This document shows positions 1 through 64,000 of a stretch of 64,000 bases of DNA, piece after piece. The notes beneath the pieces are model-generated. The model was not told the origin of the DNA. It made no database searches and was given only the letters and a program-made list of their open reading frames with translations. The stretch's first letter is position 1; every line of letters begins with the position of its first letter. Both the position numbers and the translations under genes were made by a program. Source of the stretch: a virus; IMG/VR virus record IMGVR_UViG_3300008120_000241, positions 12,843 through 76,842 of that record; one strand, 5' to 3'.

Positions 1-2
1 GG

Positions 3-449
3 AATAACAACAAGAATCAATTCCAAACTTATTTTCGTTCCATGTTGAAATTATTGAATTTGGCCTTAACTGATCCTGACTTTTCTTCAGATGTTACCCA
101 AAAGGTGATGTATAGATTATTATTTGGTTATAATGGAATTGGTAAACACGGGATTTCAACAAAACTTAAAACAACCGAATCAATTGGGTTGCCCGCAAAT
201 AAAAAAACAGATGACCATGTTTTTGGTGCCGTTGAGATTGGAAGGTTTATTAGGGAAGAATTTGAAAAACATAATTTGGATATTGATTATATGGTTGATG
301 TTTGGTTGTATGAACATCTTTTTTTGTGGTCTAAAATCAAAGTTTCCAAAAATGAACATCAAAAAGATAAAATTGAACGGAACAAACATTCCATTCAACA
401 AAAAATGAACCTGGAACATTATAAGGGTGTTTCAAAAATTGTTTTTTGA
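3..449 (+). CDS. Hypothetical protein, probably 5'-truncated by the window edge
   Basis: Frame is open from the window start to TGA at 447-449; first ATG at 42; no recognisable motif. Confidence 0.6.
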   Translation, partial: NNNKNQFQTYFRSMLKLLNLALTDPDFSSDVTQKVMYRLLFGYNGIGKHGISTKLKTTESIGLPANKKTDDHVFGAVEIGRFIREEFEKHNLDIDYMVDVWLYEHLFLWSKIKVSKNEHQKDKIERNKHSIQQKMNLEHYKGVSKIVF

Positions 450-451
450 TG

Positions 452-458
452 TATTTAT
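452..458 (+). promoter_or_regulatory. Representative putative late promoter TATTTAT (about 27 copies in window)
   Basis: Same heptamer precedes starts at 2123, 3805, 4448, 6496, 8262, 8971, 12173, 15036, 19042, 24362, 26000, 28205, 32788, 33592, 40647, 42372, 43395, 45450, 48816, 53868 (+) and 10134, 12143, 41845, 55523, 57659, 61872 (-). Confidence 0.75.
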
Positions 459-464
459 ATCTAT

Positions 465-1247
465 ATGAAAATCATTATTACAGAAGAACAATATAAAAAA
501 CTATTTGAAATAGATTATAGAAATCTTGATGACATTATAAAGTTTGGTGAGTTTTCTGAATATTTTAAAAAAGACGATTTAAAAAAAATTAATAAGTTTT
601 TACTTCTTATTAGAGATCTTGGCGTTGTTAATATGTTCCAAGCAGGTGATTTTCTTTTAATGTCAATTGATTATTTTAAAGACTTTATGAGACTGAAATC
701 ATATGAAAGGGATTTTGATGAAGATATAATTTCTGAAATTGAGGAGATATTACCTGATATTAAAAACATTATGGTAGGTGCTGGAATAAGTTATGTTGAA
801 AGTAAAGGTAATGAGATTACACCAAAAAGTGTTGGAAGAGCAATTAGAATGCTTACTTCAAGTATAATGAAATATTATATGTCACAAAATTTGCCAAATG
901 TTAATGAATCATATGATAAGGAAAAAAACTTTTTGAGAAATCATTTTGGTTTTGATTTTTCTGATAAAATCAAACTGATAACCTCAACTTATGATGTCCC
1001 AACTAGTTTTGATGTTTGTCTTAGCTCCCTTAGTACGAGTCTTTGGTTAAATTATTGGGGTCCGATGTTTCTTTTTGAGCTTGATGGTGTAAATTATCTT
1101 TATCAAGATAGAGGTGATTTTGAATTTTTTTTTGGTGACGATTGTGATACCTACACTGATAATGAAATTCCGGAACGACTCGGAATAGCCGAAATGGGAT
1201 TCAAATTTTCTGATATAATTGATATATATTTTGATGAACAAATGTAA
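465..1247 (+). CDS. Hypothetical late protein with MKIIITEEQYKKL leader
   Basis: 260-aa ORF; TATTTAT at 452-458; N-terminal leader shared with other ORFs. Confidence 0.75.
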   Translation: MKIIITEEQYKKLFEIDYRNLDDIIKFGEFSEYFKKDDLKKINKFLLLIRDLGVVNMFQAGDFLLMSIDYFKDFMRLKSYERDFDEDIISEIEEILPDIKNIMVGAGISYVESKGNEITPKSVGRAIRMLTSSIMKYYMSQNLPNVNESYDKEKNFLRNHFGFDFSDKIKLITSTYDVPTSFDVCLSSLSTSLWLNYWGPMFLFELDGVNYLYQDRGDFEFFFGDDCDTYTDNEIPERLGIAEMGFKFSDIIDIYFDEQM

Positions 1248-1255
1248 TTTTTTAT

Positions 1256-1263
1256 TATATTTG
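1256..1263 (+). promoter_or_regulatory. Representative host-type Bacteroidota -7 promoter element TAnnTTTG
   Basis: Also at 4137 (+) and 24330, 25391, about 25968, 29216, 31839 (-), all before non-structural genes. Confidence 0.65.
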
Positions 1264-1267
1264 TATT

Positions 1268-1495
1268 ATGAATTTTATTGAATCCGAAAAGTTTTTATTG
1301 AACTTGACTGTTGGTGAAGGTTATAATAATGTGACCGTTGTTAAAAGAACCCCCAATAGAATATATCTATCAAATGACAAAATTGTCCACATTAAGAAGG
1401 GAAATGGTTTTAAATACCTGGACGCAAAAGGTTTGTCAATTAAACAAATCCTAAGAGATATTGAAGGTTATTTGGTGTATTTAAAACATTGTTAA
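1268..1495 (+). CDS. Small hypothetical protein
   Basis: 75 aa; TATATTTG (Bacteroidota -7 type) 4 nt before ATG. Confidence 0.65.
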   Translation: MNFIESEKFLLNLTVGEGYNNVTVVKRTPNRIYLSNDKIVHIKKGNGFKYLDAKGLSIKQILRDIEGYLVYLKHC

Positions 1496-1578
1496 TGAAA
1501 CGTAAAATCCAATTTATTTTTTTGTGGTTATCTTATAAGTTACCAAAGAAAAAAAGAAAAACCATTTGGGAATTATAA
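1495..1578 (+). CDS. Putative 27-aa basic/hydrophobic microprotein MKRKIQFIFLWLSYKLPKKKRKTIWEL
   Basis: ATG overlaps the upstream stop (TAATG), fills the gap; not in the ORF track. Confidence 0.4.
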   Translation: MKRKIQFIFLWLSYKLPKKKRKTIWEL

Positions 1579-1600
1579 AAATAATTCGTATTATTGTTTT

Positions 1601-2119
1601 ATGTGCAATAATTTCCCATCCCCAAACTATCAACTAAAGGTAAGTTACCCATTTTCATATTTAAAATATCCACATCAACATTATTTTAGATTGATTGAGG
1701 ATTTTATGTCTTTTATGTATGATGGGATTGATTTTAGAGTTATACCACATAGAGAAGGTTATGATATTTTTATTTTAAATGTAAATCCCTATAAAGAATA
1801 CAACCCATTTAATTTTGATCCAAGTTATAGAGTAAAGACGGAAGGAGGTTTTACGCACATACATCAATTTGAATTATTTAAAACCTTTTATGGGTACATT
1901 CCGGACATTGTCCCGTATTTAAATTTTAAACTTGCGGCACATCCAAGTTGTTTTAATATGGGAGGAGTTAAATTTGACCATAATGGTGTATTTGAAGAGT
2001 TTAATTTAAAAGAATATTACTTTAGAGAAGAAGGTTCTAGACAATATTACAGTAATGAAAGAATGTCTGAGTATGAACCAATAGGTAATATGGTTAGATA
2101 TGACGAATTTACTTGGTAG
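1601..2119 (+). CDS. Hypothetical protein
   Basis: 172-aa ORF; TATTATTG 4 nt before ATG. Confidence 0.6.
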   Translation: MCNNFPSPNYQLKVSYPFSYLKYPHQHYFRLIEDFMSFMYDGIDFRVIPHREGYDIFILNVNPYKEYNPFNFDPSYRVKTEGGFTHIHQFELFKTFYGYIPDIVPYLNFKLAAHPSCFNMGGVKFDHNGVFEEFNLKEYYFREEGSRQYYSNERMSEYEPIGNMVRYDEFTW

Positions 2120-2133
2120 TTATATTTATCATT

Positions 2134-2829
2134 ATGGATGAAAAGATAATCAAAATATATTATGAAACTTTTTTGGAAGACGAATATGATTTTAATGGAA
2201 TTATATTGACCCCATACCTTAATAGAGAAGAAGATAGAATTGATTGGGAGGTAGATAACCCACAAAAAGTATCAGTTTCTAAATCAAGAATTATAGATTA
2301 CATCCATGATCTTTTTTATGATTTTTGTCAGTATGTTGGTTCGGGACTAAAAGGTCAAAGAGTAATTTATGATTCTTTACAAAGAGCAGCAACAAATTTA
2401 TCTCCAACATTTAACTTTCCAGGTGGTGATGTTTTTTTAAATCAAAAAGATAAAATTAAACTTTTATTAATTTTAACTGGTATAAAACAAATTGTTTATA
2501 CCACAACAGAAGGTAATAAATATATTTTTGATATTGAAATTGATGATTTTAGATTTGATAATAGATATGCTGAAGAATTTTATTGTGGATTTGATGTTAA
2601 ATTTTTATTAGGGACAAAAAATGGTGAAGAAATAGGTGATAGTGAGATGAGTGAATGTGTTAGTGATGTTTTTAGAGAAGATGAATTTATTGATTATCAA
2701 AATGGTTTAATGTTACCATTTTGGGGACCAATAATTAATAACCCTCTTTTATTTGAACTTAGAGAAACTTATTATTCTAATGATTTTCTTCCGTATGATA
2801 AAAATGGAAATAAAATTGATTTTTATTAA
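2134..2829 (+). CDS. Hypothetical protein
   Basis: Start moved to ATG 2134 (MDEKII), 4 nt after TATTTAT. Confidence 0.7.
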   Translation: MDEKIIKIYYETFLEDEYDFNGIILTPYLNREEDRIDWEVDNPQKVSVSKSRIIDYIHDLFYDFCQYVGSGLKGQRVIYDSLQRAATNLSPTFNFPGGDVFLNQKDKIKLLLILTGIKQIVYTTTEGNKYIFDIEIDDFRFDNRYAEEFYCGFDVKFLLGTKNGEEIGDSEMSECVSDVFREDEFIDYQNGLMLPFWGPIINNPLLFELRETYYSNDFLPYDKNGNKIDFY

Positions 2830-3266
2830 TGTTTACAGAAAAAGAAATAGAAAAAATTAATAGGTTTTTATCTGACCAAACTTTTGAGTGTTCATCGACA
2901 CTTATTGGTGGTAGAGACATGCCATATTTTAATTTTAATTTTGAGTATCAGTTTGCAATTACAGGTATTAAACAAATGATCTCTGTTGGTGAGTGGTATG
3001 ATAATGTAAAGGTATATGTTGAAATAATTGATATTGAAGATAAGTTCAAAAAATTCTACGGTATTTTAGGTAAACACTACAATAAAGAAGAACTAACAAA
3101 TATATTTTTCAAAAAGGAATACGTTTTTACACATAGATTAAATGAATGTATAAGTGATACGTTAAAATATTTCACCTCTGATGAATTTGTTAGAATTTAT
3201 TTTGACAATATCATTATGTCAGACAATTTATATGAAACGATAAAAAATACTGAAGATACGGCTTAG
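2829..3266 (+). CDS. Hypothetical protein
   Basis: 145 aa, TAATG-coupled to previous ORF. Confidence 0.7.
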   Translation: MFTEKEIEKINRFLSDQTFECSSTLIGGRDMPYFNFNFEYQFAITGIKQMISVGEWYDNVKVYVEIIDIEDKFKKFYGILGKHYNKEELTNIFFKKEYVFTHRLNECISDTLKYFTSDEFVRIYFDNIIMSDNLYETIKNTEDTA

Positions 3267-3331
3267 GACCGATATTGCTATGGCAATATGAACCCCCATA
3301 AGTGTCGCTACCTGTGGGGGTTTTTGTTTTT
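3254..3331 (+). terminator. Triple-hairpin element ending in an intrinsic, probably bidirectional terminator
   Basis: CGG-CTTAGGA-CCG, ATATTGC-TATG-GCAATAT and AACCCCCATAAG...CTGTGGGGGTT followed by a T-tract, between convergent genes. Confidence 0.6.
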
Positions 3332-3755
3332 AGTTGATTTCAACAACTTCTAGATCAAAAACCAATCTTTGACCTGCCAGAGGATGATTGGCATCCAATA
3401 CCACACTCTCTTCTTTCACTTCTTTTACGATGAAATTAATCGGACCCATTTGTGTTTCAGCTTGGAGAGTAATCCCAACCTCAACTTCACCTGGCATCTT
3501 GTCTTTTGAAACTTCTTCAACCATATAATCATTGTACGGACCATAAGCCTCATCCACTTCAATGGTAATTGTTTTTTTCTCACCTTCAACCATATCAATT
3601 AAACCTGATTCAAAACCTTTAATTAATTGACCTTGACCCAATGTTGCAACCAACGGTTCCCTTCCTTCAACCAAAGACGAATCAAAAATATTTCCATCTT
3701 CCAATTTTCCTGTGTAATTAACAGTCACAGTGCTGTTTGCTTCTACTTTTTTCAT
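3330..3755 (-). CDS. FKBP-type peptidyl-prolyl cis-trans isomerase (SlyD/FkpB-like)
   Basis: VNYTGKLEDG-FDSS, GQGQLIKGFE, AYG, LDANHPLAGQRLVFDLEVV motifs. Confidence 0.92.
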   Translation of the reverse strand: MKKVEANSTVTVNYTGKLEDGNIFDSSLVEGREPLVATLGQGQLIKGFESGLIDMVEGEKKTITIEVDEAYGPYNDYMVEEVSKDKMPGEVEVGITLQAETQMGPINFIVKEVKEESVVLDANHPLAGQRLVFDLEVVEIN

Positions 3756-3820
3756 ATTAATATTTTTTTTATAATGGTAAGAAATTTTTAATTGGTTGTA
3801 AAACTATTTATAGAAAAAAG

Positions 3821-4132
3821 ATGATGAAATCAAGAAAAACAAAACTTATATCAGAAACCAATACCTTACTTGAAAAAAGATATTTGGAAAAAAAGTTTTT
3901 AATGGAACAAGAAGATAAGGAAATTCCAAAACTTCAAGTTATGCCAATTAAAAGAAAAATTGGAAAATATAAAATATCTTTGTTTCAAAAAAAGAAAAAT
4001 GAAAATTTGACGGATATAATGACACCCGAACTTTTAAATAAATTAAATTTAAAAAAGGAATATGCCAATCAAGAATCTGCCATTTTGGATATTGAAAAAA
4101 TTAATCCTTCAGACCTTGAAAATATAATTTAA
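3821..4132 (+). CDS. Hypothetical late protein with leader (ISETN..LEKRYL..LMEQ)
   Basis: 103 aa; TATTTAT at 3805-3811. Confidence 0.65.
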   Translation: MMKSRKTKLISETNTLLEKRYLEKKFLMEQEDKEIPKLQVMPIKRKIGKYKISLFQKKKNENLTDIMTPELLNKLNLKKEYANQESAILDIEKINPSDLENII

Positions 4133-4148
4133 TTCGTATATTTGCATT

Positions 4149-4445
4149 ATGGAAAATTTGGAGAAGCTGGACTTACCGGAAATTAAATCATTGTGCAAAA
4201 AATATAACATCGGAATTGTTGGAGAAAAAAAAGACCTCATCAAAAAACTCAATTATTTTTTGGACCCAATTGATGATGTTTTAAATGTTCACCCCGGAAG
4301 AAAAATACAACCGGATAAAAAAATTGTCGGTGTTAAAATATCCGAAAAAGATAAGTTAAATCAGATTTTAAAAAACAAGGGAACCTTTTTATATTATTCA
4401 TTGGGTTATCAATATTATGTGGTTGATAAACAATTGGAAGTTTGA
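4149..4445 (+). CDS. SAP-domain-like putative nucleic-acid-binding protein
   Basis: LEKLDLPEIKSLCKKYNIGIVGEKKDLIKKL fits the SAP helix-loop-helix pattern; TATATTTG 4 nt before ATG. Confidence 0.55.
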   Translation: MENLEKLDLPEIKSLCKKYNIGIVGEKKDLIKKLNYFLDPIDDVLNVHPGRKIQPDKKIVGVKISEKDKLNQILKNKGTFLYYSLGYQYYVVDKQLEV

Positions 4446-4460
4446 AGTATTTATAGTATT

Positions 4461-4940
4461 ATGCGAGATTTTTCAACAATGTTTAATCAGAATGTTTTAA
4501 GATTAATTCTAGAACAACTCAATGAGGCTTTTGATAATAGTAGATATGATGTGAATACGGATTATGTTCAACCAATTTATGAGACAATTCAAAATGTGGT
4601 TTCGTATTTTGGTGTTGATGATTTAACTTGGGATGAAGGTACGTTTTTTTGTGAACTGGTTAGGTCTAATCCGGATTATGAAACTGAACCAATTAAGGTA
4701 CCTAGTCTTTCAACCTACGCCGTAGATGTGGACGTAAGGGTTGTTGAGTGGGTTAATGAAACTTATATACATAAAGTACAAAGTTATTTTCCAGAAGAAC
4801 TTGATTCAGTAAAAGACCAATTAATGAATGCATATGGTTATGCTTATTGGGAAGGTGAAAGAACACATAGAGAAGTATATGAAGCTGAGACTCAAAATGA
4901 AGAAGTTAATTATATTGAAAAAATTGAGGATGAGGAATAA
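4461..4940 (+). CDS. Hypothetical acidic protein
   Basis: 159 aa; TATTTAT at 4448-4454. Confidence 0.7.
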   Translation: MRDFSTMFNQNVLRLILEQLNEAFDNSRYDVNTDYVQPIYETIQNVVSYFGVDDLTWDEGTFFCELVRSNPDYETEPIKVPSLSTYAVDVDVRVVEWVNETYIHKVQSYFPEELDSVKDQLMNAYGYAYWEGERTHREVYEAETQNEEVNYIEKIEDEE

Positions 4941-6465
4941 AATTACTATATCAGAAAGTGATAGGCAAAGTATTTTGTCTATGTATAATCTTATAACAGA
5001 AAGTATAAGAGAAATAACAATTTCTGGTGTGGTTAAAGATGAGGTTGGTAATCCGTTGAATGGTAGTAAGGTTGAGTTTTTGGATCAAAATGATAAATTG
5101 TTGAAAGGTACAATTTCTGATGATGATGGTAACTACGTTTTATTATTAAATTCAAATAACGGTGATTTCAAATTAAGAATAAGTAATAACAATTTAGGTT
5201 ATCCTGCTTCAGTTTTTAATATAGAAGTTAAGGAAGGTCAAAATAACTACAAATTAGACGTTGATTTAAAATCAAAAGAAAGGAAAGAGGTTGTTGTGAC
5301 AAAAAAAATTCAAGAAGTTTCTGGTAAAATTTACGATAAAGATGGTTTAATTGTAAATGGTGTAAAAATAACAGCGGCATCGGATATTGAAACTAAAATT
5401 ATAGAACAACAAGAAGATGGTAGTTATATTTTTAGATCACCAAAACCAATTAAATCGGTTACTTTAAAATTTGAAAAAGAAGACTTTATCCCGGTTACTA
5501 AAGAATTTGATTTTACAGATGAAAATAAAAAAATCTTTGATGTAAAATTATTAAAAGTGACAATGTTGAATCTAAAAGTAATTGATTCAATAACAAAGAA
5601 CCCAGTCAAAGGTGTTAACGTTATTTTTCTTGGATTAAAACAAAAATACGTAACCAATGAAAAAGGTTTAGTGACAATAAAAAATATTGAAACCAGAAAA
5701 GAAAAAATAAAATTACAATTAACAAATTACCTAACAAAAGTTGATACAATTACAATTAAAGATGGTGAGAATAACATAGTTGTTCCTTTTGATAAATTTG
5801 GTTCACCGGCAGAAAGGATTGATGATTACAAGGATAACTTATTTACAATTTATGGAAGGTCAAGAAGTGATTTATCATTTAAAGAGGCACTTAAAGATGC
5901 TAAACTTGAGATTGTAAATAAGTACTTGGAAAAAAATAAAAGAACTTATAAAAATATACCAGAATTCAAAAATGTTGATTTAGATATCAAATATGAACTT
6001 GTTTATCAAAAACCAAAAAAGTCGGATGAGGATGAAAATTTTGTAATTGTTAAAGCAAGTAAAAAAGATATTAAAGATTTTATTAAAGATTTTTCATCAA
6101 AAAATAACATTAAGATTGAAGCTGAACCATTAACTTGGGAAGAAGATAATCTTGAGTCCTTAATAATTGAGGCCTATAGACAAAATAAAAATGTTTTTAT
6201 TGTTTATGGGTTAATGAGTGACGAACAGACCGTTAAAATGATTGAAGGAATTAATAAAAACACTTCTTTAGTTAATGATATCAATAAAAAGAGTAAATTG
6301 ATCTACGTCCCTAATTCAGATAAAAATGAAAATAAAAACTTTTTAATTCAAAAGGATATTGACGTAAGTAGTTACCCTAGAATGATCGTTTTAAAACCAA
6401 CGGACTTAAAAGGTAATTTTACAGTGTCCTATAATAAACCATATAGTCAAATAGTTAGTAAATAA
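4930..6465 (+). CDS. Protein with tandem carboxypeptidase-regulatory-like beta-sandwich domains
   Basis: Three repeats of ISGVVKD..GNPLNG / VSGKIYD..G..VNG / VIDSITKNPVKGVNV..TNEKG; leader ITISESDRQSILSMY; start at ATG 4930. Confidence 0.7.
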   Translation: MRNKITISESDRQSILSMYNLITESIREITISGVVKDEVGNPLNGSKVEFLDQNDKLLKGTISDDDGNYVLLLNSNNGDFKLRISNNNLGYPASVFNIEVKEGQNNYKLDVDLKSKERKEVVVTKKIQEVSGKIYDKDGLIVNGVKITAASDIETKIIEQQEDGSYIFRSPKPIKSVTLKFEKEDFIPVTKEFDFTDENKKIFDVKLLKVTMLNLKVIDSITKNPVKGVNVIFLGLKQKYVTNEKGLVTIKNIETRKEKIKLQLTNYLTKVDTITIKDGENNIVVPFDKFGSPAERIDDYKDNLFTIYGRSRSDLSFKEALKDAKLEIVNKYLEKNKRTYKNIPEFKNVDLDIKYELVYQKPKKSDEDENFVIVKASKKDIKDFIKDFSSKNNIKIEAEPLTWEEDNLESLIIEAYRQNKNVFIVYGLMSDEQTVKMIEGINKNTSLVNDINKKSKLIYVPNSDKNENKNFLIQKDIDVSSYPRMIVLKPTDLKGNFTVSYNKPYSQIVSK

Positions 6466-6515
6466 ATAATTTTGATTTAAAACAAAATAAACGTATATTT
6501 ATAAATAAAAAAATT

Positions 6516-6977
6516 ATGAACAAGAAAGTAATAAATGAGATTAACCAAATGAAGTTTTTGTTTGGTTATAAGCCAGGTAAAGTGATATCTGAACAAGATT
6601 TACCAGAAATGGATCTTGAGGAAATGGAAGTAGAAGAAATTGATACTGATGAAAAATTGGATGAGGAAAATGTTGAAGAAGGTACTGAAATGGAAGCGAA
6701 CGAAGATTTTGATGTAATGGATTTTGAAGATATTGAAATGTCCCCAGAAGTCGCTCCAGCTCCGACAAGAGAAAGAGAAAAAACAAGGGAAAAGGAAAGA
6801 GAAGACAAACCTTTTAGACCAAGTAAACCAGACAGACGTAAATTACCATATGAAGATCCAGACACTAGACCACAAGGTAGAAAAAAGATGATGTCTAGAT
6901 TTGATTCTGAAATGGATGAAAACATCTACGAAATTGAAATTGATACGGATATTGAAGAATTATTCAAAAAAAAATAA
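6516..6977 (+). CDS. Acidic low-complexity late protein with leader
   Basis: INEINQMKFL..VISEQ leader then E/D-rich tract; TATTTAT at 6496-6502. Confidence 0.7.
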   Translation: MNKKVINEINQMKFLFGYKPGKVISEQDLPEMDLEEMEVEEIDTDEKLDEENVEEGTEMEANEDFDVMDFEDIEMSPEVAPAPTREREKTREKEREDKPFRPSKPDRRKLPYEDPDTRPQGRKKMMSRFDSEMDENIYEIEIDTDIEELFKKK

Positions 6978-6980
6978 ATA

Positions 6981-7982
6981 ATGAATAGAAAAAGATTATT
7001 TTTAGAAGCACCGATTGGTGATTACTTACCTGATGAATTTAAACAAAGGGCAAAGGATTCCAGTAGTAGATTATATAACGACCCACAAAATCCAGCACCT
7101 AGTAGTAATGAAGTTGCGTCAATTATGATGACACTTCCGGGTATGGAAGGTTCTAAAAGGAATCAATTGAAAGATTTAGCTATTAAGTATTTTTATCAAT
7201 TAAGACCTTGGGTTAAAACATTAGTTGACGAGGGTAGAATTGAACTTAAAGTGAATTTAGGTGGTATGTCTGGTGGTAGACACAAATCTCAAATCGTTTC
7301 CCCTTCTAAAATTACAAAAGCGAAAGAACAAGATCCGAATTTTGACGAAAAAGTTAAAAAAAGAAACTTTACAAATGCCAGAGTACAAGGAAAGGCTTGG
7401 CTTGATGGTTTTGGTGCTATTAAAAAAATGGAATCCGATATAAAATCAATTGATTCTAACCTTTATAATCAATATATGAAGTTCGTTAATGGTGCTTCAA
7501 GATTTTACTGGGAAAATAGTGATATGTTAGAAAGGATGGCTTCCACCGGTGCTGGAAGAGTCGCTTATTGTGATGTTTATCCGAGTAATGAGAACCCAGG
7601 TACTTGGGTTATTGAAGCCGGAGCACCACATTTACCATTATTGATGCACGAATTAATAAAGGGTGCGGAATATTACGAAAGTTTATTTTCTTTACCATCA
7701 AATAAAGAAATTGGTGACACAATTATAGATGTTGCTGACACACACAAACACGAAATTCAAAATATGAATTATGGTAGATTCTTAATCAGTAAAATCAGAT
7801 ACTTTTTGGAGGAAATGGTTGATGGGTATGAACCAAGTATGGAATCTGATATTTTTATGATGATTGAAAGCTTACCAGAAACTGAATATAATAAATTCAT
7901 GGATGGAATTGTTAAAGATGATAATAAAATCATTGGGCAATTCATAAAATTCTGTGAAGATGCTGTAAATGAACTAAAATGA
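6981..7982 (+). CDS. Hypothetical protein
   Basis: 333-aa ORF in operon. Confidence 0.75.
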   Translation: MNRKRLFLEAPIGDYLPDEFKQRAKDSSSRLYNDPQNPAPSSNEVASIMMTLPGMEGSKRNQLKDLAIKYFYQLRPWVKTLVDEGRIELKVNLGGMSGGRHKSQIVSPSKITKAKEQDPNFDEKVKKRNFTNARVQGKAWLDGFGAIKKMESDIKSIDSNLYNQYMKFVNGASRFYWENSDMLERMASTGAGRVAYCDVYPSNENPGTWVIEAGAPHLPLLMHELIKGAEYYESLFSLPSNKEIGDTIIDVADTHKHEIQNMNYGRFLISKIRYFLEEMVDGYEPSMESDIFMMIESLPETEYNKFMDGIVKDDNKIIGQFIKFCEDAVNELK

Positions 7983-8245
7983 AAAACTTAACAGAACAAG
8001 ATATTACTAGAATTGTACAAAAAATCATTAATGAAGATGTTTCAAAGGATAAAATGATTGAGATATTGGATGATGTGGCAAATCGTCTTAGAGAGCATGG
8101 TATGAAATACTACAGAGAACTTAATTCTTTGAATTTTCAATACCCAGCTGAGAAATATAAACGAGTTCCACCTTTAAAAAGAGGTGATGTTGAGTTACCT
8201 AAAGGTGTTAAAGTTTCAAAATCAATATTTCCAGACGAAATTTAA
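7979..8245 (+). CDS. Small protein with MKNLTEQDITRIVQKIINE leader
   Basis: ATGA overlap with previous ORF; leader motif. Confidence 0.7.
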   Translation: MKNLTEQDITRIVQKIINEDVSKDKMIEILDDVANRLREHGMKYYRELNSLNFQYPAEKYKRVPPLKRGDVELPKGVKVSKSIFPDEI

Positions 8246-8273
8246 TATTTTTACCATATAATATTTATTATTA

Positions 8274-8936
8274 ATGGAACCAACACAAGTTAAACAACTT
8301 TTTATTGATCTATTTGGAAAAAAACTAGAAATCTACGGACTTTTTGTTGAATTATTTGAAGTTGAATTAATAAGTACCAATAATCAAAGAAAATTTTATA
8401 ATTTTAACTTCAAAATTACAAACCCAAATGACGTTTCTTACTATTCTCTACCATTTGACTGGGAAATTGATGAGATGTTAAAAGATTTTAGTAAATATGT
8501 TGACGTTAGTACTAGGTCAAACGTATTTTTAGATATAAATCAAGGTAAGTTATATTTCAATAAAGAAAAAACTAAAGAAATTGAGAACGCATTCAAGAAG
8601 ATTGACAAAATAAAGTTTACTTTAAGGTCAAATATATTGAGTAAAGACCTTTATGAAGTAAAAATTGAGTCTGTTGGGTACAAAAAATACTATCAACATG
8701 AGCACATTCAGTTGGTAAATGTCATTAAACCAGTAAGTGCGACTAAAAATGGTGAATCATATGATGTTGATAAGGTTATATTGAAATATTATGAAGAATT
8801 TTTACCACAAGAAGAGACTTATTGGGAATCTGAAAACCTTTATCTACATTTAGATCAAATTTTAACATCTATCCCTTCAATCGGCGGTTATGATGTTATA
8901 GTCTTGGAGTACACCACAAAACTATTTCGTAAATAA
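8274..8936 (+). CDS. Hypothetical protein
   Basis: 220 aa; TATTTAT 5 nt before ATG. Confidence 0.7.
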   Translation: MEPTQVKQLFIDLFGKKLEIYGLFVELFEVELISTNNQRKFYNFNFKITNPNDVSYYSLPFDWEIDEMLKDFSKYVDVSTRSNVFLDINQGKLYFNKEKTKEIENAFKKIDKIKFTLRSNILSKDLYEVKIESVGYKKYYQHEHIQLVNVIKPVSATKNGESYDVDKVILKYYEEFLPQEETYWESENLYLHLDQILTSIPSIGGYDVIVLEYTTKLFRK

Positions 8937-8981
8937 TTTAATATTTTAGCTAAAAATCAATGTTTAAAACTATTTATTTAT

Positions 8982-9533
8982 ATGAAAATACTAATTACTG
9001 AGTCACAATACCAAAAATTAATGGAAAATATCCAAGTTATTGATGATATTTTAGATAAAATGAACGAAATAGGTTACGAAAACCTTGAAAATAACGAGAA
9101 AATCACTCTAAATAAGTACTCAGAATGGTTAAATTCGGGTAAAAAAGGCGATTTTATGGACGAAATAACACCAAAAAATGTTGATTTTGAACAAAAAATG
9201 GGTGATAAATGGACTAGAACACTAGAGGATGGTAGTGAGTTAACCTTCCAATTTGATTACGAAGAAATTGAAAAAGACGTTGATTTATATTTTGGTGTAA
9301 TTTATTGGAATAATAAACAATGGATTGGGTGTGTTGTAACCGAAAAAGATGGGTCAGTATCACTTTTAGACTTTGTTGAGGATACCGAAGAGTTCCAAAC
9401 ATACAAATCTGGTGACACTTCGTTTGAGTATGACAAATCAAAAGACATTTATTTGGGTGATTCTCTTGGTGATTTATATGATGAGGTGTATTATTTTTTT
9501 GAAGAGATAGTTATTCCAGAATTAGTTGATTAA
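8982..9533 (+). CDS. Hypothetical late protein with MKILITESQYQKL leader
   Basis: 183 aa; TATTTAT 4 nt before ATG. Confidence 0.72.
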   Translation: MKILITESQYQKLMENIQVIDDILDKMNEIGYENLENNEKITLNKYSEWLNSGKKGDFMDEITPKNVDFEQKMGDKWTRTLEDGSELTFQFDYEEIEKDVDLYFGVIYWNNKQWIGCVVTEKDGSVSLLDFVEDTEEFQTYKSGDTSFEYDKSKDIYLGDSLGDLYDEVYYFFEEIVIPELVD

Positions 9534-10127
9534 ATCATTTTCTTTTAAATAATCAAACAAACTTTTTGCTAGTTTTTCACCGAATATAATATCTGACGGA
9601 TAATGTGCTTTTGCCATTTGTCTGGAATATACAATGTCATCCTTAATTTTTTTTAACTCCTTTTTGAATTGTGGATATTTTTCTGACAAAACAAGATAAA
9701 GTAGGTTAGATTGTGTTGAATGACCAGATGGGTAAGCAAAACCTTCCATTGATTCCAACATCGGGTCAGTTAATTTCGGATCCAATCTAAATGGTCGTGG
9801 TCTCTTATAAAAATTCTTCAAATCCAAAATGACGAAAACTGCGTTTTTTGTAAGTTTTGATATTAACTCCTTTTCATTGATGTTTTTTGATTTTAAAAAC
9901 TCAATGAAGTTCCCGTCAATGTCATCTTTTTGTTGAACAAACCTTTTTTTCAAATCTATTTTCTTTAGAAACTCAATTTCGTTTTTTGTTTCTTCACTAT
10001 TGTCTGAAGGTGGTGGTGTGTTTTTGAATTCTGAGATATTAAAGTTTTTGAATATATTATTCTTTGGAATTTGATTCTCATTTAGATTCATCAAACTTTT
10101 AATTCTAATAATTTCATTTAACAACAT
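9522..10127 (-). CDS. PAP2-superfamily acid phosphatase
   Basis: KNFYKRPRP, YPSGH, SRQMAKAHYPSD catalytic motifs; leader MLLNEIIRIKSLM; start at ATG 10127. Confidence 0.85.
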   Translation of the reverse strand: MLLNEIIRIKSLMNLNENQIPKNNIFKNFNISEFKNTPPPSDNSEETKNEIEFLKKIDLKKRFVQQKDDIDGNFIEFLKSKNINEKELISKLTKNAVFVILDLKNFYKRPRPFRLDPKLTDPMLESMEGFAYPSGHSTQSNLLYLVLSEKYPQFKKELKKIKDDIVYSRQMAKAHYPSDIIFGEKLAKSLFDYLKENDLIN

Positions 10128-10133
10128 ATTTAT

Positions 10134-10369
10134 ATAAATATACCGAAAACCCACAAATCTTTAGTTTGTGGAGTGTAAGGTGTAAAATAAATTAAATATT
10201 ATTTAAATACGAGATATTTATAAGTAATTAAAACCATTAAAAAAAAAATAAACCTATTGTCTGGTTCGGGAACCGAGTCGGACATTAAACAAAAACCTGT
10301 GGAGGCGTTGCGGTTACGCAAGTCAATGAAACGGGAAACTTACGAATCTTTAGTTCGTGAGTAGTTCAA
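10134..10369 (+). mobile_element. Non-autonomous IS200/IS605-family miniature element (tnpB deleted, omegaRNA-like right end)
   Basis: Matching subterminal hairpins CCACAAA-TCTTTAG-TTTGTGG (10151-10171) and ACTTACGAA-TCTTTAG-TTCGTGAGT (10338-10362), TAGTTCAA end, GC-rich tnpB-tail-like segment 10260-10337; exact ends approximate. Confidence 0.7.
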
Positions 10370-10389
10370 AAGTATCTAAACAAAACATT

Positions 10390-10815
10390 ATGATAACAAA
10401 AAAAGATTTTTTAAGTAAAGGTTCGTTGTTAAATGAACAAAAAGAAAGTAACAAAGATTATGTTGAAATGGTTTCATTGTTGTTACATTCAAGAACTCAG
10501 ATACATGTGTTACATTTACAAACCGGGTCATATCCGGAACATATGGCGTTAAATGACTATTACAATGGTATTGGTGATTTGGTTGACGGCTTAATTGAGT
10601 CTTATCAAGGTAAGTATGAATTATTAAAAGGATATAACTCTTATGATATTTCAGAATATAAATCCACCGAGTCAACTGTGAAATACTTAAAAGATTTATG
10701 TGGTAAAGTTGAAAAACTAAGAAGTTGTTGTAAAGATTCTTATATACAAAATCAAATTGATACGGTTTGTGAATTGATTAATTCAACACTATATAAGTTA
10801 AGATTTTTAAAATAA
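10390..10815 (+). CDS. Ferritin/Dps-like four-helix protein (DUF5856-like)
   Basis: HVLHLQT.SY.EHMAL..YY..IGDLVDGLIESYQG and IQNQID....LINSTLYKLRFL; start ATG 10390. Confidence 0.75.
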   Translation: MITKKDFLSKGSLLNEQKESNKDYVEMVSLLLHSRTQIHVLHLQTGSYPEHMALNDYYNGIGDLVDGLIESYQGKYELLKGYNSYDISEYKSTESTVKYLKDLCGKVEKLRSCCKDSYIQNQIDTVCELINSTLYKLRFLK

Positions 10816-10820
10816 GAAAT

Positions 10821-12137
10821 TTAAACCATTGCTACTTTTTTTCCGTACTTAAAGAACTTCTGTTGGATATTAATAGTGCCGGATTGTTTTGGTAAATTTT
10901 TACCCTTATTATTGAAATAAACTGGGATAGTCTCATTAAAATATTTTACTAATACCGGATTTAAACCTGGGTATAAATCATGCATTTTATCCAATTGTTT
11001 ATTTACTGTACTTTCACCGCCACCTGCTGAACCACGACTATCAATTTTTTCGTATGTATACCCATCAGTTGACGGTCCTATTTTTACTGACCAATTAACC
11101 GTTAATGTTTGTGGGTTTATTGTAATTTTAACATCAATAATATCAACTGCCTTCAAATTATTTTCCTTTTTATATTTTTGGATTCCATCATTAACTTTAG
11201 TATTTAATCCACCACCAAATCCGTCACTTTTTCTTCTTTGGAAAGAGTGTAACGCATCATATGGTCCGACTTTACCTTCTGCGGTATATGTGCCTTCAAT
11301 AATATCAACCGAAACACTTTCATTACTAGAATTGATGCTTGATGATGGGTCAATATAAGGGTCACCTAAATCCGGGTCATTAGCGATTGCGTCCGTTACT
11401 TTTTTATTAGCGTCCTTTAAATTCTCATTCATATCTGATGTCCAATTATTACGTTGATTTATTGCTAATTTTATTAATTCGTTTCCAGACTTCCCATTTT
11501 TTACAGCTTCGTTCATTTCTCTGGCCCAATCTTGAAAATGACCAGAACCATTCCAACAAGCGTACGCAAAATGAAATAAAAGTCTTAAATTTGATTCCAC
11601 ATCTTCTCTGGATTCTATTAATTCACCCATATTACGTTTCATTGATGTTAACATCATAGCACAGGCTTTACTTTTTAGTTCATTTTCTAAATCACCACCC
11701 CTATATAACCAACGCCATTTTTTACAAAACTTATCAATACTACCGGCCCTTGTTTTTTCCTTATCTATTATACCCCAAAAATCGCGACCTTCAGGTTTTG
11801 AATCCCAGTCACCCATCTTTCTATCAATTCCGAACATGGTTTCAGTTGAAACGCCAGTTGGTTCAGGATGGTTGGTACATTTTTTATCGTCTGGGTAAAC
11901 GGCCGGATTGAACCAATAACCACCTTCAAACTGATTAATTATTTTATTACAAAATAGAGACCAAACCGAATCTAAGTCTATCGGTTGTTTAGTACCGACT
12001 ACTTTTCCAGTCACCGTACTTACACCCGTAGATTTTTGTGGTGTAATTTCACCGGTTTCACTACGATTCCACAAACCTAGTGGTCCTTGTTCTACTATTG
12101 TGTTTTTTAATAAATCAATTAGTTTTAGTCGTGACAT
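10821..12137 (-). CDS. Putative virion-associated lysozyme-like protein (GH108-like domain)
   Basis: IINQFEGGY...ETMFGID motif pair; leader ..TIVEQ; TATTTAT 5 nt before ATG. Confidence 0.5.
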   Translation of the reverse strand: MSRLKLIDLLKNTIVEQGPLGLWNRSETGEITPQKSTGVSTVTGKVVGTKQPIDLDSVWSLFCNKIINQFEGGYWFNPAVYPDDKKCTNHPEPTGVSTETMFGIDRKMGDWDSKPEGRDFWGIIDKEKTRAGSIDKFCKKWRWLYRGGDLENELKSKACAMMLTSMKRNMGELIESREDVESNLRLLFHFAYACWNGSGHFQDWAREMNEAVKNGKSGNELIKLAINQRNNWTSDMNENLKDANKKVTDAIANDPDLGDPYIDPSSSINSSNESVSVDIIEGTYTAEGKVGPYDALHSFQRRKSDGFGGGLNTKVNDGIQKYKKENNLKAVDIIDVKITINPQTLTVNWSVKIGPSTDGYTYEKIDSRGSAGGGESTVNKQLDKMHDLYPGLNPVLVKYFNETIPVYFNNKGKNLPKQSGTINIQQKFFKYGKKVAMV

Positions 12138-12196
12138 ATTAAATAAATATAGTCAAATAACAAACAAAAGGATATTTATTAGTAAAACATAAATTT

Positions 12197-12664
12197 ATGA
12201 AAGGTTTTATCGGTTTAACGGCAAAAGAAAAAGAGGATATATTAAAACTTCACAGTAAACCATATGATGGTTATTCTGTTGGGAATGTTAATACTAACTT
12301 ATATCCGATTAGTGTATATGATGACGCAAGAGATAAGGGTGGTATTACACTTGATAATCAAAACAACCCATCGGTCTATAAAAATCATAAAATTAATGAA
12401 ATTGCAGCAAAACCATTAAACTATGATGAGATTGATACAGCATATGAATATGAATCAGACGGACCTCAACAATCAATGACACAAATGGGTATGGGAAAGA
12501 GACCATATGAATTTAAGTCAAAGGGTCCAGTGGATGTTTATGAAATGCCAGATTTTGATGAATTGGTTAGTGATGATGAAGAATTACAAGCCGATAGAGA
12601 TGAGATTGAGGAGAACGTATCAAAAACAATTGATATGTTTAAGAGGGTTAATAAAATAAAGTAA
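12197..12664 (+). CDS. Hypothetical late protein
   Basis: 155 aa; TATTTAT at 12173-12179; leader LTAKEKEDILKLH. Confidence 0.7.
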   Translation: MKGFIGLTAKEKEDILKLHSKPYDGYSVGNVNTNLYPISVYDDARDKGGITLDNQNNPSVYKNHKINEIAAKPLNYDEIDTAYEYESDGPQQSMTQMGMGKRPYEFKSKGPVDVYEMPDFDELVSDDEELQADRDEIEENVSKTIDMFKRVNKIK

Positions 12665-12966
12665 TGGAAGTTGTTGAAATAATATCACATCACGTTGATA
12701 AAACTCAAAACATTATTGTTGTTGAATTTAGAACGAGTGTGGATGATGAGGATGTGGTTAGGGAGGATTTTATTGAATATTCATATTTTGAAGAATTTGG
12801 ATTTGACACAAAAGACGTATTTGACATTTTTGAAGGAACAGATTTTGATGATGACGAATGGGAAGATGATGATTATGAATATGTAGATGAAGATAAATTA
12901 ATTTCTTTTTTGAATGAATATTATATTGTTTTTCCAAAAAAGATACCAAGAGGTGATTTTAGATGA
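12664..12966 (+). CDS. Acidic hypothetical protein
   Basis: 100 aa, TAATG-coupled. Confidence 0.7.
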   Translation: MEVVEIISHHVDKTQNIIVVEFRTSVDDEDVVREDFIEYSYFEEFGFDTKDVFDIFEGTDFDDDEWEDDDYEYVDEDKLISFLNEYYIVFPKKIPRGDFR

Positions 12967-13394
12967 AATTGAATAAGTTAACTGAAAATATAAATAGAAT
13001 AAAAAGTTTGATGTCACTTGTTGAAACGTCAGATGTTGATGTGGATGATGTTGATAAAGGTGAAATAACACAAAAACCCATTCAAGTCCAAGGACCAGAT
13101 GGGATGGGTGATGATTCAGACAATGAATTAAAACAAGAAGAAGTAACAGAACAAGAAGCGGGAAGTACAGAAACGACAACTCAAACCTCATCAACTGATA
13201 CTGAAACAGAGACCTCATCAACCGGTTACCCAACTGTTACAAAATGGGAAAGTAAAAGAACCTTTGGGAAAACGTATATGAATGACCCAAAGTATAAATG
13301 GGAAAGTGGTAGAGGTTTAGGACCAACATATAAAGGACCGAACGCCAAGTGGGAAAGTGGGACAACGGTCGGTAAAGGAAACCCAAGAAATTAA
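12963..13394 (+). CDS. Hypothetical protein with leader and three C-terminal KWES repeats
   Basis: LTENINRIKSLM leader; KWESKRTFG/KWESGRGLG/KWESGTTVG. Confidence 0.7.
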   Translation: MKLNKLTENINRIKSLMSLVETSDVDVDDVDKGEITQKPIQVQGPDGMGDDSDNELKQEEVTEQEAGSTETTTQTSSTDTETETSSTGYPTVTKWESKRTFGKTYMNDPKYKWESGRGLGPTYKGPNAKWESGTTVGKGNPRN

Positions 13395-13396
13395 TT

Positions 13397-15025
13397 ATGA
13401 ATAAAATAATAACAGAGGAATTAATAAATCAGATTAGACTTATGAATTATGATAGGTCTAAAACTCTGTTGGAACAAAAAGGAACCATTGAAAAAGTGGT
13501 TCAAAAAACCGATCGTTTAGGTTCCGAATTTAGAGCAACACCCAAAATATTTTCAGATCCAGTTTATAAGGAATATGAAAAATTAAGTCCAGAAGAAAAA
13601 CAAAAAAGAGAAAACGAATTTTTGAATAAAAAATGGAAATCAAGATTATGTACAACTAACGCTCAACAAAAAGGTAGTGTTTATAATGGTGAGTATTATG
13701 TGAGTCACGAAGATTTTTGTAAACCATTCGGAGGGCCACAAGTATATCGTACAAAATCAGAAGGAAAAAGTTTTTTAGGTATTAGTGAAAAAGATGTCTT
13801 AGGTGAAGGGTTTTTTTGTGGTTGTAAAGTAAATGGTCAGACATTTATTGGTGATAAAACAGTTAAGGTAAATGAATACCTAAATAGGCCAATGACTGAA
13901 ATCACATACCCTATTGCTGATTTTTTAAGTGAACCACATAATATTGCAATGATAGCATCAATCGCCTTCTCAATGTTTGGTGGGGGTATTGGTCAAGTTT
14001 TTTCACTTGTTTTTGACGCAATTGATGTTGGTCTTTTTATTGAAGAAGGTGATTATTTTATGGCCGGTTTGGCGATTATATTTGCTGTTATTCCTATTGG
14101 TGATTTAGTAAAGGCTTATTTAAGGAAATATCCAGGTGCTAAAACTTTTACAAAAAAAACATTAACAAAAATATTGGAAAAATTAAAAATTAAAAAACCT
14201 TTAACTCCAGATGAGAAAAAAATATTAGATGCAATAACAAGTGCAAAAATGCAAAATAAAGTATTTTGGAAAATGGTTAGAGAAAAAATACGAATGACAA
14301 TAATGGGTAAAAAACCAAATTATGTGGTTGCATTTATAGTATGGTTGGTTAAAAAAGGTATTTTGACAAGTCAATTTTTATTGAAGTGGGGTTTAATAAT
14401 CGGAGGTGTTTTTTATAGTTGGTATAAAATAGCACAATGGTTGGGTGTAAAACCAAAAGATGAAACAAAGAGTAAAAAACAACCATCTAAAACTGATTTT
14501 GTTGAAATGAATGTTTTAGAGTATCTTAAAAATATGTCATCAAAAGGTTACACGTATAGTACAAAATTAAGTGGTACCGAATTACCGGAAGTTGCTGCTT
14601 TACAATATACACTTTATGCTGGAGGATATTTTACCGCACCTAAAGTTAAATGGGGATTTTATGATGAATCAACCAAAAAAGCGGTAGAAAGCTATCAACA
14701 AAAAAATTCATTAACCAAAGACGGTATTGCTGGCCCAAATACAATTAAAAATTTAATTGATAAAATAAAAAGTAATAAAATTACAGACTTCTCAAAACCA
14801 GAAAGTATCGCTAGATATAATTTTGGGAAAGTAACAACAAAAAAAGAGGTTGATTTTACTGGTGAAGAATTTATAAAAAGTTATGAGGAACAAAAAACAC
14901 AAGTTTTGGATTCTATTTATAATGAATTAGATAAGATTAAAGAAAGTATTAATATAGATTCATTAAAAAATGTGTGGGGAAAAGGTGAAGTAAAATTTAA
15001 AATCCCAGAAATACCTAAAGAATAA
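13397..15025 (+). CDS. Membrane protein with PT-TG-like helical hairpin and peptidoglycan-binding domain
   Basis: DAIDVGLFIEEGDYFMAGLAIIFAVIPIGD; further TM segments; VAALQYTL..GFYDESTKKAVESYQQKNSLTKDGIAGPNT (PG_binding_1 pattern). Confidence 0.7.
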   Translation: MNKIITEELINQIRLMNYDRSKTLLEQKGTIEKVVQKTDRLGSEFRATPKIFSDPVYKEYEKLSPEEKQKRENEFLNKKWKSRLCTTNAQQKGSVYNGEYYVSHEDFCKPFGGPQVYRTKSEGKSFLGISEKDVLGEGFFCGCKVNGQTFIGDKTVKVNEYLNRPMTEITYPIADFLSEPHNIAMIASIAFSMFGGGIGQVFSLVFDAIDVGLFIEEGDYFMAGLAIIFAVIPIGDLVKAYLRKYPGAKTFTKKTLTKILEKLKIKKPLTPDEKKILDAITSAKMQNKVFWKMVREKIRMTIMGKKPNYVVAFIVWLVKKGILTSQFLLKWGLIIGGVFYSWYKIAQWLGVKPKDETKSKKQPSKTDFVEMNVLEYLKNMSSKGYTYSTKLSGTELPEVAALQYTLYAGGYFTAPKVKWGFYDESTKKAVESYQQKNSLTKDGIAGPNTIKNLIDKIKSNKITDFSKPESIARYNFGKVTTKKEVDFTGEEFIKSYEEQKTQVLDSIYNELDKIKESINIDSLKNVWGKGEVKFKIPEIPKE

Positions 15026-15047
15026 TTAAAAGTTATATTTATCATAT

Positions 15048-18000
15048 ATGAAAGATTTGATTTCAGAAATACAGACAATGAGAAATAGGATGGGTTTAAA
15101 AAACGTATCTACACCAAAAATATTGAGTGAAGCATCAATACCTACCCCATTATGGAATAAACTGGCTAAGTATTTTGATGAACTAATACTCGGCAGTGAA
15201 AAATCATTAGATGATTTGGCAAAAAAAGGAGTAATCACAAATGAAGAATTACTTTGGTTAAAGAAGAACGCTTCAGAAATTTCTAGAAAGGCAAAAAATA
15301 TTGTAGACCCAAATACAAACGAGTATATATTAAAAAAGTTTAAAACCATCACACAAAATGTCACAGAAGATGAACTTGAAAAATTATCAAAAATAGGTTT
15401 TGAAACTTGGTTAGAAAAAAATCCAAAGACACTAGAACCCATTGACGCTTTAACTGATAAAATTTCTAAATTAATAGAAGAATTTTCAAGTACTGGTAAA
15501 ATACAAAATGATCCGGAATTAACTAAATACTTAAATAATGGTGGTACCTGGGAGGATTTGTTCAAAAGTACTTTAGAAAGTGAAGGCTATAAAGATGAGT
15601 TATTGGATTTTGCCCTGGAAAGATTTAAAAAAAATATTCAAACAAAAATAGTTAAAACCGAACCTTTAAATGTGGAAAATATCATAGAAGATAAAATTAA
15701 TAAACTTTTAAATGACCCAACGTATAAAGATTTAAATAGTTTAGAGAAGTTAAAAAAAATTAATACATTAAAAAAAGAATTAATAGACGAGTTAAAACTC
15801 AAACAACAAGATAAAACACTTTCTGCTAAAATTTCAGAAAAGGAAATTGAAAAATTAGTAGATGATAAGTTGGAATCCCTTTCTGGTACTATTGAGACAT
15901 TTTACACAAAAAAGGGTGTAACTGATTTTTTATTATCGGTTAAGGGTGTCGGTAACTTACTTGATGAATTTATATCTCTTGGTCAATTATTTAATTCTAC
16001 CGCCGAAAAAAACATAACAACATTAAAAAATGATATTTCAGATATCATTGTGTTAATTGATAGGTCTGATTTAACTGAAAATTACTATAGAGAGGTTGCA
16101 AATAAAATAAAAGCACTTTCAAGTAATGCTAGAAAAACAAAAGAATCTGTTACTAAATTTTGGGATGATTTAAAGAAATTAATTACTGAAGCATTTCCGA
16201 ATGACCCTAAAAAAGCTCAAGACATAATAAATAAAATAGGGGGGCCAAACAAACTAGATGAGTTTTTCACTAAAACTAACCAATACGTTGAGGTTGGTGA
16301 TAGAATTAAGGAGACGTGGCAAAAAATTTTAGACGCTTTTGGTAAATTTAAAAGTCTAAATAAAGAAGTTGGAGATATGAGTAGTAATGTCTTAAAATTT
16401 GGTGAAGGTCCGGCAAAAAGATGGGTTAATTTTATTGCCAGTGGGAGTTTTACATCATTTAAAGAATGGACACAAAGATTAGCACAGAGAAGAAAATTTT
16501 TGTTTGTAGGGAAAGAGGTACAAGGATTTAGTTGGAAGTCTTATTTTGATATGTATTGTAGGATATGGTTTGTTACTAATCTTGCGGTACCTATGGTTAC
16601 TTCTTTCTTGTCCGCAGTAGGGTTGTGGTTTTTAACGGCTGTTGGTAAATTAACCGGTATTGGTGATGAGACAAAATATTTTACTGAAAATAAAAACAAA
16701 TCTATAGGTGAACTTTGGGGTGAGTTTTATAGTGATTCAATAAAATCTAGTTTAATACCTTTTATTGATGATTATAATGGAAAAATGGAAGGTAGTTTCC
16801 CACAAAATATTGAACAATGGGGTAAATGGGCTACTGATTTTGTAGGTGCAATAATCCCTTTCAATACAAAAATTGATGATATTGCTGATTTTATATTTAA
16901 CACACCTGAATACCTATCAAAAGCGGAACAAATTAAAAACGAACAAGTTAAAAAAGGTGAGGATACACTTGAAAAGGTTTCAGACAAATTAAAAGGAAAG
17001 GATAAAGTGTTTGCGGATAAAAACAACGAAGAGTTAACCAAAACAAACAATAATATTAAAGTAAAAGAATATAAAAATACAATAGTAGATGGATTAAACA
17101 ATAGGTATTATATTTTCACAAATAAAGAAATAGGTACCATGCCATCAACAGAAGAAAGGGTAAAATTATTTAATAAAATAAAATATGAGGGTAAACCTGG
17201 AACATTTGAACAAGATAAATTTTTTATTACAATAAATGGTAAAAAATATAAATTTGTTGATAACACATTCTATGAAGACCCAACCACAGGAAAACAAGGA
17301 AACTGGAAAGACCTAGGTGGAAGACTTTACGAAAACAAAAATAACATTATGAAAGATTTACTTAAAAAAATCATTTTGGAAGAGGAAGAAGAAAGAACTC
17401 TTAAAATGAAAGATTGGGATGAAATATTCACATTCCAAAAGATGGATGAAAAAAATCCAGGAAAATACACTGAGGTAAAACTTAAAATGGATTCTGTTAT
17501 GGATAGAATGCCTCATTGGAGAAAGAAATATAAAAAGGAATGTGAAGATATGGATAATTGTGATGATGATGGTGAAGATGATTCATTTGTTAGAGCAGTT
17601 ATTGATACACACCCAGAAGTCGTTAGAATCCTATTTACAAAAGGTTTAGCTCATTTAACTTCCAGTGAAGAACAAGAAGATCTAAATGAAGGTTTACACA
17701 AATTATTGGCCGTTATTAGAGAAGCTAAAAGTGTTGAGGTTGAGGTTTGGTCTGTTTACAGACACCCATCAAGTCCGGATAAAATCTGGTCATTGGTTAA
17801 AGGTGATTACAAACCAAAGGAACTAGCTTCAATGGATGTTAAAATGCAACAATCACCACAAAATTCAGTAGAACCAAAAAAAAACTCACTTGATGAGTTA
17901 AAAAAAAAAGAATCTGAAGCAATAAAAATATTGTCAACAGATGAAAAAAAAGGTTTAAATGAACTTCCAATAAAAGTAAGGAATGTTGTTAAAGAAAAAA

Positions 18001-18302
18001 TAAAAAGAGGTTGGACAACGGAAAAACCATCCGATAAGTTAATTAATTTTTTTAAGAAATCCGAAGTTGAATCCGCTTTGATTGACTCAATTGATATTTA
18101 TAAATTAAAACCAACCAAAGAATTCTTTAATTTCATTACCGATAACAAAACGGAAGATTCAATTAAAAGAGGTTTTTGTAGATCAATTTATTACGTTAAA
18201 AAAGAAATTGATTTGGAAGGAAAAGTGATGGAGAGAGTAGATGATATTTTAGATAAATGTCAAAATAAATTTGACGGAAAATACGGACAAAATTATATCT
18301 AA
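15048..18302 (+). CDS. Large helical protein with central hydrophobic segment (putative ejected/internal virion protein)
   Basis: 1084 aa; TATTTAT 5 nt before ATG; leader ISEIQTMRNRM; TM-like IWFVTNLAVPMVTSFLSAVGLWFLTAVG. Confidence 0.7.
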   Translation: MKDLISEIQTMRNRMGLKNVSTPKILSEASIPTPLWNKLAKYFDELILGSEKSLDDLAKKGVITNEELLWLKKNASEISRKAKNIVDPNTNEYILKKFKTITQNVTEDELEKLSKIGFETWLEKNPKTLEPIDALTDKISKLIEEFSSTGKIQNDPELTKYLNNGGTWEDLFKSTLESEGYKDELLDFALERFKKNIQTKIVKTEPLNVENIIEDKINKLLNDPTYKDLNSLEKLKKINTLKKELIDELKLKQQDKTLSAKISEKEIEKLVDDKLESLSGTIETFYTKKGVTDFLLSVKGVGNLLDEFISLGQLFNSTAEKNITTLKNDISDIIVLIDRSDLTENYYREVANKIKALSSNARKTKESVTKFWDDLKKLITEAFPNDPKKAQDIINKIGGPNKLDEFFTKTNQYVEVGDRIKETWQKILDAFGKFKSLNKEVGDMSSNVLKFGEGPAKRWVNFIASGSFTSFKEWTQRLAQRRKFLFVGKEVQGFSWKSYFDMYCRIWFVTNLAVPMVTSFLSAVGLWFLTAVGKLTGIGDETKYFTENKNKSIGELWGEFYSDSIKSSLIPFIDDYNGKMEGSFPQNIEQWGKWATDFVGAIIPFNTKIDDIADFIFNTPEYLSKAEQIKNEQVKKGEDTLEKVSDKLKGKDKVFADKNNEELTKTNNNIKVKEYKNTIVDGLNNRYYIFTNKEIGTMPSTEERVKLFNKIKYEGKPGTFEQDKFFITINGKKYKFVDNTFYEDPTTGKQGNWKDLGGRLYENKNNIMKDLLKKIILEEEEERTLKMKDWDEIFTFQKMDEKNPGKYTEVKLKMDSVMDRMPHWRKKYKKECEDMDNCDDDGEDDSFVRAVIDTHPEVVRILFTKGLAHLTSSEEQEDLNEGLHKLLAVIREAKSVEVEVWSVYRHPSSPDKIWSLVKGDYKPKELASMDVKMQQSPQNSVEPKKNSLDELKKKESEAIKILSTDEKKGLNELPIKVRNVVKEKIKRGWTTEKPSDKLINFFKKSEVESALIDSIDIYKLKPTKEFFNFITDNKTEDSIKRGFCRSIYYVKKEIDLEGKVMERVDDILDKCQNKFDGKYGQNYI

Positions 18303-18307
18303 AAGTT

Positions 18308-18904
18308 ATGGAAACAAATTTATTTAAAAAAGATAAGGATTTACAATATTGTGAAACATCAATAAAGGATTTTTATGACAGATATCAAACCTTCTATAAC
18401 AAATATGAAAAAAATATCCAACCACAACCAACTTCAGTTGATAGTGATTTACCGGATAATATAAATGATTTATCTGAAGAAAAAAAAGTTGATCTTGAAA
18501 AACAAAAAAAGATTGTAAATGATTGTATTGAAACTTACACTAGAAAGTTTAAACGAAATATATTCAAAAAAAATCTTAATAAAGAAATCATACAATTAAC
18601 AAATCCAGGAGGAAAAGTTAGACCTTTTTTTAGAATTGATGCTCAACTTGCTGAATCAACAGATATTTATAATAAAACAAATGATATGAGTATTTCTAAT
18701 TCTATCAAAAAAGTTCTTACAGAACAAGTTGAAATCAAAAAACAAAATTTAACGGAAAGAAATATAATTAATGATAGAATCAATTTTATTTTGGAAGACA
18801 CCAATAACCAAAGACTTAATTTAATTAACGAAGCAAAAAAATTAATTAACAACGGATATAACAAAACTATTGTTAAAGAAATAGTGAATCAATACTTAAA
18901 ATGA
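18308..18904 (+). CDS. Hypothetical protein
   Basis: 198 aa; internal TATTTAT (18664-18670) and in-frame ATG 18686. Confidence 0.7.
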   Translation: METNLFKKDKDLQYCETSIKDFYDRYQTFYNKYEKNIQPQPTSVDSDLPDNINDLSEEKKVDLEKQKKIVNDCIETYTRKFKRNIFKKNLNKEIIQLTNPGGKVRPFFRIDAQLAESTDIYNKTNDMSISNSIKKVLTEQVEIKKQNLTERNIINDRINFILEDTNNQRLNLINEAKKLINNGYNKTIVKEIVNQYLK

Positions 18905-19036
18905 TATCGCATTACCATCTGCGATTAACAAGGACGATGGTAGGATTTTTAGGTAGAACTATTAGTCCATAAACCTTAAAGAAAGGGAGGTGTTCAAAAT
19001 CTAAGAAAGGTGACTCTAGAGTCGCCTTTTCTTTTT
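18905..19036 (+). ncRNA. Candidate structured small RNA with an extended Shine-Dalgarno-like tract and terminator
   Basis: ATCGCA/TGCGAT stem; GGACGATGGT/ACTATTAGTCC stem; AGAAAGGGAGGTGTTC at 18980-18995; terminator GAAAGGTGAC-TCTAGA-GTCGCCTTTTC plus T-tract. Confidence 0.5.
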
Positions 19037-19052
19037 GGGAGTATTTATGGTT

Positions 19053-19397
19053 ATGGAGTTTTTTATAAGAAAAAATAGTACATTACCCTTACTTCAAGTT
19101 AACATCACAAAAAACCTTAGAGTTGATTCGTCGACCGATAATTTGGATGACAGTGTTATCTATTTTTATATGAAAGATGTTGAAACTGATGTATTTAAAA
19201 TAGCAAAAGAAGATGCTTATTATGAGGCTGGTTCAATAACTTATCAATTTACAAAAAAAAACACAAGTAAGATTGGTAGATTTGAAGGTTATTTTAAAAT
19301 AGAAAATGAAGAAGGACTAATTGATTTACCAGTAGGTGATAAATTATACATAAACATTATAGATTCATTTAGTAATAGTGAGTTTTGTTGTAAATAA
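19053..19397 (+). CDS. BppU-like baseplate/tail-fibre adaptor
   Basis: MEFFIRKNSTLPLL..ITYQFTKKNTSKIGRFEGYFKI..LP pattern; directly before fibre gene. Confidence 0.5.
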   Translation: MEFFIRKNSTLPLLQVNITKNLRVDSSTDNLDDSVIYFYMKDVETDVFKIAKEDAYYEAGSITYQFTKKNTSKIGRFEGYFKIENEEGLIDLPVGDKLYINIIDSFSNSEFCCK

Positions 19398-19405
19398 TTA
19401 TTAAA

Positions 19406-22400
19406 ATGTCAAACAAAAGAATATCCGAATTACCCTATATTGATCAAACGAAAATATCTGGTAATACTTTGGTTCCACTAGTAACATATTATAGTGCGGT
19501 TACTGGAACTACAGTCCATACATATGTTGATGACTTTAAGGACTACATTTTAAGTGGAGTATCTGGATTAACAGAAATATACGTAACTGGCGGTACTTAT
19601 TCGGCAAATACAATTACTTTTACAAACAATACTGGAGGAACATTTACTGTAACGGGTATTACAGTAACCGGAACTACGATAATGGTTGGTGATTATCTCC
19701 CTCTAAGTGGTGGGACCGTTACGGGATCAACGTCTTTTACGTCTGGGTTAAATTCAAATATAATTTCAGCAACAACTTATCAGAATTTACCAATAAGTGG
19801 ATTAACCGCTGGTAATAACATTAATATAAGTGGTTCAAATGGTAATTTCACAATATCCGTTACTGGAATAACAAGTGGTACTACTTTTACTGGAAATACA
19901 TCAGCCACTTGCATAAATGACTTATATGTAAGTAATTTACACGGATGTTCACCAATAACAATTCATGATAGTATACAATTTACTGGATCAACAGCATCTG
20001 GATTATTATCCTATGCTGAAGGATATCAAACAACAGCATATGGTGATTATTCTCACTCTGAAGGTAGACAGACAACGGCATCTGGTGATTATTCTCACGC
20101 TGAAGGTAGTGACACAACAGCATCTGGTGAATATTCTCACGCTGAAGGTTATAATACACAAACTGGAAAATACGGAGCATACTTATCTGGACCAATAACA
20201 AGTGGTACCATAACTTTAAATTCAAGTTACGGTAACGTAACACCTAATTTTACATCTGGTAATACTATTGTTATTGATGATAGTGATTTTAATAGTAATA
20301 TTGGAAGGTCAAATTATACAATATCCGCGGTTACTTTTTCTTCACCAAATACGATAATTTATCTAAATCAAACAGGTACAACTTGTACCGGTAACGCGAT
20401 TATTGGTAATATAAGTAATTTTTCATTATGGAACGGTGATCAAATATTAAGAGGTGATTACTCCCACGCTCAAGGTGAAGGAACAAAATCCATCGGTATT
20501 TCATCATCTGCTAGTGGTTATTACACTATCGCATTTGGAAATTATTCAAGTACTAGTGGTGAGTACACAATTGCGTTAGGAAATTATTCTCACGCTGAAG
20601 GTAGAGCAACAACGACAATTAGAAATTATTCTCACGCTGAAGGCAGTACAACAACCGCATCTGGATATTATTCTCACGCCGAAGGTATTCAGACAACGGC
20701 ATCTGGATTATATTCTCACGCCGAAGGTGGTCAAACAGTAACTATAGGTCAATATTCTCACGCTGAAGGCGGTGAAACTACCGCCGTCGGTATCAGTACC
20801 CATGCTGAAGGAAAATCAACAATGGCATATGGTGTGTATTCACACGCCGAAGGTAGTGGAACAACGACATATGGTGTGTATTCACACGCTGAAGGAAAAT
20901 CAACAACAACAATAGGTGGTCATTCACACGCTGAAGGTATTGGAACAACGGCATTGGGTCAAAGTTCACACGCTGAAGGTATTCAGACAACTTCTGTTGG
21001 TAATGGTTCTCACGCTGAAGGTAATTACTCAGTAGCCATAGGTAGTGCTTCTCACGCTGAAGGTGATTATACAACGGCATCTGGAAATTATTCTCACGCT
21101 GAAGGTTCATCAACAACAGCGTCCGGATATGCTTCTCACGCTGAAGGTTCATCTACAACAGCATCTGGTGTTGGTTCTCACGCTGAAGGTTATAATACGC
21201 AAACTGGAAAATATGGTGCGTATTTATCCGGACCAATAACAAGTGGTATTATAACTTTAAATTCAAGTTACGGTAACGTAACATCTGGTTTTACATCTGG
21301 AAATACAGTTGTTATTGATGATAGAGATTTTAATAATAATATTGGAAGGTCAATGTTTACTATTTCAGCGGTGACCTTTTCCTCACCTAATACAATACTA
21401 TATCTTACATCAACTATTGTAAATTGTTCAGGAAACGCATTAATAGGTAATGTTAGTGATTTTAGTTTATGGAACGGTGACCAAATAATAAAAAGTAATT
21501 ATTCACATAGTGAAGGTAATAATACTTTTACTTTGTGGGAAAATTCTCACGCTGAAGGTTATAAATCAATAGCACTAACACCCAATTCTCACGCTGAGGG
21601 TGGGGATCAACTTAATAACATACCTGGAGGTTATACTATTGGTGTTGGTTCGCATGCTGAAGGTGTATTAACAACTTCTTTTGGGGGTTGGTCACACGCT
21701 GAAGGTTACCAAACGATAAGTTACGGTAATGGTTCACATTCTGAGGGTAAATTAACAACCGCATTAGGTAATTTTTCTCATTCCGAAGGTCTTCAAACGA
21801 CAGCGTCGGGTTATTATTCTCACGCTGAAGGTCTTCAAACGACAGCGTCGGGTTATTATTCTCACGCTGAAGGATACAAAACAATAAGTAGTGGTATTGG
21901 TTCTCATGCCGAAGGTGGGGATCAACTTAATGACTTAGCTGGAGGTTATGCGATTGGTGTTGGTTCGCACGCTGAAGGTATAAATACAACTTCTATTGGT
22001 ATTGGTTCCCATACCGAAGGTAGATCAACCACAGCCTCCGGGTATGGTTCTCACACTGAAGGTTCTTTAACGTCAGCATCTGCATATTATTCTCATGCTG
22101 AAGGTAGAGAAACTACAGCATCTGGAGATTATTCTCATACTGAAGGATATAAAACAATTGCAACTGGTAGAAGTTCTCACGCTGAAGGTGGTGATCAAAT
22201 TAATAATATACCTGGAGGTTATGCGTTAGGTACTGGTTCACATGCTGAAGGTATTAATACTCAAACAGGAAAATACGGAGCATATTTATCTAATCCTATA
22301 GTAAATGGTGTTATAACTCTTAATTCAAGTTACGGTAACGTAACATCTGGCTTTACATCTGGTAATACTGTTGTTATTGATGATAGATATTTTAATAATG

Positions 22401-23959
22401 ATATTGGAAGGTCAAACTACACAATATCCGCAGTTACTTTTTCGTCACCTAATACTATATTATATCTTACTAGTACTATTGTATATTGTTCCGGAAACGC
22501 AATAATTGGAAATTTAAGTGATTTTACATTATGGAATGGTGATCAAATAATAAGAGGTGATTATTCCCACGCACAAGGTGAATTAACTTGGAGTATAGGT
22601 ATAGGTTCTAATACAAAAGGAGCATTGAATACCGCGTCTGGTTATCATTCACACGCCGAAGGTGGTGAAACACATTCCATTGGGAGTGGGTCACATAGTG
22701 AAGGTAGAACAACAACTTCTGTTGGTTCTTTTTCTCACGCTGAAGGTAATGCAACAACAGCATCAGGAGGTTATTCTCACGCTGAAGGTAGACAGACAGC
22801 CGCAATTGGAATTTATTCACACGCTGAAGGTGGTTCAACAACGGCATTAGGTGAATATTCTCACGCTGAAGGTAGAGAAACAATGACATCTGGAAATTAT
22901 TCTCACGCTGAAGGTTATCTTTCAACAACAGTTGGTAGTTATTCTCATGTTGAAGGTGAAAGAACAACAGCGTTTGGACGAAGTTCTCATACTGAAGGTA
23001 TAGGAACAATCACAGTAGGTGACTATCAACACGTACAAGGTATGTGGAATGTTACTGGTGATACAACACAAGGTGCTTTTATTGTGGGCAATGGTTCAGA
23101 TAATAACAATAGAAGTAATTTAATATTTGCAGCAGGAAACCAAGTTAATATATCCGGAAAAACAACAACCACGAACTTCAGAATGACATCTGGGGCAACA
23201 AATGGTTATGTTTTAACATCAGATAATGATGGAAATGCGAGTTGGAAAATATCCGAAGTTGTAGGTAACTATTTACCATTAAGTGGTGGAACCGTAAGTG
23301 GGGGTACATCGTTCACAAGTGGATTGAGTGCTAATACGATTTATATAACAACAACACCGACGACTGACACACAAACAACGACACAATATTTAACAAGAGA
23401 TTCTTCAACAGGTCAAATTAAAAGTAAAACTATTCCAGGACCAACAGTTTATGGTTTATTCGCTCAAACTGGGAATAGTACAACAATAAGTGGTACAACA
23501 TCGGAATTGTCATTAATTGATGGTGGTATTGGTACATTATCTGTCCCTGAGAATGGTTTTAACATTGGTGATTCATTTAGGGCTGACTTTGGTGGATTAA
23601 TGTCTTCAAAACAAAATGATGATATAAGAATAAGAATTAAGTCTGGATCTGTAGTTTTAGCGGATAGTGGTTTACAAAATATGGATGCCGGAACTGATGA
23701 TGTGTGGCAACTTTCAGTTAATTTTACGATAAGAAAAATTGGGGGGCCCACTCAAGCTGAAATTGTCACATTAGGCGTGTTCCACACAACAAAACAATCA
23801 AATGGCACACAAACAGGGTTTGCATTTAATACCGTTAATTATACAACATTTGACACAACAATACCAAATCAATTGGATGTGACCGTACAATTTACACAAT
23901 CCTTTTTCATCCAACCAAACATATGGATCATTAGGATTTTCCATCCAACCGTGTTTTGA
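19406..23959 (+). CDS. Tail fibre/adhesin with many 14-aa SHAEG (YadA-head-like beta-roll) repeats
   Basis: Dozens of xSHAEGxxTxAxG repeats, YLPLSGGT motifs, three copies of an inserted GKYGAYLS..LWNGDQI module; C-terminus probably aberrant. Confidence 0.8.
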   Translation: MSNKRISELPYIDQTKISGNTLVPLVTYYSAVTGTTVHTYVDDFKDYILSGVSGLTEIYVTGGTYSANTITFTNNTGGTFTVTGITVTGTTIMVGDYLPLSGGTVTGSTSFTSGLNSNIISATTYQNLPISGLTAGNNINISGSNGNFTISVTGITSGTTFTGNTSATCINDLYVSNLHGCSPITIHDSIQFTGSTASGLLSYAEGYQTTAYGDYSHSEGRQTTASGDYSHAEGSDTTASGEYSHAEGYNTQTGKYGAYLSGPITSGTITLNSSYGNVTPNFTSGNTIVIDDSDFNSNIGRSNYTISAVTFSSPNTIIYLNQTGTTCTGNAIIGNISNFSLWNGDQILRGDYSHAQGEGTKSIGISSSASGYYTIAFGNYSSTSGEYTIALGNYSHAEGRATTTIRNYSHAEGSTTTASGYYSHAEGIQTTASGLYSHAEGGQTVTIGQYSHAEGGETTAVGISTHAEGKSTMAYGVYSHAEGSGTTTYGVYSHAEGKSTTTIGGHSHAEGIGTTALGQSSHAEGIQTTSVGNGSHAEGNYSVAIGSASHAEGDYTTASGNYSHAEGSSTTASGYASHAEGSSTTASGVGSHAEGYNTQTGKYGAYLSGPITSGIITLNSSYGNVTSGFTSGNTVVIDDRDFNNNIGRSMFTISAVTFSSPNTILYLTSTIVNCSGNALIGNVSDFSLWNGDQIIKSNYSHSEGNNTFTLWENSHAEGYKSIALTPNSHAEGGDQLNNIPGGYTIGVGSHAEGVLTTSFGGWSHAEGYQTISYGNGSHSEGKLTTALGNFSHSEGLQTTASGYYSHAEGLQTTASGYYSHAEGYKTISSGIGSHAEGGDQLNDLAGGYAIGVGSHAEGINTTSIGIGSHTEGRSTTASGYGSHTEGSLTSASAYYSHAEGRETTASGDYSHTEGYKTIATGRSSHAEGGDQINNIPGGYALGTGSHAEGINTQTGKYGAYLSNPIVNGVITLNSSYGNVTSGFTSGNTVVIDDRYFNNDIGRSNYTISAVTFSSPNTILYLTSTIVYCSGNAIIGNLSDFTLWNGDQIIRGDYSHAQGELTWSIGIGSNTKGALNTASGYHSHAEGGETHSIGSGSHSEGRTTTSVGSFSHAEGNATTASGGYSHAEGRQTAAIGIYSHAEGGSTTALGEYSHAEGRETMTSGNYSHAEGYLSTTVGSYSHVEGERTTAFGRSSHTEGIGTITVGDYQHVQGMWNVTGDTTQGAFIVGNGSDNNNRSNLIFAAGNQVNISGKTTTTNFRMTSGATNGYVLTSDNDGNASWKISEVVGNYLPLSGGTVSGGTSFTSGLSANTIYITTTPTTDTQTTTQYLTRDSSTGQIKSKTIPGPTVYGLFAQTGNSTTISGTTSELSLIDGGIGTLSVPENGFNIGDSFRADFGGLMSSKQNDDIRIRIKSGSVVLADSGLQNMDAGTDDVWQLSVNFTIRKIGGPTQAEIVTLGVFHTTKQSNGTQTGFAFNTVNYTTFDTTIPNQLDVTVQFTQSFFIQPNIWIIRIFHPTVF
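20010..23040 (+). repeat. Degenerate 42-nt coding repeat array (core TTCTCACGCTGAAGG)
   Basis: 42-nt periodicity; exact tandem copy at 21785-21868. Confidence 0.85.
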
Positions 23960-24325
23960 ATAATAATCAAAATCTTTTCTTAAAAGGTTCGCCCTATGTG
24001 ATGAATGAAAATCTTCACAACCTAACCAATGTGGCAATATAAATTCACCTTCAATTTTTTCATATTCCATTGTGTTTTTAAAACCACGAACTTTCCAAAC
24101 GTCAATTGAGTCGTTATAATATTGTTTAAGAGCGTTTACGTATGGTCTCCACATAATTGAACACGGATGATTTAACCAACCTTTATAAGGTTTACCATCT
24201 TTACGTAAACGACCGGTAATAGCCGATATTATCTGGTAAGCCTCAACTCGTTGTTTACCTAAACGTTTGTTGTCAAGTGATTCTAATGATTTTCTAAAAT
24301 CTGAATATGGAAGAAATGTTTGCAT
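23798..24325 (-). CDS. Pyrimidine-dimer DNA glycosylase-like protein (DenV/MSMEG_6728 family)
   Basis: MQTFLPY..F..S...LD.KRLGKQRVEA.QI, GW.NHP...MW, HSSHRANLLRKD..YY; C-terminal about 30 aa probably aberrant. Confidence 0.8.
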   Translation of the reverse strand: MQTFLPYSDFRKSLESLDNKRLGKQRVEAYQIISAITGRLRKDGKPYKGWLNHPCSIMWRPYVNALKQYYNDSIDVWKVRGFKNTMEYEKIEGEFILPHWLGCEDFHSSHRANLLRKDFDYYSKHGWMENPNDPYVWLDEKGLCKLYGHIQLIWYCCVKCCIINGIKCKPCLCAI

Positions 24326-24380
24326 ATGACAAAACTAATGATTTTTTTTCAATTTACGATATATTTATAAGAAAAAAATT

Positions 24381-24914
24381 ATGAAACAATCTATAAGACT
24401 AACCGAATCCGAATTAATTAACGTAATTAAGAGGATAATTAACGAATCAAATGGTAAAAATTTGATGGAACAAGTGAATCCAATTGTTTCAGATTTAACA
24501 TTAACTTTAAATTATTCAGTTGACCCAACATCCAAACAAAAAACATATTCACAATATATTACGTTTTCTACACCTATTAACGTGGAAGATAGACAAGCTG
24601 GTAAAAGTTATATGTATGAAGGAGTTTATGCTATAACATTTGATTTGAAGGAATGGGAAAGTATAACACCGAAAAAACAAACTAAAAGCGGTAAATTTAT
24701 CACTGGAGAAATACGTGTTAGTGATAATGTTTTGAATTTTTTAAAACCATACCTTAATAAAGGTAAAAGTCCGGACCCGATTAAAATTATCAACCTAATT
24801 CCGATGATTAAAAATACAGAAGGACAAGTAGTTAAATCAACAGCTTCGTCTGGATCTGTATATTTAACTGTAACTGAAAAACAAACAGGAGTACCAGTTG
24901 GCCCAAAAGATTAA
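24381..24914 (+). CDS. Late protein with RLTESELINVIKRIINE leader, unknown C-terminal domain
   Basis: 177 aa; TATTTAT at 24362-24368. Confidence 0.75.
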   Translation: MKQSIRLTESELINVIKRIINESNGKNLMEQVNPIVSDLTLTLNYSVDPTSKQKTYSQYITFSTPINVEDRQAGKSYMYEGVYAITFDLKEWESITPKKQTKSGKFITGEIRVSDNVLNFLKPYLNKGKSPDPIKIINLIPMIKNTEGQVVKSTASSGSVYLTVTEKQTGVPVGPKD

Positions 24915-24923
24915 TTGAATTTT

Positions 24924-25361
24924 TCACATTCCTTTAATAATCTGAAATTTGGTAAATTTGTATATATCTTTATCTACACCGAACAATGAAAACCAACTAA
25001 CTTGTTCATTGTTTACATCTAAATTTATTAGCATCCCAATATCATATCCGTCTATTAAAAAACTAACCATATACAAACTACCAACATTATTGAATATGAT
25101 ATTACCTTCTGTTTCTAATTCACCACGATAAAAATATTTGAATTGATTGCGTGTTAAGTCAAATTCATACGATACATTCGCATCATTACTGAAGTCATCA
25201 ACAAATTTGGTACTATTAATAATATCAACAATATTTATACCAACGGTATCAATTACGTGAGTATGATATGTTTCAGAAACTTCTATTCGGATAACTTGAC
25301 CAAAAACTGACTGAGAGATTATTGAAGTCAACACTAGAATAAAAACGATTAACTTTTTCAT
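24924..25361 (-). CDS. Secreted beta-rich protein, paralogue of 28768-29184
   Basis: Sec signal MKKLIVFILVLTSIISQSVFG|Q; TATCTTTG host-type promoter at 25391-25398. Confidence 0.75.
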   Translation of the reverse strand: MKKLIVFILVLTSIISQSVFGQVIRIEVSETYHTHVIDTVGINIVDIINSTKFVDDFSNDANVSYEFDLTRNQFKYFYRGELETEGNIIFNNVGSLYMVSFLIDGYDIGMLINLDVNNEQVSWFSLFGVDKDIYKFTKFQIIKGM

Positions 25362-25483
25362 AACTTTTATTTTTATATTATTTATATCAACAAAGATAAG
25401 GTATTTTATATTATCAAACTAAATATTAACATTTTTTAACAATTTACCTATTGACTTAATTTAATTTTGTTTTTCTAATATAG

Positions 25484-25514
25484 AAAAAATCCCACCATAA
25501 TTAAATGGTGGGAT
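25484..25514 (-). terminator. Intrinsic terminator downstream of tmRNA
   Basis: ATCCCACCAT-AATTAA-ATGGTGGGAT stem; A-run on + strand gives a U-tract on -. Confidence 0.7.
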
Positions 25515-25518
25515 CAGT

Positions 25519-25931
25519 TGGTGGACCTAGTGAGCTCCGACTCTCACGTCCGGTTCGTCTTGTTTAAAAGACAACTACATGCTTAGGTTGGTATTTTCTA
25601 ATACCCCAAACTATTTGGTTTTTTTTTGACCAAAAACAAAGTTAATTTGTTCTTCACCATCGTAAATTAACAACCAATGGATGACTCAATTTTGGGTTTA
25701 GTCATTCTCTACCTTTGTTGAGACTTCTGTTCCAAGGTTATGTGTCCACCGACCCGCCGTTTCCGTACCTAATCTAGGCTACAGTAACTTCTTCAGTTGC
25801 AATTAAACCAACCACTGAAAGGTTATCTAATACGTTGCCGTATATTGTTTGAATCAGTTTTTAACGAGATTAATTCAGTCCCGGCATGCTCCCTTTATTC
25901 AACCAACGCCCGTCAAATCCGATATAGGCCC
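25519..25931 (-). ncRNA. ssrA: tmRNA (transfer-messenger RNA)
   Basis: 5' GGGCCTATATCGGATTTGACGGG pairs with 3' TAGGTCC-ACCA including a G3-U wobble; T-arm GTGAG..CTCAC; internal tag ORF 25839-25774 GNVLDNLSVVGLIATEEVTVA*; TACCTTTG promoter upstream. Confidence 0.9.
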
Positions 25932-26012
25932 ATATGACGTAATGAATATTTTCAAAGAACTTATTACAAAGGTAATATATTTATTTTAAATAACCAATAT
26001 ATTTATATAAAT

Positions 26013-27179
26013 ATGTTAAGAAAAAAATTCATTTTTGAGAACGAGGAAGAAGGACTAACTGATTATGAAAAAATCCTACGTGCCGCTAAAGGTAATATAA
26101 ACCTTAGTGAACTTGATTTTGAAGATTCCGAAGGTAATGATTATAGTGATGACATTGAAATTACTTATGATGGTTTGGTCTTTACTTTTGATGGTTTGGC
26201 CGAGTATTTAAGATTTTTCTTTAAAGACGAATACGAAGAAGGGAGTGAGTCTTATCACGATGCCGATCATTATGAGTATATGTATACCGGTAATTACGAG
26301 TGGAGTCGTGAATTTTGGGATAAGTCAACCGACGAATGGCGAGATGGTTATATACTTGATCGGTTAACACAAGAGCACCTAGATTTAATTAAAAGGTTAG
26401 CTCAAGTTTTATCACCCAATTTATCTAGTAAATTAAAAAACCTAAACATTGTTGATTTAACTAAACAAGATAAATTAAAAAAAGAAGTTTCTGATTTTCT
26501 AGAAACAATAGATTTATCTGATAGTATAATTGATAAATGGGTTGATGCTAGTGTTGATGGTACGACAAATAAAATCTATGAAGGTATTGAAGAAAGATAT
26601 TGTAATGTATTTAGTGAAATAGGTATTGAGAGATATAGTCAGAGATATTGTTTTTGGAAATATGAAATGGATTGGGGTTCTTGTATGATTTTATATGCTC
26701 GTTTTGGTACAGATGAGGATAAGTTTTTGGACTTACTGTTTGAAGCGATTAAAAAATTAAGAGTACGTCATTTACCGGTTTGGTATGAAATGGAATATGA
26801 ATTTTGGGACAACGAAGCTTTTAATAAAACTTGGGGTCCAGAGGTGACAGAATTATTAGAAGAGAAACTTGAAGAAATTGAAAATAATTCAGAATATTTT
26901 GATGAGAATTATAGTGATACTGTAGAAAAGGTACTACAACTTGGTGGTCTTGATAAATGGATAACAACAAATGACGATAAATATCAAATACGGATTAATC
27001 AAATTGAACCAGAAACCAGTTTAATTTCCTATAGTATTATACCAAAAGGTCAATGGAAAGCAAAAGGTGGAAAAACCGATATTGAAAGTTTAATATCGTT
27101 ATTCTACAACGAAAAACTATTTGATTTGACTGAATCAAAAAAGAGATTCTCAATCCTCAGAAAAAAATCTATCCTTTAA
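26013..27179 (+). CDS. Acidic hypothetical late protein
   Basis: 388 aa; TATTTAT 6 nt before ATG. Confidence 0.75.
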   Translation: MLRKKFIFENEEEGLTDYEKILRAAKGNINLSELDFEDSEGNDYSDDIEITYDGLVFTFDGLAEYLRFFFKDEYEEGSESYHDADHYEYMYTGNYEWSREFWDKSTDEWRDGYILDRLTQEHLDLIKRLAQVLSPNLSSKLKNLNIVDLTKQDKLKKEVSDFLETIDLSDSIIDKWVDASVDGTTNKIYEGIEERYCNVFSEIGIERYSQRYCFWKYEMDWGSCMILYARFGTDEDKFLDLLFEAIKKLRVRHLPVWYEMEYEFWDNEAFNKTWGPEVTELLEEKLEEIENNSEYFDENYSDTVEKVLQLGGLDKWITTNDDKYQIRINQIEPETSLISYSIIPKGQWKAKGGKTDIESLISLFYNEKLFDLTESKKRFSILRKKSIL

Positions 27180-28181
27180 AATACCATATAGATCCAATAA
27201 TTCATCATTAGATATATAGATTTCACTATCACCGTAGAAATCACTTATCAATATTCCATCTTCATCCTCAATAACATCAATCGTCTCCAATTGATGTACT
27301 TGAAAATCATCATTATCTTGAACAAGTGAATTCATTACTGTTTCTGACGTATACACAATTGGTTTATATTCGTATTGGTATTTTTTATAACCAAGCACTT
27401 TTACCATATTTTGACCAACAATTATTGCATTTTTTACATCGTCAATTGATATAAATTCTTGATTTGTGTGCATGTTATAATAACCGCACGACATATTAAT
27501 ACAACAAACATCAATTTTCTTTTTTAATTGTGAAATATCAGTGTATGGGTGTGATTGAATAAACATTTCATTTTTAAAACCATCCTCAATGACCTTTAAT
27601 GTTTTGTTAAAAAATTCGGAATCTCTTTCAAACAAACGAACACCCGAACAAATCTCGGTAATTAAATGATTTCCTGGGGCGTCATATTGTGTAATGTAAC
27701 CAACATCTTGAAGAAAATTCACATCACATTTACTTGATCCGTGACATCCGGTTTCTTCTGAAACAAACAAACCAATTTTAACTTTATCCAAAGTTTTTAA
27801 TAACTCCAAACAAATAAAAATACCACATTTGTCATCACCACCAATTCCGGTTGGTTTGTTATCTTCGGTATATGCCTTTAAACAAGGAACCATCTGGTTA
27901 TTGAATTGTTTGCCGAAGGTATTTGGTCTAATAAGGTTTTCTTCTTTTATGATAATTTTATCAACCTTTTGATGAACGGTATCAGTATGTGCGATGAACA
28001 TTGGGTAATATTCTCCTTCATTTAATTTACCTTTGGTTGCATAGACATTTAACATCTCATCCCTGTAATATGATACACCTGGAATCATATCAAGTTCGTT
28101 GCATATATATTCAACCATATCTTCTTCTTGATATGTTTTGGAGGGAACTGATAATAATTCTTTAAATTTATTTAGGTTCAT
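27150..28181 (-). CDS. M20/M28/M42-clan zinc peptidase
   Basis: AHTDTV, GGDDKCG, SEETG, YD and YNMHT metal/catalytic motifs; start ATG 28181. Confidence 0.85.
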   Translation of the reverse strand: MNLNKFKELLSVPSKTYQEEDMVEYICNELDMIPGVSYYRDEMLNVYATKGKLNEGEYYPMFIAHTDTVHQKVDKIIIKEENLIRPNTFGKQFNNQMVPCLKAYTEDNKPTGIGGDDKCGIFICLELLKTLDKVKIGLFVSEETGCHGSSKCDVNFLQDVGYITQYDAPGNHLITEICSGVRLFERDSEFFNKTLKVIEDGFKNEMFIQSHPYTDISQLKKKIDVCCINMSCGYYNMHTNQEFISIDDVKNAIIVGQNMVKVLGYKKYQYEYKPIVYTSETVMNSLVQDNDDFQVHQLETIDVIEDEDGILISDFYGDSEIYISNDELLDLYGILKDRFFSED

Positions 28182-28230
28182 CTGTTTTTTTTGTAAAGAT
28201 AACATATTTATTTAGATAAAACAAATTATT

Positions 28231-28734
28231 ATGAAAAGAACTTTAAGATTAACCGAATCTGAATTGATTAATGTTATTAAAAGAATAATAACCGAGCAAG
28301 ACACCGCACAAAAACCCAACGAGGATACTAGAATAACTCTACTAAATCGATGGAAAGATAAAAAAATTGTAAAAAATGGTGTGTTACGTGATTTTGGTTT
28401 AAATTCATTTAAAGTTTCTGGTCCTAACTATGATATTTGGGAATTTGAATTAACTGGTAATCCGTTAACGTCAGATGATATGGGTACTAGAACAATCGCC
28501 AGTGCTAAATATAAATACAATCCAACTAAAAAAGTTTGGATAGATATTAATGGAGAGGAAAGAACTGGAGACGTTCAACCATATAGTGTTTTAAATAGAT
28601 TTAAAGGTGAATCTGAAACCAAATGGACTGACTTTTGGGGTGGAGACACATATAAAGATTTAGTAATTTCATCCAATAGTCCGTTTTTAAAGGATATGAA
28701 ATTCTACTTGGGTATAGAAAGAACAAAAATTTAA
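28231..28734 (+). CDS. Late protein with RLTESELINVIKRIITEQ leader, unknown C-terminal domain
   Basis: 167 aa; TATTTAT at 28205-28211. Confidence 0.75.
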   Translation: MKRTLRLTESELINVIKRIITEQDTAQKPNEDTRITLLNRWKDKKIVKNGVLRDFGLNSFKVSGPNYDIWEFELTGNPLTSDDMGTRTIASAKYKYNPTKKVWIDINGEERTGDVQPYSVLNRFKGESETKWTDFWGGDTYKDLVISSNSPFLKDMKFYLGIERTKI

Positions 28735-28767
28735 TAACCCCTCAAAACTTAATCTGAGGGATCTATT

Positions 28768-29184
28768 TTACATGTTTTTGATTATTTCAAATTCTTTGAA
28801 TTTACAGATTCTAACCATTTCACCGATGTTTGAATACCATATAACTTGTTCATTATTTAAATCAGTATTTACAATCATACCAACAAGATGATCTTCTGAT
28901 GAAAAAATAATATTGAATACCCCATTGACATTGACAAAGATTATATCACCATCAACCTCAACTTTATTCTTTTTTATTAACTTAAAAGTTTTATTTGTTA
29001 AATCAAATATATAAGTCCCATTAACATTCCTTTCGGATTCGACTAAATCATTACGATTAATTGCCCCAACAACACTACTATCACTAGTTACAGCATCAAT
29101 GACTTTGGTAACCTTAATTTTGATTACTTGTGAGTTTACAATGTTAACGAACAAAAGAGCTAAAATAAAAAGGACGTTTTTCAT
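28768..29184 (-). CDS. Secreted beta-rich protein, paralogue of 24924-25361
   Basis: Signal MKNVLFILALLFVNIVNS|Q; TAGTTTTG promoter at 29216-29223. Confidence 0.75.
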   Translation of the reverse strand: MKNVLFILALLFVNIVNSQVIKIKVTKVIDAVTSDSSVVGAINRNDLVESERNVNGTYIFDLTNKTFKLIKKNKVEVDGDIIFVNVNGVFNIIFSSEDHLVGMIVNTDLNNEQVIWYSNIGEMVRICKFKEFEIIKNM

Positions 29185-29254
29185 AGTTTTATATGTTTAA
29201 TTAATAATTATAATACAAAACTACATATTTTGTTTCAATCCACCAAATATTTAA

Positions 29255-31474
29255 TTAACTTTTTTTCTTTTTTGTTGGTTTTTTTACTTTAACTTCCGTT
29301 TTTTTGTCTTTTTCATTATATGATAAAATAAACTTGGAGCCTTTTTCTGGGTTATCGTTTAAGATTTTATCGGTTACAGCGTCGTCTACCCACTTTTGAA
29401 TTGTTCTCTTTAATATACGTGCACCAAACCTTGTGTCGGTACCAACGGATATGATGTGTTTTTTCAAAGTTTCATCAACTTCCAATTCAAATTCAATACC
29501 ATTAATTCGTTTATATACTTTTTCAAGTTCAAGATCAACAATTTGTAACAAATCACTTTCATTTAAGTCCTTGAAATAAATAATCTCATCAAAACGGTTA
29601 ATGAACTCTGGGGCAAACTTTTTAAATAATTCTTTTTCTAGAAGTGATTTTATTTCTTCTTCCTTTTTTTCTGTTTTGGTACTTGTTGAAAATCCAACAC
29701 CAGTTCCAAAATCTTGAAGAACTCTAGTCCCAACATTTGAAGTCATTAAAATAATGCAATTTTTAAAATTGATTTTTCTTCCGTGTCCGTCAGTTAAAAA
29801 TCCTTCATCCAACATTTGTAAAAACACATTAAATATTTCCGGATGTGCCTTTTCAATTTCATCTAACAAAATAACCGAATATGGTTTGTTCTTGATTTTA
29901 TTTAAGAATGGAGAACCGTCTTCATAACCAACATATCCGGGTGCCGTTCCAGTTAATTTTGATGTTGCAATTTTATCTGAAAATTCACTCATATCAAGTC
30001 GGATAAGTGCGTCCTCACTATTAAACATATGTTTTGCCAATTGTTTTGCCAACTCAGTTTTACCAACGCCTGAGTTACCAATTAATAATCCACTAAAAAT
30101 TGGTTTCTTTGGATCATTTAAACCAACCTTGTTTCGCTGGATCGCTCTTGCGATTTTACTTACCGCGTCATCCTGTCCAATTACTTTTGTTGATAAGGTT
30201 TCCTTCAATGTTTTTAATTGTTCGGTCTCATCTGTTGTTATTTTTGAGATTGGAATTTTTGTCATTAATGAAACAACGTCATATACCACATCTTCGGTAA
30301 CTTCTCTTTTAAATAAGTTTCTATTTTTTTCAAACTGAGCTTTTTCTCTTTCCAAATCAGTTAAAACCTTCCTTTCTTTGTCTCTAAGATTTGCGGCTTC
30401 TTCATAACGTTGACTATTAATAACTCTAACCTTTTCTTCTTTAATTTCTTGAGCTTGTCTTTTTAAATCCTCAATAATTTCTGGTAATTTAATTTCAACT
30501 TGCGATCTGGCACCAACCTCATCAATAATATCAAAAGCCTTATCTGGAAATTCTCTGTCCGTAATATATCGGTCGGCCAACTCAACACAAAGTTTTAAAA
30601 TGTCCTCAGTATAACTAACTTTGTGGTGATCTTCATATCTTTCTTTTGAGTTTTGAAGTATTTGTAATGTTTCTTCTTTGGTTGATGGATCAACCATTAC
30701 TTTTTGGAATCTTCTTTCAAGTGCACCATCCTTTTCAATGTTTTTTCTATATTCCTCCAAGGTTGTCGCGCCAATACATTGTAATTCACCTCTTGATAAA
30801 GCCGGTTTAAATATGTTTGAAGCATCCATTGAACCTGACGCATTTCCTGCACCAATCATTGTGTGGATTTCATCAATAAAGATGATGATATCTGGATTAT
30901 TATAAAGTTCCTCCATAATGACCTTCATCCTTTCTTCAAACTGACCTCTGTATTTTGTTCCAGCAACAATTGATGTCATATCCAATGAAACAATTCGTTT
31001 TCCGGATAAATTTTGAGGACAATCACCTTCAAATATTTTCTTTGCCAGACCTTCAATTATGGCAGTTTTACCACAATTGTGAGAAACGACACCATTTGAT
31101 ATGTATTTTCTTTCATTGTCCAATACTTCAAGATCAAATGTATTGTGTACACCAATATCTTCTTTTTCAACGACTTCATACATATTATTATCTTCAAAAT
31201 AAATTAAATCACCAATATTAAGGTTTTTTAAACGAACCCAATACGATTCATTTAAAACCTCAACATTTTCATTATTTATTGATGATTCAACCTCAACCAA
31301 GTGATCCTCGGAACCAGAAAGTTCGGTACCATTTGAAAGTTTTATTTTATAACAATTTTTGTTTTGTTTCTTAAATAGGTTACCAACAAGTTTGAAACCA
31401 GATGGTGTTTTAATTTTATACGTCCCTCCTTCATTTTCAATTAAATTAAAAAATTCTTCAATTTTGATTTTCAT
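29255..31474 (-). CDS. clpC: ClpC-like AAA+ ATPase, C-terminal part, preceded by a 133-aa C-intein
   Basis: Intein blocks SEDH, TFDLEV, ISNGVVSHN|C; then CGKT, IIIFIDEIH, GATT..EY, UVR coil, GNSGVGKTE, LLDEIEKAHP, VGF ClpP-docking loop, PEFINR. Confidence 0.92.
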   Translation of the reverse strand: MKIKIEEFFNLIENEGGTYKIKTPSGFKLVGNLFKKQNKNCYKIKLSNGTELSGSEDHLVEVESSINNENVEVLNESYWVRLKNLNIGDLIYFEDNNMYEVVEKEDIGVHNTFDLEVLDNERKYISNGVVSHNCGKTAIIEGLAKKIFEGDCPQNLSGKRIVSLDMTSIVAGTKYRGQFEERMKVIMEELYNNPDIIIFIDEIHTMIGAGNASGSMDASNIFKPALSRGELQCIGATTLEEYRKNIEKDGALERRFQKVMVDPSTKEETLQILQNSKERYEDHHKVSYTEDILKLCVELADRYITDREFPDKAFDIIDEVGARSQVEIKLPEIIEDLKRQAQEIKEEKVRVINSQRYEEAANLRDKERKVLTDLEREKAQFEKNRNLFKREVTEDVVYDVVSLMTKIPISKITTDETEQLKTLKETLSTKVIGQDDAVSKIARAIQRNKVGLNDPKKPIFSGLLIGNSGVGKTELAKQLAKHMFNSEDALIRLDMSEFSDKIATSKLTGTAPGYVGYEDGSPFLNKIKNKPYSVILLDEIEKAHPEIFNVFLQMLDEGFLTDGHGRKINFKNCIILMTSNVGTRVLQDFGTGVGFSTSTKTEKKEEEIKSLLEKELFKKFAPEFINRFDEIIYFKDLNESDLLQIVDLELEKVYKRINGIEFELEVDETLKKHIISVGTDTRFGARILKRTIQKWVDDAVTDKILNDNPEKGSKFILSYNEKDKKTEVKVKKPTKKKKS
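31076..31474 (-). other. Split intein C-fragment (133 aa, ends His-Asn, +1 Cys)
   Basis: KIKTPSGF..KIKLSNG.ELSGSEDHLV..WVRLKNLNIGD..TFDLEV..YISNGVVSHN. Confidence 0.88.
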
Positions 31475-31503
31475 AATATTTTTATAAATTTTTTGTTATG
31501 TTA

Positions 31504-31797
31504 TTAGATGGTCTCAATATTATGAGTATTCACATCAGAAACTTTTTCTACTTCAATCCACGTATCACCTAAAACACATCCAGGTTCACCAAGTATGATT
31601 GGATTATTCTTTTTTCTTCTGGATAAAATCTGAGCAATCCTATTAATTTCATCTTCTCTACCAACAACCGGATCCAACTTACCTTCTTCGGCCAATTTTA
31701 TTAAGTCTCTTGAAAAGTTATCAAGAACCGGGGTTTTACTTTTGGAATCCGTGTTTTTACTTTTGGATTTGTCCATATCATCAAATGACTCAATCAT
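31504..31797 (-). CDS. clpC: ClpC-like ATPase N-terminal part (73 aa) fused to a 24-aa N-intein
   Basis: [11 protein letters not shown]...[33 protein letters not shown] then [10 protein letters not shown]..; TAGTTTTG promoter at 31839-31846. Confidence 0.9.
31507..31578 (-). other. Split intein N-fragment (24 aa, [24 protein letters not shown])
   Basis: Intein block A (C-V-x-G-D-T-x-I) directly after GEPG of Walker A, then tandem TAA TAA. Confidence 0.85.
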
Positions 31798-31874
31798 ATC
31801 TTATATTTTTTGTTTTTATTTCTTGGATAAGTTTAAAACAAAACTACCAAATAATCAATCATATCTTAAATTTT

Positions 31875-31986
31875 TGTCAGTCTGTCAGTTATATTTTATA
31901 AAGTATGACATTTTGTCAGTTATATTTTTTGAAAAAAGACAATTTATCACAATATTATTTAAAAAATCAAATGGTATTAATTTGGT
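31875..31986. promoter_or_regulatory. Repeated TGTCAG/TGACA operator-like sites in the divergent clpC / UVR-gene spacer
   Basis: TGTCAG at 31875, 31883, 31914; palindrome TGACA-TTT-TGTCA 31906-31918; 15-bp direct repeat TGTCAGTTATATTTT. Confidence 0.5.
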
Positions 31987-32026
31987 GAATAACAAAATCA
32001 AAATAAACTTTTAAAAATTATGTAAT

Positions 32027-32443
32027 ATGTTATTTAGAAATTTTCACAACTTAAACCGTCTATTTAGAGACTTTGATGATTTATTTTTTGAAAATCCCAC
32101 CCTTAAAGGTAAAGAAAAAATCCAAACCGGAATAGATGAAGATGGTGAATGGGAAAAGAGATCATTTGTATCTGACTCTGGACTATTCTCTTATTCATTC
32201 ATCACAAGAAAATCAAACAAACCACACAAAACAAATGAAATTGAAAGTTTAAAACTGGAACTTGAACAATGTGTTGAAAAACAAGATTTTGAAAGGGCGG
32301 TTGAATTAAGAGACAAGATTAAACTATTGGAGGAGAATAAGGAAGAACTATCAAAACTTAATGAAGAACTAGAAGAAGCAATTCAAAAACAAGATTTTGA
32401 AAAAGCAATAGAAGTAAGAGATAAAATTAAGAGTTTAAAATAA
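32027..32443 (+). CDS. Protein with two UvrB/UvrC (UVR) coiled-coil motifs (McsA-like adaptor candidate)
   Basis: LEQCVEKQDFERAVELRDKIK and LEEAIQKQDFEKAIEVRDKIK. Confidence 0.8.
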   Translation: MLFRNFHNLNRLFRDFDDLFFENPTLKGKEKIQTGIDEDGEWEKRSFVSDSGLFSYSFITRKSNKPHKTNEIESLKLELEQCVEKQDFERAVELRDKIKLLEENKEELSKLNEELEEAIQKQDFEKAIEVRDKIKSLK

Positions 32444-32465
32444 GTTAATTCTCGTTAAGTTTTGA

Positions 32466-32497
32466 AATCCACCCAAATAAGGTGGATTTTTTTTTTT
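32466..32497 (+). terminator. Intrinsic terminator
   Basis: AAATCCACC-CAAATAA-GGTGGATTT plus T-tract. Confidence 0.8.
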
Positions 32498-32527
32498 GTT
32501 GTCTAATATTATTTTTTTAAAAAAGTT

Positions 32528-32770
32528 ATGGCAGTAAAAAAAACAACAATTGAAGGAACAAAAATTATTTGTGAAATTGAATCAAGTAATTTAAAAACAA
32601 CTGAATATGATACGGAATCAAAAAAGTTAGTCGTAGAGTTTAAAAATGGTTTGAAATACGAATATGATGAAGTACCGCACAATGTATATGCTCAAATGAG
32701 GTTATCAGATTCACAAGGTAAATTTTTTAATTCCAACATTTCAAAGACTTATAAGTACAAAAAATTATAG
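32528..32770 (+). CDS. KTSC-domain protein
   Basis: IESSNL...EYD.ESKKLVVEFKNG.KYEY.EVP..VY......S.GKFFN.NI. Confidence 0.85.
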   Translation: MAVKKTTIEGTKIICEIESSNLKTTEYDTESKKLVVEFKNGLKYEYDEVPHNVYAQMRLSDSQGKFFNSNISKTYKYKKL

Positions 32771-32800
32771 AATTACATTTAGTCCTATATTTATATTGAT

Positions 32801-33568
32801 ATGGCTATAAGTAAAAAAATCATTAATAGTTTTTATTTACAGGATAAGTTAAACCCAGAAGTTTGGATTAAAAAAGAAGGTACAAGAGGGGATAACACTG
32901 ATGATTATACATTAAAACCTGAAATTAAAACAAGATTAAAAAAGGCTTCAGAAATCTTTATTGAATATTTGGACACTGATCTTTTTATTCACGACGTTAT
33001 TTTTGTTGGTTCATTAGTTGGTTATAACTGGAGTGAATTTTCGGATTTTGATATTCACGTCGTAATTGATTTAAACGAAGCCGGTGAAGATAAAGAACTT
33101 TATGAGGAGTTATTCAGATTGAAGAAATCATTATTTAACGCTGCACACGACATTACCATCAAAGGTTTTGAAACTGAATTTTATGTTCAAGATTTAAATG
33201 AAAAAAACGAAAGTCAGGGTGTTTATTCATTAATTGATGATAAGTGGTTGAAAGTGCCAAAAATTGAAGAATTTAAAATTGATGAGAAAAAATTGAAATC
33301 AAAAATTCAACAATGGATTGATATTATTGATGGTGTTTTGGAGAATGCTGAAGATGAGAGTATTGAAGGTGCGGTTAAGTTAATTAAAAAATACAGAGAA
33401 AAACTAAGAAAATATAGAACTTGTGGACTCCAAAGAGAAGGTGAATATTCATATGAAAATTTGGTTTTTAAATATCTTAGAAGAAACGGTTACATTGGAA
33501 AATTAGAAGAATTCAAAAATAAATTTGTTGATAAAAAATTATCCCTAGAACAAGAAAATAAGGAATAA
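32801..33568 (+). CDS. Pol-beta-superfamily nucleotidyltransferase
   Basis: GSLVGYNWSEFSDFDIH (GS..DxD) and EFYVQD. Confidence 0.75.
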   Translation: MAISKKIINSFYLQDKLNPEVWIKKEGTRGDNTDDYTLKPEIKTRLKKASEIFIEYLDTDLFIHDVIFVGSLVGYNWSEFSDFDIHVVIDLNEAGEDKELYEELFRLKKSLFNAAHDITIKGFETEFYVQDLNEKNESQGVYSLIDDKWLKVPKIEEFKIDEKKLKSKIQQWIDIIDGVLENAEDESIEGAVKLIKKYREKLRKYRTCGLQREGEYSYENLVFKYLRRNGYIGKLEEFKNKFVDKKLSLEQENKE

Positions 33569-33657
33569 TTGAAAATTACCAACTAACGATATATTTATAT
33601 ATAAAATTTGTTGCTTTTTGGCAATAATAAATTATTAAATTTTAAAAATAATTAAAT

Positions 33658-34911
33658 ATGGCAGATTTAAGACCACTTGGTAGTGAAAAATTGCAAGGAA
33701 TGGATAAAATTAAGAGAATTTTAGAAATTGCAAAATATAATGAAACACCAAAACAAGATATTAACGAAAACGCAACAACCAATTATACCATTCAATTGGC
33801 TGACGGTTTTACCTATGGTATTGTTAAAGAAAGACAAGGGTATATCATTAAAAAAGGTTTAAACGAATCCACCTTGGATTATTCTGATCCAATCAGAGAA
33901 CGAAAATACTTCAGATCATATGCTGACGCAATGAAAAAGTTGAATCTAACCGCAGGTGAAATAAATAGACTTTTTGAAAATGAAGAAGGTATTTCTTTAA
34001 TTGGTGAGCAAGAAGGTCAAAAAAAAAAGTTTGTTCTAAAACTACCTAAAGCAAAAAGTACTGAAACACCTGACGTTGGTTCAGATGTTCCTACAACACC
34101 ACCTACTCCACCAGCAGAATCTACACCAGAACCACCAGTAATGGGAGGTGAAGAAACTCCGGAAGTTCCACCGATGAGTGATGAAGAAACTCCAGATATG
34201 GGTGATACTGAAATGCCAGATATGGGTACTGAAGAAACTCCAGATATGGAGGAACCAAAAGATGATGAATTTGATTTGGAAGGTGAAGAACCGCAAGCAT
34301 CATTTAAGTCCATTCAAAGATTAACAGGAAAATTAAGCCAAAGATTAAGACAATTTGAAAAAGATAAAAAACTTGAATCTGATGATATCAAGTATGTATT
34401 AAATTCTATTATTTCAGCTCTTGATTTGGATAATTTGGATGAAGAAGATAAAGACGACATCCTTTCCAAATTTGACGAAGAAGAAACCGCATACGATGAG
34501 GAAGGTCCGGGAGAATTAGATTTACCATCTGAGGATGATTTTGATATGGGTGAAGAACCAGGTATGGAATCCGAAGAACCAATAGGAATGGAAACTGAAC
34601 CAAAAGAAGATTTCTATATGTTTGGTGAATCAGTTGTTGAAAAAGTATTGTCAAAATATTTCAACGTAACAGAAGAAGAAAATAGAATATTGGAAGAAAA
34701 AAAGAAAAAGAAATTCGTTCAAGAAAAAATCAAAACAGTTGAGGTTAAAAAAGAAATACTTAAATTAAGCGAAAGTGTTAAACAAATTGAAACAAGTTTG
34801 AAGCTAATTAAGGAAAATGCACAATTTGTTGGGAAAACAAACAAAGAAAATTTGGTTTTTATAAAAAATGGTAAACAAATAAAAGTTAACCAAAGAGGTC
34901 ATATTATATGA
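33658..34911 (+). CDS. Acidic Pro/Glu-rich head-associated protein (hypothetical)
   Basis: 417 aa; ETPDM repeats; TATTTAT at 33592-33598; upstream of terminase. Confidence 0.7.
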   Translation: MADLRPLGSEKLQGMDKIKRILEIAKYNETPKQDINENATTNYTIQLADGFTYGIVKERQGYIIKKGLNESTLDYSDPIRERKYFRSYADAMKKLNLTAGEINRLFENEEGISLIGEQEGQKKKFVLKLPKAKSTETPDVGSDVPTTPPTPPAESTPEPPVMGGEETPEVPPMSDEETPDMGDTEMPDMGTEETPDMEEPKDDEFDLEGEEPQASFKSIQRLTGKLSQRLRQFEKDKKLESDDIKYVLNSIISALDLDNLDEEDKDDILSKFDEEETAYDEEGPGELDLPSEDDFDMGEEPGMESEEPIGMETEPKEDFYMFGESVVEKVLSKYFNVTEEENRILEEKKKKKFVQEKIKTVEVKKEILKLSESVKQIETSLKLIKENAQFVGKTNKENLVFIKNGKQIKVNQRGHII

Positions 34912-35327
34912 ATTTAGTTTATGTAAACGAACTTGGTCCAAATTTCAGAGGAGATAACATTTATGAATTTATTTTTTCTGATTTGGATGATGTTTGGGGA
35001 GATGAGTGGGATGCCGAACCGGCTGGTGGTAAACCTTCACCTCCAGAAATAAATTACGTTAAAAAAGTTGGTGTATTAAAAAACTCCGACATTTCATTGA
35101 CTTTAATTCAAAATTCAGATTTTTTTGGTTTTTATGATGCCATTGATGACGTAATAGCTTTGGCTTGGGAAAACACTGATAGTGATGATATTTTGATTCA
35201 CAAAAAAAAGAGACTAGTTTTCAGATATGGTGAATCCATACAATCAGTTGAAGACAAACTATACGAACGAGAAATCGTATTAAAATGGGAAAAAAATTTA
35301 GTACAAGATGAAACATATGAATCCTAA
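34908..35327 (+). CDS. Hypothetical protein
   Basis: 139 aa, overlapping operon. Confidence 0.7.
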   Translation: MNLVYVNELGPNFRGDNIYEFIFSDLDDVWGDEWDAEPAGGKPSPPEINYVKKVGVLKNSDISLTLIQNSDFFGFYDAIDDVIALAWENTDSDDILIHKKKRLVFRYGESIQSVEDKLYEREIVLKWEKNLVQDETYES

Positions 35328-35892
35328 AATGGTGAAACTTCTACACGAGGGGTTTACCATGAGAACGTTAGAAAAACTTAATGAGAATCAGTTGAATGTT
35401 CTTTATGAAAAAGTAAAGAAAGAAACTAAGGAACAAGCACCACCACCAAATGTTGTAAAAAATATAAGTGCTAGAGAAATAACCGTACCTTCGGGTGGTT
35501 CTGCAGCAATTGGTACTGCAAAAATTGAAAATAAAGACGGTAAAACCGTAATAACCACAACTACTGAAGGTGAAATTGGTGAATCTGAAGTTACAGAAAA
35601 ATCAGTTTCAAAACAACAACAAAAATTGATGGGTCTAGCACTATCTGTTAAGAAAGGTGATACACCAAAATCAAAAGTTTCCAAAACAGTTAAGGATTTG
35701 GCAAAAGATATGTCAAAAAAAGATTTGGAGGATTTCGCTTCAACAAAACACAAAGGGTTACCAAAAAAGAAAGAAACCAAGGAAACCATCAAAAAACTTG
35801 AGGAGAACATAATGAAATTAATTGAAAATCACCTACCCCCACTTACAACAAAAGGTGAATTATTAAAAACAATTAAAGAACACAAAAAATAA
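35308..35892 (+). CDS. DUF3008-like domain protein
   Basis: SKQQQKLMGLALSVKKG..MSKKDLEDFASTKHKGLP. Confidence 0.6.
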   Translation: MKHMNPKMVKLLHEGFTMRTLEKLNENQLNVLYEKVKKETKEQAPPPNVVKNISAREITVPSGGSAAIGTAKIENKDGKTVITTTTEGEIGESEVTEKSVSKQQQKLMGLALSVKKGDTPKSKVSKTVKDLAKDMSKKDLEDFASTKHKGLPKKKETKETIKKLEENIMKLIENHLPPLTTKGELLKTIKEHKK

Positions 35893-35895
35893 TGA

Positions 35896-36630
35896 ATGTC
35901 ATTAACAAGGGAACAAGCCTTATTGGAATATGCAAAATGTGCAAATGATACCGCATACGCACTAAAAACATATTTACAAACATATGACAACACACAATCA
36001 AAATACGTTCCTTTAGAGTTATTTAACGACCAGGTTACATTAGTTAAGGATTACGACGAATGTGAGGAAAATATCGCATTAAAATACCGACAAGCAGGAG
36101 TATCAACTGTAACCTCAGCTTGGGCTTCAAAAAGACTTGTATTTGCAAGAAAGGAAAAACCAGAAAAAATTCTAATTATTGCCAACAAACTTGACACCGC
36201 AGTTGAGATGGCAAATAAAGTTAGGGCTTTTGTTGATCAATGGCCAAAATGGATGGGTGTTGGTTTCTCATCTGAGAAGAACTCACAAAGACACTTTAAA
36301 TTAACAAATGGTTGTGAAGTTAAAGCGGTTGCAACCTCAAAAGATGCCCTTCGTGGTTATACACCAACAATTCTAATATTTGATGAGGCTGCGTATATTG
36401 ACGCCGATGAAGATTTCTGGTCAGCGTGTATGGCTTCCCTATCAACGGGAGGTAAAGTTATTGTAATTTCAACACCAAACGGATTTGACCCAATTTATTA
36501 TTCAATTTATAATCAAGCTATCAAAGGGATGAATGATTTTAGGATTACCGAGATGTATTGGTGGCGAGACCCAAGATATTCCAAGGACTTAAAACTTATT
36601 AAGTGTGACGATATTGTTCATTATATGTGA
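35896..36630 (+). CDS. terL: Terminase large subunit, N-terminal ATPase part (T4 gp17-like)
   Basis: KYRQAGVST (Walker A-like), RG...ILIFDEAAYI (Walker B), VISTPNG. Confidence 0.88.
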   Translation: MSLTREQALLEYAKCANDTAYALKTYLQTYDNTQSKYVPLELFNDQVTLVKDYDECEENIALKYRQAGVSTVTSAWASKRLVFARKEKPEKILIIANKLDTAVEMANKVRAFVDQWPKWMGVGFSSEKNSQRHFKLTNGCEVKAVATSKDALRGYTPTILIFDEAAYIDADEDFWSACMASLSTGGKVIVISTPNGFDPIYYSIYNQAIKGMNDFRITEMYWWRDPRYSKDLKLIKCDDIVHYM

Positions 36631-37624
36631 TACAAAAGTTAGAGAAAGAGACTTTGAGGACATTAAAATAAAAATTGAGAATGGGTATAGGGCTTATAGT
36701 TCGTGGTTTGAAGCAATGGCCAAAAAACTAAAGTTTGATAGGAGAAAAATATCCCAAGAGTTGGAATGTAATTTTCTTGGGTCTGGGGATAACGTAATAC
36801 CCCCAGAAACAATGAAGAAAATTAAAGATAACTTCATTAAGGAACCAGAAAATAGATTTATGGGTGGTGTTTTGTGGCAGTGGAAAGAACCGGTAGCTGG
36901 ACATCGTTACATAATGGGTTGTGACGTTAGTCGTGGGGATAGTGAAGATTTCACCACATTTACAATTATTGATTTTGACGAAAGAGAACAAGTACTGGAA
37001 TATATGGGAAAAGTTCCACCAGATGTCGTTGCCGAAATTGCATATAAATGGGCCACGATGTATAATGCTTTCATTGTAATTGATATAACCGGAGGTATGG
37101 GCGTTGCAACATCAAGGAAACTTCAAGAAATGGGTTATAAAAATCTATATGTTGATGGTGTTAACCACGCAGATAAATGGAAGTGGGATCCGAAAGCACA
37201 AGAAAAAATTCCAGGAATTAATTTTAACTCAAAAAGAGTTCAGATTATTGCCTCATTTGAGGAAGCACTAAGACATGATTTTGCTGTAAGGTCACAAAGG
37301 TTATACAACGAATTAAACACATTTGTTTATGTTAATGGTAGGCCAGATCACCAAAAAGGACAACACGATGACTTGATTATGGCAATGGCGATGGCCTTAT
37401 ATGTTGGTGAGACATCATTTGCCAAACTTGAAAAGGCGACAGAACATGCAAAAGCTATGTTGGAATCTTGGTCTGTTGAATCCAATAATTATTCTGATAG
37501 TTATACGAATTTTAATCCCGGTTTACCAGTTTCCTCACCCAATATGGATCAGTTTGGTAGAACCCAATTAACCAAAAGTGATTACGAGAAGTATTTATGG
37601 TTATTCGGGGGTAAAAGAGTTTAA
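36605..37624 (+). CDS. terL: Terminase large subunit, C-terminal nuclease part (frameshifted relative to the N-part)
   Basis: QELECNFLGSG, MGCDVSRGDSEDF, GQHDDLIMA; no good own start codon. Confidence 0.85.
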   Translation: MTILFIICDTKVRERDFEDIKIKIENGYRAYSSWFEAMAKKLKFDRRKISQELECNFLGSGDNVIPPETMKKIKDNFIKEPENRFMGGVLWQWKEPVAGHRYIMGCDVSRGDSEDFTTFTIIDFDEREQVLEYMGKVPPDVVAEIAYKWATMYNAFIVIDITGGMGVATSRKLQEMGYKNLYVDGVNHADKWKWDPKAQEKIPGINFNSKRVQIIASFEEALRHDFAVRSQRLYNELNTFVYVNGRPDHQKGQHDDLIMAMAMALYVGETSFAKLEKATEHAKAMLESWSVESNNYSDSYTNFNPGLPVSSPNMDQFGRTQLTKSDYEKYLWLFGGKRV

Positions 37625-37665
37625 ATATTATAAAAAACTCTTATTTTTTAAACAAATAGAAAATT

Positions 37666-40644
37666 ATGGCAGAAAATAAATTAACGGTTTGGCAGAGGTT
37701 AGGGAAAGTATTTGGTCCGACATCCACATTGGATCAACAATCACCTGTGTTTAAATTTGATAAGAAACAACTATTAAAAACAACAGATAAAAATGAGTTT
37801 GAAAGGGAGAAACTTGAAGCCCAACAAACCATGTATATTGGTAAACAATGGCAGAAGGTTGAGAGTAATTTATACCAACAAGCGGTGTACTATGAACCAA
37901 CCAGAATGGCTTCATATTATGATTATGAGGCCATGGAGTACTCAATCCATGGGGACACCAAAATTGCCACTCCTGATGGTTTTATGACCATAAAAGAGCT
38001 TTCAGACAAGGGTAGAGATTATGAATTTATAACATACGCTTATGACCATAATTTGAAAAAAGTAGTACCAGCAATCGCCAGAAATGCTCACTATACCAGA
38101 GATGAAATGGCTTATAAAATTACGTTTGATGATGGGTCACATATTATCGCAACTTATGGTCATAGGTTCTTAAAAAGGGATGGTGTTTTTTGTGAGGTTG
38201 AAAACCTTAAACCGGGGGATTCAATGATGCCATTTTATAGAAAATCTTTTTACAATAATCAAAATTACCATTGGGTTTATACTTGTAATTCAAACGAGGG
38301 TCATCATGGTTGGATATCTGAACACAATTTAATTGCGGAGTGGTATTATAAAAGAAAAATTAATGAAGACGAAGAAGTTCATCATAAAGATTTCAATGGT
38401 AAAAATAACAAACCGGAAAATTTACAAATAATGAATATTTCCGAACATAGAGCTTATCATGCGAGATTAAACAACGAAAAATTATGGGCAAACCCCGAAT
38501 ATAGACAAAAAATGTCTGAAGTTGCTAGAAGAACCGGTAAGTATAGTTGGGAAGGGAAAAGAGCTAAAGAGAATAATCCGGCATATATAAAATTATCATT
38601 TGATTTGATTGTTGAAAAAGCAAGAGAACATAGAACGTTAATGGAAACTGCCACCTCACTTGGTGTTTCATTTAGAAAAATACAGAATGAACTTAGATTC
38701 AATGGGTTTAAAAATTGGTTTGATTTTTTGGATGTTTATGGAATTGATAAAAGTAATAGTGATACTTACGGTGAAAAAAACAATAACTTCAAAAAAATCG
38801 CTTGGGATTTATTAATTGAAATTGCTAGACAAGAAAATAGTATTACAAATACGGCCAAAAGATTGAATGTAAGTAGAAATAAAATTTTAAAAACAATAAA
38901 AGAAGGGGGATTTAATAATTGGATTACATTTTTGGAATCATATGGTATTGAAAAATCAAAACACCACCACCCAAAAAATGAAGAACCAGTTATTAATCAC
39001 AAAATAGTATCAATTGAACCATATGGTGTTGTACCAGTTTATGACTTAACTGTGCCGGGTTATAAGAACTTCGCTACAGATACCATTTTCTCACACAATA
39101 CACCTGAGATCTCTGCCGCTCTTGATATTTACTCTGAAGAATCCACCACTCCTGACCAAGACGGACACATTTTAAAAGTCTACTCTGAATCAAAAAGAAT
39201 TAAACAAGTATTGGTTGATTTGTTTGTAAATAGACTTGATATAAACACCAATTTACCGATGTGGACAAGAAACACTTGTAAATTTGGCGACAATTTCACA
39301 TATTTAAAGTTAGACCCAGAAAAAGGGGTTGTTGGGTGTCAACAATTACCAAATATCCAAATTGAAAGATTGGAAAAGGGAATGAGATTTCAACCGGACA
39401 AATATTCACAAGAAATGGAAAACGATGCTTTGAAATTTGTTGGGAAAGAAAAAAATATGGAGTTCAATACGTGGGAAATTGCCCACTTTAGAATACTTGG
39501 AGATGACCGAAAATTACCTTATGGGACATCTATGTTGGAGAAGGCTAGACGTATATGGAAACAGCTCCTTTTATCGGAAGATGCGATGATGATTTACCGG
39601 GTATCAAGAGCACCAGAAAGAAGGGTATTTAAAGTATTTGTCGGAAATATGGACGACAAAGATGTTGATTCATATGTACAGCGTGTAGCAAACAAATTTA
39701 AAAGGGATCAGATTGCTGACCCCAAAACTGGAAATGTGGATATGAGATACAATCAATTGGCCGTAGATCAAGATTACTTTATCCCGGTTAGAGACCCTTC
39801 CCAAACCAATCCAATTGAAACATTGCCGGGTGGTACAAACTTAGCCGAAATTGCTGATATTGAATATATCCAAAAGAAACTGGTAACTGCCCTTAGAATA
39901 CCAAAGGCGTATTTAGGTTTTGAAGAAGCAGTAGGTAATGGACAAAACTTATCTTTACTTGATATTAGATTTGCAAGAACAATCAACAAAATTCAAAAAT
40001 CAATGTTGGCCGAACTTAATAAGATTGCCATTATTCATTTATTTTTATTAGGGTTTGAAGATGAACTAACAAACTTTACGTTGGGGTTACACAATCCATC
40101 AAAACAATCCGAACTTCTTTCATTGGAATTGTGGAAAGAAAAAATTGAATTATACAAAAATGCGGTAGCTGAAATCGCAAATTCGGTTGCACCAACCTCA
40201 GCTTCTTGGGCTAAAAAGAATATTCTAGGTTTCTCAGATGAGGAGATCAGATTGGATTTACAACAACAACGAATTGAAAGGGCTGTTGCAGCTGAACTTG
40301 CTAAAACACCTGAAGTCATTACAAAAACTGGATTGTTTGATAATATTGATCAATTATATGGTAAAAAACCAGGTGAACCGGCAGGTGAAGCACCAGAAGG
40401 TGGAGAAGAACCTGGAGGAATGCCACCAATGGGTGGAGGATCTGAACTAGGAGGACCACCCCCACCACCGGGACCAGAACCAGGAGGTGAAGTAGGAGTA
40501 ACACCAGAATCAACCAAGAAAAATGATTTAAATTTAATTCTGGAAGATAACTTATATTATGGTAAAACCTCTCTTGATTTATCAAAGGGTAGATTAACCA
40601 TTAATGAAATTGATGACAAATTAAAAGATTTATTGGATAAGTGA
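37666..40644 (+). CDS. Portal protein (T4 gp20-like) with a contiguous intein
   Basis: YEAME..PEISAALDIY, YGTSMLE.ARRIWKQL.L.EDAM.IYR..RAPERRVF..VGNM, DYFIPVR, IETLPGG.NL.EI.DI.Y. Confidence 0.92.
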   Translation: MAENKLTVWQRLGKVFGPTSTLDQQSPVFKFDKKQLLKTTDKNEFEREKLEAQQTMYIGKQWQKVESNLYQQAVYYEPTRMASYYDYEAMEYSIHGDTKIATPDGFMTIKELSDKGRDYEFITYAYDHNLKKVVPAIARNAHYTRDEMAYKITFDDGSHIIATYGHRFLKRDGVFCEVENLKPGDSMMPFYRKSFYNNQNYHWVYTCNSNEGHHGWISEHNLIAEWYYKRKINEDEEVHHKDFNGKNNKPENLQIMNISEHRAYHARLNNEKLWANPEYRQKMSEVARRTGKYSWEGKRAKENNPAYIKLSFDLIVEKAREHRTLMETATSLGVSFRKIQNELRFNGFKNWFDFLDVYGIDKSNSDTYGEKNNNFKKIAWDLLIEIARQENSITNTAKRLNVSRNKILKTIKEGGFNNWITFLESYGIEKSKHHHPKNEEPVINHKIVSIEPYGVVPVYDLTVPGYKNFATDTIFSHNTPEISAALDIYSEESTTPDQDGHILKVYSESKRIKQVLVDLFVNRLDINTNLPMWTRNTCKFGDNFTYLKLDPEKGVVGCQQLPNIQIERLEKGMRFQPDKYSQEMENDALKFVGKEKNMEFNTWEIAHFRILGDDRKLPYGTSMLEKARRIWKQLLLSEDAMMIYRVSRAPERRVFKVFVGNMDDKDVDSYVQRVANKFKRDQIADPKTGNVDMRYNQLAVDQDYFIPVRDPSQTNPIETLPGGTNLAEIADIEYIQKKLVTALRIPKAYLGFEEAVGNGQNLSLLDIRFARTINKIQKSMLAELNKIAIIHLFLLGFEDELTNFTLGLHNPSKQSELLSLELWKEKIELYKNAVAEIANSVAPTSASWAKKNILGFSDEEIRLDLQQQRIERAVAAELAKTPEVITKTGLFDNIDQLYGKKPGEPAGEAPEGGEEPGGMPPMGGGSELGGPPPPPGPEPGGEVGVTPESTKKNDLNLILEDNLYYGKTSLDLSKGRLTINEIDDKLKDLLDK
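37942..39099 (+). mobile_element. 386-aa intein with HNH homing endonuclease in portal (Ser1 ... His-Asn, +1 Thr)
   Basis: SIHGDTKIATPDG, ATYGHRF, EVHHKDFNGKNNKPENL (HNH), VYDLTVPGYKNFATDTIFSHN|T. Confidence 0.9.
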
Positions 40645-40667
40645 TATATTTATTATAAAAACAAATT

Positions 40668-41396
40668 ATGAATACATTTGGTAAAATAAAAACAATGTTG
40701 GAGGAAGCGTCAGTTGTTTCTTATAAAAAGAATGAATTTTCTAAATATATGACCGTTTTTAAAAATATGGTTTTGGAAAATAAAGATATCTGTGAACTAT
40801 ATTATATCTATGACGATCTCTCAACAAATAAAGGTCTGGATAGGGATATCGCTGATGATTACATCAATGAAAATGTTGAATATTCAAAAGTGTTGGTTTC
40901 TGAAAATGAAAAAACATTAAATAAACTATCAAACTGGTTGGAGAATATCGTTGAGTCAACTTCAAACAACTACAAAAATATTGATACATTAATTTATAAT
41001 GATTCAATCAAAAACTTGGAGAAAGTTTTGGAATCCAAAAAACAAATTAAAAATGTTTTAATTAAAGAGTCTGTTAAACTTGAAAATAAAGAGACAGTAA
41101 ATATGCCGTTACAAACAATGGTAAAAATGTATGAGTCCACTTTAAAAAGTAATATTAACTTAAATGAAAATGAGATTAAAGAAATTTCAGAATTAAAAAG
41201 TTTAAGTAAAAATGAAATTGAAAATGAAATCTCAGAATTAAAAGAATCTATTATTTCAAAATTAAAGGTCACATTAAACGAATCAAAGGATGGTGAATTG
41301 AATTCAACGATCAATGACACCATTTCCAAAATTTCAGATACAGAAGTTGACCACTACAATCTTTATAAATTAAGAAAATTAAATTCCGACTTATGA
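40668..41396 (+). CDS. Hypothetical head-module protein
   Basis: 242 aa helical, many (I/L)xE sites; TATTTAT at 40647-40653. Confidence 0.7.
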   Translation: MNTFGKIKTMLEEASVVSYKKNEFSKYMTVFKNMVLENKDICELYYIYDDLSTNKGLDRDIADDYINENVEYSKVLVSENEKTLNKLSNWLENIVESTSNNYKNIDTLIYNDSIKNLEKVLESKKQIKNVLIKESVKLENKETVNMPLQTMVKMYESTLKSNINLNENEIKEISELKSLSKNEIENEISELKESIISKLKVTLNESKDGELNSTINDTISKISDTEVDHYNLYKLRKLNSDL

Positions 41397-41653
41397 GTAA
41401 ATTTATAAAATCATTGTTGGGTTCCGGAACACAAACGTTATCATCAAAAAGATTTGTTGGGATTTTGTGTGTACTATCACTAATCACGGCTTTATTCATT
41501 TCCTTATTCTCAAAAGGTAAATTTTGTCCCAATGATGGTATTGTTGACGTTATCGGTTTACTTGCGTTTGGTACACTTGGTTTAACTTCAACTGAATCTA
41601 TTTTTGGAAAAAAATATGACAACAAAAAAAGTAACGATCAAGAAGAAATTTGA
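41393..41653 (+). CDS. Small two-TM membrane protein (holin-like candidate)
   Basis: SSKRFVGILCVLSLITALFISLF and IVDVIGLLAFGTLGL; charged C-tail. Confidence 0.55.
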   Translation: MSKFIKSLLGSGTQTLSSKRFVGILCVLSLITALFISLFSKGKFCPNDGIVDVIGLLAFGTLGLTSTESIFGKKYDNKKSNDQEEI

Positions 41654-41826
41654 TTTTTTTGTTTGTACTGTGCTTTCTTTTTTTCTTCTCTTTTAATTAC
41701 AGACGGTTTTACAAATTCCTTTCTTTCTTGAAGTTGTTGAATTTGTTTTGTTTTGGAAACCTTAAACTTATATTGTTTAAGTGCTTGCTCCAATGATTTT
41801 TCATTTTTAACGGGAATAATTATCAT
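41638..41826 (-). CDS. rpsU: Phage-encoded ribosomal protein bS21
   Basis: MIIIPVKNEKSLEQALKQYK.K..K..QIQQLQERKEFVKPSVIKR (Bacteroidota-type S21); antisense within head module; TATTTAT promoter at 41845-41851. Confidence 0.88.
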   Translation of the reverse strand: MIIIPVKNEKSLEQALKQYKFKVSKTKQIQQLQERKEFVKPSVIKREEKKKAQYKQKNQISS

Positions 41827-41921
41827 AAATTTTTGTTTTACAACATAAATATAATGATTTTTGACAAATGTAAAAAGTTTTGTTATATTTTTTCAAACAA
41901 TAAACTTGAAAGATATGGAAA

Positions 41922-42383
41922 ATGAAAAAAGGAAAAACATCAAAACTAAAAATTTTTGATGACGCAAAATGTCATTATGGGACAGTGGACTCAAAAGAAC
42001 TAAAATCAATTTATGTGGTATTACAAACTTGGATTGAACCCTTGGATGACGAAGAAAATTGGAACAGAATAACTGGAGTTATAAAAAGACAAATTCAACA
42101 CACGTTATTGGAAGTTGTTGACCCATTAACGTTTGAAAAAAAACAAATAGTTGATCTTGATTTAAGAACAAGTGGAATTCAAAAAAATAAAAGAAGTTTT
42201 TTAAATCTGGAAATTACTTTATTTGTTCACGACAAAACCTTGGATTTTAAATCATTAATTTTAAGGTCAAAAATCAAAAATATAATATCATCAATCTATT
42301 TGGATGATTTAAAAAAATCAAAGTATTTCACATTAAGTCTCACAAAAACTAAAGAAACTGAAGTTAGTGAATATTTATCATAA
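41922..42383 (+). CDS. Hypothetical protein
   Basis: 153 aa between bS21 and protease. Confidence 0.7.
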   Translation: MKKGKTSKLKIFDDAKCHYGTVDSKELKSIYVVLQTWIEPLDDEENWNRITGVIKRQIQHTLLEVVDPLTFEKKQIVDLDLRTSGIQKNKRSFLNLEITLFVHDKTLDFKSLILRSKIKNIISSIYLDDLKKSKYFTLSLTKTKETEVSEYLS

Positions 42384-42392
42384 AAATATATT

Positions 42393-43097
42393 ATGAAAAT
42401 ATTAGGACCAAACGATACGGGTAAGGGGATTCTTGTGGAATGGGATGCTGGAACTATCAATCCAAATGATACCAGAAATAATCTAGTGATAAAAGAATCT
42501 TACGGACAACTTGACCATTCAAAACCTTTTGTGTTTTATGCCACACTTCAAAAATATGGTGTACCAAATAGAAACGGAAGAATTTACCCTGAGAAAATAT
42601 TAAAAAGGGAAGCTGAGAAATACAAAGATATGATTAATCGTGGAATGTCAATTTCAGAACTTAATCACCCAGAATCATCACTAATTGATCTAGATAGGGT
42701 GGCTCATCTTATAACTGATGTATGGTGGGAAGATAATGTATTGATGGGAAAAATTAAATTATTAACAACACCCGGATTTCACGAGAGAGGAATTGTATCA
42801 TCAAAAGGTGATGTTGCCGCTAATATGATGAGACAAGGTGTAACAATGGGGGTATCATCAAGAGGTGTTGGTTCTTTGGTTAAAAAAGGGGAACAAAATG
42901 AAGTACAAGAAGATTTTGAATTAATTTGTTTTGATTTGGTTTCTTCACCATCCACACCTGGCGCTTACCTTTATTTAAATCAAGAGGATAGACCAAAATA
43001 CGAAGAAAAATTATCAGAACAACAAAATATTGATTCAAATTCATTTTCCAAATCAGTTGACTTAATGAAAAGATTATCCGATTATTTAGGAAAGTAA
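42393..43097 (+). CDS. Prohead core protease (T4 gp21-like)
   Basis: NRNGRIYP, ELNHP, GVSSRGVGS, FDLVSSPSTPGAY. Confidence 0.92.
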   Translation: MKILGPNDTGKGILVEWDAGTINPNDTRNNLVIKESYGQLDHSKPFVFYATLQKYGVPNRNGRIYPEKILKREAEKYKDMINRGMSISELNHPESSLIDLDRVAHLITDVWWEDNVLMGKIKLLTTPGFHERGIVSSKGDVAANMMRQGVTMGVSSRGVGSLVKKGEQNEVQEDFELICFDLVSSPSTPGAYLYLNQEDRPKYEEKLSEQQNIDSNSFSKSVDLMKRLSDYLGK

Positions 43098-43108
43098 AAA
43101 TTTAAATT

Positions 43109-43318
43109 ATGGATGAAAAGTATTTTGTAGCAAGAGTAACCACTGATATGGTGGATGAGAACTCAGGGAAAGTAAAAAAAATGAAAGAAGAAAAGTTGGT
43201 TAGAGGTTTCTCACCAACAGATGTTGAAGCGAAGGTGACTAAACTTTATGAATCTTATACAATGGATTGGAGAATTACGGCCATTGTTGAGAGTAAAATT
43301 GACGAAGTTATTGAATAA
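43109..43318 (+). CDS. Small protein, DUF4494-like
   Basis: YF.A.V....DENSGKVKK.KE..LV...S.T.VEAKV pattern. Confidence 0.5.
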   Translation: MDEKYFVARVTTDMVDENSGKVKKMKEEKLVRGFSPTDVEAKVTKLYESYTMDWRITAIVESKIDEVIE

Positions 43319-43343
43319 TTTCAACTAAAAATTAAATTGTTTT

Positions 43344-43375
43344 AAAGGAGGTATTGCAAAATATCTCCTTTTTTT
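43344..43375 (+). terminator. Intrinsic terminator
   Basis: AAAGGAGGTATT-GCAA-AATATCTCCTTT plus T-tract. Confidence 0.75.
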
Positions 43376-43416
43376 GTGTCTTTTTTTTACTATATATTTA
43401 TAATGTAAAATATATT

Positions 43417-43866
43417 ATGAATAAAAGTTTCAGTAAAATTAGACATATCCAAGAATCAAATCAAAGACTGGAAAAAAGGTTACTTAAAGAAGATGATGAA
43501 TTGAAAGATGAAAAACTACAACATATCATTGATGTTGATACCGAACTAGACAATGACCCCGCTTATAAGGAGTATGAAAAAATATATTCCATAAATAAAA
43601 TAAAAAAAATGGTTTCAGATCAAATGGGGATTAATATATCGGATATGAGTGATGAAGAATCACAAGGATTAATTGATATGTTCACATCTTTTATGGATAT
43701 AAGTAAAGAAGGTAAGGAGAAAATGACTCGTGAAAAACTTCTTGAGCGTAAGGATAGTGTGATTAATCTTGTTATTGAAATTATTGAAATTGCGGTTGAA
43801 AATGATGATTTTGAAATGGTTACAAAATTACGAAACTATATTGAACTTTTAGAAGATTATAATTAA
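43417..43866 (+). CDS. Hypothetical late protein with leader (IRHIQESNQRLEKRLLKE)
   Basis: Start ATG 43417; TATTTAT at 43395-43401; C-terminal UVR-like AVENDDFE...KLR. Confidence 0.7.
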   Translation: MNKSFSKIRHIQESNQRLEKRLLKEDDELKDEKLQHIIDVDTELDNDPAYKEYEKIYSINKIKKMVSDQMGINISDMSDEESQGLIDMFTSFMDISKEGKEKMTREKLLERKDSVINLVIEIIEIAVENDDFEMVTKLRNYIELLEDYN

Positions 43867-43882
43867 AAAAAACATAAAAATT

Positions 43883-44923
43883 ATGAAAAAAATAGTAAGA
43901 TTAACAGAATCGGATTTAACAAGAATAATTAAACGCGTTATTTCCGAACAAACTCAAGGTGAAAGTGGATTTATCCAAACAATAGTTGATAAATATAACA
44001 TTTCAGATGAGTTGAGAAATGAAATTATAAATACTATTAAAAATTCTGAGTGTAAAAATATTACGTTTGAAAAACTTAAAATGGGTGATGGATTGGCCTT
44101 AGGTGATAAGTTAATTTTAACCCCAAGGACATTAGAGAACACTTTGGGTAGATTCTTATTTATTTTATTTCACGAATTGGCACACCAATACCAATTTAAA
44201 AAATATGGAATGGAAAAAATGCTTGAATTATATAGTGATGAAATGGATTTAAAAGAAGCCGCACAATTTATGAAACAAGTTGAAAGTGTGGCGGATGAAT
44301 TTGCTGTAAGAAAATTAAAAAACCTAGAAAGAAAAGGATTAATTACACCATCAAGATCCGATATGTTTAAAGGTTATGACGGTATTTCGTTAGAAAGATT
44401 GGAAATAATGATTGATATGTTTAGAAATCAATTAAGGAAAAGTAACATTACTGGCGCTAAAAATATTAGTGAGTTTTTATACAATATGGTTAAAATTGAA
44501 CAAACAAACCCACAAGTAAATTCTGAAAAACAAAAACCTTCTGAAATCACACCAACTGAAATAAAAAAAGAAATGAATAAAGAAAATAGTACAATCAGTG
44601 CCGATGAAGTATATTATGAAATTCCAAAAGGTATAAAAAAAGTTGTTGGTAATTTAGATGCTTCGTCAATGGAAGATTTTAATGATGTTGAAGTTATAGA
44701 TGGTAATTTAACTGTTAATAGTGATAAAATCAAATCACTACAAAATATTAAAACTATAAATGGTAAACTTTGGGTTTATGGTAACAATTTTGAAGACTTT
44801 GGTAATTTAAAAACGGTAAAAGGGGATGTAACATTGACTAAAAATACACCATTATTGGATATGTATACTGAAGATGAAATTAAAGGAATGATTAATATTG
44901 GAGGAAACTTACAAATAAAATAA
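43883..44923 (+). CDS. Leader-bearing zincin-like metalloprotease with C-terminal repeat domain
   Basis: MKKIVRLTESDLTRIIKRVISEQ; FHELAHQYQ..VESVADEFA; V.GNL-type repeats. Confidence 0.7.
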   Translation: MKKIVRLTESDLTRIIKRVISEQTQGESGFIQTIVDKYNISDELRNEIINTIKNSECKNITFEKLKMGDGLALGDKLILTPRTLENTLGRFLFILFHELAHQYQFKKYGMEKMLELYSDEMDLKEAAQFMKQVESVADEFAVRKLKNLERKGLITPSRSDMFKGYDGISLERLEIMIDMFRNQLRKSNITGAKNISEFLYNMVKIEQTNPQVNSEKQKPSEITPTEIKKEMNKENSTISADEVYYEIPKGIKKVVGNLDASSMEDFNDVEVIDGNLTVNSDKIKSLQNIKTINGKLWVYGNNFEDFGNLKTVKGDVTLTKNTPLLDMYTEDEIKGMINIGGNLQIK

Positions 44924-44935
44924 TTAAATAATATT

Positions 44936-45313
44936 ATGAAAAAAGTAATTAAATTAACAGAATCGGATTTAACTCGTATTGTTAAACGAGTAATCCAGGA
45001 AGTAAACGATGAATTTGACGATGATTCAGTTATTGACAATAATTTCAATCAAGAAGAATATGATGAATTATTGGACCAAGCGAGGGAATTTTTATGTCGT
45101 GAAATTGGTTTAGAAGAAGATGAGGTTTACAATATGAGTGATGACCAAATTATTGGTGAAATTAAATATTATGATAAAGGTTTATATCGTAGATTAGAAG
45201 AACTGAAATATAGTAAACCTGTTGATTTAGATGAACCATACGATTCAATTGGTGGGTATTCAGTAAATGATTTGAGAAGAACTTTTAAAAATTATAAATA
45301 CGACAAAAAATAA
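44936..45313 (+). CDS. Small acidic protein with MKKVIKLTESDLTRIVKRVIQE leader
   Basis: Leader near-identical to 43883 at protein and DNA level. Confidence 0.75.
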   Translation: MKKVIKLTESDLTRIVKRVIQEVNDEFDDDSVIDNNFNQEEYDELLDQAREFLCREIGLEEDEVYNMSDDQIIGEIKYYDKGLYRRLEELKYSKPVDLDEPYDSIGGYSVNDLRRTFKNYKYDKK

Positions 45314-45338
45314 ACAATATTGAGTAATAAAATAATGT

Positions 45339-45364
45339 AATCCACCATAAAAGGTGGATTTTTT
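45339..45364 (+). terminator. Intrinsic terminator
   Basis: AATCCACC-ATAAAA-GGTGGATT plus T-tract. Confidence 0.75.
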
Positions 45365-45499
45365 GTATCTAATAATTGGGGAATATCAAAAAATATTCCC
45401 TTTTTTTATATTAAATCCACATTTTTTTAACTTTTTTCAAAGTGACGCATATTTATTAGGAAAAATAAACTTTTTATAAGGCAAATATTGCAAAATTTT

Positions 45500-46876
45500 A
45501 TGGAAAAAAATAAATCTGTAGTTGAACAAGCTTTATTGCAAATGAAAGCAATAGAAGAGGCTATCAGTGAAAATGCAAAAGGAATACTTGCTTCTACCAT
45601 GAAGGAAGAAATCGCAGAACTAGTAAAAGAATCCTTAAAGGAAAAAACTAAACTTACCGAACAAGATGAAGAAGATTCAGAAATGGATGTAGAAATGGAA
45701 GACGATATGGAGGTTGAAGATGAAACAGGTGATGTTGAATTTGATGCTGAAATGGAAGATGAAGGTGAGGATGATTCAGAAATGTTAGATATGGATTTTG
45801 ACATGGAAGATGATAACGAGGATGAACTACCTCCACTTGACTTAACTCAAGCTTCAGCTGATGAGGTTTTGAGAGTATTTAAGGCAATGGGTGATGAAGA
45901 TGGTATCATTATTAAAAAACAAGATGATGGTGACATCCACTTGGTTGATAACAATAATGACACTGAGTATTTAATCACATTTGGTGGTGAGTCGGCAGAA
46001 GCGGAATCTATGAATATGATGGAAAATTATATGGACGAAGAAGAAATGGATGAATCTTGGTCTGAAGAAATGGATGAAGAGGAAATGGATGAAGAAGAAA
46101 TGGACGAAGAAGAAATGGACGAAGAAGAAATGGACGAAAACGTTTATGAAATTGATCAAGAAACTTTGGAATCTGTTTTAGAATCATTCAAAGCTAAAGG
46201 AGTTGGAATGGGTAAACCTGGTTCAGGTATGAGCAAAACATCTGTTAACATGAAGGGTTTTAAAGAAGAAAAGAAATCCGGAGGTAAAGGTGTTGGAATG
46301 GGTAAACCAAATTTCAAATATCCTTCAAAAATGAAAGGTGGAGTAACTGAAACTGAAACTGACGAAATGGAAGAAGCCGAAACAACTGAAGCTTCAAGAA
46401 CTTTAGGTAGTGGAAGAAAGTGGGGAAGAAAAGGTTTACCAAAACCAAAGGCAGCCCCAAGACACCTTGAAGTTGAATCAATTCAAAGTGAATTAAACTT
46501 GTTAAGAGAAAAGAATGAAGAATACAAAAAAGCATTGGACTTTTTGAGAAAGAAAATGGACGAGGTTGCTGTATTTAATTCTAATCTAGCGTACGCAACA
46601 AGATTGTTTACTGAACATTCAACAACAAAACAAGAAAAAATAAATGTACTTAGAAGATTTGACAATGTTGAAACAATCAAAGAATCTAAGACACTTTACA
46701 AAACAATTAAAGATGAGTTATCCAATGAGACAACAAGTCAATCAATTACTGAAAGTGTACAACAAAAAGTAGTTAAGACTCCTCAAAACGGATCATCAAC
46801 AAATTTAATTGAAAGTAAAACGTATGAAAATCCTCAATTTATGAGAATGAAGGATTTGATGACAAAAATAAAATAA
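45500..46876 (+). CDS. Prohead scaffold/core protein (gp22-like)
   Basis: Very acidic coiled-coil with EEEMD repeats between protease and capsid; TATTTAT at 45450-45456. Confidence 0.75.
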   Translation: MEKNKSVVEQALLQMKAIEEAISENAKGILASTMKEEIAELVKESLKEKTKLTEQDEEDSEMDVEMEDDMEVEDETGDVEFDAEMEDEGEDDSEMLDMDFDMEDDNEDELPPLDLTQASADEVLRVFKAMGDEDGIIIKKQDDGDIHLVDNNNDTEYLITFGGESAEAESMNMMENYMDEEEMDESWSEEMDEEEMDEEEMDEEEMDEEEMDENVYEIDQETLESVLESFKAKGVGMGKPGSGMSKTSVNMKGFKEEKKSGGKGVGMGKPNFKYPSKMKGGVTETETDEMEEAETTEASRTLGSGRKWGRKGLPKPKAAPRHLEVESIQSELNLLREKNEEYKKALDFLRKKMDEVAVFNSNLAYATRLFTEHSTTKQEKINVLRRFDNVETIKESKTLYKTIKDELSNETTSQSITESVQQKVVKTPQNGSSTNLIESKTYENPQFMRMKDLMTKIK

Positions 46877-46912
46877 ATAAACAATAAACTCAAATTTAAA
46901 AAACTAGAAAAA

Positions 46913-56189: not shown

Positions 56190-57644
56190 TTACTTTTTAT
56201 TCACAATTTGAAATTGTAGTTCTCTTTTATAAGTATCTATATTTTTGTCGGATACCACTTTTATATCAATAAAATATTCATTTGGTAATTTATCTCTTGT
56301 GTCAAAAACAAAATAATGTCCGTCCGTTGTTTGGTTAATTCTTGTCCAATCTTGAACTTGAACTTCCGTATTTCCACCCTCTTTAACATATACCCTATAA
56401 TAGGGTTGAACATCATTTAAAACACTTTTTGATGAGTAAGCTTGTTTGATGGTAACATTAACCTTTCTTACGTCCGTATTTAATATTTTTTCACTTTGTT
56501 TTATACCATCAAATGAAAAACCAAATATCTTTGGATTTTCGGTGGTCGTCCCGATTTGGAATTTCTTTGATTTTTCAACTAGGGCGAATTCATTTTCAAT
56601 GTCACCAAATAACTCACCATTTATGGTTATATTTCTCCATACATCATAATAAAGACAAGGAGCATTTTGACAACTAATCGGAGGTACCGTAACTTTATAG
56701 ACTCCACTTGAAACCAAACAAGATTGAAGTGAAGCAAAAACAACATTTTCTTGGTTGTCAATAATATCAACTGTTGGTGCTGAATCAAACATAATTGGTG
56801 TACCGTTGTTGTAACCATATAAATAAAGTTCATTTGTTAGATTACAGACGAAATTATTTCTATTATCAGTGATAAGGTCATCATAATTTGTTTCCAAATA
56901 AGGTTCATAAAATGTTTGTGTGTGCGGCGAGAAAAATCCAACGGAGTAATTCTCTGTCATTCCAGAAATATTTTCAACTTCTGGGTAATAAGCTATCCCC
57001 CAACCAGTAACACCAGTTAATGTTCCATCAAGTATTGAGTTAATTTCATTTGTCATATCAAACTCAATATCTTCGTTTCCAAACTCAAAATGTTGTGTAT
57101 CAACAATTGTAAGTCCAGAATAATTTATACCACTCCCAGTTACTGAGTTTGTATTATCATAAAGCCCTGGGGTTGTCCAATTACTGATGGTTGTTGTTTG
57201 GAACCAATTTGATGGTCTATCAGAAAAAGACCTATCATTTAAGTTTGTAATTTGAAAATTATAATAATCATATCCAACCCCAGAATCCCACATTTGATTA
57301 TCCGGAATCCTAAAAAGTATCAAATCAAAAGATGTTGCCCTTCTTCTACCTTGTGATGTTTTATCATTTAATAATTCATCATCAAAAGATGAGGTATTTG
57401 TCATTTTAAGTGTGTGTGTAATACCCGAAAATCCGGTACAACCAGTTGAAATAAATCCTGTATTTATCTTTTGTTGTAGTAAATTTAAATCAACATTAAA
57501 AATGTACCTACTAAACCCAAATGGAATCCCAACATTGTCTAATTTCCCATAAAATAGTTCAACTATTGGATTTCTACTCGTGTTGGTGTAGGAATTGAAT
57601 AATATAGTATTTGACTTATCAAAATAAGATTTGTGAATTGACAT
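56190..57644 (-). CDS. Putative virion structural (baseplate/tail) protein
   Basis: 484 aa, beta-rich; in operon with gp5-like gene; TATTTAT at 57659-57665. Confidence 0.6.
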   Translation of the reverse strand: MSIHKSYFDKSNTILFNSYTNTSRNPIVELFYGKLDNVGIPFGFSRYIFNVDLNLLQQKINTGFISTGCTGFSGITHTLKMTNTSSFDDELLNDKTSQGRRRATSFDLILFRIPDNQMWDSGVGYDYYNFQITNLNDRSFSDRPSNWFQTTTISNWTTPGLYDNTNSVTGSGINYSGLTIVDTQHFEFGNEDIEFDMTNEINSILDGTLTGVTGWGIAYYPEVENISGMTENYSVGFFSPHTQTFYEPYLETNYDDLITDNRNNFVCNLTNELYLYGYNNGTPIMFDSAPTVDIIDNQENVVFASLQSCLVSSGVYKVTVPPISCQNAPCLYYDVWRNITINGELFGDIENEFALVEKSKKFQIGTTTENPKIFGFSFDGIKQSEKILNTDVRKVNVTIKQAYSSKSVLNDVQPYYRVYVKEGGNTEVQVQDWTRINQTTDGHYFVFDTRDKLPNEYFIDIKVVSDKNIDTYKRELQFQIVNKK

Positions 57645-57666
57645 AATTCGTTTTACTAATAAATAC

Positions 57667-59325
57667 TTAGTTAATACGAATATTACTATTTAAAACTTTT
57701 TGGTATGCTTCCAACATCTTTTTTAACAATTCGTCGGTTGAGGTCCCATCATATGAAACCGAAGATGGTGGTAATAATGGATAAGGATGTACGTGACTAA
57801 CCAAGAACCCAACAATTGATTCAAGTAATTCCAAAAGTTCCTCGCCTCTAACCATTGATGAAGTACTAGGTATCACATTTTGTGACAGACTATTTTGATC
57901 AAACTTATAGGAAGGATTCGGTATTGAGTCGTCGTTATTTTTGGATATATTTTCTTTTTTATCTTTATCGGCTTCAAATTTAACTTTTTGTTTCCCTGGT
58001 ATTTGTGGTGTTTCATTTGATAATAAAAAGATTTGACTTGCCCCTAATATACCTACTGAATTATCCTGAAGTTCATTTGTGATTTGAACTCTTTTTTCTT
58101 TTTTTGGTTTAAATGGTATGTCTGGACTAAATTTGGCATCCAACACCAATCCATAACCAGGACTGATATCTGTTGCGGTCACAAATATACTATTAACCAA
58201 TAATTGCATATTTGAATAAGGTACTAATTCTAGTGATCCTTGAAGTGGGTTACTTTTTAATATGTCCCTTATTCGTTTTGATGGTCTATAATAGAATGGG
58301 AATTGGAGACTATCAACTGAACTGTTATTATTAGCTGTTGTTGTTCCGTCTGGTAAATTTGACAATATTAATGTTGGGTTATTAACTAGTGTGATAATAT
58401 TATCTATTATTAATTTTTTAAACTCATTTAAACTATAAGCAATATCAACATTAATTATTTTTACTTTTGATGGAGTAAATCCACTTAATTCGGTATCATA
58501 TGTGAATGATTGTGTCCTTGTCCTTGCGTCGTTTTCTTTTGGTAATTGATATATTGTGATATTCCCAGTAAACATCTGAGGTACACTTTCTGGGTTGTAA
58601 ATGTCATATTCAATAAGGTATTTAATTTGTCTATCGGTACTTTCTAATTTATAAATTGTTTCCTCTGGTCCGACAATTGTTTTTGTTGCAAATTTGGATA
58701 ATTGTAAGAATGCTCTATTTGCGTCAATAATTGGGATGTCTTGATTATCTGAATCGTATTTGTGTTTTCCGGCCCTTAAAAGAACATCATTGTTTTTTAA
58801 AATTAAATCCGTTGTACCTCTACCCTTGATTCCGACATCGGTTGGTTCAGCAAAAACACCCTTATATTCTCCCTTACGAAAAGAACCGTCAAGGTTTTTC
58901 ATTGCTGGATATTTCCTTCGGTCGTTTTGTTTACCAGAACTTAAATGTGTCCTTGATGAATCATAATCTTCAAAATCTATTTTGGTTGGTGAGGAAAAGG
59001 GAGCAACAATATAAAACCTATCACTTATATTTTTCTTTGCGTTACTATAATAAATAAGCATTACCCTTTCATCTTTTTGTGGAACTTGATTCACAAAATA
59101 GGGTAAAAAAGGTAAGAAAATTAATGGATCAACTGGTGACCATTTACCATTATCGGTATTGGTACTTTTTTCGTCAAAAAGTTGATTAGAACCCTCAAGA
59201 GCCGATAAATTATCGTTGTCTGGTTGTACCCGGATTCTACCCAACATTAAGGGGTCATCACTATCAACAACACGTCCATAAAAAACATTTCTGTTAAACT
59301 GTAAAAATTCTAAACTTTCACTCAT
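57667..59325 (-). CDS. Baseplate hub/spike protein with gp5/VgrG-like N-terminal OB fold
   Basis: GRVVDSDDPLMLGRIRV..VPQKDERV; C-terminal VRGEEL..HVHP. Confidence 0.7.
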   Translation of the reverse strand: MSESLEFLQFNRNVFYGRVVDSDDPLMLGRIRVQPDNDNLSALEGSNQLFDEKSTNTDNGKWSPVDPLIFLPFLPYFVNQVPQKDERVMLIYYSNAKKNISDRFYIVAPFSSPTKIDFEDYDSSRTHLSSGKQNDRRKYPAMKNLDGSFRKGEYKGVFAEPTDVGIKGRGTTDLILKNNDVLLRAGKHKYDSDNQDIPIIDANRAFLQLSKFATKTIVGPEETIYKLESTDRQIKYLIEYDIYNPESVPQMFTGNITIYQLPKENDARTRTQSFTYDTELSGFTPSKVKIINVDIAYSLNEFKKLIIDNIITLVNNPTLILSNLPDGTTTANNNSSVDSLQFPFYYRPSKRIRDILKSNPLQGSLELVPYSNMQLLVNSIFVTATDISPGYGLVLDAKFSPDIPFKPKKEKRVQITNELQDNSVGILGASQIFLLSNETPQIPGKQKVKFEADKDKKENISKNNDDSIPNPSYKFDQNSLSQNVIPSTSSMVRGEELLELLESIVGFLVSHVHPYPLLPPSSVSYDGTSTDELLKKMLEAYQKVLNSNIRIN

Positions 59326-59522
59326 TGTTTAATTCTACTATTAATTTCTTCCAATAATTTATTATAACTAATTTCTGTAGAATCTAAATGGTGTGTTAGC
59401 TTAACAATCAATTCTTTTGTTTTGTTAAAATCTTCATATAAAAAATCCAACACTTGAATTAAATCTTTGTTTGATTTTTTCTTGTAATTTTTTAAAACTT
59501 CTTGTATTTTTTCTTGTTCCAT
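59322..59522 (-). CDS. Small coiled-coil protein
   Basis: 66 aa, coupled in operon. Confidence 0.65.
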   Translation of the reverse strand: MEQEKIQEVLKNYKKKSNKDLIQVLDFLYEDFNKTKELIVKLTHHLDSTEISYNKLLEEINSRIKQ

Positions 59523-59523
59523 A

Positions 59524-61491
59524 TTACATACTTTTTCCGTTAGCCACAGTTGGTAATGTTGTTCCGGCCGGAGTAATAGTTAAAGGTGGGACAAAAACTT
59601 GTGTTTTACCATTTTCTGCCTGTTCTTTATTTTGTCCTTGAACCATTGATTGCATTGCTAGATTCATTAGGTTCGGCCCACCATCAGGTGCTGGTCCCGT
59701 GGGTAATCCAGCTTTTTGTAAATTTTCAATCACGTTAGCCATGGCTCTTGTGTCTGAAACACCACCTAAAACACCGGCCGAAGCTAATATAAATGGTGGT
59801 AAAGTTAAATTCACATTAGAGAGTGCTAAATTAAGAAGTTTTAAAATTTCATCTATTACACTTTTACAATTTCTATAATCTATAACTGCTTGTCCGACAA
59901 TCATTAAAATATAAATGATAGTTGAATACATCCTCAATTGTTTAGTTTTAGATTCCTTTATAATCTCAAGTAAAATACTTTCTACTAAAATTTTGATGTT
60001 AGCTTTCACTACCTCAAACAACTTCTCAACAAAAAGTGCAAAAACTCGTCTGGCGAAATCCAAAATAAATTTTTTAAATACTTTTAAAAACCCCTTAATG
60101 TCGTCATATAGTGTGTCTAAACTTTGACTAAGTTGGTTACCGGCACCTTTAATCATAACTAAAATCCCTATAAGTACTTTCGGTGTTAAAATCGTTTTAA
60201 CAATAATCATTGGGATTTTAGTTATTATAGAAAAATCTATTGATGCTTTTATTTCTAAACCAAAAGTTTTATATTTCGCATCATTAGATATGTCGTCAAC
60301 ATACTTTTTAAACAAATCAACTTTTTTTGCTATTTTTGTTTCTGTAATTATTTCTTCTTGATTTTTTTTCTCATAAAGTAAATTTATTGGAATTAAAATA
60401 TTGCCACAATCCTCAAACTCAACAACACCATTTTTTATATTATCAGCTAATCGTTGTGCTAAGATTGTTTCTTGTGGAGTTACTTCAAAAAAACTATCAT
60501 CAATGTTGTCAAGATCACTTAGTTTTGCAGTACCAGCAACATCTATCTTTTTTGTTGGGTCACTACAAATACCCATAAGTCTTTTAATAATAAAAAAAAA
60601 GGTATTTTGTTTAGTCGTTTCATCGGTTGGAAACCCAACACCAAAACTAAAAGCACCTGTTAAAATGTTTTTTAAGTTCATTAATAGATTATCAAAATCC
60701 ATAATGTCTATACTATTATAGTAATCCCTTAAAAAATCAGATATCTTTGTTCTGTTATTAAGTTGCGGTTTAAGGGTTATTTTATAAAAATCACCAGTCA
60801 CCAATACGTTGTTTTGTGTATAGTTTTGTACATATTCAATATCAAACAATTCTTGTTGTGACGCACCTTTATAGCTTTGTCCGTTACCGGCCGTAGTATC
60901 TTGAGAAAAAGATTGGTTAAGTGATTGTAATCTTTTATAAAGTTGTCGGTTCATTGAATAAGGTATTGAACCATTTGCGGTATCACTACTTTCGTACATA
61001 AATTTACCTACCTCATCATCAGGTGAAATTTTTAAAAGTGAAAATAAGTCAACTTGACTTACTTTGATGTAGATGGGTTGATTTAACACACTTTCATATG
61101 ATTGTTCTTCTGAACAACCTATTGTTGAAATAATAGAATCTGTTAAAATATTCCCAATCTGTCCTTTTAGTTCATTTGCCGCTAAGATAAAAAAAGACGA
61201 AATAGTGGACATAGATTGACTATTACCTGTTTTTGGTAAAGATTCTTTAAATAATTCCAAAAGTGACTCTAATTGATTTTTAGCTTCGCTTTTTATTTGT
61301 TTTATTTTTTCTTGTCCTTGACCCTTTACATCATTTAGTTGTTTTTTTAAGTCTGCTATTTTTTTTTCTTTCGCTGATGTTAAATTTTGTTTTTTTAATT
61401 TCGCTTCAGACTCTTTTGTATCTTTAAGGGTTTTTAATGAGGATACCTTACTTGAGGCATCATTCCAACTTTGATTCAAATCAATAGCCAT
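59524..61491 (-). CDS. Putative virion structural protein
   Basis: 655 aa in baseplate operon; no specific motif recognised. Confidence 0.65.
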   Translation of the reverse strand: MAIDLNQSWNDASSKVSSLKTLKDTKESEAKLKKQNLTSAKEKKIADLKKQLNDVKGQGQEKIKQIKSEAKNQLESLLELFKESLPKTGNSQSMSTISSFFILAANELKGQIGNILTDSIISTIGCSEEQSYESVLNQPIYIKVSQVDLFSLLKISPDDEVGKFMYESSDTANGSIPYSMNRQLYKRLQSLNQSFSQDTTAGNGQSYKGASQQELFDIEYVQNYTQNNVLVTGDFYKITLKPQLNNRTKISDFLRDYYNSIDIMDFDNLLMNLKNILTGAFSFGVGFPTDETTKQNTFFFIIKRLMGICSDPTKKIDVAGTAKLSDLDNIDDSFFEVTPQETILAQRLADNIKNGVVEFEDCGNILIPINLLYEKKNQEEIITETKIAKKVDLFKKYVDDISNDAKYKTFGLEIKASIDFSIITKIPMIIVKTILTPKVLIGILVMIKGAGNQLSQSLDTLYDDIKGFLKVFKKFILDFARRVFALFVEKLFEVVKANIKILVESILLEIIKESKTKQLRMYSTIIYILMIVGQAVIDYRNCKSVIDEILKLLNLALSNVNLTLPPFILASAGVLGGVSDTRAMANVIENLQKAGLPTGPAPDGGPNLMNLAMQSMVQGQNKEQAENGKTQVFVPPLTITPAGTTLPTVANGKSM

Positions 61492-61866
61492 TTATTGTAA
61501 TTTAAATTTTTCATCTGAAGAACCGTTACTTATATCCTTTTTAATTAGGGTTTGTAACATATCTTCGTCCATATCATTAATTGTAAAATTATCATCATTT
61601 GATGATTTTGATTTTTCCCAAATAGATGACTGTAACTTAGATAATGATAACTTTTTTTCTATTGTATCATTTATAATTTTTTGTTGTTCTTTAATGACCG
61701 GACCAATCAGTGTCATATCTTCCGGATCCTTCAACATTGATAGCATTTTATTTTGGATACGCATCGCCGTTGCTCTTTGTTCAACCAACTCGTTATAGAT
61801 TTCTTGCATTAAACTTAATACTGAATCTTTATTTAATGATATTTCTTTTTTTCTTTTTCTGTCCAT
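61492..61866 (-). CDS. Hypothetical protein
   Basis: 124 aa; TATTTAT 5 nt before ATG. Confidence 0.7.
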   Translation of the reverse strand: MDRKRKKEISLNKDSVLSLMQEIYNELVEQRATAMRIQNKMLSMLKDPEDMTLIGPVIKEQQKIINDTIEKKLSLSKLQSSIWEKSKSSNDDNFTINDMDEDMLQTLIKKDISNGSSDEKFKLQ

Positions 61867-61884
61867 AATAAATAAATATTCAAA

Positions 61885-62625
61885 TCACTTATTTATTCTT
61901 TTTAGTGTTTCTAAATATAAGAGCTTGTATTTTTTTAAGTAACTTCTAACATCTTTTGTGGATAAGTTTGTCATTTCCCTTAATTCAAAAAGAACGATGT
62001 TTCTATTAAATTTGTTATTATCATTTCCGATGAAAATATTACCATAATTGTCAAGTAATTCAATAAGTGCATAACCCAACTTTCTTTCACCATCTAACAT
62101 TTCAGTATTATCCACATGGTCTTTTAAGTCGCCCAAAAAAATCTCAATAATTTTCTCAGCATCAATACTTTCAAATTCCATATAATATACCATATCCGGT
62201 CTATTTTCTAGGGTACTTGAAATATCTTCATAAGATATTCTTCTATTTGTATCCTTTTGGTCTTTTTGGATTTGACCCATTAGGTAGTTTTTACAAATTG
62301 TACCAAAATATGAATATGCTTTCTTATTTTTATCTGGTTTAAACTTGTCAACTTTTGTCATCAAAAAAGAGTGTGTGTCAGTATGAATATCGCTATATTC
62401 CATATCTTTTCTATATAATTTATAACGTCTAATAATTGAATCAATCATTTTATCCAATGGATCTTTCAAAAATTGGTTATAAATTACCTCTTTTTCTTCT
62501 TTAGTATCTGCTAGAATATAATTTCTAACAGCCTCTTCTTCCCGTACATCAAAGTAGTTTGTGGTTGTACCTTTACTTGATCTTTTTCTTTTTACACTAA
62601 TATTCTCATCTGAATTTAAAAACAT
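61885..62625 (-). CDS. Phage sigma factor (T4 gp55-like late sigma candidate)
   Basis: Sigma70 region-2-like KVDKFKPDKNKKAYSYFGTICKNYL; N-terminal NYF. Confidence 0.65.
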   Translation of the reverse strand: MFLNSDENISVKRKRSSKGTTTNYFDVREEEAVRNYILADTKEEKEVIYNQFLKDPLDKMIDSIIRRYKLYRKDMEYSDIHTDTHSFLMTKVDKFKPDKNKKAYSYFGTICKNYLMGQIQKDQKDTNRRISYEDISSTLENRPDMVYYMEFESIDAEKIIEIFLGDLKDHVDNTEMLDGERKLGYALIELLDNYGNIFIGNDNNKFNRNIVLFELREMTNLSTKDVRSYLKKYKLLYLETLKRINK

Positions 62626-63428
62626 TAAACTTCTTGTGGTTCATACTTCAAATTCCTATCTGTGGTGAAAAAATGTTCTTTTTTTGCTGAATCAATCCAA
62701 AAAGAAACCTCATCATCAGTAAGATTGTTATCACCAAATTTGTAATTCCAAAATATGGATCCTCTTCTCAGATTCATATGTTTATAACCAATACGTGGAA
62801 TGGTCATAAGTTTCGCTGAGTTATATGTAAGTCTTAATAAAAATTCATAAACAAAAGTCAATTTAACTGACGGCTTAAAACCTCCGGAATTTTCATAAGT
62901 TGATTTTTTAATCACCATTCCACTTGTTTGGAAATTTTGGTAATTTAAAAGTGTTTCATTGTTTAAATAACCCATATCACTATTCAAACTAACAGCAAAT
63001 GTGGCTTCATTTGTAAAACCAACAAAAACACCTTTTTCGTCCGTGTCAACAACCAATGGTAAGAAACCATCAACTTCTGGGTATGATTGGATATACTCTT
63101 TTACATTTTTAAACCAAATGGATGAATATTCATCATCAAATTCCAATACGGACACCCACTTACTTTTGGCGTTTTTAACACCCAAGTTTACTTGTGATGC
63201 AAAATCAAATTCACCATCATTTTGAATGATGTTTACAGTTAATCCACTATAGTCATAAGCTTCAATTTTTGATTTTAGTTGATCTTCACCACTGTGAACA
63301 ATAACCAATTCATTAATTGGTGTGATTTGTATTAATAAGGACTGAACGGCCTTGTTGAAGTAATCATCAAAATCTACGTGTTTTGAGGATTCAATTGGTA
63401 AAATTACTGATACGTCTACTTTTTCCAT
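62625..63428 (-). CDS. Glycosyltransferase family 2
   Basis: VSVILPI, VNLGVKNAKSKWVSVLEFDD (DxD-like), GGF..EFLLRL. Confidence 0.85.
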   Translation of the reverse strand: MEKVDVSVILPIESSKHVDFDDYFNKAVQSLLIQITPINELVIVHSGEDQLKSKIEAYDYSGLTVNIIQNDGEFDFASQVNLGVKNAKSKWVSVLEFDDEYSSIWFKNVKEYIQSYPEVDGFLPLVVDTDEKGVFVGFTNEATFAVSLNSDMGYLNNETLLNYQNFQTSGMVIKKSTYENSGGFKPSVKLTFVYEFLLRLTYNSAKLMTIPRIGYKHMNLRRGSIFWNYKFGDNNLTDDEVSFWIDSAKKEHFFTTDRNLKYEPQEV

Positions 63429-63431
63429 AAA

Positions 63432-63998
63432 TTAAATATTTTCTTCTGTTATTTTTATTTTGTCTAATTGTTGTTCAAATGCTTCAACTCTAATTTTGAA
63501 ATAATCGGCAAATAATTCACCTACTTCATTGTTGAATTTTTCTCTATCTTGGTATTTTGTTGCCGTTTGATACATATTATCATAAAGTTCTTCACTGATA
63601 TTATCTTCCAACCAGTTTTGAGTGAAGTTTGAAATCACATCAATAATAAAGTTGAATTCAGTTAACCAAATACCATTATTTTCATTTAACCATTCTGGTT
63701 TCATATTTGGGACTTTACCAATAACTGGTGTATTTGAAATCATTGATTCAATTGGGAAGGTACCAAAACCCGATTCATTATCAACCCAAACTGACAAATA
63801 AGATTCTTTTAAAAACCTAGAGAAATCTTCTTGATTAATTCCTCGCATATCTCTAAATGTAATCCATCTAAATTGTGGGTATTTCAAATAAAAGGACTTG
63901 ATGATTTTTGCGGTATCTCTTGGTTCTCTTGTGTGGATTGCAATAATTGGTTTTGCTGGTTTCTCTTTTTTGGAAAAATGTTCTGAAATAACCGGTAT
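63432..63998 (-). CDS. GT-B (family 4-like) glycosyltransferase, C-terminal part; gene starts beyond the window
   Basis: ESGFGTFPIESM..NTPVIG motif; frame open to window end. Confidence 0.7.
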   Translation of the reverse strand: MPVISEHFSKKEKPAKPIIAIHTREPRDTAKIIKSFYLKYPQFRWITFRDMRGINQEDFSRFLKESYLSVWVDNESGFGTFPIESMISNTPVIGKVPNMKPEWLNENNGIWLTEFNFIIDVISNFTQNWLEDNISEELYDNMYQTATKYQDREKFNNEVGELFADYFKIRVEAFEQQLDKIKITEENI

Positions 63999-64000
63999 AA

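What the first reader, a model, noticed from the sequence alone, without database searches (positions are those of the whole stretch)
18905..19036. Structured intergenic RNA carrying an extended complement of the Bacteroidota 16S anti-Shine-Dalgarno tail, with no start codon behind it
Seen: an unusually GC-rich spacer with hairpin ATCGCA-TTACCATC-TGCGAT whose loop can pair with GATGGTAG (18936-18943), which alternatively pairs in GGACGATGGT/ACTATTAGTCC; then AGAAAGGGAGGTGTTC (18980-18995) and a terminator. Established (from memory): Bacteroidota 16S ends ..GGAACACCUCCUUUCU, complement AGAAAGGAGGUGUUCC, so the match is 10 nt perfect (GGAGGTGTTC) plus AGAAAG with one bulge. In this phylum the anti-SD is sequestered by bS21/bS18/bS6, and rpsU autoregulates through a strong SD. 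I saw no SD before genes in this window, and no ATG/GTG lies at SD spacing here. Inference: a phage sRNA or 3'-UTR that captures 30S subunits with an exposed anti-SD (e.g. lacking host bS21), possibly working with phage bS21 to remodel or titrate ribosomes.
Basis: partly seen in the sequence, partly recalled or inferred. Interest (0 to 1): 0.74.

Follow-up and report, generated by a model that had tools for sequence, protein, structure and literature searches.

The report
Phage RNA mimicking a super Shine-Dalgarno
A group of giant freshwater phages that infect Flavobacterium-like bacteria carries a conserved, folded, non-coding RNA. Its exposed middle can pair with the whole 3' tail of the host's 16S ribosomal RNA, yet no gene follows it, so it is probably a ribosome-binding decoy rather than a translation start.

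Summary
Window 18905-19036 is the 3' untranslated end of a late structural operon (genes 15048-18302 and 18308-18904).

It folds into four parts:
- a hairpin whose loop forms a pseudoknot
- a second hairpin
- an open tract of about 36 nt
- an intrinsic terminator

All the helices are supported by compensatory changes. The open tract AGAAAGGGAGGTGTTC complements the Flavobacteriaceae 16S end GGAACACCUCCUUUCU, with 15 pairs and one bulge.

I found the element as 30 distinct sequences in 53 loci from freshwater phage contigs. It occurs once per genome and always lies behind the same, very divergent gene. No variant has a start codon at Shine-Dalgarno (SD) spacing, and no ORF is conserved across it. 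It has no Rfam match, was not found in 121 sampled host-family genomes, and I found no paper on it.

The phage's own genes lack SDs. The predicted pairing (-19.8 to -29.1 kcal/mol) equals or exceeds that of host rpsU leaders (-17.1 to -21.6).

Best reading, at about 0.5: an RNA that pairs with the 16S tail. It would compete with rpsU mRNA for ribosomes lacking bS21, or evict bS21.

The link to phage bS21 is loose. Two near-complete genomes carry the element but have no bS21 gene. Neither expression nor binding has been tested.

The parts
18906..18925 (+). P0 hairpin: stem ATCGCA/TGCGAT with an 8-nt loop TTACCATC
   Evidence: Sequence. Five of 6 pairs show changes on both sides across 14 relatives. 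Examples: ATCGCT/GGCGAT, ATACCG/CGGTAT, TTTGC/GCAAA.
18936..18943 (+). 3' strand of the pseudoknot. GATGGT pairs with loop ACCATC (18914-18919).
   Evidence: All 6 pairs show compensatory changes. Examples: GTCATC/GATGAC, TTGTTGG/CCAACAA, GCCGTT/AACGGC, GTTGGT/ACCAAC.
18943..18968 (+). P1 hairpin: outer stem GGATT/AGTCC, inner stem TAG/CTA, loop GTAGAA. It ends 1 nt before ATAAAC.
   Evidence: Predicted in 30 of 31 distinct variants with the same 26-nt geometry. Seven of 9 pairs show double changes and 92% of cells are paired. The G.U pairs fit the + strand only.
18969..18975 (+). Conserved ATAAAC(C/A) motif at the start of the open region
   Evidence: Invariant ATAAAC in alignment A3. It was used as a search anchor in some scans. 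It is independent of the pattern used, where it recurs.
18978..18995 (+). Extended SD-like tract AAAGAAAGGGAGGTGTTC, complementary to 16S nt 1530-1544
   Evidence: The tract is intact in 8 members found with flank-only patterns. The only changes seen (A/G at 18988, C/T at 18995, G-run of 5, 6 or 8) keep the pairing.
18998..19004 (+). Conserved AATCTAA (AATCTAG in one type), 2-3 nt behind the tract. Its function is unexplained.
   Evidence: The next base is free (G, T, A or C).
19006..19036 (+). Intrinsic terminator: A-tract, 10-bp stem, loop CTAG, T-run
   Evidence: Six of 10 pairs are compensatory across 24 sequences.
15036..18904 (+). Upstream transcription unit: TATTTAT box at 15036, gene 15048-18302 (family F2), gene 18308-18904 (family F0). 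The element is its 3' end.
   Evidence: The element lies 16-77 nt behind the upstream gene's stop; that gene is of family F0 in 13 of the 16 representative loci examined (types A, B and E). Promoter-like box.
19042..19055 (+). Next unit, not part of the element: TATTTAT box and the conserved start ATG at 19053
41638..41826 (-). Phage bS21 gene (62 aa), a possible functional partner. It has no SD and a TATTTAT box upstream.

Best explanation
The element is the folded 3' end of a late phage messenger, possibly released as a small RNA of about 130 nt. A 5' pseudoknot-plus-hairpin domain and a 3' terminator hairpin hold open a purine-rich tract. That tract can form 14-16 base pairs with the entire single-stranded 3' tail of the host 16S rRNA.

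In Bacteroidia this tail is normally buried under bS21, bS18 and bS6. It is used for one known purpose: ribosomes lacking bS21 read the extended SD of rpsU mRNA and so restore bS21.

I propose that the phage RNA is a start-codon-less 'super-SD'. It would bind tail-exposed 30S subunits, or force the tail out and bS21 off. In doing so it would outcompete rpsU mRNA and disturb or reprogram host bS21 homeostasis late in infection. Where the phage has its own SD-less bS21 gene, that protein could then fill the ribosomes.

Shown here: the anatomy, conservation, covariation, single copy, absence of coding potential, complementarity, and the SD-less context.

Inferred only: transcription of the element, binding to 30S, and every downstream effect.
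For: 1. Complementarity to a verified 16S tail. Duplex energies for 16 variants are -19.8 to -29.1 kcal/mol with 14-16 bp. Thirty Flavobacteriaceae rpsU leaders give -17.1 to -21.6. The phage tract pairs on to G1530/G1529, further than any of those rpsU leaders.
2. Strong purifying selection. There are 30 distinct sequences in 53 loci and 17 distinct cores, while the adjoining protein is only 17-40% identical. Members found without using the tract in the pattern all keep it. Observed substitutions keep pairing through G.U.
3. RNA-level architecture with covariation. In the 5' domain, 18 of 21 pairs show double changes and 0/500 shuffles reach this. In the terminator, 6 of 10 pairs do. The G.U pairs fit the + strand.
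4. One copy per genome. The element scores 74-91 bits and the next best hit about 22 bits.
5. Not an RBS. No start codon lies at SD spacing in any variant, and indels of 1-2 nt break every frame.
6. The phage is SD-less. Its bS21 genes have no SD.
7. Feasibility from published work. An SD oligo binds F. johnsoniae 30S (PMC7797042). The 13-bp rpsU helix excludes bS21 (PMC13000457). rpsU translation needs the ASD (PMC13000453).
8. bS21 is present in 10 of 16 element-bearing contigs, most of them fragments.
Against: - No RNA data: no RNA run holds the stretch.
- The tract's duplex energy is not an outlier genome-wide.
- The same 15-mer is a normal RBS elsewhere.
- Single-sequence folds give the tract only 0.36-0.62 mean unpaired probability. 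The ATAAAC(C/A) motif could partly mask it.
- Two near-complete genomes (89% and 96%) have the element but no bS21 gene.
- No variant matching the alternative Chryseobacterium-type ASD was found, so natural covariation with the 16S tail is untested.
- The conserved AATCTAR and ATAAAC motifs and the GUAG loop are not explained by tail pairing alone.
Confidence: 0.5

Rival explanations
1. Cis-acting messenger stabiliser. A 30S subunit docks on the SD-like tract of the 3' UTR, or the pseudoknot domain acts by itself, and protects the long late structural mRNA from nucleases. This would resemble STAB-SD and polypurine stabilisers, with no effect on host bS21.
For: The element is always at the 3' end of the same operon and occurs once per genome. 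Start-codon-less SD stabilisers are known (PMC4113751). The compact covarying pseudoknot could block an exonuclease. The element occurs without phage bS21.
Against: Known SD stabilisers sit near the 5' end and block 5'-to-3' decay. This tract lies behind the coding region and already has a terminator hairpin. Bacteroidia ribosomes are normally blind to SDs, so docking would be rare. A stabiliser has no obvious need for 15-16 bp reaching G1530.
Confidence: 0.15
2. A trans-acting small RNA whose purine-rich seed pairs with pyrimidine-rich sites in host or phage mRNAs, for example the C-rich 5' ends of rpsU leaders. The match to 16S would then be a side effect.
For: The layout is typical of 3'-UTR-derived sRNAs: a 5' structure, an open conserved seed and a terminator. 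rpsU leaders begin with CCUCC-like stretches.
Against: No target was identified. The seed matches the 16S tail over 15-16 nt, including the Bacteroidota-specific GAACAC. 16S would be by far the most abundant partner in the cell.
Confidence: 0.12
3. A start-stop mini-cistron. The SD places a ribosome on AUC (18999-19001), directly followed by UAA, and parks it there.
For: AUC lies 8-9 nt behind GGRGG, the usual start spacing. In ordinary RBSs with the same tract an ATG is typically 6-8 nt behind GGAGG in the rows shown. The stop is kept as UAA or UAG while the next base varies. Start-stop sites exist in E. coli (10.1101/520783).
Against: AUC is a very poor start codon. If the full helix to G1530 forms, only 3 nt separate it from AUC. 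With rpsU-like spacing (10 nt) the P site holds CUA or UCU, depending on the variant. The spacer length varies by 1 nt.
Confidence: 0.08
4. A binding site for a phage or host protein, or a DNA-level signal such as a promoter or regulatory site. The SD likeness would be incidental.
For: Several conserved motifs are not explained by 16S pairing: ATAAAC, AATCTAR and the GUAGNN loop.
Against: Helices covary at the RNA level with strand-specific G.U pairs. The tract tolerates G-run lengths of 5, 6 or 8, which is odd for a protein site but acceptable for a helix with a bulge. There is no TATTTAT or TAnnTTTG box in the core.
Confidence: 0.1
5. Chance SD-like sequence in a spacer that happens to hold a terminator.
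For: Similar duplex energies occur by chance a few times per genome.
Against: The element is conserved in 53 loci while the flanking protein has diverged to 17-40% identity. It is single-copy, keeps a fixed position, and has covarying helices around an invariant core.
Confidence: 0.02

Closest known systems
Extended SD of rpsU (bS21) mRNA in Flavobacteriales, the bS21 autoregulatory circuit (PMC9976891, PMC13000457, PMC13000453)
   Same: Both have long complementarity (9-13 bp in rpsU, 14-16 bp here) to the 16S 3' tail in an otherwise SD-less system. They share the AAAGA(A/G)AGG(A/G)GGT core.
   Different: The element has no start codon and no rpsU gene behind it. It lies in a phage 3' UTR between a pseudoknot domain and a terminator. 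Its pairing extends to G1530/G1529. No sequence likeness beyond the SD core was established.
STAB-SD / polypurine 5' mRNA stabilisers of Bacillus and phage SP82 (review PMC4113751; the SP82 case is from my own knowledge)
   Same: An SD sequence not used for initiation that is thought to bind the 16S 3' end.
   Different: Those lie near the 5' end of the messenger in SD-using Firmicutes and block 5' exonuclease. This one is at the 3' end, in an SD-blind host, and much longer.
3'-UTR-derived small RNAs and RNA sponges or decoys of bacteria (general class, from my own knowledge)
   Same: The layout is the same: a conserved open seed in front of the mRNA's own terminator. The idea of titrating a partner is also shared.
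   Different: The proposed partner is the ribosomal RNA tail itself, not an mRNA, sRNA or protein. I found no described natural case.
icaR 3' UTR of Staphylococcus aureus (PMC3868564)
   Same: A 3' UTR element that acts through SD/anti-SD complementarity.
   Different: icaR carries an anti-SD-like UCCCC motif that masks its own SD. This element carries the SD side, and no partner in its own mRNA is known.
Start-stop sites (10.1101/520783)
   Same: An SD followed at start-codon spacing by a codon and an immediate stop.
   Different: The codon is AUC, not AUG, GUG or UUG, and the spacing varies.

Membership tests
Ordinary ribosome binding site (SD plus start codon) | Complementarity to the anti-SD of 16S rRNA | tested here: met
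   15 pairs with one bulge to GGAACACCUCCUUUCU.
Ordinary ribosome binding site (SD plus start codon) | ATG, GTG or TTG 4-15 nt downstream, opening an ORF | tested here: not met
   None in any of the 30 distinct variants. Indels of 1-2 nt break all frames.
rpsU-type extended SD leader | At least 9-13 bp with 16S nt 1532-1544 | tested here: met
   -17.5 kcal/mol with 1532-1544; 14-16 bp with the full tail.
rpsU-type extended SD leader | Lies in the short 5' leader of a bS21 gene, about 10 nt before AUG | tested here: not met
   It lies behind gene 18308-18904 and in front of a terminator. The phage bS21 gene is 22.6 kb away and has no SD.
rpsU-type extended SD leader | Preferentially bound by ribosomes lacking bS21 | not testable with these tools
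   Needs biochemistry.
STAB-SD / 5' stabiliser | SD-like sequence without a start codon | tested here: met
STAB-SD / 5' stabiliser | Position near the 5' end of the protected mRNA | tested here: not met
   It lies at the 3' end of the unit that starts at the box at 15036.
3'-UTR-derived / terminator-bearing small RNA | Intrinsic terminator shared with the upstream gene, and a conserved open seed | tested here: met
3'-UTR-derived / terminator-bearing small RNA | Detected as a discrete transcript or processing product | tested here: inconclusive
   No RNA run holds it. There is no promoter box directly upstream in the window; L029 has one.
Any Rfam family | Match at the gathering score | tested here: not met
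   No match at gathering score. The best sub-threshold hits score 20 bits against cut-offs of 75-100.
Start-stop mini-cistron | Canonical start codon directly followed by a stop at SD spacing | tested here: not met
   The codon is AUC. The stop is kept as UAA or UAG.

The most novel reading that the evidence does not exclude
The RNA is a phage-made decoy for the 16S rRNA 3' tail, a natural 'anti-anti-SD' RNA. By forming a helix longer than the one rpsU mRNA makes, it strips or excludes host bS21 and shuts off the host's only SD-dependent gene. This would convert host ribosomes into a phage-serving form. They would be refilled with phage bS21 where one is encoded. Alternatively they would be left bS21-free and suited to the near-leaderless late phage messengers, whose TATTTAT box lies 4-19 nt before many ATGs.
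Probability: 0.3. Interest if true: 0.92.

Novelty: new variant of a known kind. Interest (0 to 1): 0.8.

Why it matters
Two questions are open: why Bacteroidia keep a hidden anti-SD, and why many phages encode bS21. Recent work shows the hidden tail serves bS21 autoregulation.

A conserved phage RNA that is a better partner for that tail than rpsU itself would be the first sign that phages attack this circuit at the RNA level. It would also be a rare natural case of a non-coding RNA aimed at a ribosomal RNA tail.

The hypothesis can be tested directly with the F. johnsoniae tools already published: 30S binding, toeprinting, rpsU'-gfp reporters, ASD-ablated ribosomes and cryo-EM. Whatever its function, it defines a new structured RNA family with a covariation-supported pseudoknot for Rfam-type curation.

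Tried and rejected
- Rfam at gathering and E-value thresholds gave nothing. ARAGORN found no tRNA.
- RNAalifold on a MAFFT alignment paired the tract with the 3' strand of the terminator, with no covariation. I rejected this as the main fold because the local terminator is far stronger and the window's own stem does not fit.
- The GTG mini-ORF (GTG TTC AAA ATC TAA) is not conserved; some relatives read GTG TTC TAA. The frame from ATA at 18971 is broken by indels.
- GGGAG before ATG 19047 as an SD is not conserved, and the real start is 19053.
- Expression: no RNA holder is listed. Two metatranscriptome runs laid on the stretch gave nothing.
- A search for a variant matching the alternative ASD (UCUCA) gave only random hits.
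- A search for independent families with the perfect 15-mer gave mostly ordinary RBSs.
- The host-genome search with model R1 found only plain terminators.
- The F0 protein alignment was too divergent for a locus search.
- The genome-contig scan with phage bS21 found one locus, in Olleya.
- bS18 and bS6 homologues were not found in 5 phage records.
- The exact 22-mer of the 16S end matched only 14 of 201 Bacteroidota genomes. Many may lack an assembled 16S gene, so this says little.
- Read-through (antitermination) and 16S-tail-mimic (minus strand) ideas: rejected. The downstream gene is convergent in types B and E, and the layout and G.U pairs fit the + strand.

Full report
**Setting**

The window is part of an IMG/VR virus record of 76.8 kb, estimated 26% complete. 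Its tail-fibre gene is distantly related to Flavobacterium phages. The window encodes a tmRNA and a bS21 gene.

The finding covers the spacer between the TGA stop of ORF 18308-18904 and the end of a T-run at 19036.

**The observation**

A Flavobacteriaceae genome (Olleya sp.) reads GGCTGGAACACCTCCTTTCT and then AGAG. Published F. johnsoniae oligos give the same end.

AGAAAGGGAGGTGTTC (18980-18995) can therefore pair with nt 1530-1544. This gives 15 pairs with one bulged G, or 13 contiguous pairs. The predicted energy with the 16-nt tail is -22.6 kcal/mol.

The phage's genes are indeed SD-less. Upstream regions of 59 predicted genes pair with the tail less well than random intragenic windows do (mean -1.4 against -3.4 kcal/mol).

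Two corrections:
- The spacer is only mildly GC-richer than its flanks.
- GGGAG at 19037 is not an SD. Relatives lack it, and the conserved start is the ATG at 19053, which follows a TATTTAT box.

**Is it more than chance?**

On energy alone, it is not.
- A coding site in the window reaches -21.2 kcal/mol.
- In the 292-kb relative G001 the element ranks only fourth, although it is the only one of the top sites outside an ORF.
- The 15-mer GAAAGGRGGTGTTCC is an ordinary RBS in many other phages.

The case rests on comparative evidence.

**A conserved family**

Pattern scans of viral and metagenome contigs found the element in 53 loci. These comprise 30 distinct sequences and 17 distinct cores (tally). 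The samples named in the run search are mainly lake water and freshwater, and the viral contigs reach 292 kb.

A scan that specified only the flanks (ATAAACC ... AATCTAAGRAAGG) recovered eight further members. All of them have the tract intact.

Variation within the tract is limited to three kinds:
- A/G at 18988, opposite U1537
- C/T at 18995, opposite G1530
- G-run length of 5, 6 or 8

In one type the match is 16 contiguous pairs with no bulge.

Meanwhile the protein encoded just upstream (family F0) is only 17-40% identical among the same loci. In a metagenome holding several strains, only window 18968-19012 is shared at 90% or more.

A covariance model gives one hit of 74-91 bits per phage record, with the next best hit at about 22 bits. 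The element is therefore single-copy. The same model finds only plain terminators in 121 Flavobacteriaceae genomes.

**Anatomy**

From 5' to 3', in window coordinates:
- P0 hairpin, 18906-18925.
- Pseudoknot: the P0 loop (ACCATC) pairs with GATGGT at 18936-18941.
- P1 hairpin, 18943-18968, with loop GTAGAA.
- Open region beginning ATAAACC, which holds the SD-like tract (18978-18995).
- AATCTAA at 18998-19004.
- Intrinsic terminator, 19006-19036.

On an alignment of 14 relatives, 18 of 21 pairs in P0, the pseudoknot and P1 show changes on both sides. Of all cells, 82.8% are paired, against 69% in shuffles (0 of 500 reach this) and 35-52% when partners are slid.

P1 is predicted in 30 of 31 distinct variants with the same geometry. 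Its G.U pairs fit only the + strand. The terminator has 6 of 10 compensatory pairs.

No reading frame survives the 1-2 nt indels among variants. No variant has ATG, GTG or TTG 4-15 nt behind GGRGG.

**Context**

The element lies 16-77 nt behind the upstream gene's stop. That gene belongs to family F0 in 13 of the 16 representative loci examined. The next gene differs between types: same strand in type A, convergent in types B and E.

A promoter-like (A)TATTTAT box precedes many genes by 4-19 nt. Of 70 boxes, 31 lie within 60 nt of a predicted start. One box sits at 15036 and one at 19042. The element is therefore the 3' end of a late unit, 15036-19036.

The phage bS21 genes examined keep Tyr54 and have the box plus an A-rich leader, but no SD.

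**Comparison with the host circuit**

Thirty Flavobacteriaceae rpsU leaders show the published extended SD: AAAGA(A/G)AGGAGGT, then 10 nt, then ATG. Their duplex energies are -17.1 to -21.6 kcal/mol. The phage tracts reach -19.8 to -29.1 kcal/mol and pair further into the tail.

Three published findings bear on feasibility:
- F. johnsoniae 30S binds an 11-nt SD oligo, though slowly.
- The 13-bp rpsU helix is mutually exclusive with bS21.
- rpsU translation needs the ASD.

These make binding, and competition with rpsU, plausible. None of this was tested here.

**Limits**

- Co-occurrence with phage bS21 is partial. It is present in 10 of 16 element-bearing contigs. It is absent from two near-complete genomes, G002 (89%) and G067 (96%), even with a phage bS21 profile.
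- Fourteen other bS21-bearing fragments lack the element, though they are only 7-57% complete.
- No RNA data exist for the stretch.
- The ATAAAC and AATCTAR motifs and the GUAG loop remain unexplained. AUC-UAA as a start-stop is a minor rival. AUC lies at normal spacing from GGAGG, but only 3 nt from the end of the full helix.

**Literature and novelty**

Searches found the bS21 and ASD papers, the bS21 phage paper (which does not mention this RNA), STAB-SD and the icaR 3' UTR. They found no phage RNA aimed at the 16S tail.

An earlier first-stage note of this scan (e1-6001149) describes the same kind of element in another genome.

**Verdict**

This is a genuine, new, covariation-supported phage RNA family. 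It is most likely a non-initiating 'super-SD' that engages the 16S 3' tail (confidence about 0.5). Its precise role, and its tie to phage bS21, remain open.

Noticed in passing
window 25519-25931 (-): Phage-encoded tmRNA: Rfam RF00023, 78 bits, full length. ARAGORN did not call it.
   Followed up: no
window 41638-41826 (-): Phage bS21 gene of 62 aa that keeps Tyr54. It has a TATTTAT box 18 nt upstream and an A-rich leader without an SD. The bS21 genes in relatives L140 and L141 look the same.
   Followed up: partly
window-wide, e.g. 452, 2123, 15036, 19042, 26000, 48816: The (A)TATTTAT box occurs 70 times. Of these, 31 lie within 60 nt upstream of a predicted start, and 13 lie only 4-6 nt before the ATG. 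This suggests a late promoter that gives leaderless or near-leaderless mRNAs.
   Followed up: partly
L155 (Olleya sp. contig) and loci L157-L186: Many Flavobacteriaceae genomes hold 2-3 bS21 paralogues. The second copy in Olleya is the nearest bacterial relative found for the phage bS21 (55% identity). It also has an extended SD (AGAGAGGAGGT, then 10 nt, then ATG).
   Followed up: partly
window 18308-18904 and homologues (alignment A4): The very divergent F0 proteins share a short motif: ES.II.NR..FI.E ... GYNKTIV. Some end right after it and others carry about 150 further residues. The L001 homologue has an N-terminal carboxypeptidase-regulatory-like domain.
   Followed up: no
L088:4810-4890 (-) and L117: A possible distant variant (27.7 bits). 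It has AATAAACA, then AGGAGGTGTTCC, then a hairpin with a T-run, but no AATCTAA motif.
   Followed up: no
L006, L012, L027, L151 (short-spacer members): The P0/pseudoknot pairing (GCCGTT with AACGG[C/T]) lies partly inside the 3' end of the F0 coding sequence, and its 3' strand overlaps the stop codon.
   Followed up: no
L020:3134-3147 (+): In one type B locus the element's terminator is directly followed by what looks like the 3' end of a tRNA gene on the opposite strand.
   Followed up: no

Follow-up and report, generated by a model that had tools for sequence, protein, structure and literature searches.

Two convergent gene units of a giant T4-like lake phage as probable instances of one recurring cargo neighbourhood

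The 64,000-nucleotide stretch of viral DNA analysed here (the window, part of a 76.8-kb contig) contains two units, 3.85 kb apart, in each of which a plus-strand gene with an N-terminal leader converges with a minus-strand gene for a signal-peptide protein. The source is a large (giant) T4-like lake phage, the hosts of which are Flavobacteriales-type bacteria. The locus raises the question of whether each unit encodes a matched pair, such as an effector with its immunity or exclusion protein, as an earlier note on this DNA had proposed, or whether the neighbours are associated in a looser way. On balance, the two units are better regarded as old copies of a single gene neighbourhood that recurs in related phages than as matched pairs. 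All four genes of the proposed pairs are present as open reading frames, and the repeated elements are collinear between the two units, at distances of 3844 and 3850 bp. The features, in window coordinates, are:

23798..24325, minus strand: denV-like pyrimidine-dimer glycosylase gene (Pfam Pyr_excise, E 2.3e-20), which anchors the synteny with T4
24330-24337: TAGTTTTG motif just upstream of the denV-like gene
24362..24368, plus strand: late-promoter-like TATTTAT, 19 nt before the start of W1
24381..24914, plus strand: putative cargo gene W1 (177 aa), with leader, flexible linker and predicted beta-sandwich body
24381-24446, plus strand: W1 leader MKQSIRLTESELINVIKRIINE (residues 1-22)
24924..25361, minus strand: exported protein gene 1 (145 aa), predicted signal peptide of ~21 aa, cleavage before Gln22
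25391..25398, minus strand: TATCTTTG, a promoter motif of the Bacteroidota -7 type, 37 nt before the start of exported gene 1, with TTTG 16 nt further upstream
25488-25515: terminator hairpin of the tmRNA
25519..25931, minus strand: phage tmRNA gene (Rfam RF00023, 78.3 bits, E 1e-28)
28205..28211, plus strand: late-promoter-like TATTTAT, 26 nt before the start of W2
28231..28734, plus strand: putative cargo gene W2 (167 aa), leader MKRTLRLTESELINVIKRIITE followed by the body
28736..28763: hairpin between the convergent stop codons of W2 and exported gene 2, terminator-like in both directions
28768..29184, minus strand: exported protein gene 2 (138 aa), predicted signal peptide cleavage before Gln19
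29216..29223, minus strand: promoter motif TAGTTTTG, 39 nt before the start of exported gene 2, with TTTG 20 nt further upstream

The stop codons of W1 and exported gene 1 are 9 nt apart. The tmRNA gene lies directly upstream of exported gene 1 on the same strand; it is absent from the ARAGORN output, although matched by the Rfam model. W1 comes after a gene for a 1517-aa fibre-like protein.

W1 and W2 have 18 of their first 24 residues in common, including the identical RLTESELINVIKRII, and no likeness beyond. Iterated profile searches with either body did not recover the other, which bears out the earlier statement that the C-terminal domains cannot be aligned. The leader is not special to these two genes, since it heads at least eight genes of the contig, the bodies of which are unrelated by BLAST. 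All eight leaders end in I/L/V-x-E, and the other leader classes found in related phages likewise have the T4 protease motif, (I/L)-x-E, at their ends. Elsewhere in the window are genes of T4-type capsid assembly, with two more genes of this leader class (leader B) among them:

37666-40644: Portal_T4 gene (Pfam)
42393..43097, plus strand: T4 gp21-type prohead protease gene (Pfam Peptidase_S77, 80 bits)
43883-44923 and 44936-45313: two further leader-B genes, between the protease and major capsid genes
46913-48733: Gp23 (major capsid) gene (Pfam)

Because the leaders end in (I/L/V)-x-E and a gp21-type prohead protease gene is present, the leader-tagged proteins look like cargos of the T4 internal-protein type that are probably packaged into the capsid. 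The leader of the late genes is probably a capsid-targeting tag, with the gp21-type protease as the candidate enzyme for its removal. The internal proteins of T4 are diverse and have only the capsid targeting sequence as a common feature (PMC3012670). The phage studied here resembles T4 in its protease, portal and capsid genes and in that unrelated small proteins, like IPI, IPII, IPIII and Alt, share an N-terminal tag ending in (L/I)-x-E; this likeness is read from genes and motifs, and packaging and cleavage are inferred from it. The capsid targeting tag of T4 comprises ~10 residues, in contrast to the leader of ~22 residues described here, which moreover occurs in several classes and heads many more cargos than in T4.

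The position of the units also recalls T4. The window order of denV, cargo, exported gene and tmRNA parallels the T4 order of denV, ipII, ipIII, e and tRNAs, such that in both phages a cargo gene lies directly beside denV with a cluster of stable RNAs on its other side. The earlier assertion that no described family has this layout was therefore too strong. Two differences are that the cargo of this phage is encoded on the strand opposite denV and the RNA genes, and that a predicted exported beta-barrel, rather than lysozyme e, is encoded between cargo and RNA cluster. Giant T4-like phages of freshwater Flavobacteriales appear to keep the T4 plan of denV, injected cargos and stable RNAs, with cargo sets that appear much larger and more freely shuffled than those of T4.

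The AF2 model of W1 (pLDDT 78) consists of a leader helix, a linker and an Ig/FN3-like beta-sandwich, with weak matches in structure comparison (Z up to 6.1). An orthologue is encoded in the related phage context L013 (35% identity, E 2e-27), and further homologues sit inside the cargo arrays of L028-L031, behind a different leader. For the W2 body only one close relative is known (85% identity), and the Atlas search gave no usable match. Searches of Pfam, PHROG and PADLOC, and the weak matches of the W1 model, revealed no toxin, enzyme or defence domain in W1 or W2.

The promoter motifs noted earlier upstream of all four genes were confirmed. On the whole contig, TATTTAT precedes 25 same-strand starts by 8-45 nt versus 2.1 expected, structural genes included, and for this reason it is read as a motif that behaves as a late promoter. 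The host-type TAnnTTTG found before both minus-strand genes recurs in most exported-gene loci of other phages, ~32-40 nt upstream of the ATG, and hairpins equivalent to that at 28736..28763 lie behind this gene in almost every related locus. Cargo and exported gene are convergent and have different promoter motifs, which argues against their co-transcription.

That the minus-strand genes are clear paralogues was likewise correct: their products are 39% identical over the full length (E 5e-24). They are the only two family members in the contig, and exported protein 2 has relatives at 80-81% identity. The signal peptides, as read from the sequence, begin with a Lys-rich segment, continue with 12-15 hydrophobic residues and end in a c-region of small residues. 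The Gln that follows at +1 is the sole invariant residue among 38 diverse members and Tyr58 is nearly invariant; no conserved site for binding or catalysis emerges from the alignment. Signal-peptidase-I substrates of Bacteroidetes with Gln at +1 define the Q-rule (PMC5837995), which the exported proteins fit as predicted Sec/signal-peptidase-I substrates. Host-type promoter and Q-rule signal peptide together support an early, Sec-exported product. According to the AF2 model of exported protein 1 (pLDDT 82, pTM 0.74), the mature part is a predicted up-and-down beta-barrel of ~115 residues that belongs to an uncharacterised family. Its fold matches are generic and spread over many unrelated barrels (best VIA Z 8.7, with rmsd 3.5 over 94 aligned residues), a calycin/lipocalin-like barrel of eight to ten strands being one candidate class. 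Searches of Pfam, PHROGs, PADLOC and PDB sequences gave no match, and thus none to a described superinfection-exclusion family. At 50% identity, the family falls into 66 clusters in a set of 1.84 billion proteins. T4 encodes the superinfection-exclusion proteins Sp (spackle) and Imm, small proteins of the envelope. The exported protein is similarly small and, from its promoter and signal peptide, would be placed in the periplasm; it differs in having no sequence or family match and in its predicted barrel fold. Our best guess, weakly held, is a periplasmic binding protein by which the envelope of the infected cell is altered, for instance so that later phages are excluded. The family, which is uncharacterised, conserved and present in host chromosomes, marks the edge of cargo arrays; it makes a reasonable candidate for a phage protein that acts on the envelope and a useful landmark for such arrays in metagenomes.

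The signal that stands is synteny. In related phages, a leader-tagged cargo gene or array lies tail-to-tail with the exported gene in 11 of 14 non-redundant contexts, a tally that overstates independence since the contexts are related by descent. The convergent genes belong to three leader classes, and the synteny persists down to ~20-25% identity of the exported protein to the window copies. The exported gene is often located downstream of tRNA, tmRNA or SmpB genes, and L027 is a second phage with two exported paralogues around a leader gene. Within the contig, the chance that a leader-B gene is the 3' neighbour of both minus-strand genes is p ~0.006, based on 8 leader-B genes among ~96 ORFs, and ~0.07 when all leader classes are counted. 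Homologues without a convergent leader gene, which the earlier note had named as grounds for rejecting its own reading, do occur: no leader gene lies close to those in Crocinitomicaceae/Flavobacteriales MAG chromosomes, and the exported gene lacks a convergent one in three contexts from phages or mobile elements.

Co-variation of the two genes, predicted for cognate partners and proposed as a test in the earlier note, was not found; in related phages, exported proteins that are 93-100% identical have at least four unrelated cargos as neighbours, the W1-type cargo of L013 adjoins an exported protein of another clade, and other W1-type cargos stand elsewhere in arrays. Because co-variation fails, cognate pairing is not supported. 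Of the earlier proposal that an early exported gene is tied to a late leader gene, the sequence features and the recurring linkage stand, but the cognate pair does not.

In the model considered most plausible, the plus-strand gene is one of a large set of late genes, the products of which start with an amphipathic leader that has (I/L/V)-x-E at its end. By analogy with the capsid-targeting sequence of T4, the leader would load unrelated cargos into the prohead, where the gp21-type protease would cut it off, and the mature cargo would be ejected with the DNA. The minus-strand gene would be a separate, presumably early transcription unit with its own host-type promoter and terminator, and its predicted product, the barrel of ~115 residues, would reside in the periplasm of the infected cell. 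This gene usually stands last in a tRNA/tmRNA/SmpB cluster, with the 3' end of a cargo gene or of a cargo array immediately beyond. Cargo genes are swapped freely beside it, and the exchanges probably proceed through recombination at the common leader and at the 3' terminator; one cargo family does occur with two leader classes. In the population, W2 and exported gene 2 appear to come and go as a single block: metagenome contigs from four lake runs, matched at 80% likeness and with unknown sequence between the two sides, connect 28169/28181 with 29261/29269 and leave out both genes. The hyperplastic regions of T4-like phages are shuffled through conserved promoter/terminator motifs, the PeSLs (PMC4122927, PMC2839356). 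As in those regions, variable accessory genes are exchanged between conserved short sequences, single-gene units have their own promoter and hairpin, and whole units are gained or lost between close relatives. Unlike in PeSL regions, exchange on the 5' side appears to take place in the coding leader itself and on the 3' side in a terminator shared with the convergent gene.

An unlikely alternative is that the exported protein serves the entire cargo system and not one particular cargo, for instance as a superinfection-exclusion factor or as a lysis-timing sensor that meets proteins ejected by later kin phages. It would then recognise a shared feature such as a lineage-specific C-terminal tail, and all array cargos of other lineages do have a common tail (TPTKP, NPTRP, IPSKS or PTQK), whereas W1 and W2 have no clear shared one. 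Support also comes from the tail-to-tail linkage kept at deep divergence across three leader classes, from the paralogues of L027 and from the apparent gain or loss of the W2 unit as a single block. Such synteny and block gain or loss could reflect a functional link to the whole cargo system. Arguing against this possibility are the leader genes and arrays of the contig, most of which have no exported neighbour (two of the five leader-B clusters have one), the solitary occurrence of the family in bacterial chromosomes and the lack of a conserved site in the 38-member alignment; shared descent and a position beside the tRNA/tmRNA cluster would suffice for the synteny, with no function needed. 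Somewhat less likely still is the specific proposal that T4-like giant phages of Bacteroidota use the barrel family as a dedicated periplasmic part of their injected-cargo system, such as an exclusion factor or a superinfection sensor directed at proteins that later kin phages eject. This, if true, would explain both the persistence of the family at the ends of cargo arrays across deep divergence and its joint gain and loss with cargo.

It is improbable that the leader instead serves as an adaptor that attaches external decoration or fibre-like proteins to the virion, and that the neighbourhood is a tail/baseplate accessory module. The Ig/FN3-like beta-sandwich of W1 behind an N-terminal helix, the location of W1 after the fibre-like gene and, in the L001-L013 lineage, a cargo array that adjoins gp25-like and gp6-like baseplate genes would fit an adaptor. 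The (I/L)-x-E ending of every leader class, the presence of the protease gene and the prohead-core position of two leader genes between protease and capsid genes speak for internal cargos, and an HExxH motif in one leader-tagged product fits injected proteins better.

A cognate effector/immunity or kin-recognition pair, in which the exported protein would neutralise or recognise the variable domain of its neighbour, is very improbable: two pairs do occur in one window, and pairs are kept in close relatives (contigs that span both genes of the W1 unit; relatives of W2, 85%, and of exported protein 2, 80%, on records of equal length), but the swaps largely refute it, the genes are convergent under different promoter types rather than arranged as a co-transcribed toxin-immunity operon, W1 diverges faster (87% identity in close relatives versus 99% for the exported protein), and a periplasmic protein would not normally meet a cytoplasmic cargo co-injected with DNA. 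Polymorphic toxin/immunity systems share with the units a conserved N-terminal part, a variable C-terminal part and a small neighbour gene, and differ from them in that the genes here are convergent, no toxin domain was found and the neighbour is exported and does not co-vary. With neighbours swapped and most leader genes of the contig devoid of an exported partner, an effector/immunity or exclusion pair is not supported, which takes a tempting toxin/immunity-like system off the list and puts a testable alternative in its place.

Upstream of exported gene 2, the TAGTTTTG motif lies in a 44-nt block with 77% identity to its counterpart ahead of denV.

The two convergent units described in the earlier note were both present, with all four of their ORFs. 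In each, a plus-strand gene with a shared N-terminal leader (the cargo) faces a minus-strand gene for a signal-peptide protein (the exported protein):

24381-24914, plus strand: cargo gene of the first unit, W1
24924-25361, minus strand: exported gene 1, unit W1
25519-25931, minus strand: tmRNA gene (Rfam RF00023, 78 bits, E 1e-28), not reported by ARAGORN
27150-28205, minus strand: M42/M20-like peptidase gene between the two units (PHROG peptidase, E 2e-37)
28231-28734, plus strand: cargo gene of the second unit, W2
28768-29184, minus strand: exported gene 2, unit W2
37666-40644, plus strand: T4-type portal gene with two further Pfam domains, for intein splicing and HNH endonuclease
43883-44923, plus strand: leader-tagged gene for a 346-aa protein with an HExxH motif (FHELAHQ) and no Pfam match

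The virus record is a single contig of 76,842 bp, of which the window covers positions 12843-76842; it is estimated to be about 26% complete and has a G+C content of about 30%. Among its genes are those for a T4-type portal (with intein), a gp21-type prohead protease and a gp23-type capsid protein. The related loci are from metagenomes of lakes, some of them in records of 254 and 296 kb, and homologues of one gene are carried by Crocinitomicaceae/Flavobacteriales MAGs. The record thus represents part of a giant T4-like phage genome, the host being a freshwater member of the Bacteroidota. GenBank phages yielded no nucleotide matches to the region, and protein searches there gave chance-level matches only.

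As proposed, the two plus-strand products share MK..(I/L)RLTESELINVIKRII(N/T)E and nothing beyond it, and neither cargo body finds the other in iterated searches. A six-frame scan placed this leader (leader B) on eight genes, all on the plus strand, each leader ending in I/L/V-x-E; two of the eight are flanked by the protease gene on one side and the capsid gene on the other. The internal proteins of T4 are likewise diverse, with the capsid targeting sequence as their sole shared part (PMC3012670). Because of the genome-wide leader, its I/L/V-x-E ends, the placement between protease and capsid gene and the T4 parallel, the plus-strand genes are read as T4-internal-protein-like cargos, for which we infer cleavage and packaging. 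The AlphaFold2 model of the W1 cargo (pLDDT 78) begins with the leader as a helix, which a disordered linker connects to a beta-sandwich; the model gave only weak fold matches and no similarity to toxins or enzymes. The ESM Atlas contained nothing usable for the W2 cargo, and a word-based homologue search returned one close relative for each of the two bodies. The 346-aa leader-B protein is possibly a metallopeptidase-like cargo, given its motif. Leaders are exchanged between cargo families. In the arrays of the homologous loci L001, L003, L004, L009, L011, L013, L015, L019, L021, L022, L025 and L027-L031, all leader-tagged proteins end in a lineage-specific C-terminal tail (TPTKP, NPTRP, IPSKS, PTQK or PTKKP), whatever their leader or body; the cargos of the window have no clear tail of this type.

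The minus-strand genes are paralogues, as the earlier note held (39% identity over the full length, E 5e-24), and the contig holds only these two copies. Pfam, PHROGs and PADLOC assigned no family to any of the four proteins, and a PDB sequence search returned no matches. For the exported family, a word search gave 56 near-length relatives and a search of 1.84 billion proteins gave 66 cluster representatives; a pattern scan of IMG/VR for the W1-type subgroup found no loci, and for exported protein 2 the ESM Atlas returned only unnamed Bacteroidota and phage clusters. Members are stand-alone proteins of about 140 aa, none with a Pfam domain; the one exception is a protein of 1232 aa in which twelve short stretches matched. 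In an alignment of 38 diverse members the sole invariant residue is the Gln directly after the signal peptide, and beyond it only Tyr58 is nearly invariant. This Gln corresponds to the Bacteroidetes Q-rule, a Gln after the cleavage site in signal peptidase I substrates (PMC5837995). Since conservation marks out no catalytic site, binding would be a likelier role than catalysis. The AlphaFold2 model (pLDDT 82, pTM 0.74) shows a signal helix followed by an up-and-down beta-barrel. Foldseek found nothing in the PDB at E <= 0.001; the fold matches are generic small barrels (best Z 8.7), among which lipocalin-like proteins of Bacteroides and a protease inhibitor of Tannerella scored Z 5-7, and such matches to a predicted structure assign no function to the protein.

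The proposed tie between the two genes was examined in 14 non-redundant phage or mobile-element contexts. It held in part: in 11 of them the exported gene has a convergent leader-tagged gene as its 3' neighbour, which is absent from the other three and from chromosomal copies.

Contexts of the exported gene (L numbers, homologous loci in other phages, mobile elements or bacterial MAGs)
With a convergent leader-tagged gene: W1, W2, L001-L013 lineage, L014/L019, L015/20/21/22/25 lineage, L023, L027a, L028-31, L041
Without one: L017, L027b, L032

The leaders of these genes fall into three classes (RLTESDL, FLITEEEKSRILGMH and NINDYKKRFYNLMEST), and the link persists down to 20-25% identity between the exported protein and the copies in the window. 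A functional link of the exported protein to the cargo system as a whole is nevertheless rather unlikely in our estimate; only two of the five leader-B clusters of this contig adjoin an exported gene. The chromosomal copies in Crocinitomicaceae/Flavobacteriales MAGs, which nest inside the phage diversity in the tree, have no leader gene nearby and adjoin a Metallophos-family phosphoesterase gene, as well as an ORF that, read by eye, we take to be a putative glutamyl-tRNA synthetase. On the bacterial chromosome, at L024:141-1243 and L034:3956-5138, the same 45-nt stretch, which if translated reads MTRIFNLSHQPKLD, precedes both the homologue of the exported gene and the signal-peptide gene next to it, suggesting that a 5' region was duplicated.

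The further proposal, that each convergent pair is a cognate effector/immunity, kin-recognition or superinfection-exclusion pair, failed on co-variation. The exported proteins of L001-L012 are 93-100% identical, yet the adjacent gene encodes any of four bodies among which BLAST detects no relationship (185, 146 and 164 aa behind leader B, 251 aa behind another leader). The W1 cargo is orthologous to that of L013 (E 2e-27), whose exported protein belongs to another clade, nearer W2 than W1, and W1-type cargos also stand third or fifth in the arrays of L028-L031 and L029, behind a different leader. Among close relatives identity is 87% for the W1 cargo as against 99% for its exported neighbour, an asymmetry also seen in contigs that span both genes. 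A cognate pair would be expected to show the reverse of these observations. An early periplasmic protein and a late, packaged one are still plausible as parts of that reading, judged from sequence. What remains is conserved synteny at a T4-type internal-protein locus, together with an uncharacterised family of exported beta-barrels.

The repeated elements of the two units are collinear, with spacings of 3844 and 3850 bp. A recent duplication was rejected, because the shared parts are no more than 70-79% identical in DNA and each paralogue clusters with other phages in the tree than its counterpart does; by the same divergence the duplication is judged to be old. TATTTAT stands upstream of both plus-strand genes, as noted earlier, and in the whole contig 25 starts have it 8-45 nt before them on the same strand as against 2.1 expected, those of the protease and other structural genes included. 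TAnnTTTG precedes the two minus-strand genes by 37 and 39 nt and occupies a similar place, about 32-40 nt before the ATG, in W1, W2, L001-L013, L017, L019, L020, L027 (both copies), L028 and L029. A scan for the sigma-70 consensus, which is uninformative for a Bacteroidota host, gave fewer matches than in shuffled sequences. A 44-nt minus-strand block that precedes both denV and exported gene 2 (24324-24367 and 29210-29253, 77% identical, each copy containing TAGTTTTG) looks like a shared early-promoter module. A hairpin 3' of the exported gene is common to it and the convergent cargo gene, except in W1, where the stop codons are just 9 nt apart.

The gene order in the window (denV, cargo, exported gene, tmRNA) resembles the order denV, ipII, ipIII, e, nudE, e.2-e.8, rnaC/D, tRNAs, ipI in the T4 record. 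The exported gene is preceded on its own strand by the tmRNA gene (window), SmpB (L019, L041) or tRNA genes (L015, L019, L021, L022, L025). In T4-like phages, accessory genes of hyperplastic regions are shuffled via regulatory motifs that are short and conserved (PMC4122927). In contigs of four lake runs, 28169/28181 is joined to 29261/29269, so that the W2 cargo and exported gene 2 are missing; with metagenome contigs of 80% likeness and gap sequence between the two sides, this does no more than suggest joint loss or gain of the two genes. Most widespread among contigs are the flanking genes, denV, tmRNA, peptidase and ClpC. The M42/M20-like peptidase, tmRNA and split-intein ClpC genes form a minus-strand cluster. 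The SmpB genes of related phages occupy the equivalent place at L019:3490-3900 and L041:1033-1443, with another nearby at L027:9-419. Several phages encode another conserved protein with a signal peptide in the vicinity of SmpB and the exported barrel (L041:45-743, L027:468-1079, L017:2480-3154); the L041 copy matches DUF2927.

Follow-up and report, generated by a model that had tools for sequence, protein, structure and literature searches.

Organization of the split clpC locus

A large freshwater phage encodes a ClpC-type unfoldase in two adjacent minus-strand open reading frames (ORFs), whose products are 97 and 739 aa long. Positions refer to the window, the whole 64,000-nucleotide stretch of phage DNA that was analyzed, and the features of the locus are as follows.

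31797..31504, minus strand: ORF-N, 97 aa, ending in GEPG and a Cys-initial 24-aa tail, then a stop
31579..31797, minus strand: N-extein, 73 aa, a linker and the start of ClpC D1 up to Walker A GEPG, without Clp_N
31507..31578, minus strand: IntN, 24 aa, with Cys1 first and block A beginning CVLGDT
31475..31506, minus strand: gap of 32 nt, TAA, TAA, then an A/T-rich 26-nt spacer, out of frame
31474..29255, minus strand: ORF-C, 739 aa, whose first 133 aa are IntC, followed by CGKT
31076..31474, minus strand: IntC, 133 aa, with helix alpha-1, block B (S..H), block F (D) and block G (SHN)
29258..31075, minus strand: C-extein, 606 aa, starting with Cys+1-GKT and holding the remaining D1, the M-domain, D2 and the D2-small domain
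29255..29257, minus strand: stop codon of ORF-C

ORF-N closes with TAA at 31506-31504 and a second TAA at 31503-31501, and the ATG of ORF-C stands at 31474, 29 nt from the first stop and 32 nt from the last sense codon. Because 32 nt separate that codon from the ATG, the two ORFs lie in different frames; the coordinates thus agree with the preliminary description, which had reported a 29-nt out-of-frame spacer and a separate start codon. The D1 Walker A motif is divided into GEPG and CGKT, and the insert at this point is a 157-aa class 1 mini-intein (24 + 133). In ORF-C the motifs S-E-D-H (block B), TFDLEV (block F) and SHN (block G) can be read directly and are followed by CGKT, as had been described for a 133-aa IntC. 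The joined exteins amount to 73 + 606 = 679 aa, and the D2 Walker A motif in the C-extein of the window is intact. There is no ORF in the gap between the two intein halves of the window, and the 26-nt spacer forms no stable hairpin (fold -0.9 kcal/mol, z -0.15). Logan contigs of two runs, possibly from the source sample, cover 31100-31900 with zero differences, a match between contigs rather than a measure of read depth. The public runs listed as containing the locus include no RNA run.

The exteins as a ClpC-like ATPase

The exteins are colinear with Bacillus subtilis ClpC, and no residues are missing or duplicated at their junction. Residues 11-73 of the N-extein align to ClpC residues 149-211 (the N-piece match spans 149-212, E 5e-18), and residues 2-588 of the C-extein form a single gap-free stretch with ClpC residues 213-798 (E 7e-177), C-extein residue 2 pairing with ClpC residue 213; ClpB aligns to the C-extein in two stretches only. 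ORF-C matches the Pfam domains AAA, AAA_lid_9, AAA_2 and ClpB_D2-small. The encoded protein has two AAA+ modules, a short middle domain and a D2-small domain, the architecture of a ClpC-like double AAA+ ATPase. The Clp_N domain is absent, the N-piece starting at about ClpC residue 149 and having no Pfam match; Clp_N is present in other lineages bearing the same intein (P0339-P0346). A homologue without an intein, with GEPGVGKS at this site, occurs in the huge phage LR745206.1.

D2 also contains a G-V-G-F tripeptide loop, read directly from the sequence, which is a candidate for the ClpC docking motif for ClpP. Neither the 76.8-kb record nor two near-complete relatives yielded a ClpP gene, and a ClpP supplied by the host is a possible partner.

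Fold and classification of the intein

Natural split inteins with a short IntN have an IntN of about 15-37 aa and an IntC of >100 aa (length range from PMC13014065). The ClpC intein falls within this class: it is encoded by two ORFs with separate stop and start codons, an IntN of 24 aa and an IntC of 133 aa, and it has the class 1 nucleophiles, Cys at intein position 1 and Cys at C-extein position +1. Sequence matches of IntC in the PDB are gp41-1 (1.7e-5), VidaL (3.9e-4) and CatC (2e-3), and its alignment to solved inteins begins at about intein position 25. Against the Pfam model PF14890 (Intein_splicing), which is built on longer N-parts, the ORF-C of the window scores below the gathering threshold (14.1 vs 35.8 bits); 7 of 60 family members match this model, the best at 3.9e-20.

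Co-folding of the two pieces had been proposed in the preliminary description. A structural model was obtained for a relative (L003) with 82% identity, in which a 27-nt in-frame gap contains two stops only; the model is of this relative read through both stop codons, not of the two chains of the window in trans. AF2 predicts a complete HINT domain (pLDDT 89.5, pTM 0.84) in which IntN residues 7-14 form one strand of the fold and IntC opens with a short strand ahead of helix alpha-1. Model confidence (pLDDT) is low over the conserved IntN tail (residues ~17-24). In a Foldseek search with this model, at least the top 40 matches are all inteins or BIL domains, the best being VidaL 6vgv (E 2e-11, TMt 0.90, rmsd 2.6). 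The L003 model and the position of linkers in contiguous relatives both place the split site in the loop before helix alpha-1.

Conservation and selection across relatives

A search of metagenome Clp homologues for the same insertion site and split point, another check proposed earlier, returned 946 clusters of ~97-aa N-pieces and >130 clusters of ~740-aa C-pieces with the same split. Of 119 related N-pieces, 111 have an IntN of 24 aa, and all 119 carry Cys1, Val2, Ile8 and Ser14. Among the 120 C-piece clusters listed, IntC identity ranges from 59 to 100%, IntC is 133 aa long in 118, and SHN followed directly by CGKT is found in every one; Cys at IntC residue 41 is conserved at >=97%. An alignment of 60 family sequences, built with 28-aa references for the N-pieces, has near-invariant columns at the block-B His, the block-F Asp, the terminal Asn, one Gly and one Tyr. 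Both intein pieces are under purifying selection, with dN/dS values of 0.02-0.24 for IntN and IntC together and 0.02-0.18 for IntN, and in distant pairs the intein is at least as well conserved as the extein. Hundreds of diverged relatives repeat this anatomy, which takes it far beyond chance.

Variation among the relatives takes several forms. Some have another short-N split intein, located in the D2 Walker A motif, and one diverged ClpC lineage (P0243) has Thr+1 instead of Cys+1. A degenerate DNA pattern recovered one relative (P0345; L024 256..2745) in which the halves are re-fused into a contiguous 829-aa form that keeps a 15-aa IntN core and has lost the conserved IntN tail. In contiguous relatives (P0256, P0266, P0272 and P0279) a linker of 0-25 aa lies exactly at the split point. 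The nearest relatives of the intein constitute a large family located in the P-loops of many ATPases; short-N split inteins are not limited to the terminases and polymerases named in the preliminary description.

A putative homing endonuclease gene between the halves in relatives

The preliminary description had stated that no endonuclease lies between the halves. This is true for the window, where 32 nt only separate them and the homing endonuclease (HEN) gene is absent. Many relatives keep a free-standing putative HEN gene at this position, so the absence in the window is best read as a secondary loss. In L007, L009, L015 and L018, for instance, 1.2 kb containing an ORF of 390-402 aa (392 aa in L007) separates the halves, and a free-standing putative HEN gene occurs between the halves in L007, L009-12 and L015-19. 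Where the gap is 1.2 kb, the intervening ORF lies after a hairpin and overlaps the start of IntC. The gene is broken in L008, and a remnant is left in L013.

The intervening ORF has no sequence match in Pfam, PHROGs or PDB, and the ESM atlas gave a DUF559 lead scoring below 0.9. The AF2 model of its C-terminal domain (pLDDT 80-93) resembles I-Bth0305I (Z 9.5), Vsr (Z 8.5) and 3hrl (Z 8.4), leads from predicted structure that make it a putative Vsr-like homing endonuclease. A single gene family spans all stages of the fractured-gene cycle, with the putative HEN present, decaying or lost, or the halves re-fused.

Proposed mechanism and alternative explanations

The locus very probably encodes a functional natural split class 1 mini-intein whose N-piece is short (24 + 133 aa), inserted just before the fifth residue of the D1 Walker A motif (GEPG, then CGKT) of a jumbo-phage ClpC-like unfoldase. 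The adjacent genes would probably be co-transcribed and then translated separately. The IntN tail of the 97-aa protein would supply the N-terminal beta-strand that the pre-formed IntC of the 739-aa protein lacks, docking there to complete the HINT fold, after which Cys1, the block-B His, the block-F Asp, the terminal His-Asn and Cys+1 could perform standard protein trans-splicing. The most likely outcome is a ClpC of 679 aa whose P-loop, GEPGCGKT, is restored; as long as the pieces stayed unspliced, neither would hold a complete D1 nucleotide site. The locus itself is probably a late-stage fractured gene, in which a free-standing, putatively Vsr-like HEN gene would have interrupted the intein in the loop preceding helix alpha-1 and later have been deleted in the window. 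The main claims of the preliminary description are supported. A ClpC cut in its D1 Walker A by an atypically split intein with a 24-aa IntN, and trans-splicing that would restore GEPGCGKT, both draw support from conservation, selection, homology to solved inteins and the confidently predicted fold of a close relative.

It is extremely improbable that the split was produced by faulty assembly or sequencing, or by the recent breakage of a contiguous intein now in decay, so that the locus would really be one ORF or a dead ClpC. The contiguous 829-aa form of P0345 and the in-frame gap of L003, with two stops only, would fit such an origin, but hundreds of independently assembled, diverged relatives share the stop, the start and the 24/133-aa lengths, dN/dS is far below 1 for both pieces, and the halves are 1.2 kb apart in many relatives. 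The junction is exactly reproduced in two Logan assemblies, and assembly error is rejected on the strength of these contigs together with the 946 and >130 relative clusters. A contiguous in-frame intein, named earlier as a finding that would speak against the split, does exist in one re-fused relative, but hundreds of others are split. An equally negligible probability attaches to translational bypassing (of the T4 gene 60 kind) or frameshifting over the 32-nt gap, which would yield a contiguous precursor for splicing in cis. The last IntN codon, ATC, stands directly before the stop and ATC recurs as codon 3 of ORF-C, which would fit bypassing; these matching codons are not conserved, however, since the IntN of relatives ends in ATG, ATT or AAC and their gaps range from 14 to 1235 nt. 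The take-off hairpin is absent from the spacer, ORF-C has its own conserved ATG with an A-rich leader, and a 1.2-kb gene is too long to bypass. A gene 60-type bypass is rejected on account of the other codons and 1.2-kb gaps in relatives and the lack of a hairpin.

Two further readings accept the split intein and differ on what it does. The intein halves might only tether the ClpC pieces non-covalently, or mainly yield cleavage, with a two-chain complex as the active ATPase. Many split-intein precursors are reported to splice poorly once purified (PMC11923092), yet this arrangement is highly unlikely: the residues needed for chemistry and not just for binding (Cys1, the terminal Asn and Cys+1) are all invariant, and since 157 aa sit inside GxxxxGK[ST], the P-loop would be unable to form unless the intein were excised. 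There is a slim and speculative chance that trans-splicing is a regulated switch, responsive, as the preliminary description suggested, to temperature or to the redox state of Cys1/Cys+1, that times ClpC activity in infection. The invariance of Cys1 and Cys+1, the conservation of IntC Cys41 and an IntN tail that is conserved yet lies outside the predicted core are consistent with such a role; Thr+1 in the diverged P0243 lineage, the existence of homologues without an intein and a distribution that matches the homing cycle of a selfish element argue against it. Trans-splicing to a 679-aa ClpC remains the preferred reading. A broader extension of it, unlikely as a whole, is that the ClpC intein belongs to a large, mostly unstudied VidaL-like short-N clan that specifically colonizes the P-loop, between G and xGK(S/T), of phage AAA+ proteins, PhoH, RecA/UvsX, helicases and clamp loaders, that ClpC can carry two such inteins as a three-piece gene, and that the conserved 8-10-residue IntN tail outside the predicted core may serve to capture the partner or to time the reaction, so that splicing becomes conditional. 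If the tail acted in this way, the ClpC activity of the phage would be gated post-translationally.

Novelty and significance

The kind of element is already known, and no new principle is involved. No literature on inteins in ClpA, ClpB or ClpC was found, only ClpP inteins turning up, and ClpC as a host seems to be unpublished within the searchable literature. The suggestion that a short-N split intein in a Clp chaperone was undescribed stands to that extent. The arrangement itself is common in metagenomes. The finding adds a chaperone/unfoldase to a list of intein hosts otherwise dominated by DNA-metabolism enzymes.

Short-IntN split inteins are wanted for protein semisynthesis and in-cell protein editing, and few natural ones have an IntN within reach of peptide synthesis; named examples are AceL-TerL, GOS-TerL, VidaL and PolB16 (15-37 aa; length range from PMC13014065). 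A 24/133-aa pair maintained under strong selection in hundreds of variants amounts to a ready-made natural library. The re-fused form, with its 15-aa core, offers a natural truncation, and the intein in the D2 loop of relatives an orthogonal partner.

Comparison with known systems

The preliminary description had compared the element with AceL-TerL; its structural relative is instead VidaL, the intein of UvsX (PDB 6vgv/6vgw), which is likewise split in the loop before helix alpha-1. Both are cysteine-dependent class 1 mini-inteins from environmental phage in a P-loop ATPase host, and both combine a short IntN with a long IntC and a split between the N-terminal strands and helix alpha-1. VidaL is atypically split with a 16-aa IntN (PMC13014065), and because the IntN of the ClpC intein has 24 aa, its cut lies ~8 residues nearer the helix. 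Identity between the two is only ~22%, and the host is ClpC, not UvsX. AceL-TerL, GOS-TerL and the consensus Cat intein (PDB 6dsl) share with the ClpC intein a short natural IntN of similar length, cysteine dependence and an origin in phage metagenomes, and CatC is a weak sequence match to IntC (E 2e-3). With an IntN of 25-37 aa, they are split after helix alpha-1 (S2) (PMC13014065), whereas in the ClpC intein this helix is predicted to start IntC, and their host is a terminase.

The relatives of the ClpC locus resemble fractured genes, in which intein halves flank a free-standing HEN gene (PMC2677866). Their putative HEN gene shares the 5′ hairpin, the overlap with the downstream start codon and, by predicted structure, the Vsr-like nuclease domain, and the window corresponds to fractured-gene stage III, in which the HEN gene has been lost from the split-intein locus (PMC2677866). 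Unlike those fractured genes, which are DNA-metabolism enzymes (PMC2677866), the host here is a chaperone/unfoldase, and the window is without a HEN. The cut in the ClpC intein lies near the intein N-terminus. The best-known inteins of the fractured genes of Dassa 2009, gp41-1 and NrdJ-1, are reportedly canonically split. The first of these (PDB 6qaz), a metagenomic intein from a phage P-loop helicase, is the best PDB sequence match of IntC (E 1.7e-5); in contrast to the ClpC intein, it has the long IntN and short IntC of a canonical split.

Anatomy of the split gene and its host protein

Two adjacent minus-strand genes encode the pieces of a ClpC-like double AAA+ ATPase, and the ORFs, stops, spacer and motifs listed in the preliminary description are all present in the sequence.

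31797..31504, minus strand: ORF-N, 97 aa; GEPG, then a 24-residue tail beginning with Cys (IntN, the N-terminal intein piece), then TAA TAA
31474..29255, minus strand: ORF-C, 739 aa, with its own ATG start

After TAA TAA, 26 further A/T-rich nt lead up to the ORF-C ATG; because 32 nt separate the last sense codon of ORF-N from this ATG, the two ORFs lie in different frames. Residues 1-133 of ORF-C (IntC) contain S-E-D-H, TFDLEV and a terminal SHN, and are followed by CGKT. ORF-C has Pfam matches to AAA, AAA_lid_9, AAA_2 and ClpB_D2-small, while its Intein_splicing match is sub-threshold (14.1 bits; cut-off 35.8).

N-piece residues 11-74 align with Bacillus subtilis ClpC 149-212, and C-extein residues 2-588 with 213-798 in a single stretch (E = 7e-177). 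The exteins therefore abut exactly, with Cys+1, the first C-extein residue, occupying the place of Val in GEPGVGKT; an uninterrupted 701-aa homologue with GEPGVGKS is found in the huge phage LR745206.1. The spliced ClpC would be 679 aa long. The window's ClpC has no Clp_N adaptor-binding domain. In other lineages (P0339-P0344, P0346), N-pieces of 214-266 aa carry Clp_N and end in GEPG followed by the same CVLG.. IntN; thus, the intein of the first AAA+ module (D1) also occurs in full-length ClpC genes with the adaptor-binding domain. ClpP (PF00574) was not found in the 76.8-kb record or in the near-complete relatives G001 and G002, which encode the same ClpC, so the phage unfoldase would act alone or with a host peptidase.

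Conservation and selection

The same split point, which the preliminary description had proposed to look for in homologues, recurs in 946 clusters of 93-113-aa N-pieces and in more than 130 clusters matching the IntC region. Of the 119 N-pieces listed, 111 have an IntN of 24 aa, and Cys1 is invariant. Among the 120 C-pieces listed (59-100% identity), all begin with IntC, 118 have an IntC of 133 aa, and every one ends it in SHN/CGKT. A nearly invariant IntN tail (approximately residues 16-24; window 31507-31533, minus strand; ..S-D-x-x-T/S-H-N-I/F-E..) is shared by 111 N-pieces; capture, timing, or constraint from the target of a homing endonuclease (HEN) are candidate roles.

Assembly error or decay, the simplest alternative account of a broken gene, finds little favor here. 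Compared with eight viral loci, the window has a dN/dS of 0.02-0.24 for IntN and IntC, with dS saturated and dN low. For distantly related pairs, conservation of the intein equals or exceeds that of the extein; against locus L009, IntC is 74% and the C-extein 64% identical. Logan contigs from two runs, which may be the source sample, have zero differences over 31100-31900. The split ClpC is neither an artefact nor a decaying gene.

Intein fold and probable mechanism

IntC alone matches solved inteins by sequence (gp41-1, 1.7e-5; VidaL, 3.9e-4; consensus atypical CatC, 2e-3), with VidaL residue 25 aligned to IntC residue 2. Co-folding of the pieces, proposed in the preliminary description, was carried out as a single chain on the 82%-identical relative L003, whose halves are separated by 27 in-frame nt containing TGA and TAA; the read-through, with both stops as Gly and a 60-row family alignment, folds as one intein (pLDDT 89.5, pTM 0.84). 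The model has a strand at IntN residues 7-14 and a low-confidence artificial linker, and a short strand precedes helix alpha-1 at the start of IntC. The conserved IntN tail (~17-24) has low pLDDT, lacks secondary structure and is not confidently placed. Top Foldseek matches are inteins and BIL domains only, the best being VidaL 6vgv (E = 2e-11, TMt 0.90, rmsd 2.6 Å), and nearly invariant alignment columns include the block-B His, block-F Asp and terminal Asn. The element is an intein, both pieces of which are predicted to form one fold.

Beyond the anatomy, conservation, selection and fold, which the data show, we infer the association, the chemistry and the product. Very probably, the ORF-N and ORF-C products would be translated separately, IntN would dock onto IntC, and standard class-1 trans-splicing would yield a ClpC whose D1 P-loop is intact. 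Until excision, the 157 residues that interrupt GxxxxGK(T) keep the D1 site from forming. Non-covalent complementation of the pieces as the sole outcome is improbable, as is a gene 60-like bypass joining the two frames. Trans-splicing as a switch under redox or temperature control is likewise doubtful: the analysis lends it no support, a diverged ClpC lineage (P0243) uses Thr+1, and intein-less homologues exist.

Probable history of the locus

In L007, L009-12 and L015-19, L018 included, the halves lie ~1.2 kb apart, separated by a same-strand ORF of 390-402 aa; a stable hairpin precedes this ORF, which overlaps the start codon of IntC. Between the IntN stop and this ORF, L007 (284-335), L018 (283-335) and L015 (288-335) carry, immediately past the stop, a G+C-rich hairpin (-11 to -17 kcal/mol) and a conserved TGATATTTAT box, neither of which occurs in the window. 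At the sequence level, Pfam, PHROG and PDB gave no match to this ORF. Its modelled C-terminal domain (pLDDT 80-93) has its closest structural matches in the catalytic domain of I-Bth0305I, a homing endonuclease (Z 9.5), in Vsr (Z 8.5) and in a DUF559-type protein (Z 8.4), and the ESM atlas points weakly to DUF559. The 'fractured gene' layout includes a 5' hairpin upstream of the endonuclease and an overlap (Dassa et al., 2009; PMC2677866); layout, hairpin and overlap are shared by the ClpC loci that carry the intervening ORF.

L008 has this ORF split into two parts, L013 retains 363 nt, and the window, L003-6 and L014 have lost it, leaving gaps of 32, 27 and 14 nt; the window's 32-nt gap bears out the earlier remark that no endonuclease lies between the halves. 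Because relatives keep, break or lose this ORF, the window probably represents Dassa's stage in which the endonuclease is lost and the intein still split. L024, a single 6.5-kb contig, carries an in-frame re-fused gene (256-2745, minus strand) for an 829-aa ClpC precursor, P0345, in which four residues encoded by the former spacer, K-I-C-Q, stand in for the last nine IntN residues (16-24), the stop and the Met of IntC. This re-fusion suggests that a 15-residue IntN core may suffice for the fold.

Related inteins and phage setting

With IntC as query, exhaustive HMMER searching yielded 97 representative matches. For 34 of the 39 with E up to 1e-10, the match begins within the protein's first 29 residues, and these relatives are therefore short-N split forms too. 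Where locatable, the junction is mostly ..SHN followed by (C/T)GK(S/T), in AAA, PhoH, RecA, helicase and clamp-loader ATPase exteins. Contiguous relatives P0256, P0266, P0272 and P0279 carry an IntN-like N-terminus, strikingly similar to the window's IntN in P0266, and a 0-25-aa linker exactly at the window intein's cut. In P0276 and P0281, from related ATPase loci, the IntC continues in frame from a zinc-finger/HEN-like N-terminal region, the endonuclease ORF having run on into the piece downstream.

A second short-N split intein occupies the D2 Walker A motif of P0011, P0021, P0030 and other relatives, with an IntN of ~29-31 aa, Cys1, Thr+1 and a cut between GVGK and T. The N-piece of L026 carries Clp_N domains, its D1 loop is intact, and the C-piece has an IntC of ~230 aa. 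Proteins of 503 aa are the middle segments of a ClpC made in three pieces. The window itself has an intact D2 Walker A loop.

L020, 856-2625, plus strand: DnaB/gp41-like helicase with a contiguous relative of the ClpC intein in its P-loop (27% identity)
L026, 2779-7306, minus strand: D2-split ClpC; 602-aa N-piece, 406-aa HEN-like ORF, 483-aa C-piece

Near its C-terminus, the L020 helicase also has a canonically split gp41-type intein, then an HNH-like ORF.

The IMG/VR record (76.8 kb, ~30% GC) is estimated to be 26% complete, and its relatives G001 and G002 lie on contigs of 281 kb (96% complete) and 257 kb (with terminal repeats, 100% complete); the phage is a jumbo phage. Public runs with the locus are labelled mostly lake or freshwater metagenome, some 'fungus' and sediment. 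The window also encodes a portal protein, a major head protein (46913-48733) and homing endonucleases, and its genome is rich in selfish elements.

37666-40644, plus strand: portal protein ORF; portal match at residues 478-872, HNH endonuclease match at residues 114-282
49558-51279, plus strand: free-standing homing endonuclease, 573 aa (phrog_3339, E = 9e-86), directly after the major head protein gene

This layout of the portal ORF would fit a separate intein that contains an HNH domain.

Comparison with known split inteins

The ClpC split intein is real, functional-looking and widespread. The suggestion that a short-N split intein in a Clp chaperone may be undescribed agrees with our literature search for inteins in ClpA, ClpB or ClpC, which, with incomplete coverage, returned ClpP inteins only. 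The natural short-N split inteins that two papers list are AceL-TerL, GOS-TerL, VidaL and PolB16, with an IntN of 15-37 aa (PMC13014065, PMC10189870). In the split-site nomenclature, VidaL and PolB16 are cut in the S1 region, before alpha-1, and AceL-TerL at S2 (PMC13014065). Since its split lies before alpha-1, the ClpC intein is VidaL/PolB16-like rather than AceL-TerL-like, although the IntN of VidaL is 8 residues shorter. The element type is already known and ClpC is new as its host; the finding brings no new principle, and the intein is a reasonable tool candidate.
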